In this document: one piece after another, positions 1-41,154 of the stretch
Layout of the letters: every line of letters starts with the position of its first letter
How positions within the stretch are numbered: the stretch's first letter is position 1
Source: a virus
Length of the DNA: 41,154 bases
IMG/VR virus record: IMGVR_UViG_3300019458_000063
Coordinates: 1 to 41,154 of that record
Reading direction: 5' to 3' (one strand)
Position numbers and translations under genes: made by a program
Notes under the pieces: model-generated
Database searches by the model: none
The model's input: the letters and a program-made list of their open reading frames with translations, nothing else
Told to the model about the DNA's origin: nothing

Positions 1-59
1 AGCTTACACGTTTTTTCAAGGGTTACGTTGAATGAGCGCGCAACCCCTTACAGCGCTGC
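1..59. repeat. Terminal direct overlap, identical to 41096..41154 (circular or terminally redundant assembly)
   Basis: agcttacacgttttttcaagg...cagcgctgc occurs verbatim at both ends of the window; the ParB-like ORF start at 32 lies inside it. Confidence 0.95.
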
Positions 60-568
60 GAGATAGGGTCAAGGATTTGCGGCGGGTGAAGGCCAGCGAC
101 CTGCTGCCTCACCCGGAGAATTGGCGCACGCATCCCGTCCGGCAGCGCGAGGCGCTGTCCAGCGTACTGGCCGAGGTAGGCATCGCCGATGCGCTCTTGG
201 TCCGCGAGACGGAGCAGGGATTGCAACTGATCGACGGCCACCTGCGTGCGGAGATGGAGCCGGACAGCGAGTGGCCGGTGCTCGTGCTGGACGTGACGGA
301 GCAGGAGGCGCGGACGATTCTGGCGACTCATGACCCGCTGGCGGCGATGGCCGAGACCAATCAACGCGCCTTCAACGAGCTGCAGCAGCGAATCGGCACG
401 GTGCCAGACTTACCAAAGATCAAGATGATTGACTTGCCACCGGTGCCGCGCCTCGGTTGGTGGCTGATTGGAATTCCTCTTGAGCGGGCTGGTGAAATCC
501 GGGCGTTGATCGATCAGATTGCGGCGGTCGAAGGCGTAATTACGTCAATGACGGTGAGTGATGGATGA
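32..568 (+). CDS. ParB N-terminal (ParB/sulfiredoxin-like nuclease) domain protein
   Basis: 178-aa ORF with LLPHPENWRTHP and LIDGHLR motifs typical of the ParB/Srx fold; ATGA stop/start overlap with the next gene at 565. Confidence 0.7.
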   Translation: MSAQPLTALRDRVKDLRRVKASDLLPHPENWRTHPVRQREALSSVLAEVGIADALLVRETEQGLQLIDGHLRAEMEPDSEWPVLVLDVTEQEARTILATHDPLAAMAETNQRAFNELQQRIGTVPDLPKIKMIDLPPVPRLGWWLIGIPLERAGEIRALIDQIAAVEGVITSMTVSDG

Positions 569-1146
569 TCGCTAAAACGGACAACTCGTCCCTCGAGTCG
601 AAATTGATGTTGCGGCGGTATTTCCTGCAACGCTATCACTCAGGCCATCTCTCGGTGCTGGATTGCTGCGAGGGTGATGGCCTTATCTGGCACGTCCTTG
701 GTAGAGAATTCGAGATTGCCCAGCGATTGGGATTCGATATCAAGGCTGGAACGGGTGGCCGCTTGCGCATGGACAGTCGCCGTTTCTTGCGCACGGGCAA
801 TTGGGCTCGCTTTGATGTGGTTGACATCGACTCGTACGGCTCACCTTGGGGGCATTGGATGGCGCTGCTGGTGCGTGGTGCGAAGAGGTCGTTGACGGTT
901 TTTTTGACCGTTGGGCTGACCCGCGTTTGTGGCGGCAACATGGCGGCGGAAATGAGTTGCGCACTGGGTTTGGATCAGCTCAGGCGGCGGGTGCCGATGG
1001 GGCTTCACACGAACACGCTCAATCAGCTCGGAGTGACATACTTGTTGGCGGAAGCCCATCGGTACGGATATCGCTATGAGGCGATCGCCGAGTCCTCGCC
1101 CAGCGCGAACGCGCGCTACGTAGGTGTACGATTGTGTCCATCATGA
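565..1146 (+). CDS. SAM-methyltransferase-fold protein, TcmP-like (three-Cys-motif partner protein)
   Basis: SKLMLRRYFLQRY...VLDCCEGDG (motif-I-like) and DIDSYGSPW (DxDPFG-like) motifs; sits immediately upstream of a DUF5131 three-Cys protein, the known TcmP pairing. Confidence 0.45.
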   Translation: MIAKTDNSSLESKLMLRRYFLQRYHSGHLSVLDCCEGDGLIWHVLGREFEIAQRLGFDIKAGTGGRLRMDSRRFLRTGNWARFDVVDIDSYGSPWGHWMALLVRGAKRSLTVFLTVGLTRVCGGNMAAEMSCALGLDQLRRRVPMGLHTNTLNQLGVTYLLAEAHRYGYRYEAIAESSPSANARYVGVRLCPS

Positions 1147-1209
1147 CTATCGAGAATTGTGGAGTCGGAGCCATGCCACTATTGAAGGAACTGGGGCTCG
1201 CAAAGAGCG

Positions 1210-2049
1210 GTGCGATGCCGGTACAATCACGGCGTGGAAAAGACCTTGATTGCCTGGACCGATCATACGTTCAACCCGTGGATGGGTTGCGCGAAGGTCT
1301 CGGACGGCTGCAAGCATTGCTACGCCGAGACGCTGACCCGCAATCGCATGGGGTTGAGCTTGTGGGGAGTCAACGGTCGGCGACAGGTCACCAGCGCCGC
1401 GAACTGGCAAAAGCCGCGTCGTTGGAACCGCGAGGCGGAGCGCGAAGGCGTGCGGGCGCGCGTGTTCTGCGCGTCGCTGTGCGATATCTTCGAGGATCAT
1501 CCGACCGCGGACGAGACGTGCCCGCGGTTGTGGGAATTGATTCGCGCCTGCCGCGCGCTCGACTGGCAACTGCTCACCAAGCGGCCAGAGCGGATTGCTC
1601 AGTGCCTGCCGAGCGATTGGGGCGACGGTTGGTCGCACGTCTGGCTCGGCACGAGCGTCGAGGACGCCAGGGTCATCGACCGCATCGATCACTTGCGGAC
1701 AGTGCCCGCCGTCGTGCGATTCATCAGTTACGAGCCGGCCCTGGGGCCGTTGGCGACGGCGCCGGGATTCTCGCTCGAGGGAATCCACTGGGTGATCTAC
1801 GGCGGCGAGAGTGGACCGGGTTGGCGGCCAGAGGACAAGCAGTGGGCGCGCGATATGTGGCAGTGCTGTCGCCAGGCGGGCGCGGCATTCTTCCACAAGC
1901 AGGGTGCGGGATATCGGACCGAGCTCGGCATCGAGCTCGACGGGCAGATCGTGCGGGAGTGGCCTGATGGGCAAAAAAGGACCGAAGCGCACGCCGACCG
2001 AGATCCTCAAGATGAGGGGCTCGTGGCTGGCCAAGACCCGCGACGGTGA
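1210..2049 (+). CDS. Phage Gp37/Gp68 family protein (DUF5131, three-Cys motif)
   Basis: IAWTDHTFNPWMGCAKVSDGCKHCYA near the N-terminus is the family signature. Start uncertain (GTG 1210 or GTG 1234). The 3' tail overlaps terS in another frame. Confidence 0.8.
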   Translation: MRCRYNHGVEKTLIAWTDHTFNPWMGCAKVSDGCKHCYAETLTRNRMGLSLWGVNGRRQVTSAANWQKPRRWNREAEREGVRARVFCASLCDIFEDHPTADETCPRLWELIRACRALDWQLLTKRPERIAQCLPSDWGDGWSHVWLGTSVEDARVIDRIDHLRTVPAVVRFISYEPALGPLATAPGFSLEGIHWVIYGGESGPGWRPEDKQWARDMWQCCRQAGAAFFHKQGAGYRTELGIELDGQIVREWPDGQKRTEAHADRDPQDEGLVAGQDPRR

Positions 2050-2422
2050 ACCGCTGCCACCCAAGGGGCGCCCCGATCCGCCAGATTGGCTTGACGAGCT
2101 GGCGCTTCAGGAGTGGCGCAAGATCGTGCCGCTCCTGGAGTCGATGGGGGTTCTCACACTCGCGGATGGCGATGCGCTGGCCAACTACTGCTCGCTCTGG
2201 GCCTGCTACCAGCGCTGCTACGACTGGGTCCGCAGATACGGCGAAGTCCAGGCCGGCGAAAAAAGCGCGCAGCGCTGGCCGCAGGCGCGGGCGCTGTGCG
2301 AGTATACATCGCAGTTGAGCAGGCTGCGGGCGTGTTTCGGATTGACGCCGGCGGACCGTGCGAGCATGAACGTCGCGCCGCAGGACAGACCGGACAGCAT
2401 AGAGGCGTGGTTGGCTGGATGA
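1967..2422 (+). CDS. terS: Terminase small subunit (P27-family-like)
   Basis: Starts at ATG 1967 (MGKKGPKRTPTEILKMRGSW...) within track ORF 1811..2422; has the LADGDALANYC and FGLTPADR motifs of P27-type small terminases; ATGA overlap with terL. Confidence 0.8.
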   Translation: MGKKGPKRTPTEILKMRGSWLAKTRDGEPLPPKGRPDPPDWLDELALQEWRKIVPLLESMGVLTLADGDALANYCSLWACYQRCYDWVRRYGEVQAGEKSAQRWPQARALCEYTSQLSRLRACFGLTPADRASMNVAPQDRPDSIEAWLAG

Positions 2423-4038
2423 TTGACCCGATAACCAAAGCAGCGATCCGCAATGCGGCCGATGAGCGCGCGGCCAGCGAGGGGTATTGGTTCGACCCCG
2501 ACGCGGCCGTGCGGGTGGTCGAGTTCTTTCGCCGCTGGCTGAAACACAGCAAGGGGCAATGGGCCGGCAAGCCATTGGAGCTGATGGACTGGCAGCGTGA
2601 GGAGTTGATCTATCCGCTTTTTGGCTGGCGTAAGCCGGGGCGCGACAATCCGCGGCGTCGATTCCGCATCGCGTACGTCGAGTGTCCCAAGAAGAACACC
2701 AAGACGACCACGGGAACGGCGCTGGCCCTCTACATGCTGGTGGGCGACAAGGAGCCGGGGGCGGAAGTATACAGCGTGGCGGTGGACCGCGAGCAAGCGA
2801 GCCTGTCGCATCGCGAGGCTCAGAACATGATCGAGGCCAGCGCCGAGTTGTCGCGCCTGCTGAAGATTCAAAAGACCGCGCACAACATCTACTATCCCGC
2901 GGCCAAGTCATACTACCGTACGCTCTCGAACGAGGCGGCCAGCGCCGAGGGCAAGAACGCCCACTTCGTGCTCAAGGACGAGGTACACGCTTGGCGCGGC
3001 GAGGAGTTGTGGAACAGCTTGCGCTATGCGGGGCGCGCGCGCCGGCAGCCGCTGTCGCTGACCATCACCACGGCGGGCGATAATCCCATGAGTGTGTGCA
3101 AGCAGGAGCACGACTACGCGCGGCGGATCATCGAGGGATCGGCGTACAATCCCGAATACTTCGGCTTGATCTACGCGGCCGACCCCGACGATGATTGGAC
3201 GGATCGCGGGACGTGGGAGAAGGCCAACCCGGCAATGGGCACGGTGTTCACGTGGGAGAGCGTGCAGGGCGACATACAGGAAGCGAAGGACAAGCCGTCG
3301 GCGCTAGCGGCGCTGAAGCGCTATGGCCTCAACATCTGGCTGACTGGCAGCAACCCGTGGCTGTCACCGGACGCCTGGGGGTCGTGCGGCGCGACTTATG
3401 CGGCGGCGGACCTCGAGGGCCGGCGCTGCTGGGCGGGGCTCGACCTGTCGCGGATCACGGACACCACGGCGCTGGCCTTGGTGTTCGAGCCGGACGAGCG
3501 TGGCGCGTGCCGGCAACTGGTCCACTTCTGGCTGCCGAGCGAGGCCGCCGACAAGATGCGCGGCGTGGTGCCCTACCACGAGTGGGCCGTCGACGGCCAC
3601 ATCGAGCTGACCCCCGGCCGCGTGCTCGACTACGAGTTCATCCGCCAGCGGTTCCGCGAGCTGGCCGAGCGGTTCAACATCCTGGGGATGTACTACGACC
3701 CGATCTACGCGGCCGATCTGGTCAAGCAGATGGAGGAGGATACCGGCGTGCCGGCGATCGAGTTCGCACAGACGATCACACTCTTCGCGATGCCGACTGC
3801 CGAGTACGAGCGGCGGATCGTGGCCGGCATGCTCTTGCATAGTCGCAATCCGGTGCTCACTTGGCAGGCTGGGAACGTCGAGGTGAAGGTGGACGTGAAC
3901 CAGAACAAGCGGCCGGTGAAGCCGAAATCACATCAGAAAATTGACGGCATCGTGGCGGGCATCATGGCCTTGCGGGGCTGGTGCGGAGAAGAGAGCGGGG
4001 AGTGCGTGTATGAGTCACGGGGGATTTTGACACTGTGA
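2419..4038 (+). CDS. terL: Terminase large subunit (Terminase_1 / HK97-like)
   Basis: 539 aa from ATG 2419 (MIDPITKAAIRNAADE...). WFDPDAAVRVVEFF...GKPLELMDWQ is a typical N-terminus. The upstream part of track ORF 2113..4038 overlaps terS and is Arg/Ala junk. Confidence 0.9.
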   Translation: MIDPITKAAIRNAADERAASEGYWFDPDAAVRVVEFFRRWLKHSKGQWAGKPLELMDWQREELIYPLFGWRKPGRDNPRRRFRIAYVECPKKNTKTTTGTALALYMLVGDKEPGAEVYSVAVDREQASLSHREAQNMIEASAELSRLLKIQKTAHNIYYPAAKSYYRTLSNEAASAEGKNAHFVLKDEVHAWRGEELWNSLRYAGRARRQPLSLTITTAGDNPMSVCKQEHDYARRIIEGSAYNPEYFGLIYAADPDDDWTDRGTWEKANPAMGTVFTWESVQGDIQEAKDKPSALAALKRYGLNIWLTGSNPWLSPDAWGSCGATYAAADLEGRRCWAGLDLSRITDTTALALVFEPDERGACRQLVHFWLPSEAADKMRGVVPYHEWAVDGHIELTPGRVLDYEFIRQRFRELAERFNILGMYYDPIYAADLVKQMEEDTGVPAIEFAQTITLFAMPTAEYERRIVAGMLLHSRNPVLTWQAGNVEVKVDVNQNKRPVKPKSHQKIDGIVAGIMALRGWCGEESGECVYESRGILTL

Positions 4039-4056
4039 CTAACGAGGAGGCCCATA

Positions 4057-4437
4057 ATGGAGCGACAACGAACATTCATGCGCGGCATCGGCGGCGATTG
4101 CAGATTGTACGAGTTTTCTGGGGCAGGCGTGATTGCAGCGCCGCGCGTGATGGACTTGATCCGCGATATGACGCATTGCTACAACGCGGCACCGTGGCGC
4201 GGTTATCCGGCGGAAGCAATTTACGTTGTGGATATTTCCGCTGTGCATCGAGACGGTGACCAGTGTGACGTACTCATTACGTTTTGTGCCACGCTGGGGC
4301 GAGTGGCGTACCACGTACTGGGCGACCAGCGAGGCGCATGGCGGCCGATGTTGCGGAGCGGTCCGGGAATCCACCCCTTGTATAACTGTTGCGACTTTGG
4401 TCAATTGCCGGAGTTGATGTATAGTGACGAGGTATAG
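4057..4437 (+). CDS. Hypothetical protein
   Basis: 126-aa ORF with an AGGAGG Shine-Dalgarno sequence 7 nt upstream of the ATG. Confidence 0.6.
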   Translation: MERQRTFMRGIGGDCRLYEFSGAGVIAAPRVMDLIRDMTHCYNAAPWRGYPAEAIYVVDISAVHRDGDQCDVLITFCATLGRVAYHVLGDQRGAWRPMLRSGPGIHPLYNCCDFGQLPELMYSDEV

Positions 4438-4458
4438 CAATTGAGCCACTGGCGTGAG

Positions 4459-4605
4459 ATGCTGGCCGATTCGCTGATCCTCGCTGGCCTGGCCGGGATT
4501 TGCGGGGCCGCGTTCGGCGTGAGCATGCAGCTCGGCTGGCTCGTGGCCGGTGCCGCGGCGCTCGTGGGTGGTTGCGCGTTGGCGGCGAAAGCGAGGCGGC
4601 CATGA
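4459..4605 (+). CDS. Small hydrophobic (membrane) protein, 48 aa
   Basis: Hand-translated MLADSLILAGLAGICGAAFGVSMQLGWLVAGAAALVGGCALAAKARRP; ATGA overlap with the next ORF; below the track's size cut-off. Confidence 0.45.
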   Translation: MLADSLILAGLAGICGAAFGVSMQLGWLVAGAAALVGGCALAAKARRP

Positions 4606-4814
4606 AGTGTTACAAGTGCGGCAACGAAATGGCGCTAGTGCAGCGATACTATGTGTGCCCCGTGTGCAAGCCGAAAGTGTGTGTTGTACTCTCGCCAGAG
4701 GCCAGAGAGCGATGCGCGCGACTCAGCAGATTGTATCAGCGAGTCAATCGGCTGGTTGAGACGACGATGAGACATCTCAATGCGGAGGAGCGATGCAATG
4801 CTGGACAGCGTTGA
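4602..4814 (+). CDS. Small zinc-ribbon protein
   Basis: MKCYKCGNEM...YVCPVCKP gives a CxxC...CxxC pair; in frame with track ORF 4500..4814. Confidence 0.55.
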   Translation: MKCYKCGNEMALVQRYYVCPVCKPKVCVVLSPEARERCARLSRLYQRVNRLVETTMRHLNAEERCNAGQR

Positions 4815-5127
4815 ATTATTCGGCGGGCCATGCGACGGCGCGGCCGTGCCGAATCGCGGCGAGAGCGCGATCGCGGTCTCGATCGCACCGTGGCCGCGGC
4901 CACTGAAGGCGCTGATGGATCTGGCGTCGGAGCAGGGCGTAGTTTTTCGCGCGTATAAGGACGGCGCGCTTTGTTGCCGGCCAGGGCCCGACTACTTGCC
5001 GAAGGACTTAGCGCGGGGCCTGCGTCGGCATCGCACGGCGATCTGGAAACACTTTCGCGGCAGCCGGTTGGCCGTCTATCAGGTGCGCGAGCACCGCGGA
5101 CAGTTCGCTGGATATTATTCGGACTAG
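4798..5127 (+). CDS. Hypothetical protein
   Basis: Track ORF 4780..5127; the second ATG (4798) is preceded by GGAGGAG at the right spacing. Confidence 0.5.
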   Translation: MLDSVELFGGPCDGAAVPNRGESAIAVSIAPWPRPLKALMDLASEQGVVFRAYKDGALCCRPGPDYLPKDLARGLRRHRTAIWKHFRGSRLAVYQVREHRGQFAGYYSD

Positions 5128-5131
5128 GTAT

Positions 5132-6862
5132 ATGATTGCCGATGCACTCGTCTCGCTCTTCCCGCGCCGTTCGCTGGAGAACCCCAGCCTATCGCTGGCC
5201 GATCCGCAGGCCTGGCTCGACATGGAGGACGCGTGGGACGAGGCGATGGGTGGAGGCGGTAGTACGCTGGCTGGCATCCACGTCGGCACGCGGACCGCGA
5301 TGCAGTACGCGCCCTTCTGGCGTGGTGTATGGATGCTCTCGGCCGACGTGGCCAAGGTGCCGATCAAGGTTTATCGCGTCACGGACGGCGCGAAGGAAGA
5401 GGCGCGCGAGCATCCCGCCTGGCGCGTGCTGCGCCGGCCGAATCCGGGCGTGATGCCGCGCTATGTTTTTTGGCGTGCGTTCATGCTGCACGCGATTCTG
5501 GGCAATGGCCTGGCGTACATTCAACGCGACGGGGCCGGCCGGCCGCTGCGGTTGATCCTGATGGAGTCGCAGCGGACCGATATCGAGACCTATGGCGGCC
5601 TGCGCCGCTACCGCTACCACTTCGCCGATGGCCGCACGGAGACCTACGGCGCGGCGGATGTGTTTCACGTGTTGGGGCAAACGCGCGATGGCATGTCCGG
5701 CCTGCCGCTGGTGCGGTACGCCAAGCAGTTCCTGGCTCGCGGCCTGGCGATGGAGCGCTACGGCGCGGCGTTTTTTGGCAACAACGCCGAGAGCGGCGTG
5801 GTGATCGAGTTCCCTGGCAAGCTCAACGACGACGCACTGCAGCGCATGTCGCGCTCGTGGAAGGCGTCGCATCAAGGGATTGAGCGGTCACACCGCCCGG
5901 CGATTCTGGAGCAAGGGGCAAAGGTATCGTCAACCGGCAGCAAGGCCCGCGACGCGCAACTCAACGAGAGCGAGGAGGCGAGCATCACCGCCGCGGCGAA
6001 CTGGCTGGGTATGCCGCAGCATAAGCTCGGGCACACGGCCCCCACGAGCTACAATAGCCTTGAGCATGAGGATCAAGCGTATCTCGATCAGTCGCTTGAC
6101 CCGTGGTACGTAGCGATCGAGGACGAGGCGCACGAAAAATTGCTGACAGAGCAGGAGCGCGACAGCGAGGAAATCATCGTCGAGTATGTGCGCGCGGCGC
6201 TGGTGCGCGCCGACCTCACGTCGCGTTTCTCGGCCTACCAGACAGCGCTGGCAGGGTCACCCTTCATGACGCAGAATGAAATTCGTCGGCGCGAGAACTT
6301 GCCGCCCATCGAAGGCGGCGACGAGTTGAAGGGCGCCGCGGCGATCGTGGGCGGTGCCGTGCCCATGCCGCAGCTCAAGGAGCAGCCCAACAAAGCGCAG
6401 CCGGACGATGAGGACGACGAAGAGGAAGATTACGACGATGATGCCGAGCGAACGAAGGCGCGGGTGGCGATGGGCCGCGTGCTGCTCGATGCGCTCGAGC
6501 GGGCCAGCCGGCGGATCGCGCACCAGGCGAAGCGCGCGGCGGGCAAGCCCAGGGAGTTTCTGGCGTGGTTGGATGGTGGGCTGCGTGGCGATCTGCTGCC
6601 GGTCAATGAGATCATTGGCGAGGCGGCCGAGCGATACGCGGAGATGCGCGGGTGTAATTCGCCCCTGGACATGCGCAAGCGGATGGCGGAGCGCATCATA
6701 CTGCATTGGCGCGAGTGGCTACTGGAGCGCGCAGGCGAGTGCAAGGCCGACCAATTGCAGGCGACCATCGAGAAACGGGCGATGGACTTCGCCCCCCAGG
6801 CGGCGCGTGCTGTATTTGATGGTGGAGGCCTGGATGTCAACGGTAATCTGGTGGGTGACTAA
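5132..6862 (+). CDS. Portal protein (HK97 family) with an acidic C-terminal extension
   Basis: 576 aa, positioned after terL, with a Phage_portal-like core (FWRGVWMLSADVAKVPIKVYR...SYNSLEHEDQAYL). DDEDDEEEDYDDD tract near the C-terminus. Confidence 0.85.
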   Translation: MIADALVSLFPRRSLENPSLSLADPQAWLDMEDAWDEAMGGGGSTLAGIHVGTRTAMQYAPFWRGVWMLSADVAKVPIKVYRVTDGAKEEAREHPAWRVLRRPNPGVMPRYVFWRAFMLHAILGNGLAYIQRDGAGRPLRLILMESQRTDIETYGGLRRYRYHFADGRTETYGAADVFHVLGQTRDGMSGLPLVRYAKQFLARGLAMERYGAAFFGNNAESGVVIEFPGKLNDDALQRMSRSWKASHQGIERSHRPAILEQGAKVSSTGSKARDAQLNESEEASITAAANWLGMPQHKLGHTAPTSYNSLEHEDQAYLDQSLDPWYVAIEDEAHEKLLTEQERDSEEIIVEYVRAALVRADLTSRFSAYQTALAGSPFMTQNEIRRRENLPPIEGGDELKGAAAIVGGAVPMPQLKEQPNKAQPDDEDDEEEDYDDDAERTKARVAMGRVLLDALERASRRIAHQAKRAAGKPREFLAWLDGGLRGDLLPVNEIIGEAAERYAEMRGCNSPLDMRKRMAERIILHWREWLLERAGECKADQLQATIEKRAMDFAPQAARAVFDGGGLDVNGNLVGD

Positions 6863-7286
6863 GGATGGCGACCGAAGCTTGCTGCGGCTTTACCAGCGAC
6901 ATTATTCACGACGTCGGTACAGAGATGGTCGATCCGTCCGGTTGTTCGCCGGCCCGGGAGAAAAGATCGTCCTCCGCACCGCCGAGGGCGATGCGATGTG
7001 GGTCTGGCGCAAGTTCATCGACGCTAGTGGTCAGACAGGAATCAATTGTGCCGTGTTTCGCAATGAGTCCGCGCACCAAAGCAGCGAACTCGTTCGACAG
7101 GCGGATCAAATTGCTGATTGCGTCTGGCCTGGTGAGAGGCATTACACCTACGTCGATCCGCAAAACATCCGGAGCACGAATCCCGGATTTTGTTTCCTCG
7201 TTGCCGGCTGGCGGCGGTGTGGCTGGACCAGAGGCGGACTACTAATTTTGGAGCATGGAAATTTTGCAACAGGGGGAGAAGCATGA
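6834..7286 (+). CDS. Conserved hypothetical protein (possible GNAT-like fold)
   Basis: ATG 6834 is preceded by GGTGGAGG. The C-terminal YTYVDP...NPGFCFLVAGWRRCGWTRGG resembles a recurrent phage family of unknown function. ATGA overlap with the protease gene. Confidence 0.5.
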   Translation: MSTVIWWVTKDGDRSLLRLYQRHYSRRRYRDGRSVRLFAGPGEKIVLRTAEGDAMWVWRKFIDASGQTGINCAVFRNESAHQSSELVRQADQIADCVWPGERHYTYVDPQNIRSTNPGFCFLVAGWRRCGWTRGGLLILEHGNFATGGEA

Positions 7287-7894
7287 AACTAGAACGACGA
7301 TATGGGCCACCCAGCGGCGTGAAGTTTGAGGCGCGCGGCGACGGGACCGGCAAGCTGACAGGCTACGCGGGCGTGTATTGGGACGGCACGCCGGGCACGC
7401 AGTTCGACCTCGTGCCTGGGTGGTTGGTCGAGCGCATCATGCCGGGCGCGTTCGATCGCGCCGTCCGCGAGGACGACGTGATGGGATTGTTCAACCACGT
7501 GCCGAGCATGGTCTTGGGTCGCAACACGGCCGGGACTATGAAGCTATCGACCGACGCGCGGGGCCTCCGGTATGAGATTGACCTGCCCGCGACCACGCTG
7601 GCCAACGATCTGCGGCAGAGCGTGAGCCGGGGGGACATCCGCGGCTCGTCGTTTGCGTTTTTGGTGACGGACGAAACGTTCCGCACGGAGAATAAAATCG
7701 ACATCCGCGAGATCCGTGGAGTGCAGTTGTTCGACGTGGGGCCCGTGACCTTCCCGGCTTACGAGGCCACGAGCGCAGGTGTGCGCTCGGCCGAGGCACA
7801 GGAGTCGTGGGAGCGCTGGAAGCGCGCTGGCTTGTCCGGCCGGCTGGCGGCGTACCATGCCCGGGCGCTGGAAGTGCTCGAAAACTCGACTTGA
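7283..7894 (+). CDS. Prohead maturation protease (HK97 / Peptidase_S78 family)
   Basis: MKLERRY...KLTGYAGVYWDG...FNHVPSMVLGR...GDIRGSSFAF...DVGPVTFPAY; lies between portal and capsid genes. Confidence 0.85.
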   Translation: MKLERRYGPPSGVKFEARGDGTGKLTGYAGVYWDGTPGTQFDLVPGWLVERIMPGAFDRAVREDDVMGLFNHVPSMVLGRNTAGTMKLSTDARGLRYEIDLPATTLANDLRQSVSRGDIRGSSFAFLVTDETFRTENKIDIREIRGVQLFDVGPVTFPAYEATSAGVRSAEAQESWERWKRAGLSGRLAAYHARALEVLENST

Positions 7895-7994
7895 CATGCG
7901 ACGGGGAATCACTAATATCAGGGTTAGACGACTGGGACTAATTCCACTCGTCGCGTAATCAGACGTTGACTATTTGACGGCTGGTCTGAGCCTC

Positions 7995-8018
7995 ACGGCT
8001 CGGGTGAGCCGTTTTTTG
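7995..8018 (+). terminator. Rho-independent terminator-like hairpin plus T-run upstream of the capsid gene
   Basis: acggctc-gggt-gagccgt (7-bp stem, 4-nt loop) followed by tttttt. Confidence 0.6.
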
Positions 8019-8107
8019 TTGGCTGTAAATGCGGGGCAGGGCCGCGACTCGGCCAGTTACCAGGCAGGCTGGCCGGTCGTGGTCCGTATACAGAGGGGCA
8101 GAACATC

Positions 8108-9508
8108 ATGGCGACGATCGCCGATCCGTTGGCGTCCAAGCGGCTGCGCGAAGAGCGTTTTAAGCTGGGGCAGGACATCAAGGCGCTGGCCAAGAAGGTC
8201 AACGACGAGAAGCGTGATTTCACCGCGGAAGAGTCCAAGCAATGGGACAAGATCAACGCGGATTACGACTCGTACGAGCCACGCATCAAGCGCGCCGAGC
8301 AGCTCGAGCGCTTGAACGCGGACAGCCTGCCAGAGGGTGGCGAGCGGCAAAGCCAACGTCACCCTGGGCAGGATGACCGGCGGCACAAGAAGTCCTCGAT
8401 CGGCGACCGCGATCCACTCGTCGCCGAGGGAGTGCGTCGCAGTCAGGTCGGCGGCTTGGCGCTGCACGGTTGGGTTGCCGCGCAGAGCGGACTGGAAATC
8501 ACAGCGCGTCAGAGGAGCGCACTGCGTGTAGCACGCATTCGCCCATCGCAGCGCGATTTCATCATCCGTCTGCCAGAGCGGCGCTACATGAACACGCCGG
8601 CCTGGTGCTTGACGTCGGAGCAGCGCGCGGAGCAGCGAGCCCTGTCGGCGCTCGTCGGTGCGGCGGGCGCGTTCACGATTCCCGAGGGATTTGTGAATAT
8701 GCTCGAACAGCAGATGCTCTACTTCGGGCCGATGCTTCAGGCGGCGAGCATCATGCGGACCGACAGCGGCAATCCGCTGCCCTGGCCGCATGTGAACGAT
8801 ACGAGCAACACCGGGGAAATTGTCGGCGAGAGCGCCTCGATCGGATCATCGGTCGACCCGAGTTTCGGGCAAACGGTTTTCAGCGCCTACAAGTTCTCCT
8901 CGAAGCTGGTGCTGGTGCCGGTGGAATTGACCGAGGATGCCAACTTTGACATCCCCTCCCTTCTGGGTGAACTACTCGGCGAGCGGCTGGGGCGGATCAT
9001 CAACACGCGCTGCACCACGGGCACGGGCGCCGCGCAGCCGACGGGCGTGGTGACCACCGCGACGGCGGGGGTTACGACTGGCGCCTCGGGGGCAATCATT
9101 GTCGACGAGTTGTACGATCTGCAACATGCTTTGGATGTGGCATATCGAAGTCGTCCGGGTGTGGCGTGGATGTCGCATGACTTGATCGTCAAGGCACTGC
9201 GGAAGCTGCAGGACAACGAATGGCGTAAGTACTGGGAACCATCGCTGCTAACGTCCGTGCCGGATCGGTTGCTGGGCTCGCCGTTCTTCACGAACAACGA
9301 CATGGCGTCCGCACTCGCGACGACGAACATCACGCTGCTTTACGGCGACTTCGGCAACTACAAGATTCGCCAGGTGCGTCAGATTCGTCTGCGCCGGCTC
9401 GTCGAGCGCTACGCCGATACCGATCAAGAGGGCTTCGTGGCGTTCATGCGTCTGGACGGCAACCAGATTCTTCCGGCCGCGACCATGAAGAAAATGACTC
9501 AAGTGTAA
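8108..9508 (+). CDS. Major capsid protein (HK97 fold) with N-terminal scaffold/delta domain
   Basis: 466 aa. Coiled-coil N-terminus (KRDFTAEESKQWDKINADYD), then a Phage_capsid-like core (GAFTIPEGFVNMLEQQM...VFSAYKFSSKLVLVPVEL...TTGTGAAQPTGV). Confidence 0.9.
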   Translation: MATIADPLASKRLREERFKLGQDIKALAKKVNDEKRDFTAEESKQWDKINADYDSYEPRIKRAEQLERLNADSLPEGGERQSQRHPGQDDRRHKKSSIGDRDPLVAEGVRRSQVGGLALHGWVAAQSGLEITARQRSALRVARIRPSQRDFIIRLPERRYMNTPAWCLTSEQRAEQRALSALVGAAGAFTIPEGFVNMLEQQMLYFGPMLQAASIMRTDSGNPLPWPHVNDTSNTGEIVGESASIGSSVDPSFGQTVFSAYKFSSKLVLVPVELTEDANFDIPSLLGELLGERLGRIINTRCTTGTGAAQPTGVVTTATAGVTTGASGAIIVDELYDLQHALDVAYRSRPGVAWMSHDLIVKALRKLQDNEWRKYWEPSLLTSVPDRLLGSPFFTNNDMASALATTNITLLYGDFGNYKIRQVRQIRLRRLVERYADTDQEGFVAFMRLDGNQILPAATMKKMTQV

Positions 9509-9526
9509 ACAGGGAGTGCGTGTCAC

Positions 9527-9685
9527 ATGAAAGTGCAACTCACGGCGTCGCGTGTGTGTCAGGGCAAGAGTGGTCACACCTACTCGCAGGCGGCGAAAGA
9601 GATCGTCGATGTCGAGCAGGCGGAGGGTGAACGATTGATCCGCGCCGGTCATGCGCGGCGCGTGGACGAAAAGAAGGGGCAATAG
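9527..9685 (+). CDS. Small hypothetical protein, 52 aa
   Basis: Hand-translated MKVQLTASRVCQGKSGHTYSQAAKEIVDVEQAEGERLIRAGHARRVDEKKGQ; fills the gap between the capsid gene and the next gene. Confidence 0.4.
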   Translation: MKVQLTASRVCQGKSGHTYSQAAKEIVDVEQAEGERLIRAGHARRVDEKKGQ

Positions 9686-9687
9686 CA

Positions 9688-10128
9688 ATGGCTTCTCTGC
9701 TTCACGAGTCTGTGGACATTTCCAGTAATGTCGTCGCTACTACGGCTGGCACGACGCCGCTCACGGGTACGGCGCTCGACATGTCCGGTTACGACGGCGT
9801 GTTGTTTATCGCGTCGTTCGCATCCGCGGCCGACGGCAATACGATCCTGATACAGCAATCGAACGATTCAAGCGGCTCGCCGGACGACTTTTCCCCGCTG
9901 GCCGGCACATCGGTGGTCACGGGCACAAGTGCGTCGAACGAGACCGTGTGGGTCAATGTCTATCGCCCGACAAAGCGCTACGTGAAGGCGGTTCTTGCTC
10001 GCGGCACGTCGGCGGCGGCAGCGTGTATTGCGCTGCAATATGGTGCGAAGAGTCAGCCGCGCACCAATGTCCTGACGGGCACCATCACCGGCGAGGTTCA
10101 TCTTTCGCCGGCCGAAGGCACTGCGTAA
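9688..10128 (+). CDS. Hypothetical head-associated protein (possible decoration protein)
   Basis: 146-aa ORF directly after the capsid gene, with an AAGGGGCAA ribosome-binding motif; function inferred from position only. Confidence 0.5.
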   Translation: MASLLHESVDISSNVVATTAGTTPLTGTALDMSGYDGVLFIASFASAADGNTILIQQSNDSSGSPDDFSPLAGTSVVTGTSASNETVWVNVYRPTKRYVKAVLARGTSAAAACIALQYGAKSQPRTNVLTGTITGEVHLSPAEGTA

Positions 10129-10149
10129 CGAAGAATCGAGGGGGCAGCG

Positions 10150-10482
10150 ATGGCGATTCCTGAAAAGAGATTACTCGGAGACGGCAGTTTCGAGTACTAC
10201 TACCCGGCCGGCTCTGGCATCCTGCTCGCTGGTGGTCAACTGTCGATCGAAGCCACGTCGGAGATCGTGCTCGCTGCTGGAGGCTCGATCAACGTCGAGA
10301 CCGGTGCGGGCATTACGGCGGACGGCACGCAGGCGTCGCACATCGCGGACGCCGACACCGCGCATGATCTTAATGCTGTATTCAGCGACACCGAGGTCGA
10401 GGCGGCGCTCGATGCGCTGGGCGCGAAGATCAACGCGATCCTGCTGGTAGTAGAGGGCATCGGGGCGACGGCCACATCGTAG
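10150..10482 (+). CDS. Hypothetical structural-module protein
   Basis: 110-aa ORF, GAGGGGGCA ribosome-binding motif, in the head module. Confidence 0.5.
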   Translation: MAIPEKRLLGDGSFEYYYPAGSGILLAGGQLSIEATSEIVLAAGGSINVETGAGITADGTQASHIADADTAHDLNAVFSDTEVEAALDALGAKINAILLVVEGIGATATS

Positions 10483-10506
10483 GCCGCGGCGAGGGGGCAA
10501 CACATT

Positions 10507-11109
10507 GTGCGCTATTCGATCACCCGCACCACTCCGCCGACCCTCGAGCCGGTGACCCTGGCTCAATTCTCGGTGTTCGCCGGCATCACGGACGCTTCGC
10601 AGAACGCCCTGCTGTCGGACCTGATCACCGCGGCGCGCGTCCACCTAGAGGATCAGATGCGCCGCTGCTTCGTTACGACCACGTGCACGTATTACGCGGA
10701 TCGTTTCCCCAGTGGTCGGACGCCGATCGCGCTGGCGCGCTCGCCGTTATTATCGATCGCGAGCGTGAAGTATTACAACAACGCGGATGTATTGACTACC
10801 TGGTCGAGCGCCAACTATCGCGCTGACACGCGCAGCGAGCCTGGGCGCGTGGAGCCGATCGAGGATTTGTACTGGCCCACCGATGTGCGCAACACCGTTA
10901 ACGCCGTGGAGGTTGCCTTCGTCGCGGGGTTTGGATCGACCGAGGCCGCGGCAGTGGCGGCGACTCCACGGACGATTAAGACGGCTGTGATGGTTCTGGC
11001 GAAGTCACTTTACGAGTACCGCGAGGGAATCGTTACAGGGACAATCGTAGCCGAGAATCCAGTGATCGCCAGCCTGATCGACAGCAATCGCGTGTATGAG
11101 TTCGTGTGA
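10507..11109 (+). CDS. Head-tail connector protein (gp6-like / DNA-packaging QLRG family)
   Basis: TLAQFSVFAGITDASQNALLSDLITAARVHLEDQMRRCF is a typical N-terminus of Phage_connect_1/gp6-like proteins; GTG start. Confidence 0.7.
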   Translation: MRYSITRTTPPTLEPVTLAQFSVFAGITDASQNALLSDLITAARVHLEDQMRRCFVTTTCTYYADRFPSGRTPIALARSPLLSIASVKYYNNADVLTTWSSANYRADTRSEPGRVEPIEDLYWPTDVRNTVNAVEVAFVAGFGSTEAAAVAATPRTIKTAVMVLAKSLYEYREGIVTGTIVAENPVIASLIDSNRVYEFV

Positions 11110-11429
11110 TGGGCCGGTTTTTATTCCCGCACAATGTACGGATCGAGCAGGCGGCAAGGACACAAAACACGTTCGGCGAGAAGGTCGAGACATGGCTGTT
11201 GTTCGCGCTCGTTTGGGCCAACGTCGAGTCGCTCTCGGGGCGCGAGATATTCCAGGCCCAGCAAGTGCAATCGTTGGTCACACACCGCGTGCGTATGCGA
11301 TTCATGCCGGGCGTGAAAAGTGAAATGAGAATCCGTTGGGATACGAGAGTGTTTCAGATTGATAGCGTCATTAACTCCGCGGAGCGGAACCGCGAGTTGG
11401 AGTTGCTTTGCGTGGAGCGGATGAACTGA
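11106..11429 (+). CDS. Head closure / head-tail adaptor protein (SPP1 gp16 / Phage_H_T_join family)
   Basis: FGEKVETW...VWANVESLSGREIFQAQQVQSLVTHRVRMRF...IRWDTRVFQIDSVIN matches the family pattern. Confidence 0.8.
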   Translation: MMGRFLFPHNVRIEQAARTQNTFGEKVETWLLFALVWANVESLSGREIFQAQQVQSLVTHRVRMRFMPGVKSEMRIRWDTRVFQIDSVINSAERNRELELLCVERMN

Positions 11430-11914
11430 TGACTGCGATCGTGAAACGCACGATTAGGCTGGAGGGACTTGAGGAGGTGCGCCGCGTGTTGAGGCGGTTG
11501 CCCGAGAAAGTACGCAATCGTGTTCTTCGCCCCGCCGTGCGATCGGCGGGTGGCGTAGTGCAAAAGGCAATTCGCAAGGCCGCGCCCAAGGGTCAACCTA
11601 GACGGTATCGCGGCAAGGACTTTCGAGGTGGCGATCTGAGGCGCAACATCACCGCGATCGTGCGAACCTATAAGACGAGCGTGATCGCGGTGCTTGGTCC
11701 TAAATATCCGACGCCGCATGCGCAGCTGAATATCCTGGGGACCTCGGATCGGTACACGAAAGCCGGCGGATATCGAGGCGCGATGAAACCACGAGATTTC
11801 ATCGCGATGGGCATGCGACAGGCCAAGAGTGCGTATGCCCCGAAATTACTAGCGAGGGTCAAGCAGGGCATCGAGCGGGAAGCGGAGAAAATGCGGAGGT
11901 CAAAGGGTAAGTGA
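11429..11914 (+). CDS. HK97 gp10-family tail-component protein
   Basis: Starts at ATG 11429 (overlaps the previous stop); LEGLEEVRRVLRRLPEKVRNRVLRPAVRSAGGVVQKAIRKAAPKG pattern. Confidence 0.7.
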   Translation: MTAIVKRTIRLEGLEEVRRVLRRLPEKVRNRVLRPAVRSAGGVVQKAIRKAAPKGQPRRYRGKDFRGGDLRRNITAIVRTYKTSVIAVLGPKYPTPHAQLNILGTSDRYTKAGGYRGAMKPRDFIAMGMRQAKSAYAPKLLARVKQGIEREAEKMRRSKGK

Positions 11915-12327
11915 GCATCGAGGGCGCGCTGCAAGGACACTTGATGTCGGATGGCGCACTCGCTGCGCTGGTCGGCAATCGCGTGGAACCGATCTTCGTC
12001 ACTCAACCAGATATGAGACCATACGTCACCTACATTAAGAATTTGGAAAGTCCCATCAACTCGGCACAGGGGACAGGGGCCGGTTCCATTTCACAATTTA
12101 CCGTGGACGTGTTCGCCGAGAAGTATACCACGGTCAAGGCGGTTGAGTCGGCGATTCGCGCGGCGATGCTAACATTCGTGAACCTGACTCCGTCGGGTCA
12201 AAACGTATACGTGCAGGGTAATCTATTGACCGCCGCGTCGGATGAAACGGAGTCTCCATTCGATGCAAGCGGCAAGCCACTCTTTCACGTAGCGTTGAAT
12301 TACGACGTACACCACCAAGCAGCTTAA
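11911..12327 (+). CDS. Tail completion/terminator-like protein (DUF3168-like)
   Basis: LQGHLMSDGALAALVGNRVEPIFVTQ...PYVTY is a DUF3168-type N-terminus; lies upstream of the major tail gene. Confidence 0.6.
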   Translation: MSIEGALQGHLMSDGALAALVGNRVEPIFVTQPDMRPYVTYIKNLESPINSAQGTGAGSISQFTVDVFAEKYTTVKAVESAIRAAMLTFVNLTPSGQNVYVQGNLLTAASDETESPFDASGKPLFHVALNYDVHHQAA

Positions 12328-12339
12328 GAGGGCAGAACG

Positions 12340-12732
12340 ATGGCGGGGCAAACAGGTTTCGGTACAACGGTCACCTTTAATTCCGTCTCGCTGGGGCAGA
12401 TCGTGAGCGTCGATGGTCCGAGTGTTTCGCGCGCTGCGGTCGACGTATCCAGCAATTCATCGACGGACATGTGGATGGATCAAGCGCCCGGCATGATCGA
12501 CCCTGGAACGATCTCAGTCGAGTGTCGATACGTTCAGGGCGTCGATCCGATCACGCACTTCGGCGCCGCGCCTGGAACGACGGCGAACCTCGTGATTGAT
12601 TGGCCCGGAACGGGCGAGACATACACGCAAAGCGCCTTCATGACGGGCGTGTCCATCGCGTCGCCGCATGATGGCTCGAATGATGTCACCTACGAATTCC
12701 AGGGAACGGGTAAGCCGACATTCGCGGCGTAG
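12340..12732 (+). CDS. Major tail (tube) protein
   Basis: 130-aa ORF immediately upstream of the G/GT chaperone pair; ...TYEFQGTGKPTF at the C-terminus. Confidence 0.7.
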   Translation: MAGQTGFGTTVTFNSVSLGQIVSVDGPSVSRAAVDVSSNSSTDMWMDQAPGMIDPGTISVECRYVQGVDPITHFGAAPGTTANLVIDWPGTGETYTQSAFMTGVSIASPHDGSNDVTYEFQGTGKPTFAA

Positions 12733-12749
12733 AAAGGTGTGGTGGTGCG

Positions 12750-13129
12750 ATGCTGACTCGCGACAATATTCTCGGCGCGGACGATCTGCCGCGCGAGGAA
12801 GTGGCGATCCCTGAATGGGGCGGGACGGCCTGGGTGCGCGCTGTGATGGCCGATGAGCTCGATGCCTTCGAGGCCTCGTGCCTCAATGGCTCATCGAAGC
12901 CGAGTTTGAAAAATCTGCGCGCGAAGTTCTGCGCTATGGTGCTCTGCGACTCCGAGGCAATCGGTTGTTCCATGACGCCGACGCGATCGCGCTGGGGAAG
13001 AAAAGTGCGGCAGCGTTGGACCGCATTTTCGCGGTTGGGCAGCGATTGAACAAGCGGACCAAGGAGGATGTCGAGGAACTGCTAAAAAACTCCGAGAGCG
13101 TCCCGAGCGACGCTTCCAGTTCCGCCTAG
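12750..13129 (+). CDS. Tail assembly chaperone (gpG-like), with a reading-frame break near 12954-12958
   Basis: The N-terminal half is in the frame of ORF 12750..13049 (…NLRAKFCAMVLCDSE). The C-terminal half is in the -1 frame of ORF 12878..13129 (GNRLFHDADAIALGKKSAAALDRIFAVGQRLN…KNSE). Joined, they read as one typical chaperone domain. Confidence 0.65.
13084..13090 (+). promoter_or_regulatory. -1 programmed frameshift slippery heptamer A-AAA-AAC (G to GT)
   Basis: ctA AAA AAC tcc lies in the G frame, 40 nt before the G stop (13127-13129). The -1 frame is open from here through the T-like ORF to 13443. Confidence 0.7.
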
Positions 13130-13143
13130 CGCTGGCTCTCGGA

Positions 13144-13443
13144 ATGACGCGGCGCGAGTTGCTGTGCAGGCTAGGCGCGGACGAGTTATCGGAATGGATG
13201 GCGTTTTTTCAACTGGAGCCGTTTGGATCGGAGCGAGAAGACGTACGCGCGGCGATGCTCTGCTCGCTGTTCGCCTCGGCTTGGAGTGGTCGGAAACATA
13301 AGAGGTGGCAACTGTATGACTTTTTCCCGAACCTCAAGGTGCGCGAGGCGCCGGACAGCGAGTCAGTGCGGATGCGATTCAGGATGTTCGCGGCGATGGC
13401 CGGGCAGGTGGTGAAGAAACATGGCGACAGTCGGACGGCTTAA
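13144..13443 (+). CDS. Tail assembly protein T-like domain (expressed as a GT fusion by -1 frameshift)
   Basis: MTRRELLCRLGADELSEWMAFFQLEPFGSEREDVRAAM resembles the lambda gpT motif (S..EL.EW.AY..LEPFG). The frame is open upstream back into G. Confidence 0.7.
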   Translation: MTRRELLCRLGADELSEWMAFFQLEPFGSEREDVRAAMLCSLFASAWSGRKHKRWQLYDFFPNLKVREAPDSESVRMRFRMFAAMAGQVVKKHGDSRTA

Positions 13444-14890
13444 CGTCATCCTCACGGCGAGTACCGCGAAATTCGCGTCTGGACTTGCCAGAGCGGCGAG
13501 AAGACTGGCGTCCTTCGCCGGAAAAGCGGCCGCGGTCGGTGGTGGAATAAGCGCGGCCCTGGGCGGCGTGGGACTTGTAGCTGGAATCAAGAGCGCCTCC
13601 GAGGAAATCCACAACATGGCGAAAAAGGCGATTGAGCTCGGCACGACCAGCGACAAGCTGGCTGAGCTGAAACTCGCGGCGGACTTGGCTGGTGTGGGAT
13701 TCGAGGAGCTCGTGGCCGTGATGGCGCACATGCAAGGCAGCATTGGGAAAGCGTTGCTCGGTGGCGGGCAAGGCGACATTTTGCGAATGATCGGTTTGGA
13801 CCCGCAGCAATTGAAGGCACTCGATCCGACCTCGCAGTTCCAACAGATCGCCGGTGCGATTGCCAATCTCGGCACGTCGGCCGAGAAAGCGGCGGTGACT
13901 CAGAAGCTCTTCGGTCGCGGCGGCCTCGCTTTACTGCCGCTTATCAAGCAGGGTTCCTCAGCGCTCGATGAAGCGGCCGCGCATGCGAGTATGCTGGGTC
14001 TCTCCGTGGATCAGGTGAGCGCGGAGAAAATTGCGATGATGCATGAGTCTCTCGTTTTGGTCAAGTCAGCGTTCAAGGGACTATTTGCTCAAATCTCCGT
14101 GCAATTGGCGCCATTCATCGCTTACCTCGCGGATCGTTTTGTCGCCTGGGGAGAAAGTAGTGGTGGTTCGGTCAACATCGTTTCGCGAGCATTCAGCCGC
14201 TTGAAGTCCATCATTATGACCGTGCTTGATTTCGTGGACAAAATACGCATTGTCTGGCTGCAAGTTGGGAGCGTTGTCCTTAGTGGCATCAAGCTCGTTG
14301 CTCAAGGCTACGCGTGGGTGTTCAAGAAGATTCGCGAAGGATTAGAGGTGCTTGCGAGTAAGTTAGATCGCTTCCAGTTGGTCATCGTAACTCTCTTGCG
14401 GGCAAAAGGCGGTTTAGTAGCTGGTGGGCTGGCAACTGCAATCGAAGCGGTAGGCCTCAAAGGACTGGTAAGCGGTGCGCAGATTGCGGAAGACTTTTCC
14501 ACAGGATTCGTGGATGAACTGCAAGGTCAGATCGACAAGAAAAAGAAAGCCATCTCGGACATTATCGCGAATCCATTGGCTCTCATCTTCTCCAAGAAAA
14601 CCCAGGAAATTCTCGATGAAGCGCAACAGCGCGCTAAGGAGAGAGCAGTAGTCCTGCCACCTGAAGCGCCGATCTCGTTGACGGAAATGGGAACAGCGAA
14701 GGAAGCGAAGGTTCCCGAGGCGGCGTTGCGCGGTTCCGTCGCGGCCGCGAAATCAATCACCGGGTTCATGAATCGAAAGCTCGTGGATGCAATGGAAAAA
14801 GTAGCAGGCCTGGCAGCAGAACAACTTGATGAGTTGAAGGGAATTCAGGGAGCGATCTCTAAGCTAGAGCAGGTCGAGGTAGCATTGTGA
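13421..14890 (+). CDS. Tape measure protein
   Basis: 489 aa, Ala/Gly/Leu-rich, with a TP901-like core (AIELGTTSDKLAELKLAADLAGVGFEEL...TQKLFGRGG); follows G/GT. Confidence 0.85.
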   Translation: MATVGRLNVILTASTAKFASGLARAARRLASFAGKAAAVGGGISAALGGVGLVAGIKSASEEIHNMAKKAIELGTTSDKLAELKLAADLAGVGFEELVAVMAHMQGSIGKALLGGGQGDILRMIGLDPQQLKALDPTSQFQQIAGAIANLGTSAEKAAVTQKLFGRGGLALLPLIKQGSSALDEAAAHASMLGLSVDQVSAEKIAMMHESLVLVKSAFKGLFAQISVQLAPFIAYLADRFVAWGESSGGSVNIVSRAFSRLKSIIMTVLDFVDKIRIVWLQVGSVVLSGIKLVAQGYAWVFKKIREGLEVLASKLDRFQLVIVTLLRAKGGLVAGGLATAIEAVGLKGLVSGAQIAEDFSTGFVDELQGQIDKKKKAISDIIANPLALIFSKKTQEILDEAQQRAKERAVVLPPEAPISLTEMGTAKEAKVPEAALRGSVAAAKSITGFMNRKLVDAMEKVAGLAAEQLDELKGIQGAISKLEQVEVAL

Positions 14891-14891
14891 C

Positions 14892-15857
14892 ATGGCGATT
14901 GTTTCGGTTCGCGAACGCACGTGGGGGCGCGCTGGGAGTGCGAGCGGTGAGCTGTCCGCAGGCAAGATCAACAGTCTCGATAAGAGTTACGAGCGCGAGT
15001 TCGTCGTCACGACGGATAGTCTCGATGATGGCAGCCGCATCGTCCGCTTGGCTCCGGGAATCCCTCGACTGTTCACGCGGTATGCGGCAGGAAGCGACCT
15101 CGATCTTTCCTGCTACGCATCGAGCATCGACGTTTCGCCGCTGGGTGGAACAGGCTACCACTGGACTGTCAAGGTGCAATACCGCTGGCAGCCGAACCCC
15201 GAGGCGGAGACTAGCGACAACCCGCTTGAGCAGCCACCAGAAATTTCCTGGGACAGCGTGGTGGTGCAGGTGGGCGTGCTTAAGGCGCGAATCGTTCCCG
15301 CGGCGGGAATACCCAAGAATGATGTCCCCGTTACCAATTCCGCGGGCCAGGGATTCGATCCACCGGTGGAACGAGACGTGGCTCACTTGCAGCTCACGTA
15401 TTCGCGCAATGAGTTGTCTTTTTCTCCCGTCCTCGCCTCAGCTTATTTCAGTGCAGTCAACAAGAGCACATGGTTGGGCGTTCCAAAGCATGTCGCGCGC
15501 TGCATGGGCATTAGCGCGACGAAGCAATATCACACCGATGATGAAGGCGGTATTTCGTTCGGTTACTGGAAGGTCACGTACGTGTTCGAGTTCAAGCCTT
15601 ACAATTCCGAGACCAATAAGTGGGAGACCTGGGATCGGGAATTCCTTGATCAAGGCACGATGCAAAAGAATGCGGCGGGCGATGGTCTGGAGGTTATCCG
15701 CGACAAGCAGCAGCACGCCGTGACGGAGCCAGTTCCACTCGACGGGTTCGGGAAGCAACTTGCGCAGGATAAAGTCGATATGTTCGAGTTCAAGTACCGC
15801 AAGTATGAGATCGAGCCCGAGGCGGATTTCGGACCACTTAACATCATATTGACATGA
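14892..15857 (+). CDS. Minor tail / distal tail-tip protein (putative)
   Basis: 321-aa ORF directly after the tape measure gene; function from position only. Confidence 0.5.
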   Translation: MAIVSVRERTWGRAGSASGELSAGKINSLDKSYEREFVVTTDSLDDGSRIVRLAPGIPRLFTRYAAGSDLDLSCYASSIDVSPLGGTGYHWTVKVQYRWQPNPEAETSDNPLEQPPEISWDSVVVQVGVLKARIVPAAGIPKNDVPVTNSAGQGFDPPVERDVAHLQLTYSRNELSFSPVLASAYFSAVNKSTWLGVPKHVARCMGISATKQYHTDDEGGISFGYWKVTYVFEFKPYNSETNKWETWDREFLDQGTMQKNAAGDGLEVIRDKQQHAVTEPVPLDGFGKQLAQDKVDMFEFKYRKYEIEPEADFGPLNIILT

Positions 15858-16228
15858 GCTGGTTGTTTGACATTGGCATGATCGCGATAGGCTGCGCCGT
15901 CGCGTTTCGTCGCGATGACGCAGCGAAGCTGATGAGATTGATCAGTGGCGATCGGCAAACACATTCGATCAAAATGCATGCCCAGCGGTTCGGAGCGCGT
16001 GGGCAGGCACTGGAACGATTCCGCCTGACGGCGGCACTGACATCCGGTGGCTCAGCCAGCGCCGAGCGTCAGAAAGCGAATGGGACGAGCTGGGTTAATT
16101 CAGGTGAGCCGACGGAAACACTTTACGACGCGATCGGTATGGATGGAGCGACGAACGATATCTGCTACTGCCAGTATTCGGCGATCGGTCGTTGGGAGAT
16201 CATGCAGAAAGCGTGTCCTCCACCATAG
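15854..16228 (+). CDS. Hypothetical protein with N-terminal hydrophobic segment
   Basis: 124 aa, MSWLFDIGMIAIGCAVAF...; ATGA overlap with the upstream gene. Confidence 0.45.
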   Translation: MSWLFDIGMIAIGCAVAFRRDDAAKLMRLISGDRQTHSIKMHAQRFGARGQALERFRLTAALTSGGSASAERQKANGTSWVNSGEPTETLYDAIGMDGATNDICYCQYSAIGRWEIMQKACPPP

Positions 16229-16259
16229 CGGTACACGATTGCAATAACAAGGGGCAATC

Positions 16260-16733
16260 ATGGCAACACTGAACGTACAGGGCGGGGCGCTGGCCATCAC
16301 CGATGGCACGCTCTCCAATTCGGCGCTCTCGTCCAACGCGAACATCAGTGAAACGAAACTCCAACATCGCTACAACATCCCCTACTATCAGACCACGGCG
16401 ACGACCGTGGCGGCGCAAACGGCGCCGATCTATCGTGCCTACCGCGGCGGGAACATTTTGTCCGTCACGGTCACGCCGCACACGATCCCCACCTCTGGAA
16501 CTTACACCGTTGATGTGCAGAAGGCCGCCAATGGTGGCAGCTACGCGACCATTCTCACGGCCGTCGTCACGGTCAATCCTAGTCCGAGCGCGAACAACAC
16601 GGATCAGCCCGGCCCACTGGCGACGACCACCTACAGCGCGGGCGACAAGTTCCGCGTGGTCGTGGCGATCTCATCGCCTGCCAACTCCGCCGGCGTGACC
16701 GTGATGCTCGCACTGTCCGAGGACCCCCAATAA
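16260..16733 (+). CDS. Tail-tip paralog 1 of 3 (unknown function)
   Basis: 157 aa; shares TKLQH.Y, ..D..K......S..L..V.T, T.Y.AGD...V.V and a C-terminal L.ED/NP with the next two ORFs. Confidence 0.65.
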   Translation: MATLNVQGGALAITDGTLSNSALSSNANISETKLQHRYNIPYYQTTATTVAAQTAPIYRAYRGGNILSVTVTPHTIPTSGTYTVDVQKAANGGSYATILTAVVTVNPSPSANNTDQPGPLATTTYSAGDKFRVVVAISSPANSAGVTVMLALSEDPQ

Positions 16734-17218
16734 TGCCGCACGTCCTCGATAGCGATACCACCGTGCAAGGTGGGCTGACCTGCACCACACTGACGATCAA
16801 CAGCACCGCCACTCAGCTCTCCGCGACCAAGCTGCAGCACCAGTACAATCGCACGATCATCTTCGACGGCGCGACGGACGTGTCCTCGGGCTCGGCGATC
16901 ATCCACGCCACGTTCGGCGCGACGGCGACGATCGTGGCCGGTCGTTTCTGGACCGAGACCGCGCCAGCCGGTGGCAACCTGCAATTCACGATCGATTTCC
17001 AGAAGGGGAACGCCGGAAGTGTGTTCTCCTCCATTCTCTCGTCCGTGCTGACGATTGATTCTTCGCGCGCCGATCGCACACCTTACGGCGCGACGTTCTC
17101 GGGCACGGCGCTCGTAGCGGGCGACATCGTGCAGATCGTGGTTGCAGCCTCGGGGACCACAGGCACGCAAGCGCAGGGGGGCATGGTGCAGTTGATCGTG
17201 CGCGAGGACCCAGCATAA
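16733..17218 (+). CDS. Tail-tip paralog 2 of 3 (unknown function)
   Basis: 161 aa; ETAPAGGNLQFTIDFQKG...ASGTTGTQAQ...REDPA parallels paralog 3. Confidence 0.65.
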   Translation: MPHVLDSDTTVQGGLTCTTLTINSTATQLSATKLQHQYNRTIIFDGATDVSSGSAIIHATFGATATIVAGRFWTETAPAGGNLQFTIDFQKGNAGSVFSSILSSVLTIDSSRADRTPYGATFSGTALVAGDIVQIVVAASGTTGTQAQGGMVQLIVREDPA

Positions 17219-17219
17219 A

Positions 17220-17678
17220 ATGGCGAACCTCATCGCGGGCAACTTGACCGTGAGCGGCACCATCACATGCGACAACGTGACAAGCGTGAGCGGGACCGTT
17301 CAGTTCGCGGTGCACCACAAGCAGGTGTCCGGCGCGGATGTCGCGAGCAAGAGCGAGGTCGTGCACATCGCGCGGGCGGCCGGCACGATCGTCGCGGTTC
17401 AGGTCTCCGCCGAGACCGCGCCCACGGGCGGCGATAAGCAGTTCACCGTCGATCTGCACAAGGGCTCTCAGTCCGCGGCGTATGCTACGACGCTCTCGGC
17501 AGTGGTCACGTACGATGACGCCTCGACGGCCGACAAGCAGGTTCTCTCCGGCACGTTGTCGACGACGACCTACGCAGCGGGTGATCAGCTCAAGGTGATC
17601 GTCACGGCGTCCGGCACGACCGGCAGCCAGGGTCAGGACCTGTGCGTCACCGTTTGGTTGCGCGAGAACCCTGCGTGA
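17220..17678 (+). CDS. Tail-tip paralog 3 of 3 (unknown function)
   Basis: 152 aa; ETAPTGGDKQFTVDLHKG...ASGTTGSQGQ...RENPA. Confidence 0.65.
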   Translation: MANLIAGNLTVSGTITCDNVTSVSGTVQFAVHHKQVSGADVASKSEVVHIARAAGTIVAVQVSAETAPTGGDKQFTVDLHKGSQSAAYATTLSAVVTYDDASTADKQVLSGTLSTTTYAAGDQLKVIVTASGTTGSQGQDLCVTVWLRENPA

Positions 17679-17682
17679 TCTC

Positions 17683-18147
17683 ATGGCGAAGTGGTATGGG
17701 CCGGCTGGTAACTGCGGGTGCTGCGGTCCTCTTCCTCTGTGCCCAACTTGCGAGGATGGACCGCCCTCGGAATACGCTGTTACTCTTTCTGGTTTTTCTG
17801 GCTCACACGCTTGCTGTGGGGATATAGATGGGACATATATCTTACCATTTTGGCTGAATCAAGTCAGTAATTGCATATGGAGGGATTGGTTAGAAAATGG
17901 TTGTGGTGCTTTTCTTAGTCTGGCCTATTGCGTCAATTGTTTTGGTAGTGGATCACTGAGCTTATATCTTGCTTTTACGGCTACAGAAGGGAGCGGGCTT
18001 CTTCCAACGTATCCACAAATTGGCTACCGTCGATTCGACGGCTTCCCCATAGATTGGTGTGGTGATGACCCAGGAGTGCTTACTAAATATTTTGAAAGCC
18101 TTCATTGCGCCACTGTTCCATCATCTATCACGGTTACTGTCGGGTGA
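17683..18147 (+). CDS. Cysteine-rich hypothetical protein (in the AT-richer island)
   Basis: 154 aa with many Cys, including NCGCCGPLPLCPTC and HACCGD; its 3' two-thirds are visibly AT-richer than the rest of the genome. Confidence 0.5.
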   Translation: MAKWYGPAGNCGCCGPLPLCPTCEDGPPSEYAVTLSGFSGSHACCGDIDGTYILPFWLNQVSNCIWRDWLENGCGAFLSLAYCVNCFGSGSLSLYLAFTATEGSGLLPTYPQIGYRRFDGFPIDWCGDDPGVLTKYFESLHCATVPSSITVTVG

Positions 18148-18150
18148 AAC

Positions 18151-18516
18151 TTGAGATGCCAATTCTTACAATCCTCTGCGAAAGACCGCCAGTATAAGTG
18201 TGTCGTCTGCGGCTATGTCTGTCGTTCTCCGTTCTCATCAGAACGCATTTTTCGCAACTGCCCGTCTCAACAAAATACCACGCTTCCTCCCCTCTCAGAT
18301 CGAATTACTTCTTTCGCCGCCGCCTCGTCTCGTCATGCGGCCAATGGATTCCGCGAACGCAGCGAGCCAGAAATCCGACACATCGTGGCCATCTGCGACG
18401 CGTGTCCGCATTACAAGGACGGCCGCTGTCTCAAGTGCGGCTGTAAGGCCACCGGGAAAGGACACTTTGACAAGATCCTCTGGGAGTCGGAGCACTGCCC
18501 AATCGGGAAATGGTAG
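18151..18516 (+). CDS. Zinc-binding-like small protein (CxxC motifs, C-terminal CPIGKW)
   Basis: 121 aa; CVVCGYVC...ICDACPHYKDGRCLKCGCKA...HCPIGKW; non-ATG (TTG) start, so the 5' end is uncertain. Confidence 0.45.
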   Translation: MRCQFLQSSAKDRQYKCVVCGYVCRSPFSSERIFRNCPSQQNTTLPPLSDRITSFAAASSRHAANGFRERSEPEIRHIVAICDACPHYKDGRCLKCGCKATGKGHFDKILWESEHCPIGKW

Positions 18517-18540
18517 GGGGCAGTGGCTGGGCGGCCCATG

Positions 18541-18580
18541 AAAAAAAGGCCGGCCGCGGGATTGCTCGCCGCGACCGGCC
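18541..18580 (-). terminator. Rho-independent terminator of the leftward operon, between convergent operons
   Basis: ggccggccgcg...cgcgaccggcc forms an 11-bp stem with one mismatch. On the minus strand it is followed by U7 (plus-strand aaaaaaa 18541-18547). Confidence 0.7.
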
Positions 18581-18598
18581 CGAACGAAAGGGCGAACC

Positions 18599-18994
18599 TT
18601 AGGACAATTCCTCGGCGGGCAGGTCCGCGATGCACTCGGCCGCGAGCGTGGGCCAGCGGTCGGCGTCATCAGCGTGGTGCTCGGCCGCCGCGATGTCGCG
18701 GCAGACATCATTCACCGCCGCGCAGATGTCTGCGCCAGATGGTAGCAGCACTCCGCGTTTCGCGGAGTAGCCCCGCGCTCCTTGGTGCAGGGTCTCGTAC
18801 CTGTAGACCGCGTAGACGATCGACCTCCCATCGTAGTGCTGGCGAACGCCGGCAAACCAACGGCTCTTGACGCTCGCTTGATACTCGACCTGGCTGTCAT
18901 GCTCCAGGTCTTCTACGGCGGCCAGCAGAGGCCACGTGTCGTCGTCGATCTTGACCGGTGGCCGGTCGGTCAGTGTGATGGTGCGATGTGGCAT
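18599..18994 (-). CDS. Hypothetical protein (last gene of the leftward operon)
   Basis: 131 aa, MPHRTITLTDRPPVKIDDDTW...; AGGAGA ribosome-binding site upstream. Confidence 0.6.
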   Translation of the reverse strand: MPHRTITLTDRPPVKIDDDTWPLLAAVEDLEHDSQVEYQASVKSRWFAGVRQHYDGRSIVYAVYRYETLHQGARGYSAKRGVLLPSGADICAAVNDVCRDIAAAEHHADDADRWPTLAAECIADLPAEELS

Positions 18995-19090
18995 TGTCAG
19001 ATCTCCTGTTGCGCGATGATGCCTCGCGCGAGGCTCCGACGAGTTACTCCGTCGGCGGAGTTGCGCCCCGGCCCTAACGAAAGGGCTCCG

Positions 19091-19366
19091 CTATTCGGTC
19101 ACCATTTCTTTGACGGCTCTTATTCCAGCGAGCCGCATGCTGGCCACGAATGTGGCGCTGGCGACATCGGGCATGTGAGCCTGGAAGGCTGCGTTGGCAT
19201 CCGTCAGCGCCGATTCCATGCAGGCGCTGATGTGGCCCGTGAGAGTCGTCAGCAACTTATCTCGATCGAGACTCGATCGATCAATGTTATGCGCCCGCAG
19301 GTACTCCGCGGCACCTTCAAGCGCGCTCGCGCAGGCGACATCGATGAACGTGTCGGTCTCGTTCAT
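19091..19366 (-). CDS. Hypothetical small protein (91 aa)
   Basis: Start moved to MNETDTF (ATG 19366), which follows the conserved ACACGAAAGGGAAAACC leader. Confidence 0.55.
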   Translation of the reverse strand: MNETDTFIDVACASALEGAAEYLRAHNIDRSSLDRDKLLTTLTGHISACMESALTDANAAFQAHMPDVASATFVASMRLAGIRAVKEMVTE

Positions 19367-19387
19367 GGTTTTCCCTTTCGTGTTTGC

Positions 19388-19448
19388 GCCCAGGAAATAT
19401 ACCACAGATGTATAGGTTTCGTCGCCTGCCGGCGGCTCGTCAGCGGGC
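19388..19448 (-). ncRNA. Hammerhead-like element, copy A (core intact, stem III imperfect)
   Basis: Minus strand: GCCCG CUGACGA GCCGCC-GGCA-GGCGAC GAAA CCUAUAC-AUCUGUG-GUAUAUUUC C UGGGC. Confidence 0.3.
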
Positions 19449-19449
19449 T

Positions 19450-19623
19450 CTACTCACTCTCCGCCGGGGGGACCCACGTTCGATCATCCGCATAAGCGCG
19501 GCAGCGGCAGGTGTCTGGATCGATCGATCCGGTACACTCTCCAGCCTCTTCCCGATGCAATTCCCACGTCGCGAAGTCCGGCAGAAAACCTCCACAGCAA
19601 GCGCAAGTTCGTGTCTCGGTCAT
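19450..19623 (-). CDS. Small Cys-rich protein (57 aa)
   Basis: MTETRTCACCGGFLPDF...; ATG 19623 follows an AGAAAGGAAAAAC leader. Confidence 0.5.
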   Translation of the reverse strand: MTETRTCACCGGFLPDFATWELHREEAGECTGSIDPDTCRCRAYADDRTWVPPAESE

Positions 19624-19686
19624 GTTTTTCCTTTCTTTTTTGTTCACCCCGGACCGGCCGCCGTGGCCGGTCTCGCCGCCTGCCCG

Positions 19687-19881
19687 TCAACTGCGCACGT
19701 GCGCGATGATCTCTCCATCCACTTCGATGTTGCCGTAGCCCCCCACCCGATCGAGCCAGCGCTCGAAGGAGTCGACATCCCGGACATACTTGGGCACGTC
19801 GCTCTGCGCGAGAGCTTCGCACAGATCGTGGGCCTCGATTGTCTCGGTTCCGCTGTCGGTCGTAATGTAGTAGGTTCGCAT
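19687..19881 (-). CDS. Small acidic hypothetical protein (64 aa)
   Basis: MRTYYITTDSGTETIEAHDL...; follows a CGAAAGGGAAAGACG leader. Confidence 0.55.
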   Translation of the reverse strand: MRTYYITTDSGTETIEAHDLCEALAQSDVPKYVRDVDSFERWLDRVGGYGNIEVDGEIIAHVRS

Positions 19882-19930
19882 CGTCTTTCCCTTTCGTTCG
19901 TTTTTTTTTGCGCTCGCCCCTCAGCGGGAC

Positions 19931-20164
19931 TCACCCGATCTGCCAGTGGTACGTGCCATCTGGTCTCTCGACATCGCCGGAGCCTGTGTAGCGCCCGGCG
20001 TCTTGAGGTTCCGCGTCAATCGCATCTTGGATCGCCTCATAGGTTTCGTCGCTCGCATCCTGGTTCGGCCCCAGCATGGACGCGCAGATGATCTCGCCGT
20101 CACTGTCGATCATGCCCTCTCCGCTCCACACTCCGTCATGATAGATCGTGATCTTGGTTCTCAT
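19931..20164 (-). CDS. Small acidic hypothetical protein (77 aa)
   Basis: Start at MRTKITIYHDG (ATG 20164) after an ACACGAAAUGGAAAACG leader; the upstream part of track ORF 19931..20296 covers the spacer element. Confidence 0.55.
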   Translation of the reverse strand: MRTKITIYHDGVWSGEGMIDSDGEIICASMLGPNQDASDETYEAIQDAIDAEPQDAGRYTGSGDVERPDGTYHWQIG

Positions 20165-20222
20165 CGTTTTCCATTTCGTGTTTGCGCCCCGGACCGCCCG
20201 CGGCAGCTCATCAGCGTGATAA

Positions 20223-20519
20223 TCATACCAGCCGCCAGTCCCCAAATCCGAACAGAATCCCCTTCGCGTGCCCGGTGTGCAGCACACACCAACCACTGGC
20301 GCCGAGTCGATTGGCCAGCTTCACGAGCTCGGTGCAAGAGCGTGTCGGGTGTGCCTCGACTGCGAGGCCGTCGCGACCGTGCACCATCATCCAGCCCAGC
20401 ACCCCCTTTGAGTCCTGGATTGTCCAGTAGCCTGGCCGTTTTGACTTCACAGTCATGTCCAGATTATTCGCCACGCTCTCGGCCTCGCGGAGAATCGCGC
20501 CCGCTGCTTTGCTCGCCAT
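20223..20519 (-). CDS. Hypothetical protein (98 aa)
   Basis: Start at MASKAAGAILRE (ATG 20519) after an ACACGAAAGGGAAAAAAG leader. Confidence 0.55.
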   Translation of the reverse strand: MASKAAGAILREAESVANNLDMTVKSKRPGYWTIQDSKGVLGWMMVHGRDGLAVEAHPTRSCTELVKLANRLGASGWCVLHTGHAKGILFGFGDWRLV

Positions 20520-20542
20520 CTTTTTTCCCTTTCGTGTTTTCG

Positions 20543-20602
20543 CCCCAGACCTACACCGAAGTGGTGTAGGTTTCATCGACTGCCGGCGGCTCATCAGCGG
20601 GA
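20543..20602 (-). ncRNA. Hammerhead-like element, copy B (best copy; type-I topology, GUC cleavage triplet)
   Basis: Minus strand: UCCCG CUGAUGA GCCGCC-GGCA-GUCGAU GAAA CCUACACC-ACUUC-GGUGUAGG UC|UGGGG. Stem III is 9 perfect base pairs (20571-20563 with 20549-20557). Confidence 0.5.
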
Positions 20603-20833
20603 TAACGCTGTCGCAAATTTTTCCTCGCCATCCGTGTCGCTTATGTCGTGAGCCTCGCCCGTTGCGCTGTATCTGCCGTTGCTCTGCTGGATTCTCTCCA
20701 TCCATCCGCGCTTGCTTCGTCGCACTTGGTGCATGTGCACTCCGCCGGCGGAGCGCTGGTCTTGCGCCACGTCGTGCGTGTAACCAGTGATGCTGTAGGT
20801 GTTCCAGTTTTTTCTTTGGATTTTCGCGGTCAT
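20594..20833 (-). CDS. Hypothetical small protein (79 aa)
   Basis: MTAKIQRKNWNTYSITGY...; its UGA stop lies inside the CUGAUGA of element copy B. Confidence 0.55.
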   Translation of the reverse strand: MTAKIQRKNWNTYSITGYTHDVAQDQRSAGGVHMHQVRRSKRGWMERIQQSNGRYSATGEAHDISDTDGEEKFATALSR

Positions 20834-20855
20834 CGTCTTTCCCTTTCGTGTTTGG

Positions 20856-20912
20856 CCCCGGAACTATAACCGATGTGTAGGTTTCGCCGCCCGCCGGCGT
20901 CTCGTCAGCGGG
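20856..20912 (-). ncRNA. Hammerhead-like element, copy C (core intact, stem III imperfect)
   Basis: Minus strand: CCCG CUGACGA GACGCC-GGCG-GGCGGC GAAA CCUACAC-AUCG-GUUAUAGUU C CGGGG; starts right after the stop of the upstream gene. Confidence 0.3.
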
Positions 20913-21188
20913 CTAGATTCTCACCGCTCCAATCACGCGGCAATCGCCCGTGCTGGCGACGCGCAGATCGTCGAGGCGACACTCGATCTGTTCGCCCTCG
21001 TCTCCTTCAGACCAGCAGACCAGTCCGGCGAGTTCTCCCTGTTCCTCGTCTCCCCACCAGCCGCCGTCGACGAATTCGGCGTTCTCGATCTCGTTTTGCG
21101 GCTCCCAGCCAACGGGCTCGCACCAGCGGGCGCCGGCGATCGAGCTGCGGTGCTGGAGGATCACGGTGAGTGTCTTCGTTTCGTCCAT
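20913..21188 (-). CDS. Strongly acidic small protein (91 aa), first gene of the small-gene operon
   Basis: My count is 20 Asp/Glu against 7 Lys/Arg; WWGDEEQGELAGLVCWSEGDEGEQIE. Confidence 0.55.
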   Translation of the reverse strand: MDETKTLTVILQHRSSIAGARWCEPVGWEPQNEIENAEFVDGGWWGDEEQGELAGLVCWSEGDEGEQIECRLDDLRVASTGDCRVIGAVRI

Positions 21189-21230
21189 CGCATTTCCCTT
21201 TCGTTCTTGTTGCCCCTCACATCTATATAT

Positions 21231-21259
21231 ACTATACGCTGCGGCGAAGGAATAGTCAA
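21231..21259 (-). promoter_or_regulatory. Sigma70-like promoter for the leftward small-gene operon
   Basis: Minus strand TTGACT (21259-21254), 17 nt, TATAGT (21236-21231), in an AT-rich spacer about 45 nt upstream of ATG 21188. Confidence 0.6.
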
Positions 21260-21296
21260 CAACAATCCGAAAAGAATTCCAAAATAGTTGTAAACC

Positions 21297-21482
21297 CTAC
21301 CCCTGTATAGACTTAGGTCGACCATTTCGCCGCTCGATACGGGCAAAGTCGAGGACGTCCTGGCGCTCGAAGGCCAGTCGGCCGGCAAATCGGCTCGACG
21401 GCAGCCGCCCCGCGGCGGCGAACTGCTCGACCCGGCGCATGGAGACTCGAAGAATCTTCGCGGCCTCGAAACATCTAATCAT
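21297..21482 (-). CDS. Excisionase/AlpA/MerR-type helix-turn-helix DNA-binding protein
   Basis: 61 aa; AAKILRVSMRRVEQFAAAGRLPSSRFAGRLAFERQDVLDF fits the HTH_17/excisionase-family pattern. Confidence 0.65.
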   Translation of the reverse strand: MIRCFEAAKILRVSMRRVEQFAAAGRLPSSRFAGRLAFERQDVLDFARIERRNGRPKSIQG

Positions 21483-21519
21483 GGATCGTATACCCCAAAG
21501 GTAAACAATTCAATGGGCC

Positions 21520-21801
21520 TCATTTGCTTAACTGTTGCTGCAATTCGCGAAGAAATGACTCTAGAGCGCTGGATTCCTCAATCGACAGGAATGGCACAAT
21601 CACCTGGAAAATAATCACGAACCACATCGTGGCTAGGACCGCAGCGAGGATCGCAGCGAGGATCGCGGCGAGGCTCAAGTTCACCGTGCTCTGGATCTCC
21701 TTGAGGGATTTTTGCACGGACTCCATGCTCTTCTGAAAGTTCTTGTCGCTCGTCAGGACGGCCTCCTTCATCTTCAGGGCTTCTCGGGGCGGGGCGCTCA
21801 T
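21520..21801 (-). CDS. Small membrane protein (one TM helix encoded by 12-nt repeats)
   Basis: 93 aa with LSLAAILAAILAAVLATMWFVIIFQVIV; AAGGAGA ribosome-binding site; AT-richer than its surroundings. Confidence 0.55.
   Translation of the reverse strand: MSAPPREALKMKEAVLTSDKNFQKSMESVQKSLKEIQSTVNLSLAAILAAILAAVLATMWFVIIFQVIVPFLSIEESSALESFLRELQQQLSK
21629..21676. repeat. 4 x 12-nt tandem repeat (gcagcgaggatc) inside the membrane-protein gene
   Basis: gtggctaggacc / gcagcgaggatc / gcagcgaggatc / gcggcgaggctc. Confidence 0.8.
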
Positions 21802-21829
21802 GGCATCTCCTTCTCGGGGGCAATGCCCC

Positions 21830-21858
21830 TTGCGTACAGTTATTATATCTGCTACAAT
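21830..21858 (+). promoter_or_regulatory. Rightward sigma70-like promoter giving a leaderless XRE-regulator mRNA
   Basis: TTGCGT (21830-21835), 17 nt, TACAAT (21853-21858). The ATG at 21865 is 6 nt past the -10, with no room for a ribosome-binding site. Confidence 0.6.
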
Positions 21859-21871
21859 CCCGGCATGTCAA
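21842..21871 (-). promoter_or_regulatory. Leftward sigma70-like promoter overlapping the rightward one
   Basis: Minus strand TTGACA (21871-21866), 18 nt, TATAAT (21847-21842). The GGGGCA-A-TGCCCC inverted repeat at 21816-21828 lies in its leader. Confidence 0.6.
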
Positions 21872-22071
21872 TCATCGGCGCAAAGTTCCGCGCGAATCTA
21901 CGGCACGCCTGCGCAGCCAAGGGACTCAGCCAGCAGGAGCTGGCCCGCCGCTCGGGAGTGCACTGGGTGACGATCAGTCGTATCCTCCACGGCCACCAAG
22001 AGCCGAGCATGATCGTCTGCGAGCGCCTGGCCGAGGCCGCAAGGATTCCGCGCTCAAAAATTTTCTCGTGA
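21865..22071 (+). CDS. XRE/Cro-CI-family HTH transcriptional regulator
   Basis: 68 aa; LRHACAAKGLSQQELARRSGVHWVTISRILHGHQEPS is a canonical HTH_3 pattern. Confidence 0.85.
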   Translation: MSIIGAKFRANLRHACAAKGLSQQELARRSGVHWVTISRILHGHQEPSMIVCERLAEAARIPRSKIFS

Positions 22072-22087
22072 TCTTGCCAAGCTGCTA

Positions 22088-22116
22088 TTGACCAAGTTTA
22101 TCGGACTCGTTATTCT
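22088..22116 (+). promoter_or_regulatory. Candidate rightward early promoter
   Basis: TTGACC (22088-22093), 17 nt, TATTCT (22111-22116). Confidence 0.4.
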
Positions 22117-22184
22117 TTCGCAAAGTACGAATCGAAAACGACCTCGCCCGGTGACACCCCCGATCAGCTCGGCGGTCGAGGTCA

Positions 22185-22218
22185 CCCCCGGCTTGTCGCC
22201 GGGGGATTTTACATTTTT
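22185..22218 (+). terminator. Rho-independent terminator-like hairpin (terminator for the XRE gene or leader attenuator)
   Basis: cccccggc-ttgtc-gccggggg (8-bp GC stem) followed by attttacattttt; lies 18 nt upstream of ATG 22236. Confidence 0.6.
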
Positions 22219-22235
22219 GTAGGGAGGAACCTGCT

Positions 22236-22517
22236 ATGGCTAATTTGGCCGAGTTGGCGCGAAAATACGCGTCGACACATCCTGCCGCGTCTGATTACGA
22301 CATCGGTGTGGCAGTCAATTGCGCGCCCTCCAGAGTGCGCGAAGCGCTGCGCAAAAGAGGTTACGTACGACATGCCATCACGGCGGAGTCGAACGTAAAT
22401 GGAAGTGTCGATCTTGAGGGACTGTTGGCGGCGCGCAACCTTGTGAAGGCGGCGGGCAGTATAGATGCCGCAAAACAATTTCTGGAGAGCTGGCAGACAA
22501 TCGCCAGTCTATCATGA
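22236..22517 (+). CDS. Hypothetical protein
   Basis: 93-aa ORF with a GGGAGGAA ribosome-binding site. Confidence 0.6.
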   Translation: MANLAELARKYASTHPAASDYDIGVAVNCAPSRVREALRKRGYVRHAITAESNVNGSVDLEGLLAARNLVKAAGSIDAAKQFLESWQTIASLS

Positions 22518-22828
22518 CCCGATACGACGATTGGAAAACAGGCGGCGATAACCCGCTGAATCTCTCCCGCGACAGCGAGCGAGCCCGCGACGACCTGCAC
22601 CAGATCGTCAAGGCCTCGGTCCCCGATCGCGGCTACCTGGCCACGGGCTTCGTGATCGCGGCGGACACCGAGGATGGCCGCGACCACGACATCGTCGAAG
22701 TGCACGCGCGCATCGCGCTGCGCGTCGATGGCGCCACGGAAGGCGCCTCGGCCGCGCGCGATCTGGTCGGTGTGCTCCGCGAGTGGGCTCGCGACATCGA
22801 AGACGAGGCGGAGAGAGCAGAAAAATGA
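22514..22828 (+). CDS. Hypothetical protein
   Basis: 104-aa ORF, translationally coupled (ATGA) to both neighbours. Confidence 0.55.
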   Translation: MTRYDDWKTGGDNPLNLSRDSERARDDLHQIVKASVPDRGYLATGFVIAADTEDGRDHDIVEVHARIALRVDGATEGASAARDLVGVLREWARDIEDEAERAEK

Positions 22829-23046
22829 ATCTCCATAATCGATGCCGGTCGTTGACGCGCTACGCGGCGGACGACTCCGATCGCTGGCGGCAAGCCTACG
22901 TCGACTGCCAGTGCGCGACGGCCCTACGCAAAATGGGCTTCGACGGCGCTGAGCTCGATCACGCCGAGCGGGTGGCGATCGAGGTACTCGATCGCCTCCT
23001 CAAGGAAGAACGCGACGGGAGGCACGGATGCTCGGACAAGCGCTAA
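22825..23046 (+). CDS. Hypothetical protein
   Basis: Starts at ATG 22825 (MNLHNRCRSL...) within track ORF 22783..23046. Confidence 0.5.
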   Translation: MNLHNRCRSLTRYAADDSDRWRQAYVDCQCATALRKMGFDGAELDHAERVAIEVLDRLLKEERDGRHGCSDKR

Positions 23047-23240
23047 GGCCCGGCGATCGCGTGATCTACTTCGGCGAGCTCGGCATCTCGCGCGGCGTCG
23101 TCAAAAAAATCACATCCGACAAGCCGAGCGCCTCCGCGCACATCTATTTTCCGATGCAGGATGTGACCGTCTCGATTCCGCTGCGCAACCGCGACCTAGA
23201 ACGAGAACCGCCCGCGGACTCGACGAAAGGCGCGGCATGA
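23028..23240 (+). CDS. Hypothetical protein
   Basis: 70-aa ORF; ATGA overlap with the SNF2 gene. Confidence 0.45.
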   Translation: MLGQALRPGDRVIYFGELGISRGVVKKITSDKPSASAHIYFPMQDVTVSIPLRNRDLEREPPADSTKGAA

Positions 23241-24655
23241 GCAGCGACCAGCCGCCGATACGCCGCCGCGATGCCTGGCGCCATCAACTCGCTGCCTACC
23301 ACTACGCCAAGGATCGGCCGGCGACCATGCTCGCGCTCGGAATGGGGACGGGGAAAACGAAGGTCGCGCTCGATCTGGTGCAAAATAGCGACGCGCGTAC
23401 CGTGCTGGTACTCTGCCCCGTGAGTGTGCTCGAGGTGTGGCGGGATCAATTCGCCCAACACATGGAGCGCATGTTCGCCGAGATCAAAATACTCGATCGC
23501 GGCACGGCGGGGTGGAAGGCCGCGGAAGCGTCGCACTTCTTAGCGAAAGAGAGCGTCGGTCCTCGGTTGCTCGTGATCTCCTATGACTCCGCCCGCATGC
23601 CGGCGTTCGCCAGTTGGGCGCTCAAGCAATCCTGGGACTGGGTGATCCTCGACGAATCGCATCGGATCAAGCAAGCCAGCGGCAAGACGAGTCGCTTCTG
23701 CGCGCGGCTCGCGGACAAGGCCAGGCGGCGCTTGTGCCTGACCGGCACTCCGATGCCTCATTCTCCGCTCGATATATTCGCGCAGTACCGATTTTTGGAT
23801 CGAAGAATCTTCGGCTACTACTATACACAATTCCGATCTCGATACGCCGTCACCGATCGCATGTTCCCCAGTAAGGTTCTGCGCTGGATCAACCAGGACG
23901 AGTTATCCCAGAAGGTCGCCAGAATCGCCTACCGAGTCGGCAGTGATGTACTCGACCTGCCGCCGCTGCTCAAAGTCAATCTGCCGGTCGCGTTGTCGAG
24001 CTCGGCCATGCGGACCTACCGCGAGTTGCGCGACGAGCTCGTGACCGAGATGCGCGCGAGCGACGGAACAGTAACCGTGACAGTCGACAATGCGCTCGTG
24101 AAATTGCTCAGGCTTCAGCAAATCGCCAGCGGAAATGTCTCGATCGGTGGCGACTCGGTCCACATGATCGACAGCGGCAAGACCATCGCGCTCGAGGAGT
24201 TCCTCCTCGACCTGGACCGGACGGAAAAAGTGGTCGTGTTCTGCCGCTTCGTGTCGGACCTGTCCGCGGTGCGGCGCGTGGCGGAATCGCTCGGTCGAAA
24301 CTACGGAGAGTTGTCGGGCCGGCACAACGATCTCATCGGCGGCCGGCTGCCGAGCGAGGCTCAGGTGTTTGCCGTGCAGATTCAAGCGGGCGGCCTCGGT
24401 GTTGATCTGTCGGCCGCGAGCTATTGCGTGTATTACACGCTGGGATACTCCCTCGGTGATTACGAACAGTCGCTCGCGCGACTGCACCGGCCCGGCCAGA
24501 AGAAGAGCGTGCGCGCGTACCACCTGATCGCCACAGGGACGGTCGACGAGGACGTTATTCGCGCACTGGACCACAAGCGCGAGGTCGTGGACTTCGTTCT
24601 GCGAAAATTGAAAGGCGAGTATGAGCACATACGGCAAGACGCAGTCCGCGCTTGA
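23237..24655 (+). CDS. SNF2/DEAD-like superfamily-2 helicase
   Basis: GMGTGKTKVAL (motif I), ILDESHRIK (II), LTGTP (III), LARLHRPGQKK (VI). Confidence 0.85.
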   Translation: MSSDQPPIRRRDAWRHQLAAYHYAKDRPATMLALGMGTGKTKVALDLVQNSDARTVLVLCPVSVLEVWRDQFAQHMERMFAEIKILDRGTAGWKAAEASHFLAKESVGPRLLVISYDSARMPAFASWALKQSWDWVILDESHRIKQASGKTSRFCARLADKARRRLCLTGTPMPHSPLDIFAQYRFLDRRIFGYYYTQFRSRYAVTDRMFPSKVLRWINQDELSQKVARIAYRVGSDVLDLPPLLKVNLPVALSSSAMRTYRELRDELVTEMRASDGTVTVTVDNALVKLLRLQQIASGNVSIGGDSVHMIDSGKTIALEEFLLDLDRTEKVVVFCRFVSDLSAVRRVAESLGRNYGELSGRHNDLIGGRLPSEAQVFAVQIQAGGLGVDLSAASYCVYYTLGYSLGDYEQSLARLHRPGQKKSVRAYHLIATGTVDEDVIRALDHKREVVDFVLRKLKGEYEHIRQDAVRA

Positions 24656-25049
24656 TCTGTCGGGCATGCTGCGGGAGTACAACGAATTGACGTGGCGGCG
24701 TGCATCCGTGCAAGGACAACTCAACGACTTGACCAGCGAGCGCGACGCGCTCGAGGAGCGGATCGTTGATGCGATGAGCGAGGCCGGCATCGCTGGCATG
24801 AAGATCGACGACCGCAATTTCTTTCTGGCTCGTACACGATACGCGAGCCTGAAGCCGGGACTCGACATCACCGCCTACGTGCGGCGACTCGTCGAGAGCG
24901 ACCTAGGAGATTTGCTGACGATCAAGGTGGGCACGGCGAAGGCGATCCTGAGCGAGGCCGAGGATAATGGCAACGAGGCACCGAAGATACTGGAAGAAAT
25001 CTGCGACTACTACACCAAGCTGGGACTGAGGAGCCGGGCGACATCGTAA
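24621..25049 (+). CDS. Coiled-coil replication-module protein (possibly Gp157-like)
   Basis: 142 aa, coiled-coil N-terminus, positioned after the SNF2 helicase; family assignment from memory only. Confidence 0.4.
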   Translation: MSTYGKTQSALDLSGMLREYNELTWRRASVQGQLNDLTSERDALEERIVDAMSEAGIAGMKIDDRNFFLARTRYASLKPGLDITAYVRRLVESDLGDLLTIKVGTAKAILSEAEDNGNEAPKILEEICDYYTKLGLRSRATS

Positions 25050-25079
25050 CTGAGAACCGAAGAAATAGGAGCAACGATC

Positions 25080-25742
25080 ATGGCTACGGACATCGCTGTG
25101 TTTGATCTGCGGAAGTATCCAGCCCTCGCCGACGGCGCGAGCGAGGCCATGGCCATCAACCTGGCCGGCGAAAAGATGAGCGAGTTTGACTTGGATCAAC
25201 TCAAAGTTCCCGCCGGTGGTGGTACAAGTTGGGACGTGCCTACCCTGGAGGGCGCGAAGGCCGCGAAGGAGGTGACCGGCGTGATGGTCAACATCCTCCG
25301 CAGGCGCAGCTACTGGGCCTCGACCGACCCGAGCGGCGACCCACCGGATTGCTTTTCACTCGACATGGAAAAGGGCATCGGCGATCCAGGCGGCGAGTGC
25401 GAGTCATGCCCCATGAACCAGTTCGGCTCGGCGTCGAACGAGCGCGGCAAGGCGTGCAAGGAGACTCGCTCGATCTTTCTGTTGCGTGAGGGCGACGCGC
25501 TGCCGATCGTGGTGCACGTGCCACCGGGTAGTTTACTCGGCCTGAAAAAGTATCTCTTCCAATTGGCGCAGCAATCCGTGCCGTATTTCACGGGGATTTC
25601 ACGACTGAGCCTGGATCAGGACAAAAACAAAGACGGCATCAAGTTTTCCAAGATCGCCTTTGAATTCGTGGGGCGGATCGACGAGGAGGGCGTGGCCGCG
25701 ATCCGCGGCTACGCGCGGCGAATCGGGGAGTCGGTGCAGTGA
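25080..25742 (+). CDS. Conserved replication/recombination-module protein with Cys cluster
   Basis: 220 aa; PPDCFSLD...GGECESCPMNQFGS...GKACKETR motif; function unknown. Confidence 0.5.
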   Translation: MATDIAVFDLRKYPALADGASEAMAINLAGEKMSEFDLDQLKVPAGGGTSWDVPTLEGAKAAKEVTGVMVNILRRRSYWASTDPSGDPPDCFSLDMEKGIGDPGGECESCPMNQFGSASNERGKACKETRSIFLLREGDALPIVVHVPPGSLLGLKKYLFQLAQQSVPYFTGISRLSLDQDKNKDGIKFSKIAFEFVGRIDEEGVAAIRGYARRIGESVQ

Positions 25743-25781
25743 TGCAGCGAAACAAAACCCAGTGGATGATGGGGGTGACCG

Positions 25782-27440
25782 ATGGAGTCGGCCGCTACGC
25801 TCGGCGTGGAGTTTCTTCGGCTGTGGTTCGGCGAGTCGTTCGAGGGTCGCGTGGTGCTGTGGTGGAGTTCGCGCGTCAGCGAGTGGCTATCGAGTGAGAC
25901 GCTCGAGTCGCGCGTTGAATCGGCGATCCACCAGAGCATCGAAGCGAAGAGCGATCTGTATTTCGGCGTGTGCAGTCAGTCGCCGACTGGTGAACGATCG
26001 GGCAGTCGGGGAACAGCCGCCAACGCGGCAGAGATGCCCGGTGTGTGGTGCGACCTCGATTTCGAGAAGGACGTCTCCGCGAAGAAGTATCCGCCGCGGG
26101 AGATCGCGGAGCAGTGCCTGGCGAGTCTACCGCTAGCGCCTTCGGTGGTGGTCGAGACCGGCGGCGGTCTGCATATCTATTGGCTCTTCCACGATCCTCT
26201 CTCGCTCGGCGATGTCCAGCGGAAGAGAGCGACGGCGCTGGTCAAGGGTTGGCAGGGACTGATCGCGGCGAAGCTCGAGGCGTCCGGCTACGACTTGGAT
26301 CGCACACACGATCTGGCTCGTGTGCTGCGCGTGCCGGGCTCGTGGCACTCGGGGAAGGGCCAGCGAGTCGAGTTGCGGACCGACCTGGGCAATGTCTCGC
26401 GCTACGAGCCGGCGGACCTCGAGCAATATCTTGCCTGTGGCGAGGTCGATGTGCGGGACCGGGAGAGCAACGGGCGTGGCGTGGTAGTGCGCGATGTAAT
26501 TCTAAGCGACGAGTCTGAAATCTCTCACGGGCGCTGGGAATCCCTGTACACGAACTGTAAGGAATTCGCCGCTTCGTGGGATCATAAGACCAAGAAACCG
26601 AGCCTCAGCGAGTACGACTCGTCGATCGCTCGGTACGCGGTCGACGCCGGATGGCAGGATCAGGAGGTCGCCAACTTGATCATCTCTCACCGGAAGAAGT
26701 GGGACAAGTCGGAAGCCAGCATGCGGAAGGTGCTGCGGCCAGATTACATCTCGGGCGTGATTAGATTGGTGCGTCAATCGAGTGGCGAGCCTGAGGCCGT
26801 CACGCGGGCGATCGACGATCTGGATGTTGTGCTAGCGACTAGTGACCGGGAAAAGATTGTCGATCAGATATCGAAAATCCTGGGAGTGCAGGTTGCCGGC
26901 TGGATCAAGGCTGGGGAGGAACAACCGATCTACTCGTTGCGGCTGGCGGACGGGCGTGAGGTTTTGATCGGAACAGCAGACAATCTGATCAAGGGGGGGT
27001 CGTCCTCCGTGGCCACTCGACTCTATGAGACTTGCGACATCGTGATGAGCCGCGTCAAACAGAAGCAGTGGGAGACGGTTTTACGCGGTCTCTCGTCGAT
27101 CGTCGAGAGGATCAGCGCGGCCGACTCCGAGCCCCTCCAACGGCTGTCAGAGTTCGTCGAAATGTACGCCGGTGAGGGGGCTCGCATGTACTCCGTCGAA
27201 TCTCCCGAGCAAAGATCGGTGCCTTGTTTGAGCTGCGCTCCGTTCGTTGAACAGGGGTCCTTACACATCCACGCGGAGAGTTTGCTCTCATACCTGGCCA
27301 TTCGAGGAAGCAGAATGGAGAAGCGTTTTTTGACTTATCAGCTACGTATGATTGGATTTGCGCCGACGCACGTGGCGTTTGAAAAGGCAACTGGCGTGAG
27401 ATCATCACGCTCATACTGGCGTCGCCCTTGTGTAGTATAG
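25782..27440 (+). CDS. Primase-polymerase (archaeo-eukaryotic primase superfamily) with C-terminal domain of unknown function
   Basis: WCDLDFE (DxD), ETGGGLHIYWLF, and RVLRVPGSWH are AEP prim-pol motifs; no Walker A seen in the C-terminal half. Confidence 0.75.
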   Translation: MESAATLGVEFLRLWFGESFEGRVVLWWSSRVSEWLSSETLESRVESAIHQSIEAKSDLYFGVCSQSPTGERSGSRGTAANAAEMPGVWCDLDFEKDVSAKKYPPREIAEQCLASLPLAPSVVVETGGGLHIYWLFHDPLSLGDVQRKRATALVKGWQGLIAAKLEASGYDLDRTHDLARVLRVPGSWHSGKGQRVELRTDLGNVSRYEPADLEQYLACGEVDVRDRESNGRGVVVRDVILSDESEISHGRWESLYTNCKEFAASWDHKTKKPSLSEYDSSIARYAVDAGWQDQEVANLIISHRKKWDKSEASMRKVLRPDYISGVIRLVRQSSGEPEAVTRAIDDLDVVLATSDREKIVDQISKILGVQVAGWIKAGEEQPIYSLRLADGREVLIGTADNLIKGGSSSVATRLYETCDIVMSRVKQKQWETVLRGLSSIVERISAADSEPLQRLSEFVEMYAGEGARMYSVESPEQRSVPCLSCAPFVEQGSLHIHAESLLSYLAIRGSRMEKRFLTYQLRMIGFAPTHVAFEKATGVRSSRSYWRRPCVV

Positions 27441-27562
27441 GATCCTAATTTCGATTTTGATTCTGATTTAGAATCGACTACACAAGCTACACAGTTACAC
27501 ATACCTTACCTGTATAGAGTTATGGCGAGTACTCAATTACACAGAGCTACACAAGCTACACA
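27429..27562. repeat. Iteron-like array of (C/T)TACACA heptamers at 9-nt spacing
   Basis: Direct copies at 27478, 27487, 27495, 27537, 27547 and 27556, plus one inverted copy (tgtgtag) at 27429; they flank the helicase start codon. Confidence 0.8.
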
Positions 27563-29216
27563 AGCGAATGAGTACCGGCGCATCGGCCCTCCGGGCACCG
27601 GGAAGACGACGTGGATCGTCGGGCAGATCGAGCGCGCCGTGGACGCCTACGTGCGACGCACAGGGCGACTTGCCGCTGAGTGTGGGGATGTACTCGTGAG
27701 CAGCCTGACTCGCTCAGCGGCCGCCGAGGTGCGTTCTCGCGGCATCGAGATTCCACCCACCACCATCCGAACTCTGCACTCGCACGCCTACCATGCCCTC
27801 GGGGAGCCGGCGATGTGCGTCGGCCGGACGGAGCTGGCGGACTTCAACGCCTGGTGCCAGCCGGGTCATCGGGTGCGATTCTCCAGCGCGGCCGATTCGC
27901 GGGAGGAGGACGGAGAACCCGACTCGAACGAGTCGCCGGACTTCGACTGGCTGCACGACTACCACTGCCACCGGGCCCGACTCCAACCTCGCGAGCAGTG
28001 GAGCACGGGGTTGCAGGCGTTCGCGGCGGAGTACGAACAGTGGAAGCGCCTCACTGGTCTTGCGGATTTTTCCGACCTGATCGAACGAGCCTATCGAGAC
28101 TGCGACTCAGCTCCGGGCAAGCCCTCGATCATCTTCGTCGACGAGGCCCAGGACCATGACCGATCGGAGCTGCGACTCGTGCGCAAGTGGGCGCTCGAGG
28201 CGGACAAGCTGATCGTGGTGGGCGACCCTTGGCAAAACCTGTACGAGTGGCGCGGCAGTGAGCCCTCGGCGTTCTTCGAGACTGAGATTCCAGACGGCCA
28301 TCAAAAGACGCTCGACCAAAGCTATCGAGTGCCGCGTGCCGTGCACTCCATCGCGACCAGGCTGCTCGATCAATGCCTCGACAACGGACCGAGTCAAGAT
28401 TATCTCTGGCGACCACGCGACGCCGATGGGCTCGTAACCCACGGCTGGTATCACTTCACGCGCGGCAGCGCCGATCAACTGGTGCACGAAGTGTGCGCCA
28501 GAGAATCGGCCGGCAAGAGCGTGATGATCCTGGCCACCTGCCAATACCAGCTCACCGCGGTCTGCGCCGCGCTCAAGCGCGCAGCCGTACCATACTGGAA
28601 TCCTCTCTCTCTCGCGCGCGGAATGTTCAATCCTCTACATCCTAAGTATGGGACCCCCACACATATACGGGTCCAAGCGTACCTCCGACCGGATCGAAAA
28701 CACTTCGGAGAGCGGGCCCGATCGTGGACCTGGTCGGAGTTGTCGTCCTGGATGGAGTTGGTGCGCGTGTCACAGGTGCTCACCCGCGGCGAGCTGCAGA
28801 CGATCGATACACACACCAAGCAGGACGGAGATGCGAAGGTGCCGGCCGACCGGCTGCATACGCTCTTCGCGCCCGGCGTATTCGACCGCGCGGCCAATCT
28901 CAATCTCGACTGGCTGATCTTGGTCGCCAAACCCGAGGCGGCCCATAAGATCGAATACATCAAGGCCATCATCGACGCGCGAGGCATCAAGGGCCTGCGA
29001 GAACGCCCTCGCGTGATCGTCGGCACGATCCACTCGGTCAAGGGCGGCGAGGCGGACTGCGTGTTCCTCTCGCCGTGGCTGAGTCGGTCGGCGCTGCTGG
29101 AATACACGGAGCATCGGCGCGACGCGATCTGGCGGCAGTTTTACGTCGGCATGACACGCGCACGCGAGGAGTTAATTCTGTGTGGAGGCAGGGATGGGCA
29201 GTCAATCTCATGGTGA
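27522..29216 (+). CDS. UvrD/Rep/PcrA-like superfamily-1 DNA helicase
   Basis: GPPGTGKTT (Walker A), IIFVDEAQD (II), TIHSVKGGEADCV, VGMTRAREEL. Confidence 0.85.
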   Translation: MASTQLHRATQATQANEYRRIGPPGTGKTTWIVGQIERAVDAYVRRTGRLAAECGDVLVSSLTRSAAAEVRSRGIEIPPTTIRTLHSHAYHALGEPAMCVGRTELADFNAWCQPGHRVRFSSAADSREEDGEPDSNESPDFDWLHDYHCHRARLQPREQWSTGLQAFAAEYEQWKRLTGLADFSDLIERAYRDCDSAPGKPSIIFVDEAQDHDRSELRLVRKWALEADKLIVVGDPWQNLYEWRGSEPSAFFETEIPDGHQKTLDQSYRVPRAVHSIATRLLDQCLDNGPSQDYLWRPRDADGLVTHGWYHFTRGSADQLVHEVCARESAGKSVMILATCQYQLTAVCAALKRAAVPYWNPLSLARGMFNPLHPKYGTPTHIRVQAYLRPDRKHFGERARSWTWSELSSWMELVRVSQVLTRGELQTIDTHTKQDGDAKVPADRLHTLFAPGVFDRAANLNLDWLILVAKPEAAHKIEYIKAIIDARGIKGLRERPRVIVGTIHSVKGGEADCVFLSPWLSRSALLEYTEHRRDAIWRQFYVGMTRAREELILCGGRDGQSISW

Positions 29217-29234
29217 ATCAAGTACGCGGAGAAC

Positions 29235-29317
29235 CGAAAAAGCCTACCACCGATAGCATTTTTTTTGACCAGTGAAACTAGGATTTAGAATCCATATAAC
29301 TAAGGGGCGAAAAGATA
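29235..29317 (+). promoter_or_regulatory. Repeated promoter-like element, copy 1 (see 39797..39877)
   Basis: cgaaaaagcctaccaccgatagcaT8gaccagtgaaactaggatttagaatccatataactaaggggcgaaaag. Contains TTGACC and TAGAAT (15-nt spacer), TATAAC, and an AAGGGG ribosome-binding motif before GTG 29318. Confidence 0.5.
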
Positions 29318-29635
29318 GTGACTCAAGTACGAGAGGCCACAGTGCTTGCCTACTTCAGAAAACAGCTACGTGCGCGAGGCGCCGTAGTCCTGAAGCTCCA
29401 CGGCTCGTCGATGCAAATGCCAGGGCTCCCTGATCTGCTGTGTCTGTACCGTGGATCATACACCTGGATCGAGCTAAAGGTTAAAGGGCAGGACTTGAGC
29501 AAAATACAAGAGCACCGAGCGAAGGAATTGCGCGAGGCTGGCGCGACGGTGGAAGTGTTCTACGCGAGGGGCGATGACTGGAAGGGTCGAGTGAACGAGT
29601 TGATTGGTTGGTGTACGCCATACACGAATTCATGA
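29318..29635 (+). CDS. VRR-NUC domain nuclease (PD-(D/E)xK)
   Basis: GLPDLLCLYRGSYTWIELKVKGQDLSKIQEHRAKEL matches the VRR-NUC pattern; GTG start. Confidence 0.8.
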   Translation: MTQVREATVLAYFRKQLRARGAVVLKLHGSSMQMPGLPDLLCLYRGSYTWIELKVKGQDLSKIQEHRAKELREAGATVEVFYARGDDWKGRVNELIGWCTPYTNS

Positions 29636-29650
29636 CGCCCTCAACACGGT

Positions 29651-30550
29651 GTGCAAGTCACTGGAAGAATGGAGACGCGACAAATGAAGGTCAAACGACG
29701 GTCTCGGAAGGCATTCAGGGAACAGGCCCGGATAGAGGAAATCGGACCTGAGAAGGCGGCGATGTACCTGGGGACGATGTGCCAACAGCGAAATCTACGA
29801 ATACAGAGAGTCTCCTACTTAGCTGACGAAATGACAGCAGGTCGATTTCTGCTGACGAATGATGCCATTACGTTCAATCGTCGCGGTGAGCTGATTAACG
29901 GGCAGCATCGCTTGAGAGCCGTTATCGCGTCTGGGAAACCTCAGCGTTTCCTTGTTCTCAGGCAGGTGACAGACGACACGATTTATGTGCTCGATGTTGG
30001 TGGACTCCGAACTGACGGAGACCACTTCAAGCTAGCCGGTGTCGATCTTGCCAGTCGCGCGGCGATTGGTGTTCGCCTGTTGCACGACATACTGTATGCT
30101 GATCCTATCCATCCCATAAAAGTAAATGCAAATGTCCTGCTTTCCATGTCGTTGCGTCACCCCAGAATTCAGGACTTCATCCGATTGGCGATGCAGGAGG
30201 GTGGAAGTGGAGCACGGCTAATTAGTGAGACCATCATCGGCCCCTTGGCGTATGTCGTCTCGTTTGAAGACGATGAGTTTTCAAACCTGATGCTACATCG
30301 ACTCCTGACTGGAGACGGGTTGAGAAGTGGCGATCCACTTCACACCGCGAGAGAAAAAATAATCCGCCTAAAGGCGACAGGATTGCTGATGCGCCGGCAG
30401 GAAATTCTTCCGCTTCTGGTGAGAGCCATCAATTGCAATCATCGCGGAGAGCGCGTCTCCAAGCTGTACCTAAACTCAAAGGTGGCGCTGGAGGAGGAGT
30501 TAATCGGACTTGCGGCGTGCCGTGAGTTCGATCAACGAATGATAACCTGA
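29651..30550 (+). CDS. ParB N-terminal-domain-like protein (second copy in the genome)
   Basis: VSYLADEMTAGRFLLTNDAITFNRRGELINGQHRLRAV. Start uncertain (GTG 29651, ATG 29669 or ATG 29684). GC looks lower than in neighbouring genes. Confidence 0.55.
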   Translation: MQVTGRMETRQMKVKRRSRKAFREQARIEEIGPEKAAMYLGTMCQQRNLRIQRVSYLADEMTAGRFLLTNDAITFNRRGELINGQHRLRAVIASGKPQRFLVLRQVTDDTIYVLDVGGLRTDGDHFKLAGVDLASRAAIGVRLLHDILYADPIHPIKVNANVLLSMSLRHPRIQDFIRLAMQEGGSGARLISETIIGPLAYVVSFEDDEFSNLMLHRLLTGDGLRSGDPLHTAREKIIRLKATGLLMRRQEILPLLVRAINCNHRGERVSKLYLNSKVALEEELIGLAACREFDQRMIT

Positions 30551-30565
30551 AAGGAGGTGGGAACG

Positions 30566-31637
30566 ATGACTTTGCAGGCGCCGTTCCCGTACTTTCGGTG
30601 GCAAGTCGACCGTCGCCGACGAGGTGTGGCTGCGCTTCGGAGACACGCCGAATTTCTGCGAACCATTCTGTGGTTCTTGCGCTGTGCTTCTTTGTCGTCC
30701 GCACGACATGGATGGCGGCGAGGTCATCCGCCGTGAAACGGTCAATGACTTATGCGGCATGGTTGCGAACTTTTGGCGATCCGTGCAGCGCGACCCCGAT
30801 GTCGTGGCGCACTATGCCGACTGGATCGTGCACGAGTTGGACCTGCATGCTCGCGGCGATTGGCTGTTTTGCCGGCCGGAATCTAAAGAGTTCGTCGAGC
30901 GGATGCGCGCGGATGAGGGTTACTACTGCGTCAAGACGGCCGGCTATTGGTGCTGGTTCGTCTCAAATTGGATAGGACCCTTGCCGTCGGTGGAGAAGAA
31001 CGTGCACCGTACGGAGACGAGTGTCCACAAGAGGCGTCCCCACCTGTCCGACGCTGGAAACGGCGTCAGCCGGCAGCGTCCACACCTGGCCGACGCTGGA
31101 AAGGGCGTAAGCCGGCAGATTCGCCACCTGGGCGGTGCTGGAAAGGGCGAGTGCGCGCGTCGTGCCGCCGTTCTCGTAGACTGGATGCAGCGGTTGTCCG
31201 ATCGCTTGCGCAACGTGCGTGTGTGCTGCGGTAATTGGGACCGCATACTAGGGCCGAGCGTGACGTGGAATAACGCTGCGCCCGTGGGCGTGTTCCTCGA
31301 TCCGCCCTACCTGTTCGAGACTACTGCTGGCAAGAAACGCGACGACACCCTGTATGGTGTGGACTCCGGCACGGTGGCGCACGATGTTCGCGCCTGGTGC
31401 CTGGCCAACGGCGACAACCCCGATTTTCGCATCGCGCTCTGCGGCTACGAGGGCGAGCACGATCTGCCGGGATGGTCGGTGCATGCGTGGAAGGCGAGCG
31501 GCGGATACGCCAGGGGCGGAAATTCCAACGGCCTGGCGAATCGACACCGCGAGCGGATTTGGTTTTCGCCTCATTGCCTGAACGCGGACGCGATGAGGTA
31601 CCCATTATTTTTCGAGAGCAAGTTAACGGAGTACTGA
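30566..31637 (+). CDS. DNA adenine methyltransferase (Dam / D12 class), with the N-terminal 10 codons in a different frame (+1 shift at 30593-30597)
   Basis: A strong AAGGAGGTG ribosome-binding site plus ATG 30566 encode MTLQAPFPYF. The body frame reads (T)FGGKSTVADEVW...FCEPFCGSCAVLL (motif I) ...VFLDPPY (motif IV). The GGK motif cannot be reached without a frameshift. Confidence 0.75.
31035..31160 (+). repeat. 3 x 42-nt tandem repeat inside the Dam-like gene
   Basis: Units 31035-31076 and 31077-31118 differ at 4 of 42 positions; the third (31119-31160) is more diverged. They encode RPHLSDAGNGVSRQ / RPHLADAGKGVSRQ / IRHLGGAGKGECAR. Confidence 0.85.
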
Positions 31638-31639
31638 AC

Positions 31640-33439
31640 ATGATCGAAGAACTGACCACACCCGTCGACGCATTGACATTCGAGGCGCTCTTGCCAAACC
31701 TGCGCACAACCGAGCTGGTTGACGCATGCGACAGACTAGGACTGCTCGGTGACTGGAGTCTCGATGGATTGCCGCCGGACCTGCGCGGCGACGGTATCCT
31801 TCAGTGGCTGGACTGGGCACCAGGTCGTGGCCACCAGCTCGCCGACAACATTCGATCCTGGAACGCTTACGATCGCCTGCGTGAGTCGTTCGGCTCAGAC
31901 GCCGACTCCAAGGCCTCGTTCCTCCGGCCGCTGGGCGAGGAGCGAATCTATGAGTTGCTCGACGACGAAGCCATGAGCAACCCGAAGGCGCAGTCGCGGC
32001 CATGGAAGGTGTTTTGCTCGAATCGCCACGCGCCATTGACGGCCGGTTTGGCCAACGTGCTGTGGACGCAGCATACGAACCCAGACAAGACGCCGGCCGA
32101 GATCGCGGGCAGGCTGAACGAGATGCCGGAAGGTTACCGCGTGTTGCGCGGCAATGGCATGCTTACAGTGTGCAGGCTGCCGGTCGACGCGGCGGGGAAG
32201 GTGGTGCAAGGCACGCGCGATGGCGACTGGGAATTCCCGGCGGCCGATTATCCCGTCGGCCATCTCGGAAGAACCAACGAGAAGCGCCGCGCTCGTGGCG
32301 TGCTGTGCGAGCGCTGGGCCAACGAGACGATCAATCGCTCCCGAGGATGGCTGGAGCAGTTGCAGGCGCTGGCTCCGAAACTCGATGGCTTGATGCTCGA
32401 CGTTGAGGAGGACCTCACATGGTGGGATACCTACAACCAGACCACGCCGACGGGCGTGGCGGCGATCGACCACTTGCGCGCGATCTTCCCCGAGGTCGAT
32501 ACGCTCTTGGGCTTCGACGCCAGCACATGGCGCACGTGGCGGGCGCGGGACGAGAAGAGCAGCAAGTTCAACGAGCTGTTCTACACACTCCACGGAGAGG
32601 ATATTTCGCGCGTGGCGGCGATGGTCTCGGCCATCTGGCCCGAGTTCGTCTCGGTCGCCAGCAACTACGAGCACAGCCGCAAGTGTTCGCGGCAACCCAA
32701 CGGGAACGTAATGAAAAATTGCCAGTCTCCGTTCGGCGTTGGGGCACTGGTGCACGGGCACGGCGGCAAGCCGATGTATGGCGGCGCCAGCGAAAAGTGG
32801 GACGCGAGGAGCAATTCCTTTCTGTACCCTCCCGGTGGAATAAATCCTTGGAACGTGCTGCGCTCTCAGATGATGGGACTGCGGGCGCATCAGTTCGCCT
32901 CGAAAGCGCCCTGGATTCCGTTCATCACATGCAAGGCGCGCGCGACGGGCATGCAGGAGTCCGATTTGTACCAGGAGAGCTTGATTCATGGCATGATGGC
33001 GAACCCCACTCGGTTCATCTGGGGCTGGTTTCCCTCGGCCGGCGAGTTCGGGGAAGTGACGCGCGAGCAGCTAGAGTTGCTCGACGGCGTGCTGGAGCAC
33101 GTGGGGCAGGTCGTCGGCCTGGAGGATCGCCGGCCGCTACCGCCGGCGGAGATCGTGGACTATGGGAGCGAGTGTGTGATCTCGCGCATGGATGTGGGCG
33201 GCGCGATTGTGTGGCGTATCACTGGCGAGTCGCCTCCAACGGTGCTGCTGACTTTGGATGGCGTTGTCGTCTCGTGCGGGTCGCGATCCATTGCCATTCC
33301 GCGCGGAGAAGAGATGCAAGACAGTTCGTTAGCCTCAGCGGGTGTCTGGATACGTCAATCCAACCGAGTGGGTTGCGAGGCCGAGACGTGGCGATTGAAG
33401 CGCGCCGCCTGCGCGGCGCTGATCGCGGCGACGAGATAG
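31640..33439 (+). CDS. Large hypothetical protein (599 aa), no motif recognised
   Basis: Starts at ATG 31640 (MIEELTTPVDALTF...) within track ORF 31397..33439, 2 nt after the Dam stop. Confidence 0.65.
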   Translation: MIEELTTPVDALTFEALLPNLRTTELVDACDRLGLLGDWSLDGLPPDLRGDGILQWLDWAPGRGHQLADNIRSWNAYDRLRESFGSDADSKASFLRPLGEERIYELLDDEAMSNPKAQSRPWKVFCSNRHAPLTAGLANVLWTQHTNPDKTPAEIAGRLNEMPEGYRVLRGNGMLTVCRLPVDAAGKVVQGTRDGDWEFPAADYPVGHLGRTNEKRRARGVLCERWANETINRSRGWLEQLQALAPKLDGLMLDVEEDLTWWDTYNQTTPTGVAAIDHLRAIFPEVDTLLGFDASTWRTWRARDEKSSKFNELFYTLHGEDISRVAAMVSAIWPEFVSVASNYEHSRKCSRQPNGNVMKNCQSPFGVGALVHGHGGKPMYGGASEKWDARSNSFLYPPGGINPWNVLRSQMMGLRAHQFASKAPWIPFITCKARATGMQESDLYQESLIHGMMANPTRFIWGWFPSAGEFGEVTREQLELLDGVLEHVGQVVGLEDRRPLPPAEIVDYGSECVISRMDVGGAIVWRITGESPPTVLLTLDGVVVSCGSRSIAIPRGEEMQDSSLASAGVWIRQSNRVGCEAETWRLKRAACAALIAATR

Positions 33440-33472
33440 GGCGAAGGATGGCCAGTCCTGGGAGGAAGAAAC

Positions 33473-33607
33473 ATGAGTGAGACATGGTATGACATTGAAT
33501 GCCCAGACTGCTACGGCGAGGGCTGGGAAAATGAGGACGAGATGATATCGTGCGAGCGATGCGATGGCACGGGTTACATCGTGGAGATCAGGGAATCGGA
33601 GGAATGA
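33473..33607 (+). CDS. Small DnaJ-type zinc-finger protein (44 aa)
   Basis: Hand-translated MSETWYDIECPDCYGEGWENEDEMISCERCDGTGYIVEIRESEE has two CxxCxGxG motifs; GGAGGAAG ribosome-binding site. Confidence 0.55.
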   Translation: MSETWYDIECPDCYGEGWENEDEMISCERCDGTGYIVEIRESEE

Positions 33608-33608
33608 A

Positions 33609-33887
33609 ATGAGCGAGCGAATCGCGGCCGCGCTGGCGCTGGCCAAGGCGTTGATTGATCGGCCGGAGAAGTGGCGCAAGGGGGCATCGTCGAAGACTGA
33701 CACCGCGATCTGCGCTTCACAAGCTATTTACGAGGTCTCAGGCACGCCAATATCCGCTCTGCAGTCCTTGAGAGCGGCGATCGGCGGGAAACGCATTGTT
33801 GGCTGGAACGACGCGCCGGAGCGGACGCACGCCGAGGTCATGGCCGCGTTCGATCTGGCCATCGCGGCGGAAAGGGATGAGGCATGA
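33609..33887 (+). CDS. Hypothetical protein (DUF6197-like pattern)
   Basis: Starts at ATG 33609; KWRKGASSKTDTAICASQAI...GWNDAPERTHAEVMAAFDLAI. Confidence 0.5.
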   Translation: MSERIAAALALAKALIDRPEKWRKGASSKTDTAICASQAIYEVSGTPISALQSLRAAIGGKRIVGWNDAPERTHAEVMAAFDLAIAAERDEA

Positions 33888-34114
33888 TTACATCCTGCGC
33901 TGAATGCGGACGAAAGACGCGGCAGATCGACGCGAGCATTTACGCTGGCGATTACCAGTCCGACGACCCGCAGTTGTACGCGACTGCACGGCAGTGCGTT
34001 CAATGCGGAACGGTCTATGAAGTCCGCAAATTTCGCAAACAAGTTCGGGTGATCGAACGGATAAGCTGCCGGTTTCTGCCGCCGCAAAGCAAATGGGAGG
34101 AGCCGAGGCTATGA
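33884..34114 (+). CDS. Small zinc-ribbon protein
   Basis: CAECGRK...CVQCGTVY; ATGA overlap with the upstream gene. Confidence 0.5.
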   Translation: MITSCAECGRKTRQIDASIYAGDYQSDDPQLYATARQCVQCGTVYEVRKFRKQVRVIERISCRFLPPQSKWEEPRL

Positions 34115-34162
34115 GCAGCGATCCGTTTGTACGTTTCACCTTTAATTGGAGGATCATAAGCC

Positions 34163-34537
34163 ATGAAACCAGACACGAACGCGGAGAAAATCAGACGGCT
34201 CGCTAGCCTGGCGAAGTCCCTGGGGTGGACGTTCAAGAAGGGAAGGGTCATCGAGTACGATAATGGTGAATTTCAAAAGTGGGGGTGTATTCTGGGCGGG
34301 ATTGGGTTCGCTGTCATGGGCGGCGTCATCCACGATGACGGCTATCTCACTTGGTCGAACTTGAAGAGAGCCGCGCAGGAAGAGTTCGGCGTCGTGGCCG
34401 CAAGTGAAATGGAGAACGGATTCGAGGGGTGGCGTCGGTATGACTCTGATACGTCATCCGAGTGCTACAAGGCCGGCGCGGCCGTGGCCAGGAAGTATCT
34501 CAAGAAGCGGCGCGTCAACAAGACGACTAGCAATTGA
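34163..34537 (+). CDS. Hypothetical protein
   Basis: 124-aa ORF with a GGAGGA ribosome-binding site. Confidence 0.55.
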   Translation: MKPDTNAEKIRRLASLAKSLGWTFKKGRVIEYDNGEFQKWGCILGGIGFAVMGGVIHDDGYLTWSNLKRAAQEEFGVVAASEMENGFEGWRRYDSDTSSECYKAGAAVARKYLKKRRVNKTTSN

Positions 34538-34597
34538 CCAAGGTTTTGCATACGATTACGTTCGGGGAATGATCCCAGAGAAAGGGAGGTAATCACA

Positions 34598-35017
34598 ATG
34601 TCTTCCGTCGTGATCTCGCTCGTCATCGCCCTCGTACGCTTGCTTTTCACGCGCGGTGATCCGATCGGACTCGTTGCCGAGGACATCGCGCAGGCGCATG
34701 CGAATGGCGATCGTCTTCGACTGATCGGCGCGATCCGCAAACTGATCGAGTTGATTGGCCAGATTGATTTCTCCAAGTGGGCCGACTTCGCCGAGTGGCT
34801 GCTGGAAATTCTCGCTCCCTTACTAGCGCCGGCTGTCGCTTCCGCATGGTGGACAGCGGCGCTCGCGTCCGTGAGCCTGGACGTGACATGCGTTGACGAG
34901 GCAATCGCGCAGCATGCCACGGCGCAGGGCACGCCCACGGCGATCGACCGCGACGCGCTAGTACGACTCGTTCTGGCGATCATCAAATTGGTGATGCTGC
35001 TCACGGGAAAAGCATAA
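34598..35017 (+). CDS. Hypothetical hydrophobic protein
   Basis: 139 aa, AGGGAGG ribosome-binding site, hydrophobic N- and C-termini. Confidence 0.55.
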   Translation: MSSVVISLVIALVRLLFTRGDPIGLVAEDIAQAHANGDRLRLIGAIRKLIELIGQIDFSKWADFAEWLLEILAPLLAPAVASAWWTAALASVSLDVTCVDEAIAQHATAQGTPTAIDRDALVRLVLAIIKLVMLLTGKA

Positions 35018-35028
35018 GCGACCACGTC

Positions 35029-36078
35029 ATGGATGACACCAAGCACAGGCTGCCGCATTGCGAGAGTGAAGAGGTTTCCGTCCCTCTCGCGCAGACTCTC
35101 GATTGGTCGATCGAGTTCCTGGGCATTCCCGGCTCGTGGCAAAAGACCGCCGGCGAGGGGGTGAAAGTCTGCGTGCTCGATACAGGCTATCCCGAGGGGC
35201 ACCCGGACCTGCGCGGGGCCTTTGATTCGGGCTCGGTGGCCGACTTCACGCAGAACCGCGGCGACGGCGTTGACCGCAATGGGCACGGATCGTGGTGCCT
35301 GGGCATGATCGGCGCGCGGGCCAATACGATCGGCGTCAAGGGCATCGCGCACGGCTGCCGGTTGGCCAGCGGCAAGGTGCTCGGCGACAGCGGCGGCGGA
35401 ACGAGCGCGGCCATCGTCAATGGTATCGCCTGGGCCGTGTCGATTCGCGCCGATGTCATATCCATGTCATTTGGGGCCGCATACGAGGATGCCGCGATTC
35501 GCGAGGCCGTCGAGCGAGCCAGCCAGGCTGGCTGCATGATGTTCTTCGCGGCCGGCAACAATGGCAAGCGAGGCTCGATGGGCTGGCCGGCGCGCTGGGC
35601 CTCTCGAAAGTGGGGCTCGGCCATCGGAGCCTGCGACAAGAGAGGCGAGCGGGCGATGTTCTCCTCCTGGGGGCCGGAGCTGACCGTGATTGCTCCGGGA
35701 GTCGAGATGCTGTCACTCGCGCCGAACGGCCGATATGCGATCTTGACGGGCACGAGCATGGCCACGCCCGTGGCGGCGGCGATCGGGGCGCTGGCGATCG
35801 CCAAGCACCGCAAGGAGGGCGGCGCGACCGACCTGAAAACCAACGCCGACATGCAATCACATATCGTGCGCGGCGCTCGCGACATCGGGCAGCCGGGCTA
35901 CGATGAGGAAACCGGTTACGGCCTGATCAACCCGGCCGGCGTGCTGATGGACGAGAAGCCACCCGAGCCACCACCGAAGCCACCGGAAATAGTCAACCCG
36001 CCATTGTTGCAGTGTGGTCCGTATGGCCTCTATTCTCCGGCGCGCGCGGGGGACTTGTTCAGTCTGGGGACAGTTTAA
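35029..36078 (+). CDS. Subtilisin-like serine protease (Peptidase S8)
   Basis: Catalytic triad motifs VCVLDTGY (Asp), NGHGSWCLG (His) and GTSMATP (Ser). Pro-rich C-terminal tail. No obvious signal peptide. Confidence 0.85.
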   Translation: MDDTKHRLPHCESEEVSVPLAQTLDWSIEFLGIPGSWQKTAGEGVKVCVLDTGYPEGHPDLRGAFDSGSVADFTQNRGDGVDRNGHGSWCLGMIGARANTIGVKGIAHGCRLASGKVLGDSGGGTSAAIVNGIAWAVSIRADVISMSFGAAYEDAAIREAVERASQAGCMMFFAAGNNGKRGSMGWPARWASRKWGSAIGACDKRGERAMFSSWGPELTVIAPGVEMLSLAPNGRYAILTGTSMATPVAAAIGALAIAKHRKEGGATDLKTNADMQSHIVRGARDIGQPGYDEETGYGLINPAGVLMDEKPPEPPPKPPEIVNPPLLQCGPYGLYSPARAGDLFSLGTV

Positions 36079-36079
36079 G

Positions 36080-37192
36080 ATGCTGCTTGTCGCAATCGCA
36101 TACCTCTCAGGTGTGGCAACCGTTCCGGTTATCGCCGTGATGCTATTGATGATCGACGCGAATCGTTCGCGAAGGATCATGCTCCAGCGGGAGCGCGAAG
36201 TGTCGGCGCTGAGAAAACTATTGGTCGGGGCCATACTGATTGTTGGTTCGTACACCCAGGCCCAGCCGCCGGCGATTACGCCTCCCGGAGGAATCCCGAT
36301 CACGCCGGAGCGCGTCGAGCTGGGGCGCAAGTTGTTCTTCGATCCGCGGATTAGCGCCGATGGCACGATCGCCTGCGCGACCTGCCATCGGCCCGACCAC
36401 GGGTTCGCGGACGACACGCCAACATCTCAGGGGATCGACGGCGCGTTCGGAACGCGGAACGCTCCGAGCGTGATCTACTCTAGTTATTCTCCTACGCAAT
36501 TTTGGGATGGCCGCGTGCTTGGAACGGCGGCGCAGAGTTTGGCGCCGCTCACCAACCCCGACGAGCTGGGGAACGCATCGCGCCAGCAGGTGATCGACCG
36601 ATTGAATCGGATCGCCGGTTATCGCGCAGCCGCGCAGCGCGCGTACGGTGGACCATTGACGGAGCGGCGTTTCGCCCATGCGATTGCTAGCTTCGTGACA
36701 TCAGTGATCAGCTTCGATGCTCCCATTGACCGGCGCGTGGCTGGTTACAGCCGCGCTCTGACCCCTCCAGCAGAGCGCGGCTACCAGCTCTTTCATTCGA
36801 GCAACTGTTTCGAGTGCCACGCCTACCCGTTCATGACGAAGTTCACGTTCGCGAACAATGGGGCCGCGCGTGCGATCGGCTCGCGAGACCAAGGGCGGTT
36901 CGCGGTGCTGGGTCCGAACCAGAGGACGGACAAGGATCGTCGCACGTTCAAGATTCCCACGCTGCGCGAGATCGGCCGCACATGGCCCTACATGCACAAT
37001 GGTGGTGTGCTGAATCTCGATGACGTGATTGACGGCTACTCTCGTGGCTGGAGTGACGACCCTCAAAAAGACCCACGAGTAGTACAGCACCAGTTCACGG
37101 CGGACGAGAAGCGCGATCTCGTGGTGTTCCTGCGCGAGGCGCTGGCGAGCCCGAGTTACCCGAACATCCAGTCCCCGGGGATGTACCGATGA
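36080..37192 (+). CDS. Di-haem cytochrome c peroxidase / MauG-family protein
   Basis: Two CxxCH motifs (CATCH, CFECH) and IPTLREIGRTWPYMHNGG. N-terminal hydrophobic or signal segment. Alternative in-frame start at ATG 36179. Confidence 0.85.
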   Translation: MLLVAIAYLSGVATVPVIAVMLLMIDANRSRRIMLQREREVSALRKLLVGAILIVGSYTQAQPPAITPPGGIPITPERVELGRKLFFDPRISADGTIACATCHRPDHGFADDTPTSQGIDGAFGTRNAPSVIYSSYSPTQFWDGRVLGTAAQSLAPLTNPDELGNASRQQVIDRLNRIAGYRAAAQRAYGGPLTERRFAHAIASFVTSVISFDAPIDRRVAGYSRALTPPAERGYQLFHSSNCFECHAYPFMTKFTFANNGAARAIGSRDQGRFAVLGPNQRTDKDRRTFKIPTLREIGRTWPYMHNGGVLNLDDVIDGYSRGWSDDPQKDPRVVQHQFTADEKRDLVVFLREALASPSYPNIQSPGMYR

Positions 37193-38076
37193 TCTTCACG
37201 ATCATGCGACGCATCGCGCTGGTCTGCATGCTGATATTTGGGGCCGGCGCTGTTGTCTCGTTCGGCTTTCTCGGCGCGGCGTTGTGGCATGACTACTTTG
37301 ACGCAGGGTTTGCGATCCAAACGGTGGCGCTGGGGAACGAACCAGACCCGCTGGACGGAACCCGCCTAAATCCCGGCGGCGTGGGAGTTTTTCCCATTTC
37401 GACCACGCCGCCGGCCGTTTTTCTGTCGTCCGTGCTTCCGGCGGCCCGCATCACGGGGCCGCAGGATGCGATCCTGGGTGACAAGATATACCTCTCGGTC
37501 GAGACCACTGGAGAGGCCCGATCGTTCGCCTGGAGTGTGGCCCCGGACGTGGACGGCCTCGACGCCGCCGAACGCAAGGCTAGTTTCTCGAATCGCTCAC
37601 CAGGGGTGTACACGTTCTTCGTGTCCGTCGGGTTCGACGGCGGCGCTGTCGCCCACGACATGTGGCAAGTGGAGATATTCCCACTGCCGGCCGATCAGCC
37701 GATCAGCGTGCAGGATTTGGTCTCTCCGCCTCAGCCGCTGGATGTGGGAATGCTGGTCGCACAGTGGGTTGCCGAGGTGCGGAGCACGAGCAAGCAGGCC
37801 GAGGCAGTAGTGATTGCCGGGTCGTTTCGCTCGGTGGGCAACCTGTTGGCCACTGGCCAGGCTACCGATGGGGCCGACCCACTACGGAGCCTCGAACAGG
37901 CCTGCGAAGAAGCGATCGGCCCTGAACCGTTCGCACGGTGGGAGTCGTTCTTTGCTAGACTGAGGTCGCTGGTCGAGCCGCTGAATCAATCGGGTGTATT
38001 GAGTAGTAACGTCGAGTTCGCGAGATTCCTCAACAACATGGCACCGCTGTTGGAAGCGGCGGTGACCGAACCGTGA
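37189..38076 (+). CDS. Membrane-anchored hypothetical protein
   Basis: 295 aa; N-terminal TM segment (IALVCMLIFGAGAVVSFGFLGAAL); ATGA overlap with the peroxidase gene. Confidence 0.6.
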   Translation: MIFTIMRRIALVCMLIFGAGAVVSFGFLGAALWHDYFDAGFAIQTVALGNEPDPLDGTRLNPGGVGVFPISTTPPAVFLSSVLPAARITGPQDAILGDKIYLSVETTGEARSFAWSVAPDVDGLDAAERKASFSNRSPGVYTFFVSVGFDGGAVAHDMWQVEIFPLPADQPISVQDLVSPPQPLDVGMLVAQWVAEVRSTSKQAEAVVIAGSFRSVGNLLATGQATDGADPLRSLEQACEEAIGPEPFARWESFFARLRSLVEPLNQSGVLSSNVEFARFLNNMAPLLEAAVTEP

Positions 38077-38089
38077 AAGGTGGTGTGCG

Positions 38090-38665
38090 ATGCGTAGTCT
38101 TGTTTGTGCTCTGGTGATTTTGTTTGTGGTCGGCGCTGTCAATGGTCAGTGTGCCCAGACTCGGGCCGTGAGTGCCGCCAATTTGCAACTTGGCCAGCAA
38201 GTAGTGCTGCCGATGGTATCGCAGCCACAGGCCAGTTCTCAGGCGACATCTCAAGCTGTTTCTCCACAGATCGTGATGCGTGTGCTCCCACCGGCGTCGG
38301 CGACCGCCACGGCAGGTCCAGCACAGTTGAGCCCAGAGCAACAAGTGGCCGTGCAGGCGATTCTGGCGCAACCTCCCACAGCCGGAAACATCTCAAGTCT
38401 GCTCGAAGTTCTCCGCGCGGCACATTCAGAACCAGCCTCGGCTAAGTCCCAGGCACAAGCGGTAGCGCCTGAAATCTTGGTCGAGCCGGCAGTCTGCGCC
38501 TCTGGGACTTGCGGTCGTTCGGTTAGCCGTAGCGTGTCGATCTCGCGCACGAATAGCCGAAGCCTAGCCGGAGCCCTAACTAGGGCCGTGCTATTGCGGC
38601 CGAGGATTTTCGCCAGGCGGTACTCCAGCACGAGCATCGCGATCTCGCGCCAGGTGACCAGATAG
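38090..38665 (+). CDS. Secreted low-complexity (Gln/Ala/Ser/Val-rich) protein
   Basis: Signal-peptide-like MRSLVCALVILFVVGAVNGQ; basic Ser/Arg-rich C-terminus. Confidence 0.5.
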   Translation: MRSLVCALVILFVVGAVNGQCAQTRAVSAANLQLGQQVVLPMVSQPQASSQATSQAVSPQIVMRVLPPASATATAGPAQLSPEQQVAVQAILAQPPTAGNISSLLEVLRAAHSEPASAKSQAQAVAPEILVEPAVCASGTCGRSVSRSVSISRTNSRSLAGALTRAVLLRPRIFARRYSSTSIAISRQVTR

Positions 38666-38756
38666 GAGGATATGATCGACAAGGGAACGCCCGCGGCGCG
38701 CGGGCAGGGACGCCCGAACACAAGCGCGCCGCGGGTTTTCACGAGTTGGGGCAAGA

Positions 38757-39089
38757 ATGGTCCACAGCGCGAATGGAAGATCGAAGTTCGGGTTAATGGA
38801 GTGGCTGACCGCGGCCGTGATGGTCTGCGGAATCGCCGCCAACGGCGCGTATTTCGTCTGGTTCGTATCCGCGAATCAATCCCAGATGCAGGCGCGCATG
38901 CAAGCTATCGACAGCCGTGTAGAGGACTGGTATGAGGTTCCGCGAGTCAACGCTTCACGGTTGGCTTCGATCGAGCAGGAAGGAAAAAAACGCGGCGAGG
39001 AAATCGCTCGCCTGAATGCACAGATGGAGAATGTCCGTGAGCTTCTCCGTGACATCCGAGACGACTTGAGGGCCGGAGCAGGTCCGTAG
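38757..39089 (+). CDS. TM plus coiled-coil protein (holin/spanin-like architecture; speculative)
   Basis: WLTAAVMVCGIAANGAYFVWFV followed by a coiled coil; alternative start at ATG 38796. Confidence 0.45.
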   Translation: MVHSANGRSKFGLMEWLTAAVMVCGIAANGAYFVWFVSANQSQMQARMQAIDSRVEDWYEVPRVNASRLASIEQEGKKRGEEIARLNAQMENVRELLRDIRDDLRAGAGP

Positions 39090-39096
39090 AAAAAAC

Positions 39097-39780
39097 ATGC
39101 CCACACTGATTCGACCAACTGGCTCACCTCTAGAGCAATGGGGGACCAACGGCGGACCCGGACATTGGACTGCAGTCGATGACGTTGTGACTCAGCCCAC
39201 GATTGCTAATCCAGATGGCCAGCATATCTTCGCCGCGGGCTCATTGTTCGGAAGCCCGAACATGTCCGGTGTGCGCGAACAAATCACATTCCCCATTGAC
39301 CCTTCCTCGGGCCCCGTGAGAATTGATGCCTGGGTTCTGGCATACAGCAACCCGGTAACGGGCGGCGATCGCGTCAACCTATCGTCCAGGGTGCGGTCCG
39401 CTGGAGTCTGGACGGCAGAGCAGACAGTGCTAACGCCACTCCTGGCGAACATCACGTGGACGTTGTTCACGTTTTACATACCAGAGGTGAACAATTTTGT
39501 TTTGGAGCTGATCGCGGGAACTCTCCGCGATGGCCCAACGATTGATCAGTTAGTGGTTCCCGTCGTCTACCTGGAATGGGAGACGATCCCCCCTGTAACG
39601 TGGCGCGTGGATCGCGTGCAGTCCTTTATTTCTGGCGCGACGCACGTACAGTCGTTTCAGCCAGCCAACCGCATGCAAGCGTTCGCTCCAGGGGCGAATC
39701 GAGTACAGGAGCTTGTTCCAGGCGTCGACCGCTGTCAATTCTTTCTGCCCGGAGTGGATAGAATGCAACAACCCAGTTAA
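39097..39780 (+). CDS. Hypothetical (structural-like) protein with C-terminal short repeats
   Basis: 227 aa. The N-terminus (LIRPTGSPLEQWGTNGGPGHWTAVDDVV) resembles a widespread phage family of unknown function. The C-terminus has six xPGxxRxQxF repeats. Confidence 0.55.
   Translation: MPTLIRPTGSPLEQWGTNGGPGHWTAVDDVVTQPTIANPDGQHIFAAGSLFGSPNMSGVREQITFPIDPSSGPVRIDAWVLAYSNPVTGGDRVNLSSRVRSAGVWTAEQTVLTPLLANITWTLFTFYIPEVNNFVLELIAGTLRDGPTIDQLVVPVVYLEWETIPPVTWRVDRVQSFISGATHVQSFQPANRMQAFAPGANRVQELVPGVDRCQFFLPGVDRMQQPS
39607..39777 (+). repeat. About six degenerate 27-30-nt coding repeats (PGxDRxQxF)
   Basis: VDRVQSF/ISGATHVQSF/QPANRMQAF/APGANRVQEL/VPGVDRCQFF/LPGVDRMQQP. Confidence 0.7.
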
Positions 39781-39796
39781 TACAGGCTCGAAAACG

Positions 39797-39877
39797 CGAA
39801 AAAGCCTAACACCGATAGCAATTTTTTTGCCCAGTGAAACCAGGATTTAGAATTCCCTATAATAAAGGGGCGAAAAG
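39797..39877 (+). promoter_or_regulatory. Repeated promoter-like element, copy 2 (see 29235..29317)
   Basis: cgaaaaagcctaacaccgatagcaaT7gcccagtgaaaccaggatttagaattccctataataaaggggcgaaaag, followed directly by GTG 39878. Confidence 0.5.
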
Positions 39878-40315
39878 GTGGCAGCGATCGCACCGGGTGA
39901 TATCCCCGTACTGAAAGCGTACGAGGACGGTAGCTGTGTTATCCTCACGCACATCCGCGACGACGCGAACACGAGCCTTACTCCCTCGCTTGTGAGCACG
40001 GGAGGGATTGTCTACACGCTCACGCAACTAATCAATGGCCCAGGCGTGGCCGGAACGTCCGTCGTGGGACACACCGCCGTGGCGCTCAATCCGCCGAGCT
40101 CTTACATCGAGACGAGTGTAGTGACCACAAAGGGGTGGGATACCAACGAGGACGCGAGTGGTTGGAATTTTCGACACTCGATCAACATTGGTACGAGCCC
40201 GGCGTTTGCAGAGAGCGGACTGTACGAGTACATGCTGGTCGTCACGCCGAACAATGGATCGCAGCCGTGCAAGTTTGTCACGTACGTCAACGTGACGCCG
40301 GTTGCTGGATCATAG
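39878..40315 (+). CDS. Hypothetical protein (possibly structural)
   Basis: 145-aa ORF, GTG start directly after the repeated promoter-like element. Confidence 0.55.
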   Translation: MAAIAPGDIPVLKAYEDGSCVILTHIRDDANTSLTPSLVSTGGIVYTLTQLINGPGVAGTSVVGHTAVALNPPSSYIETSVVTTKGWDTNEDASGWNFRHSINIGTSPAFAESGLYEYMLVVTPNNGSQPCKFVTYVNVTPVAGS

Positions 40316-40328
40316 AAAGGTACAGGAA

Positions 40329-40646
40329 ATGGCAAGAGGATACCACACACAATCGACACGCATCGACGGAACAAGCGATCAGGTGGTCGCCGCGGCCAAG
40401 GCCGGCTACCTCATCCGCGTGTATGCGATTTACCCAACGGGCTCCGCGTCAGCGATCCTGACTTTGAAGAACACGACCGCCACGACGACGATCATGGGGC
40501 CGATCGCATATGATGCGTCGTTCGGCAGCCCGGTTCCCTATAACCCTGACGGCTGGTGTCAGACTCTTGTTGGCGATGGCCTAACAGCGAACACGTCAAC
40601 GGGCACGGGTAACAGCACCATCACTTGGCACTACGAAGAATCATGA
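40329..40646 (+). CDS. Hypothetical protein
   Basis: Starts at ATG 40329 (MARGYHTQSTRIDG...) within track ORF 40302..40646. Confidence 0.5.
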   Translation: MARGYHTQSTRIDGTSDQVVAAAKAGYLIRVYAIYPTGSASAILTLKNTTATTTIMGPIAYDASFGSPVPYNPDGWCQTLVGDGLTANTSTGTGNSTITWHYEES

Positions 40647-40984
40647 CCAAGCGATTATGTACACACCCAGGATGCAATACAGTCAGTGAGCACAAGCGTT
40701 GCGACAAGCACCATCGTGAATCACAAAGGGCCAACGATCGCAGGAGACCACGAGCGGATCAGCGAGGATACACCAGCGCACGCTGGCGCAGGTTGAGGCT
40801 GATAGTATTGGAGCGTGACCACTACCTATGCCAAGCGTTGGGTTGCAACCGTGCGGCGACAGAGGTCGATCACATTGTTCCTATCGCCGATGGTCGAGAC
40901 CCGTGCGCGTACGAGACATCGGAGCTGCAATCGCTGTGCAAGGCGTGCCATGCGCGCAAGACGAGAAGCGAGTCGTGTACATGA
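40643..40984 (+). CDS. HNH endonuclease (terminase-associated type)
   Basis: CTHPGC...RCDKHH, plus ERDHYLCQALGC...EVDHIVPI...NLQSLCKACHARKT-like motifs. Across the circular junction it lies upstream of terS/terL. Confidence 0.85.
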   Translation: MTKRLCTHPGCNTVSEHKRCDKHHRESQRANDRRRPRADQRGYTSARWRRLRLIVLERDHYLCQALGCNRAATEVDHIVPIADGRDPCAYETSELQSLCKACHARKTRSESCT

Positions 40985-41095
40985 AGGGTAGACGAAAGGA
41001 TTGTGCATATGGGGGGTGGATGATGCCACTACCCCCCCCATCGGTGGGTAGGGGGCGCGGATTGTGGGCCAAAAAGTCGCAAAACCATCCGTAAA

Positions 41096-41154
41096 AGCTT
41101 ACACGTTTTTTCAAGGGTTACGTTGAATGAGCGCGCAACCCCTTACAGCGCTGC
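41096..41154. repeat. Terminal direct overlap, identical to 1..59
   Basis: Verbatim copy of the first 59 nt. Confidence 0.95.

What the first reader, a model, noticed from the sequence alone, without database searches (positions are those of the whole stretch)
19624..20222. Deletion variants and an 'empty site' form of the same spacer element show that it is modular
The other spacers in the operon look like the same unit with internal pieces removed.
- **20185-20218:** UCACG CUGAUGAG CUGCCGCGGGCGG UC CGGGGCG. The CUGAUGAG and ...GGUC-YGGGGCG ends are kept, but GAAA and stem III are missing.
- **19640-19686:** UUGACG and GGCAGGCGGCGAGAC are kept (compare CUGACGAG and GGCAGGCGACGAAAC). They are followed by a perfect 8-bp hairpin, GACCGGCC-ACGGC-GGCCGGUC, that ends in GUC-CGGGG.
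- **19882-19930:** CCCGCUGA is joined directly to GGGGCGAGCGCAAA..., so the two stem I halves abut with nothing between them.

This pattern suggests an insertion and decay history, or a selfish RNA/DNA module spreading between cistrons. Simple shared regulatory sequence explains it less well.
Basis: inference. Interest (0 to 1): 0.65.

Follow-up and report, generated by a model that had tools for sequence, protein, structure and literature searches.

The report
Decayed hammerhead ribozymes between phage genes
The three odd spacers are broken-down copies of a self-cutting RNA (a hammerhead ribozyme) that punctuates a phage early operon, a known arrangement seen here decaying while the translation leader next to it is kept.

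Summary
On the minus strand, one promoter (21259-21231) drives eight small ORFs. Seven of these ORFs start behind the same leader, GGGGCG-AAACACGAAAGGGAAA-ATG.

Three spacers (A 20912-20856, B 20601-20543, F 19447-19389) are full-length type I hammerheads. They belong to a widespread phage family, CCCG-CUGAnGAG-stem II-CGAAAC-stem III-GUC|CGGG-leader. That family has more than 119 stretches in IMG/VR, arrays of 8 or more per contig, and strong covariation.

The three spacers in the finding derive from this unit by internal deletion:
- **C** lost GAAA and stem III.
- **D** keeps only CCCG-CUGA joined to GGGGCG.
- **E** lost 7 nt, carries C3U and A13G, and keeps a perfect stem III.

None of the three can retain the catalytic core.

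Even A, B and F are damaged. Their hammerhead fold lies 3.6-7.3 kcal/mol above the minimum free energy, whereas 82% of 92 family units have a difference of 0. A close relative carries B with a perfect stem II.

Related phages show the ribozyme travelling with the upstream ORF, and recombination breakpoints fall in the shared leader. So "decay" and a degree of "modularity" are supported. A selfish insertion module with an empty target site is not supported, because D still contains four core nucleotides.

This is a known kind of system; interest is moderate.

The parts
21231..21259 (-). Sigma-70-like promoter (TTGACT-17-TATAGT) of the early operon. It is the only promoter-like site in 18400-21600, and no terminator-like site lies inside the operon.
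21189..21216 (-). Primary-transcript leader GGGGCAACAAGAACGAAAGGGAAAUGCG ahead of o1 (21188-20913). It has the same design as the leaders that follow the ribozymes.
20856..20912 (-). Spacer A. This is a full-length type I hammerhead (CCCG CUGACGA stem II GAAA stem III UUC|CGGGG) directly after the o1 stop codon. The core is intact. It has an A.G mismatch at 10.2/11.2, a C.U mismatch at 15.2/16.2 and a poor stem III. Leader 20860-20834, o2 ATG at 20833.
   Evidence: R1 38.2 bits; Rfam Hammerhead_1 13.2 bits, below threshold; ddG 7.3 kcal/mol
20543..20601 (-). Spacer B. This is a full-length type I hammerhead, and the o2 stop codon is the UGA inside CUGAUGA. It has a perfect 9-bp stem III and GUC|U, but stem II is broken (GCCGCC GGCA GUCGAU). 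The L177 orthologue has GCCGCC GGCA GGCGGC. Leader 20547-20520.
   Evidence: R1 32.0 bits; RAGATH-1-hammerhead 17.8 bits
20185..20219 (-). Spacer C (in the finding): UCACG CUGAUGAG CUGCCGCGGGCGG UC CGGGGCG. Stem I, the CUGAUGA core and the stem II hairpin are kept. G12-A14 and all of stem III were removed by one deletion of about 24 nt. Leader 20191-20165, o4 ATG at 20164.
   Evidence: 0/2000 shuffles; 11.9 bits, 19 model positions deleted
19915..19928 (-). Spacer D (in the finding): CCCG-CUGA joined to GGGGCG. Everything from N7 to C1.1 is deleted. The remnant folds as a 5-bp hairpin with the loop GCUGA. Leader 19920-19882, o5 ATG at 19881.
19647..19690 (-). Spacer E (in the finding): UUGACG (C3U, which also supplies the o5 stop codon UGA). 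A9 and the 5' half of stem II (7 nt) are deleted. Then GGCAGGCGGC, GAGAC (A13G), a perfect stem III GACCGGCC-ACGGC-GGCCGGUC (19672-19652), and C-GGGG. Leader 19651-19624, o6 ATG at 19623.
   Evidence: 8.4 bits; the same hairpin lies at another junction in L177
19389..19447 (-). Spacer F. This is a full-length type I hammerhead after o6. The core is intact. It has a C.A mismatch in stem II, two C.U mismatches at the base of stem III (UUUC pairs with GAAA in the MFE fold) and a C.U mismatch in stem I. Leader 19393-19367, o7 ATG at 19366.
   Evidence: R1 28.5 bits; ddG 4.5 kcal/mol; L178 orthologue
18995..19090 (-). Spacer G: hairpin GCCCU-UUCGUU-AGGGC (19086-19071), then CGGGGCGCAA (19070-19061, the start of the leader), then unrelated sequence up to o8. 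It has no significant similarity to the hammerhead. The relative L178 diverges right after the hairpin.
18599..21188 (-). Eight small ORFs: o1 21188-20913, o2 20833-20594, o3 20519-20223, o4 20164-19931, o5 19881-19687, o6 19623-19450, o7 19366-19091, o8 18994-18599. None has a Pfam or PHROG match. For o2 and o7, dN/dS against relatives is 0.20 and 0.25.

Best explanation
The minus-strand early operon of this phage (probably a phage of Planctomycetota) was built from cassettes of the form [common leader + RBS] - ORF - [3' type I hammerhead].

**Ancestral function (inferred).** In the ancestral state each hammerhead cut the polycistronic transcript at GUC|C. The upstream mRNA was left ending in the stem II and stem III hairpins with a 2',3'-cyclic phosphate. 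The downstream mRNA was left starting with a 5'-OH on a standard leader, GGGGCG-AAACACGAAAGGGAAA-AUG. That leader copies the 5' UTR of the primary transcript.

**Present state.** In this phage the ribozyme part is decaying.
- C lost G12-A14 and stem III in one deletion.
- D lost everything between CUGA and the 3' strand of stem I.
- E lost A9 and half of stem II, and carries C3U and A13G.
- These three cannot self-cleave. This follows from the established requirement for the hammerhead core. Consequently o3-o4-o5-o6 stay on one RNA.
- A, B and F keep the core but carry stem-breaking substitutions, so they probably cleave poorly or not at all (inferred).

**What is retained.** The leader is kept at all seven junctions because it is the translation-initiation region. 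The GC-rich stem III of E may persist as a simple 3' stabilising hairpin (inferred).

**Gene exchange.** Between related phages, ORF + trailer cassettes are exchanged by recombination in the shared leader. This is why the same downstream gene can be found with a full hammerhead, a remnant, or a bare hairpin in front of it.
For: **Identity of the unit**
The model search found 8 copies in L209 and 12 in L262.
- In 42 aligned units, 97.8% of cells are paired against 76.7% in shuffles. There are 116 cells with a change on both sides against 30.5 in shuffles.
- Model R1 built from these units finds A, B and F at 38.2, 32.0 and 28.5 bits (E 2e-6 to 2e-4). It finds C and E as partial matches with the expected blocks missing.

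**Derivation by deletion**
- L177 carries, upstream of the o2 orthologue, UUGAC-CGACCGGCCACGGUGGCCGGUC-CGGGGCC. This is the E-type spacer with 13 further bases removed.
- An analogous deletion variant sits in an unrelated phage array: L251 9376-9405, UAACCCGCUGACGAGCUUACCGGCGGGACGCAAA.

**Decay of the full-length copies**
- The hammerhead-constrained fold is 7.3, 3.6 and 4.5 kcal/mol above the MFE for A, B and F. In 92 family units, 82% have a difference of 0 and 96% have 2 or less.
- Pairs 10.2/11.2 and 15.2/16.2 are Watson-Crick in 42 of 42 family members. They are mismatched in A, B and F (10.2/11.2) and in A and F (15.2/16.2).
- The L177 copy of B has a perfect stem II. Grafting that stem into window B brings the difference to 0.
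- The two L178 changes in F both weaken stem II, and there is no compensating change.

**Leader retention**
- Seven copies against 0.15 expected. The primary 5' UTR has the same design.
- There is one promoter and no internal terminator.

**Cassette exchange**
- L177 has a different first gene between an identical promoter + leader and the o2 leader. L178 diverges after the o7 hairpin.
- o2 + B and o6 + F stay linked in the relatives.
- In the healthy family L221/L236/L237, the gene MKVYTLKN keeps its 3' hammerhead although the downstream gene differs. The gene MKMNPRQ has a hammerhead + leader in L236 but a leader only in L221, and homology starts inside the leader.
- In 36 of 92 family units a stop codon directly abuts CCCG, against about 5% expected.

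**Literature**
- Clustered hammerheads flank genes in prophages, and processing of long transcripts was proposed (PMC3088659).
Against: - No cleavage was measured. The loss of activity in A, B and F is inferred from secondary-structure energetics only. Weak stems can be tolerated in vivo, and Perreault et al. note slow phage variants that might be regulated.
- The spacers diverge less than synonymous sites. F shows 4 changes in 94 nt against dS 0.118. B shows 4 in 33 nt against dS 0.282. This hints at some constraint or at gene conversion rather than free neutral decay. The numbers are small.
- Only two short contigs are close relatives, and none covers the C, D or E junctions. The ancestral intact state at those three junctions is therefore inferred from paralogous copies, not seen at orthologous sites. 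o5 has no homologue, and o4 homologues sit in other contexts without hammerheads.
- D is not detected by the model.
- The reference set used for the model and for the covariation count was pre-filtered for at least 4 contiguous pairs in stems II and III. The unfiltered set of 92 was used for the ddG distribution.
Confidence: 0.75

Rival explanations
1. The variants are not junk but functional alternatives. The operon uses a mix of junction types (cleaving ribozyme, slow or regulated ribozyme, plain hairpin, no structure) to set which cistrons share an mRNA and how stable each piece is. Under this view the E hairpin and the small D hairpin act as 3'-exonuclease barriers or RNase III sites.
For: - The E hairpin is perfect (8 bp). 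It recurs with identical arms and one loop change at a different junction in L177.
- Hairpin-only intercistronic spacers followed by a conserved leader are common in related early operons: L188 at about 1800-1860, and L191 and L185.
- In healthy arrays hammerheads flank blocks of genes, not every gene (PMC3088659).
- The spacers diverge less than synonymous sites.
Against: - Apart from the E stem III, the remnants keep useless fragments of the ribozyme (CUGAUGAG in C, CUGA in D, GGCAGGCGGCGAGAC in E). A designed hairpin junction would not need these.
- Predicted folds of C and E are no more stable than shuffles (z -0.35 and -0.31).
- The substitutions seen between close relatives break pairs and are not compensated.
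Confidence: 0.17
2. The hammerhead unit is a selfish mobile RNA/DNA module that inserts between cistrons, and D is an unoccupied (empty) target site.
For: - The copies share stem sequences, not just the functional core, so they have a recent common origin.
- Presence or absence upstream of the same gene occurs between relatives.
Against: - D keeps CUGA (C3-A6 of the core), so it is a deletion product.
- No copies of the unit or its leader lie elsewhere in the 41-kb genome fragment.
- There are no terminal repeats or target duplications at the unit ends.
- In every with/without case the upstream ORF is also different, and the ribozyme stays with its upstream ORF.
- No empty-site form was found in 2.4 Mb of hammerhead-bearing phage DNA (both strands counted) apart from D.
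Confidence: 0.05
3. The resemblance is only shared stop-codon and RBS context plus chance, or it is an assembly artefact across repeats.
For: - Parts of the remnants do overlap coding or stop signals. UGA of UUGACG is the o5 stop codon, and UGA of CUGAUGA is the o2 stop codon.
- D alone is short (14 nt).
Against: - Shuffle tests, the leader count and the model alignment of C all argue against chance.
- An assembly from a different source, the Logan contig of run SRR7811943, carries the same spacers.
- Homologous spacers occur in L177 and L178 from other samples.
Confidence: 0.03

Closest known systems
Clustered hammerhead ribozymes flanking genes in prophage and phage operons (Perreault et al. 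2011, PMC3088659)
   Same: - Several same-strand hammerheads sit between small phage genes of varying identity.
- Processing of a long transcript into gene-length mRNAs was proposed.
- The paper notes that some copies may be non-functional and that "cryptic mutant hammerheads" occur in repeated elements.
- The window's copies share the architecture of more than 119 IMG/VR stretches.
   Different: - Here no copy is fully canonical, and half of them are deletion remnants.
- All copies fall below Rfam gathering scores.
- The conserved post-cleavage leader and the linkage of each ribozyme to its upstream ORF are shown here. The passages of that paper that I read do not mention them.
Rfam Hammerhead_1 (RF00163) and RAGATH-1-hammerhead (RF03152)
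   Same: The order of elements is the same: stem I 5' strand, CUGAnGA, stem II hairpin, GAAA, stem III hairpin, UH, stem I 3' strand. A and B give weak matches (13.2 and 17.8 bits).
   Different: - The scores are far below the gathering thresholds of 34 and 56.3 bits.
- Canonical relatives (L127, L158, L165) are also missed at gathering threshold, so the Rfam models fit this short-stem-I phage subfamily poorly.
Synthetic ribozyme insulators such as RiboJ (recalled from my own knowledge, not checked here)
   Same: A self-cleaving hammerhead placed upstream of an RBS gives every cistron the same defined 5' end and leader regardless of upstream context.
   Different: - This is a natural element, repeated within one operon, and here mostly inactivated.
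- The functional parallel is inferred, not tested.
Conserved boundary or linker sequences at gene junctions that mediate mosaic recombination in tailed phages (recalled from my own knowledge)
   Same: Unrelated genes are swapped between relatives, and the breakpoints fall in short conserved intergenic sequences.
   Different: Here the conserved joint is a ribozyme-associated translation leader repeated up to 7 times in one operon.

Membership tests
Hammerhead ribozyme, type I | 5' core C3-U4-G5-A6-N7-G8-A9 | tested here: inconclusive
   The result differs by copy.
- Present in A, B, F and C as CUGA(C/U)GA.
- D has only CUGA.
- E has UUGACG, that is C3U with A9 deleted.

Hammerhead ribozyme, type I | 3' core G12-A13-A14 followed by the A15.1-U16.1 pair and the cleavage site H17 | tested here: not met
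   For the three spacers of the finding:
- C lacks GAAA entirely.
- D lacks it.
- E has GAGA (A13G), although GAC...GUC|C is intact.
A, B and F do have GAAA + U-C.
Hammerhead ribozyme, type I | Three helices (I, II, III) around the core with no mispair next to the core | tested here: not met
   - C has stems I and II only.
- D has stem I only.
- E has stem III only.
- A has mismatches at 10.2/11.2 and 15.2/16.2.
- B has G.U at 10.1/11.1 and a broken stem II.
- F has two C.U mismatches at the base of stem III.
- The hammerhead fold is 3.6-7.3 kcal/mol above the MFE, against 0 for 82% of 92 family units.

Hammerhead ribozyme, type I | Score at or above the Rfam gathering threshold | tested here: not met
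   No match in the window at gathering threshold. The best sub-threshold matches are 17.8 and 13.2 bits.
Hammerhead ribozyme, type I | Significant match to a covariance model of the phage CCCG/CGGG subfamily (homology) | tested here: met
   - Met for A, B and F (38.2, 32.0 and 28.5 bits; E 2e-6 to 2e-4).
- Marginal for C (11.9 bits) and E (8.4 bits).
- Not met for D.
- Family members typically score 50-73 bits.

Hammerhead ribozyme, type I | Site-specific self-cleavage giving 2',3'-cyclic phosphate and 5'-OH ends | not testable with these tools
   This needs in vitro transcription or end-specific RNA-seq.
Hammerhead-punctuated phage operon (Perreault 2011) | Several same-strand hammerheads flanking single genes or short gene blocks in a phage genome | tested here: met
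   - Three full-length copies and three remnants lie between eight ORFs behind one promoter.
- The phage context is shown by capsid, tail and helicase genes.
Mobile (selfish) insertion module | Copies at dispersed, non-homologous sites | tested here: not met
   The unit and its leader occur only in the operon.
Mobile (selfish) insertion module | Defined ends (terminal repeats or target duplication) | tested here: not met
   The spacer alignment shows no terminal repeats or target duplication at the unit ends.
Mobile (selfish) insertion module | Empty sites free of element sequence | tested here: not met
   - D contains CUGA of the core.
- With/without cases always involve a different upstream ORF.

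The most novel reading that the evidence does not exclude
Phage early operons of this type are assembled from exchangeable cassettes, [ORF + 3' self-cleaving ribozyme or its remnant], joined by a common post-cleavage leader. The leader is both the translation-initiation region and the homology used for recombination. The RNA processing site and the DNA recombination joint therefore coincide. Ribozymes come and go with the ORF they trail. This would be an integrase-free, integron-like gene-shuffling system. The window would show its end state, in which ribozymes decay once they are no longer needed.
Probability: 0.3. Interest if true: 0.6.

Novelty: new member of a known kind. Interest (0 to 1): 0.4.

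Why it matters
The biological role of bacterial and phage hammerheads is still open (PMC6765202). This operon is a natural experiment on that question.

- The ribozymes have been inactivated in several independent ways while the adjoining leader is kept at every junction. This suggests that cleavage is dispensable in this phage and that the leader is the selected part.
- Together with the mosaic relatives, it suggests a testable rule. The hammerhead belongs to the 3' end of the upstream gene cassette, and the shared leader is the recombination joint.
- It is also a practical warning. Rfam thresholds miss this whole phage subfamily, including canonical members.

Tried and rejected
- **Rfam scans.** Scans at gathering and relaxed thresholds found no usable hammerhead hit in the window. 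They also missed canonical hammerheads in relatives.
- **Exact leader search in IMG/VR.** It gave only scattered single matches that I take to be chance hits, and no close relative.
- **E-hairpin pattern in IMG/VR.** No match.
- **tblastn of o1-o7 against 127 loci holding o8 homologues.** No hits, so o8 relatives do not share the upstream genes.
- **Protein searches.** o5 is an orphan. Contigs with o4 homologues (7 look-ups) carry other spacers and no hammerhead, so they could not show the ancestral state of C and D.
- **MAFFT alignment of window copies with distant type I hammerheads.** It misaligned stem III and was abandoned. I built the model from a length-homogeneous IMG/VR set instead.
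- **Spacer G as a further remnant.** Not supported statistically.
- **Split or trans-acting hammerhead made from C plus E.** Considered and rejected, because neither supplies an intact GAAA.
- **E hairpin as an intrinsic terminator.** Rejected: no U tract, and no terminator-like site was found.
Full report
**Setting**

The window is a 41-kb phage genome fragment with 60% G+C. It carries capsid, connector and tail genes on the plus strand and helicases further on. A 99.985% identical contig from run SRR7811943 confirms the sequence. That contig differs in the operon by one base, 20173 T/G, in a leader.

On the minus strand, a single sigma-70-like promoter (21259-21231) with no internal terminator-like site precedes eight small ORFs, o1-o8 (21188-18599).
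- Public gene callers call seven of the eight on this strand; o6 is not called.
- Against close relatives, o2 and o7 show dN/dS of 0.20 and 0.25.
- None of the eight ORFs has a Pfam or PHROG match.
- Homologues of o8 occur in Phycisphaerae and Planctomycetaceae genome bins, so the host is probably a planctomycete.

**The observation**

The spacers upstream of o2-o7, and also the 5' UTR of the primary transcript, end in the same leader, GGGGCG-(C)AAACACGAAAGGGAAA-n-AUG. It occurs seven times, all in this operon, against 0.15 expected.

Upstream of the leader, spacers A (after o1), B (after o2) and F (after o6) read CCCG-CUGA(C/U)GAG-stem II-CGAAAC-stem III-U(U/C)C|(C/U)GGGG. This is the order of a type I hammerhead.

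Spacers C, D and E share parts of this unit.
- Similarity of C to the full copies beat all 2000 shuffles.
- D was reached by 11-26 of 2000 shuffles, and E by 11-21 of 2000 (against A and F).
- Spacer G is not significantly similar.
- CCCGCUGA occurs five times on this strand of the window, four of them in these spacers.

**What the unit is**

Rfam gives nothing at its thresholds and only 13-18-bit sub-threshold matches to Hammerhead_1 and RAGATH-1-hammerhead. Many form arrays of 3-6 exact matches per contig, and the model search raises this to 8 copies in L209 and 12 in L262.

In each of the nine arrays printed, the element is followed by a leader, RBS and ATG, and in most the leader is shared across the array.

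The family shows clear covariation in stems II and III.
- 97.8% of cells are paired against 76.7% in shuffles.
- 116 cells have a change on both sides against 30.5 in shuffles. The 42 sequences were pre-filtered for at least 4 contiguous pairs.
- Stem I covaries in array members that my pattern did not select: CCCU/AGGG and CCCCA/UGGG.

In 36 of 92 units a stop codon directly abuts CCCG, against about 5% expected.

This is the arrangement described by Perreault et al. 2011: multiple hammerheads flanking genes or short gene blocks in prophages. That paper proposed processing of long transcripts and cautioned that some copies may be inactive (PMC3088659). A 2019 review still lists the function as unresolved (PMC6765202).

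A covariance model built from the IMG/VR units (R1) was run on the whole window without filters.
- A, B and F take ranks 1-3 (38.2, 32.0 and 28.5 bits).
- C takes rank 4 (11.9 bits), aligned as a hammerhead with the GAAA + stem III block (19 model positions) deleted.
- E takes rank 8 (8.4 bits), aligned over stem II, GA(G)A and stem III.
- D is not reported.
- Family members usually score 50-73 bits.

**Anatomy of the three variants**

C equals copy A or B with one internal deletion of about 24 nt, running from the end of stem II to the U before C17. It keeps the 5' core and the stem II hairpin but has no G12-A14 and no stem III.

D keeps CCCG-CUGA and then runs straight into GGGGCG. Everything from N7 to C1.1 is gone. 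The remnant folds as a 5-bp hairpin.

E equals copy F with three differences:
- a 7-nt deletion (A9 plus the 5' strand of stem II);
- C3U, which creates UUGACG, whose UGA is the o5 stop codon;
- A13G.

E is followed by a different, perfect stem III (GAC CGGCC ACGGC GGCCG GUC) and C-GGGG.

G12, A13, A14 and A9 are essential for hammerhead catalysis. This is established knowledge, reflected in the rejection criteria of PMC3088659. None of the three variants can therefore be an active ribozyme.

**The "intact" copies are also damaged**

I forced the core to be unpaired and the A15.1-U16.1 pair to form, and compared that energy with the MFE. The hammerhead fold lies 7.3 (A), 3.6 (B) and 4.5 (F) kcal/mol above the MFE. 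In 92 unfiltered family units the difference is 0 for 82% and 2 or less for 96%.

The pairs 10.2/11.2 and 15.2/16.2 are Watson-Crick in 42 of 42 family members. In the window, 10.2/11.2 is mismatched in A, B and F, and 15.2/16.2 is mismatched in A and F.

Two short contigs from other samples are close relatives.
- L177 carries the o2 orthologue followed by a copy of B with a perfect stem II (GCCGCC GGCA GGCGGC). Window B differs by three stem-breaking substitutions. Putting the L177 stem into window B makes the hammerhead fold the MFE.
- L178 carries F with two further substitutions that weaken stem II and no compensation.

So decay is ongoing in this lineage.

One caveat applies. These spacers diverge less than synonymous sites of the neighbouring genes: 4/94 against dS 0.118, and 4/33 against dS 0.282. 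Some constraint or gene conversion therefore cannot be excluded.

**Modularity**

L177 has the same promoter and first leader as the window, then an unrelated 95-aa gene instead of o1. Next comes the spacer UUGAC-CGACCGGCCACGGUGGCCGGUC-CGGGGCC-leader in front of o2. That spacer is an E-type spacer with a further 13 nt removed, at a junction where the window has hammerhead A. Homology to the window resumes at UCCGGGGCC, which is at the cleavage site.

L178 diverges from the window immediately after the hairpin that follows o7, runs into a hairpin followed by a run of eight T (read as a terminator), and has a convergent gene in place of o8.

B stays with o2 and F stays with the end of o6 in the relatives.

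The same rule is visible in a healthy hammerhead array family, L221/L236/L237.
- The gene MKVYTLKN keeps its 3' hammerhead although the next gene differs.
- The gene MKMNPRQ is preceded by a hammerhead + leader in L236 but by a leader only in L221, with homology starting inside the leader.
- L221 8387-8430 is a hammerhead-less spacer that still begins UAA-CCCG.

An internal-deletion remnant like C also exists in an unrelated array, L251 9376-9405.

The ribozyme therefore behaves as the 3' trailer of the upstream ORF, and the shared leader behaves as the joint at which ORF + trailer cassettes are exchanged.

This accounts for the appearance of "with and without the insert" without any transposition. 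No copy lies outside the operon. D still contains four core bases. No other empty-site form was found in 2.4 Mb of hammerhead-bearing phage DNA, both strands counted.

**How it most likely works**

Shown:
- homology of C, D and E to a bona fide hammerhead family;
- loss of essential core elements;
- structural weakening of A, B and F;
- retention of the leader;
- mosaic exchange with breakpoints at the leader.

Inferred:
- The ancestral hammerheads cut the early transcript so that each cistron received the same 5'-OH leader, matching the primary 5' UTR. The same resemblance appears in L188. The upstream fragment ended in protective hairpins.
- In this phage cleavage has become dispensable, so o3-o6 (and perhaps the whole operon) stay polycistronic.
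- The GC-rich E hairpin may survive because a plain hairpin still stabilises a 3' end. Hairpin-only spacers with conserved leaders are common in related operons.

**Verdict**

This is a degenerate member of a known arrangement. It is of moderate interest as a natural loss-of-function series and as a lead to a cassette rule for ribozyme-punctuated phage operons.

Noticed in passing
L151 3292-3358 (+); L158 5417-5472 (+): Rfam-significant Twister-P5 ribozymes (58 and 53.5 bits) lie in loci that carry o8 homologues. In L158 the twister sits directly after the o8 homologue, and a canonical type I hammerhead sits directly before it (4772-4816). The o8 family is thus a ribozyme-associated gene family.
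   Followed up: partly
L130 about 1811, 2844-2930, 4134 (+): A unit is repeated three times: GAAA-hairpin-UA-hairpin-CUGAUGAG-GCAGGUUCC. It looks like a type II hammerhead array upstream of an o8 homologue. Rfam did not report it at gathering threshold.
   Followed up: no
L185 809-944 and 1940-2066; L186 1-131 and 1127-1253: Structured intercistronic elements of about 125 nt are repeated. Each has a 10-12-bp outer stem (CCGGCCGCGG/CCGCGGCCGG, with one covarying pair, C-G versus U-A), a conserved CCCCAUYGAAGNUGAG, and a second hairpin before the RBS. They have no Rfam match at E<=1 and are a candidate unclassified RNA motif flanking o4 homologues.
   Followed up: partly
L058, L059, L060, L065, L116 (for example L065 1766, 2108, 4814, 5669, 6545, 7027, 10345): A different repeated intergenic element (AACTTAATGCCTCGGG...GGCGTATTGGGT) occurs 3-7 times per locus around o8 homologues. 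L058 and L065 gave no Rfam hit at gathering threshold. Its nature is unknown.
   Followed up: no
IMG/VR hammerhead arrays, for example L221 6020-6060 and L309 6028-6060: In several healthy arrays the post-cleavage leader starts with the stem I 3' strand CGGG and contains a downstream CCC(C) (CGGGAUGCAAUCACGCCCC, CGGGUAAUAAUGCCC). After cleavage it could therefore fold into a 5'-terminal hairpin. The window's leader has no such partner.
   Followed up: no
window 20594-20596 and 19687-19689; L188 1301-1303: The stop codon of the upstream ORF is sometimes the UGA inside the hammerhead core CUGA (o2, the E remnant for o5, and gene 2 of L188). In 39% of family units a stop codon directly abuts stem I. 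Terminating ribosomes would then cover the ribozyme's 5' half, a possible coupling of translation and cleavage.
   Followed up: partly
window 18528-18588 (-): A weak match (18.1 bits, E 0.24, far below the threshold of 46.7) to the Rfam c4-a1b1 family (targets of the P1/P7 C4 antisense RNA) lies just downstream of o8. It is a GC-rich double hairpin and is probably a chance match or a 3' structure of the operon.
   Followed up: no
window 20173: The leader of o4 reads GAAAUGG in the window but GAAAGGG in the otherwise identical contig L049 and in all other leader copies. This is a single variant, or an error, in the putative RBS.
   Followed up: yes
L183 about 3200-3232: An unrelated phage that carries an o4 homologue uses nearly the same RBS-proximal leader (CGCAAACGAAAGGGAAAGAC-AUG) after its own promoter. 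The ACGAAAGGGAAA motif may therefore be a general translation-initiation signal in this host group and not something specific to the ribozyme unit.
   Followed up: no

What the first reader, a model, noticed from the sequence alone, without database searches (positions are those of the whole stretch)
20543..20602. Type-I hammerhead-ribozyme-like motif in the spacer between two small early genes (best copy)
On the minus (coding) strand the spacer reads 5'-UCCCG CUGAUGA GCCGCC-GGCA-GUCGAU GAAA CCUACACC-ACUUC-GGUGUAGG UC|UGGGG-3'.

It has the hammerhead features in the correct order:
- Both conserved core strands are present (CUGAnGA and GAAA).
- A hairpin lies between them (stem II).
- A perfect 9-bp hairpin follows GAAA. 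Its first pair is A15.1-U16.1, and it ends in the canonical GUC cleavage triplet. The predicted cut is between 20548 and 20547.
- The flanks CCCG and UGGG(G) can close stem I, which gives type-I topology.

The UGA inside CUGAUGA is the stop codon of the upstream 79-aa gene. Cleavage would therefore separate the two cistrons exactly at the gene boundary.

The weak point is stem II. It has G-U at positions 10.1/11.1 and two internal mismatches, so catalytic competence is uncertain.
Basis: partly seen in the sequence, partly recalled or inferred. Interest (0 to 1): 0.85.

Follow-up and report, generated by a model that had tools for sequence, protein, structure and literature searches.

The report
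Eroded hammerhead ribozyme copies between phage genes
The spacer does hold a hammerhead-ribozyme-type sequence, one of three full copies and three or four remnants between the small early genes of a phage, but this kind of phage ribozyme array is already known and every copy here carries damage that probably weakens or abolishes self-cleavage.

Summary
The minus strand 20603-20542 has CUGAUGA, GAAA, a perfect 9-bp stem III, GUC and a closing stem I. The stop codon of the 79-aa gene lies inside the core.

It is not a chance look-alike. A covariance model I built from eight textbook phage type-I hammerheads gives three top hits in the 41-kb window. They are 20914-20855 (29.4 bits), 20603-20542 (28.7) and 19449-19387 (26.2), with E-values of 1e-5 to 1e-6. 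Chance matches to the fetch pattern score 8-18 bits. Canonical relatives score 35-72.

The layout is that of a class widespread in phages and prophages: stop codon, CCCG, core, GGCR-capped stem II, GAAA, stem III, UC|CGGG, RBS. That class often occurs in arrays.

Every copy here breaks a pair that is always formed in the class:
- 10.2/11.2 is mispaired in all three copies.
- 10.1/11.1 is G.U in the reported copy.
- 15.2/16.2 is C.U in the other two.

The hammerhead fold lies 4.6-7.2 kcal/mol above the minimum free energy; in 20 controls the gap is 0-1.5. Three other spacers hold deletion remnants.

Best reading: an eroding array of a known phage hammerhead class. Rfam's gathering threshold is uninformative, because textbook controls fail it too. 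Only a cleavage assay can settle activity.

The parts
21231..21259 (-). Sigma-70-like promoter TTGACT-17-TATAGT upstream of the first small gene; the likely start of the polycistronic early transcript.
   Evidence: Promoter scan, 10 of 12 matches; sequence read.
20913..21188 (-). Early gene 1 (91 aa, no family match). Its stop codon UAG (20915-20913) directly abuts stem I of copy A.
20855..20914 (-). Hammerhead-type copy A. CCCG is at 20912-20909 and CUGACGA at 20908-20902. Stem II is G-ACGCC-GGCG-GGCGG-C, with A.G at 10.2/11.2. GAAA ends at A15.1 = 20882. Stem III is weak, with C.U at 15.2/16.2 and a C.A mismatch. U16.1 = 20862 and C17 = 20861. The predicted cut is 20861|20860. Stem I 3' strand CGGG is at 20860-20857.
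   Evidence: My model R1 gives 29.4 bits, E = 1.8e-6. Rfam Hammerhead_1 gives 13.2 bits, E = 5.6. The hammerhead fold is 7.2 kcal/mol above the MFE.
20594..20833 (-). Early gene 2 (79 aa, no family match). Its stop codon UGA (20596-20594) is U4-G5-A6 of copy B.
20542..20603 (-). Hammerhead-type copy B, the reported finding. The core is intact. Stem III is 9 bp and perfect. Stem I has 5 pairs, including U1.1.G2.1. Stem II is eroded: G.U, C.A, C-G, G-C, C.U, C-G, with loop GGCA. The predicted cut is 20548|20547.
   Evidence: R1 gives 28.7 bits, E = 2.8e-6. Rfam RAGATH-1-hammerhead gives 17.8 bits, E = 1.9. The hammerhead fold is 6.8 kcal/mol above the MFE.
20223..20519 (-). Early gene 3 (98 aa). 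It is an ORFan: its only database match is itself.
20186..20220 (-). Remnant D: CACG-CUGAUGA-GCUGCC-GCG-GGCGG-UC-CGGGG. The segment C11.1-GAAA-stem III has been deleted.
   Evidence: R1 gives 12.7 bits, E = 0.16, the fourth-best hit in the window; alignment A4.
19931..20164 (-). Early gene 4 (77 aa).
19915..19928 (-). Remnant E: CCCG-CUGA directly joined to GGGGCG. Only the two stem I strands and the first four core bases remain.
   Evidence: Sequence read; alignment A4.
19687..19881 (-). Early gene 5 (64 aa).
19647..19690 (-). Remnant F: UUGACG-GGCA-GGCGGC-GAGA-CCGGCC-ACGGC-GGCCGG-UC|CGGGG. Stem III, UC and the stem I 3' strand are perfect. A14 is G, C3 is U, and A9 plus the 5' strand of stem II are deleted.
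   Evidence: Sequence read; alignment A4.
19450..19623 (-). Early gene 6 (57 aa).
19387..19449 (-). Hammerhead-type copy C. The core is intact. Stem II is G-CCGCC-GGCA-GGCGA-C, with C.A at 10.2/11.2. Stem III is a 5-bp hairpin UAUAC/GUAUA, separated from the core by two C.U mismatches. With U16.1 = 19395 and C17 = 19394, stem I has a U.C mismatch. The other register puts C at 16.1.
   Evidence: R1 gives 26.2 bits, E = 1.5e-5. The hammerhead fold is 4.6 kcal/mol above the MFE.
19091..19366 (-). Early gene 7 (91 aa).
19061..19086 (-). Possible 3'-half remnant G: hairpin GCCCU-UUCGUU-AGGGC followed by CGGGGCGCAA. This is the same post-cleavage leader as in remnant D.
   Evidence: Sequence read; repeat family D14. 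This is a weak assignment.
18599..18994 (-). Early gene 8 (131 aa), the last gene of the unit.
18541..18580 (-). Intrinsic terminator GGCCGGUCGCGG-loop-CCGCGGCCGGCC followed by U7. It ends the transcription unit. No terminator-like site was found between it and the promoter.
   Evidence: Sequence read; terminator scan of 18500-22200.

Best explanation
The spacer element descends from a known, widespread class of phage and prophage type-I hammerhead ribozymes.

In that class the ribozyme sits directly after a stop codon. It cuts at UC|CGGG. The downstream cistron is released with a short standard leader and ribosome-binding site.

In this phage the whole leftward early operon (promoter 21259-21231 to terminator 18580-18541, eight small ORFan genes) was once punctuated by such ribozymes, one in every spacer. 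Self-cleavage would have cut the polycistronic RNA into single-gene mRNAs.

The array is now eroding.
- Three spacers keep full-length copies (A, B, C). Their 11 conserved core bases, the A15.1 position and the cleavage-site C are intact, but each has its own uncompensated lesion in a helix.
- Three or four spacers keep only deletion remnants (D, E, F, perhaps G).

The reported copy B keeps stems I and III but has lost most of stem II, including the G10.1-C11.1 pair. It is therefore most likely a very slow or inactive self-cleaver.

What is shown: the homology, the layout, the lesions, and the energetic disadvantage of the hammerhead fold. What is inferred: the ancestral function (RNA processing), and loss or weakening of cleavage today.
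For: 1. Homology.
- Model R1 was built from 8 canonical phage hammerheads.
- Copies A, B and C are its top three hits in 41 kb, at 29.4, 28.7 and 26.2 bits (E = 1.8e-6 to 1.5e-5). Remnant D comes next at 12.7 bits, and noise is at or below 11.5.
- Chance matches to the fetch pattern score 8-17.7 bits.

2. Same layout as canonical members found in viral contigs and in 65 bacterial genomes of many phyla.
- The order is stop codon, CCCG, CUGAYGA, stem II capped by GGCR, GAAA, stem III, UC|CGGG, RYGCAA tail, RBS, AUG.
- They often occur as arrays: 7 copies in L007, 5 in L022, 5 in L036.

3. The class is a real structured RNA. 95.4% of cells are paired, 11 of 15 pairs change on both sides, and 0 of 500 shuffles reach the observed values.

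4. Lesions.
- In the class, 10.1/11.1 is G-C in 33 of 33, 10.2/11.2 is paired in 33 of 33, and 15.2/16.2 is C-G in 29 of 29.
- In the window, 10.2/11.2 is mispaired in all three copies (A.G, C.A, C.A). B has G.U at 10.1/11.1 plus a C.U mismatch. A and C have C.U at 15.2/16.2.
- None of the three passes a descriptor that asks for 3 contiguous pairs per stem; 25 canonical hammerheads in the fetched loci pass it.

5. Energetics. The hammerhead topology equals the MFE in 20 of 20 controls (gap at most 1.5 kcal/mol). It lies 7.2, 6.8 and 4.6 kcal/mol above the MFE for A, B and C.

6. Erosion pattern.
- Comparing A, B, C, D and F gives a perfect ancestral stem II, G-CCGCC-GGCR-GGCGG-C.
- Each copy carries a different disruptive change, and none is compensated in stem II.
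- D, E and F are internal deletions of the same element.

7. One transcription unit. There is a promoter at 21259-21231, no internal terminator, and a strong terminator at 18580-18541.

8. Precedent. Clustered hammerheads flanking genes in prophages are described and shown active. [quoted passage not shown]
Against: - The core bases are intact in all three full copies. The only core position that varies among them is N7, the one position free to vary. This would also be expected under continuing selection, although by my count it has roughly a 9% chance of arising by accident.
- Stem III shows one compensatory change between B and C (C-G to U-A at 15.6/16.6).
- The 5' half of the element is 80-89% identical among copies, which is unusual for junk.
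- Natural hammerheads with very short stem II can be active when a tertiary contact helps (PMC3088659). Copy A keeps a possible 3-bp contact between loop II and the 3' tail (GGC/GCC).
- Nearest-neighbour energies ignore the tertiary structure of the core and co-transcriptional folding.
- No close relatives of this phage were found, so orthologous conservation could not be tested.
Confidence: 0.6

Rival explanations
1. At least one full copy (B or A) is still a working hammerhead, perhaps slow. It cuts the early polycistronic RNA at the gene boundary and so sets the stability or translation of the downstream cistron. The helix defects tune the rate rather than abolish it.
For: - The catalytic core, A15.1-U16.1 and C17 are intact in A and B.
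- Stems I and III of B are perfect or wobble-paired.
- R1 E-values are about 1e-6.
- The placement is typical of the class: after a stop codon, before the RBS, in a terminator-free operon.
- Perreault et al. note that slow phage variants exist and may be conditionally active, and that stem II can be as short as 1-2 bp.
- The core is conserved across the paralogues, with variation only at N7.
Against: - B has G.U at 10.1/11.1 and a mismatch at 10.2/11.2. Both pairs are formed without exception in 33 class members.
- Competing folds are 4.6-7.2 kcal/mol more stable and sequester core bases.
- The covarying contact between loop II and the 3' tail seen in the class is reduced to 2 bp in B and C.
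- Neighbouring spacers hold obviously dead remnants, so the phage tolerates loss of the ribozyme.
- By the published screening rules these copies would be rejected.
Confidence: 0.3
2. The repeats now serve another purpose, and the hammerhead sequence is only a fossil inside them. One option is internal promoters: the -10-like hexamers TATAGT in A and TGGTATATT in C have replaced the 3' arm of stem III. Another is standard boundary cassettes that provide homology for shuffling small early genes, together with a uniform leader and RBS.
For: - The 3' arm of stem III in A reads TATAGT, identical to the -10 hexamer of the operon promoter. In C it reads TGG-TATATT, an extended -10 form with GCGACG 18 bp upstream (read).
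- The leader ACGAAAGGGAAA-N4-5-AUG is shared by seven of the eight gene starts, including the promoter-proximal one that has no hammerhead.
- The flanking genes are unrelated ORFans, while the spacers are 60-89% identical.
Against: - The promoter scan reports none of the spacers.
- A has no -35 element and no TG extension. B has no -10-like hexamer at all.
- The host and its promoter consensus are unknown.
- Nothing tested here shows recombination at these repeats.
Confidence: 0.12
3. The resemblance to a hammerhead is accidental. The repeat is an unrelated intergenic element that happens to contain CUGAYGA and GAAA.
For: - Independent Rfam models give only non-significant scores: 13.2 bits (E = 5.6) and 17.8 bits (E = 1.9).
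- My model was trained on sequences fetched with a pattern taken from the window, so part of its score is built in.
Against: - Pattern-only controls score 8-17.7 bits against 26-29 for the window copies.
- Several features that were not in the fetch pattern are shared with canonical members. These are UC followed by the complement of the 4 bases before CUGA, the GGCR loop II, the GCGCAA-type tail, and the position right after a stop codon and before an RBS.
- Remnant F carries a perfect stem III plus UC|CGGGG.
Confidence: 0.03

Closest known systems
Clustered hammerhead ribozymes flanking genes in prophage and phage polycistronic transcripts (Perreault et al. 2011, PMC3088659; for example the triple hammerhead around ardA in Agrobacterium tumefaciens, and Clostridium scindens)
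   Same: - Several hammerheads lie in the intergenic spacers of one phage transcription unit, flanking single small genes whose identity is not conserved.
- The proposed role is to cut a long transcript into single-gene mRNAs.
- The paper also records non-functional 'cryptic mutant' copies in repeated elements.
   Different: - The published arrays were shown to cleave in vitro and in E. coli.
- Here every copy has helix lesions or deletions, and no activity data exist.
- I could not check whether the tested A. tumefaciens sequences belong to the same CCCG...UC|CGGG subclass.
The phage type-I hammerhead subclass seen here (for example L005 4156-4212, L027 3120-3174, L022, L036, L007; 65 bacterial genomes)
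   Same: The order of parts is the same: stop codon, 4-5 bp stem I (CCCG/CGGG), CUGAYGA, stem II capped by GGCR, GAAA, stem III hairpin, UC| cut site, RYGCAA-like tail, RBS. Members also occur in multi-copy arrays.
   Different: - Members have all three stems fully paired, and the hammerhead fold is the MFE.
- They score 35-72 bits with R1. The window copies score 26-29 bits and fold otherwise.
Rfam RF00163 Hammerhead_1 and RF03152 RAGATH-1-hammerhead
   Same: Both models align the window copies end to end in the expected register.
   Different: - The scores are 13.2 bits against a gathering score of 34, and 17.8 against 56.3. Both are far below threshold and not significant.
- The canonical control L005 also stays below threshold, at 23.7 and 19.1 bits.
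RNase III processing sites between the early genes of phage T7 (my own knowledge, not tested here)
   Same: Structured RNA elements in the spacers of a phage early polycistronic transcript separate the cistrons.
   Different: In T7 cleavage is by a host enzyme acting on a hairpin, not by the RNA itself. There is no sequence relationship.
PeSL (promoter-early stem-loop) repeats flanking small ORFan early genes in T4-type phages (my own knowledge, not tested here)
   Same: Repeated intergenic cassettes bracket small, fast-evolving early genes, and may act as module boundaries.
   Different: PeSL elements are promoter-plus-hairpin units with no ribozyme ancestry. A recombination role is untested here.

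Membership tests
Hammerhead ribozyme, type I | Conserved core C3-U4-G5-A6-N7-G8-A9 and G12-A13-A14, in the order stem I 5' strand, core, stem II hairpin, GAA, stem III hairpin, cleavage site, stem I 3' strand. | tested here: met
   All three full copies have it: CUGAUGA...GAAA in B, CUGACGA...GAAA in A and C. Only N7 varies.
Hammerhead ribozyme, type I | An A15.1-U16.1 pair, with a cleavage-site base H17 that is not G. | tested here: met
   B has A20571-U20549 and C17 = 20548. A has A20882-U20862 and C17 = 20861. For C this holds only in a register that puts a U.C mismatch in stem I.
Hammerhead ribozyme, type I | Standard pairs directly next to the core: 10.1-11.1 (G-C in nearly all natural members) and 1.1-2.1. 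| tested here: inconclusive
   In B both are G.U wobbles. In A and C they are G-C and C-G. In the class, 10.1-11.1 is G-C in 33 of 33, and 1.1-2.1 is G.U in 1 of 33. A wobble is not a mispair, but at 10.1-11.1 it is unprecedented in this class.
Hammerhead ribozyme, type I | Stem II is a real helix, without multiple mispairs in a short stem (the screening rule of PMC3088659). | tested here: not met
   B reads G.U, C.A, C-G, G-C, C.U, C-G. A and C have one mismatch at 10.2/11.2, followed by 4 G-C pairs. The class is paired at 10.2/11.2 in 33 of 33.
Hammerhead ribozyme, type I | Stem III is a real helix starting at 15.1-16.1. | tested here: met
   This is met for B, with 9 contiguous pairs. It is not met for A (C.U at 15.2/16.2, then C.A) or for C (two C.U mismatches next to the core). 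The class has C-G at 15.2/16.2 in 29 of 29.
Hammerhead ribozyme, type I | The three-helix junction is the preferred fold of the RNA. | tested here: not met
   The hammerhead topology lies 7.2 (A), 6.8 (B) and 4.6 (C) kcal/mol above the MFE. In 20 canonical controls the gap is 0-1.5.
Hammerhead ribozyme, type I | A significant match to a covariance model of the family. | tested here: inconclusive
   - Rfam's gathering score is not reached. None of 11 textbook loci reaches it either, and L005, scored in detail, gets 23.7 bits against 34.
- My own class model gives E = 1e-5 to 1e-6, with the copies sitting between pattern-only controls (8-18 bits) and canonical members (35-72 bits).
Hammerhead ribozyme, type I | Site-specific self-cleavage that gives a 2',3'-cyclic phosphate and a 5'-OH. 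| not testable with these tools
   This needs in vitro transcription and cleavage, or RNA end mapping.
Phage/prophage intergenic hammerhead arrays (Perreault et al. 2011) | Several copies in the spacers of one phage transcription unit, flanking single genes or short gene blocks. | tested here: met
   There are three full copies and three to four remnants in seven successive spacers, between promoter 21259-21231 and terminator 18580-18541.
Rfam RF03152 RAGATH-1-hammerhead | A score at or above the gathering score of 56.3 bits. | tested here: not met
   17.8 bits, matching only model positions 27-76 of 77.

The most novel reading that the evidence does not exclude
The damaged copies are not dead. 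They form a graded set of slow or conditionally active ribozymes that sets the relative dosage of the early ORFan proteins.

Alternatively they act in a split arrangement. The intact enzyme half of copy A can pair with the intact substrate arm of copy B: an 8-bp stem III plus a 4-bp stem I, 333 nt apart. A single long-range hammerhead would then cut at 20548|20547, downstream of gene 2.

In parallel, the 3' arms of A and C may have been converted into -10 promoter elements. That would be a case of ribozymes being replaced by promoters within one operon.
Probability: 0.1. Interest if true: 0.6.

Novelty: new member of a known kind. Interest (0 to 1): 0.3.

Why it matters
If the copies cleave, this is one more example of a phage cutting an early polycistronic RNA with its own ribozymes. 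That behaviour has been known since 2011, but its biological purpose is still unsettled.

The more useful points are practical.
- The operon preserves, side by side, full copies, point-damaged copies and deletion remnants of one ribozyme. This is a natural series for asking which helix defects a type-I hammerhead tolerates, and how such arrays decay.
- A whole, widespread phage subclass of textbook type-I hammerheads falls below Rfam's gathering score, so routine annotation misses it. 'No Rfam hit' should not be read as absence.

Tried and rejected
1. Rfam at the gathering threshold on the whole window gave nothing. At E <= 10 on 18800-21600 no hammerhead family appeared. This was shown to be uninformative by positive controls that also fail. 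A narrower search gave weak sub-threshold alignments.

2. The search for close relatives of the phage, needed to test orthologous conservation, failed throughout:
- blastn of the operon against phage records found no match;
- a specific DNA pattern in viral contigs gave one chance coding hit, L168;
- the leader 16-mer gave 48 hits, all unrelated;
- the 131-aa protein and the SNF2-type helicase found nothing in viral or genome contigs;
- the 98-aa protein matches only itself among 5.8 billion proteins;
- the metagenome pattern scan found only unrelated canonical hammerheads;
- the exact-protein look-up found the same phage again at 99.97% identity.

3. PHROGs gave no function for the eight small genes.

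4. My first MAFFT alignment of 21 hammerheads put stem III out of register. I replaced it with a length-homogeneous set of 8.

5. I looked for alternative stem II registers with a bulge in copies A-C by hand and found none that restores pairing.

6. I looked for alternative stem III partners downstream. None exists for C. For A the only one is the 3' arm of copy B.

7. The sigma-70 scan does not call promoters inside the spacers.
Full report
**What is there**

On the minus strand the window carries a run of eight small genes: 21188-20913, 20833-20594, 20519-20223, 20164-19931, 19881-19687, 19623-19450, 19366-19091 and 18994-18599.
- The run starts downstream of a sigma-70-like promoter, TTGACT-17-TATAGT, at 21259-21231.
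- It ends at a strong intrinsic terminator at 18580-18541.
- No terminator-like site lies between the two.
- None of the eight proteins matches a PHROG family. The 98-aa one has no relative among 5.8 billion proteins.

The rest of the window is an HK97-type tailed-phage genome with terminase, portal, protease and capsid genes. Its terminase is under 40% identical to that of any phage on record. The same phage occurs at 99.97% identity in a Logan assembly of SRR7811943.

**The observation**

- UCCCG is followed by CUGAUGA, whose U4-G5-A6 is the stop codon of the 79-aa gene.
- Stem II is poor: GCCGCC-GGCA-GUCGAU.
- GAAA is followed by a perfect 9-bp stem III and then UC, with the cut predicted at 20548|20547.
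- UGGGG closes stem I.

The element is one of three full-length paralogous copies: A 20914-20855, B 20603-20542 and C 19449-19387. Seven of the eight gene starts, including the promoter-proximal one that has no hammerhead, are preceded by ACGAAAGGGAAA-N4-5-AUG or a near variant of it; the last gene instead has AGGAG before its AUG.

**Is it a hammerhead by descent?**

A scan of viral contigs with a loose pattern taken from the copies returned many chance hits inside coding sequence. It also returned dozens of textbook type-I hammerheads with exactly this layout:
- a stop codon;
- a 4-5 bp stem I (CCCG/CGGG);
- CUGAYGA;
- a stem II often capped by GGCR;
- GAAA and a stem III hairpin;
- UC|CGGG;
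- a tail such as ACGCAA or AUGCAA;
- an RBS and AUG.

They commonly come in arrays, with 7 copies in L007 and 5 each in L022 and L036. The same motif occurs in 65 species-representative bacterial genomes from many phyla.

On 33 distinct members the three stems are 95.4% paired, with changes on both sides at 11 of 15 pairs. None of 500 shuffles reaches these values. That alignment was fitted to the model, so it leans towards the structure.

A covariance model built from eight of these members ranks A, B and C as the three best hits in the window.

| Sequence set | R1 bit score |
|---|---|
| Copy A | 29.4 (E = 1.8e-6) |
| Copy B | 28.7 (E = 2.8e-6) |
| Copy C | 26.2 (E = 1.5e-5) |
| Truncated copy D (20220-20186) | 12.7 |
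| Noise in the window | at most 11.5 |
| Ten chance coding matches to the fetch pattern | 8-17.7 |
| Canonical members outside the training set | about 35-55 |
| Training members | up to 72 |

The training set was fetched with a pattern derived from the window, so I scored the ten chance coding matches as a control for circularity. The window copies are clearly of this family, but they sit well below its intact members.

**Why Rfam says nothing**

The whole window gives no hit at gathering thresholds. The operon gives no hammerhead hit even at E <= 10. A narrow search gives:
- 13.2 bits for A with Hammerhead_1 (gathering score 34);
- 17.8 bits for B with RAGATH-1-hammerhead (gathering score 56.3).

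However, none of eleven loci holding textbook members reaches a gathering score either. The one scored in detail, L005, gets only 23.7 and 19.1 bits with the same two models.

**Are the copies competent?**

Each copy breaks at least one pair that is formed without exception in the class.

| Pair | Class | Window |
|---|---|---|
| 10.1-11.1 | G-C in 33 of 33 | G.U in B |
| 10.2-11.2 | paired in 33 of 33 | A.G in A, C.A in B, C.A in C |
| 15.2-16.2 | C-G in 29 of 29 | C.U in A and C |

Further defects:
- B has an additional C.U mismatch in stem II.
- C has a second C.U mismatch in stem III and a U.C mismatch in stem I.
- None of the three passes a descriptor requiring three contiguous pairs per stem, which finds 25 hammerheads in the fetched loci.
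- The hammerhead topology is the minimum-free-energy fold, or within 1.5 kcal/mol of it, in 20 of 20 controls. It lies 7.2, 6.8 and 4.6 kcal/mol above the MFE for A, B and C, and the alternative folds sequester core bases.
- In the class, loop II pairs with the tail just after stem I, and the two covary: GGCA/UGC, GGCG/CGC, UUGAC/GUCGA, UGGC/GCCA. This is the type of pseudoknot that Perreault et al. found important for speed. Copy A could keep 3 such pairs. B and C keep only 2.

**Erosion**

Aligning all the spacers shows three deletion remnants.
- D keeps CUGAUGA, stem II and UC-CGGGG, but has lost C11.1-GAAA-stem III.
- E is CCCG-CUGA joined directly to GGGGCG.
- F keeps a perfect stem III plus UC|CGGGG, but has G at A14, U at C3 and a deletion of A9 and the 5' strand of stem II.

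A seventh spacer may hold a 3' remnant at 19086-19061.

Comparing 10.2 (C in B, C and D) with 11.2 (G in A, D and F) gives a perfectly paired ancestral stem II. Each copy then carries its own disruptive change, and none is compensated in stem II. This is the pattern expected when selection for the fold has relaxed. [quoted passage not shown]

**What argues the other way**
- The core is untouched, and only N7 varies among the copies.
- B and C show one compensatory change in stem III.
- The 5' half of the element is 80-89% identical among copies.
- Short stem II hammerheads can be active.

No relatives of this phage could be found to test orthologous conservation. I therefore put about 0.6 on 'eroded, at best very slow' and about 0.3 on 'at least one copy still cleaves usefully'.

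A side possibility is that the 3' arms of A (TATAGT, identical to the operon promoter's -10 hexamer) and of C (TGGTATATT) now act as -10 elements. The promoter scan does not support this, and the host consensus is unknown.

**Comparison with what is known**

Clustered hammerheads flanking genes in phage and prophage transcripts were published in 2011. That work demonstrated cleavage in vitro and in E. coli and proposed that long phage RNAs are processed into single-gene mRNAs (PMC3088659). A 2019 review still lists the purpose as unresolved (PMC6765202).

The present element is thus a new, probably degenerate, member of a known kind. Functionally the ancestral arrangement resembles the RNase III sites between T7 early genes. 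As repeated cassettes around ORFan early genes it resembles the PeSL repeats of T4-type phages. Both comparisons come from my own knowledge and are analogies only.

**Verdict**

Interest is 0.3. A simple cleavage assay with repaired-stem controls would settle the open point.

Noticed in passing
L005 4156-4212; L027 3120-3174; L022, L036, L007 (viral contigs): Textbook phage type-I hammerheads with a short open stem I fall below Rfam's gathering score. Eleven such loci gave 0 hits. L005 scores 23.7 bits against 34. Routine Rfam annotation therefore misses this widespread subclass.
   Followed up: partly
L005, L022, L027, L031, L036, L084, L087, L101 (hammerhead loop II and the 2-7 nt after stem I): Loop II and the tail just downstream of stem I covary: GGCA/UGC, GGCG/CGC, UUGAC/GUCGA, UGGC/GCCA, CGC/GCG. 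This suggests a conserved pseudoknot in the subclass. It was counted by eye, not tested statistically.
   Followed up: partly
window 20882-20909 with 20543-20557: The 5' (enzyme) half of copy A can pair with the 3' arm of copy B: an 8-bp stem III and a 4-bp stem I, 333 nt apart. This gives a possible long-range hammerhead that encloses gene 2.
   Followed up: no
window 20173: This is one of only two differences from a 99.97%-identical contig (L169). The window has ACGAAAUGGAAAA, whereas the other contig has the consensus leader ACGAAAGGGAAAA in front of gene 4. It hints that this leader/RBS motif is the selected form.
   Followed up: partly
window 21842-21871 (minus strand) and 21865-22071 (plus strand): A perfect 12-of-12 sigma-70 consensus promoter, TTGACA-18-TATAAT, lies on the minus strand. 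It overlaps the start of a plus-strand XRE-type repressor gene (PHROG 3, E = 6e-10). The layout looks like a lysis-lysogeny switch region. It drives a 93-aa gene and an excisionase-like HTH gene upstream of the hammerhead operon.
   Followed up: no
window 19071-19086 and 18578-18593 (minus strand): The repeated hairpin GCCCUUUCGUUNGGGC brackets the last gene of the operon. The second copy overlaps the 5' arm of the intrinsic terminator at 18580-18541.
   Followed up: no
window 20863-20868 and 19394-19402 (minus strand): The 3' arm of stem III reads TATAGT in copy A, identical to the -10 hexamer of the operon promoter at 21236-21231. In copy C it reads TGGTATATT, an extended -10 form. They could be internal promoters that have overwritten the ribozyme, but the promoter scan does not call them.
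   Followed up: partly
window 16260-17678 (plus strand): Three adjacent genes of 157, 161 and 152 aa look like paralogues, with similar N-terminal motifs around 'TKLQH' and a similar length. They lie at the end of the tail module and may be tail-fibre or receptor-binding variants.
   Followed up: no
L025/L075 (IMGVR_UViG_3300033066_000523), L012, L059: Another repeated hammerhead-like element is GGGGAACCUCCCCCG-CUGAUGA-stem II-GAAACCAGAACC, placed directly before an RBS. It has at least four copies in one contig. Stem I appears closed by a loop, so it may be type III. It was not analysed.
   Followed up: no
L226 4744-5485 (Gemmataceae MAG); L171 and L175 (metagenome): A Gemmataceae genome carries three canonical copies within about 740 nt. 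Two unrelated metagenome contigs combine a canonical hammerhead with the same ACGAAAGGGAAA ribosome-binding leader as the window.
   Followed up: no
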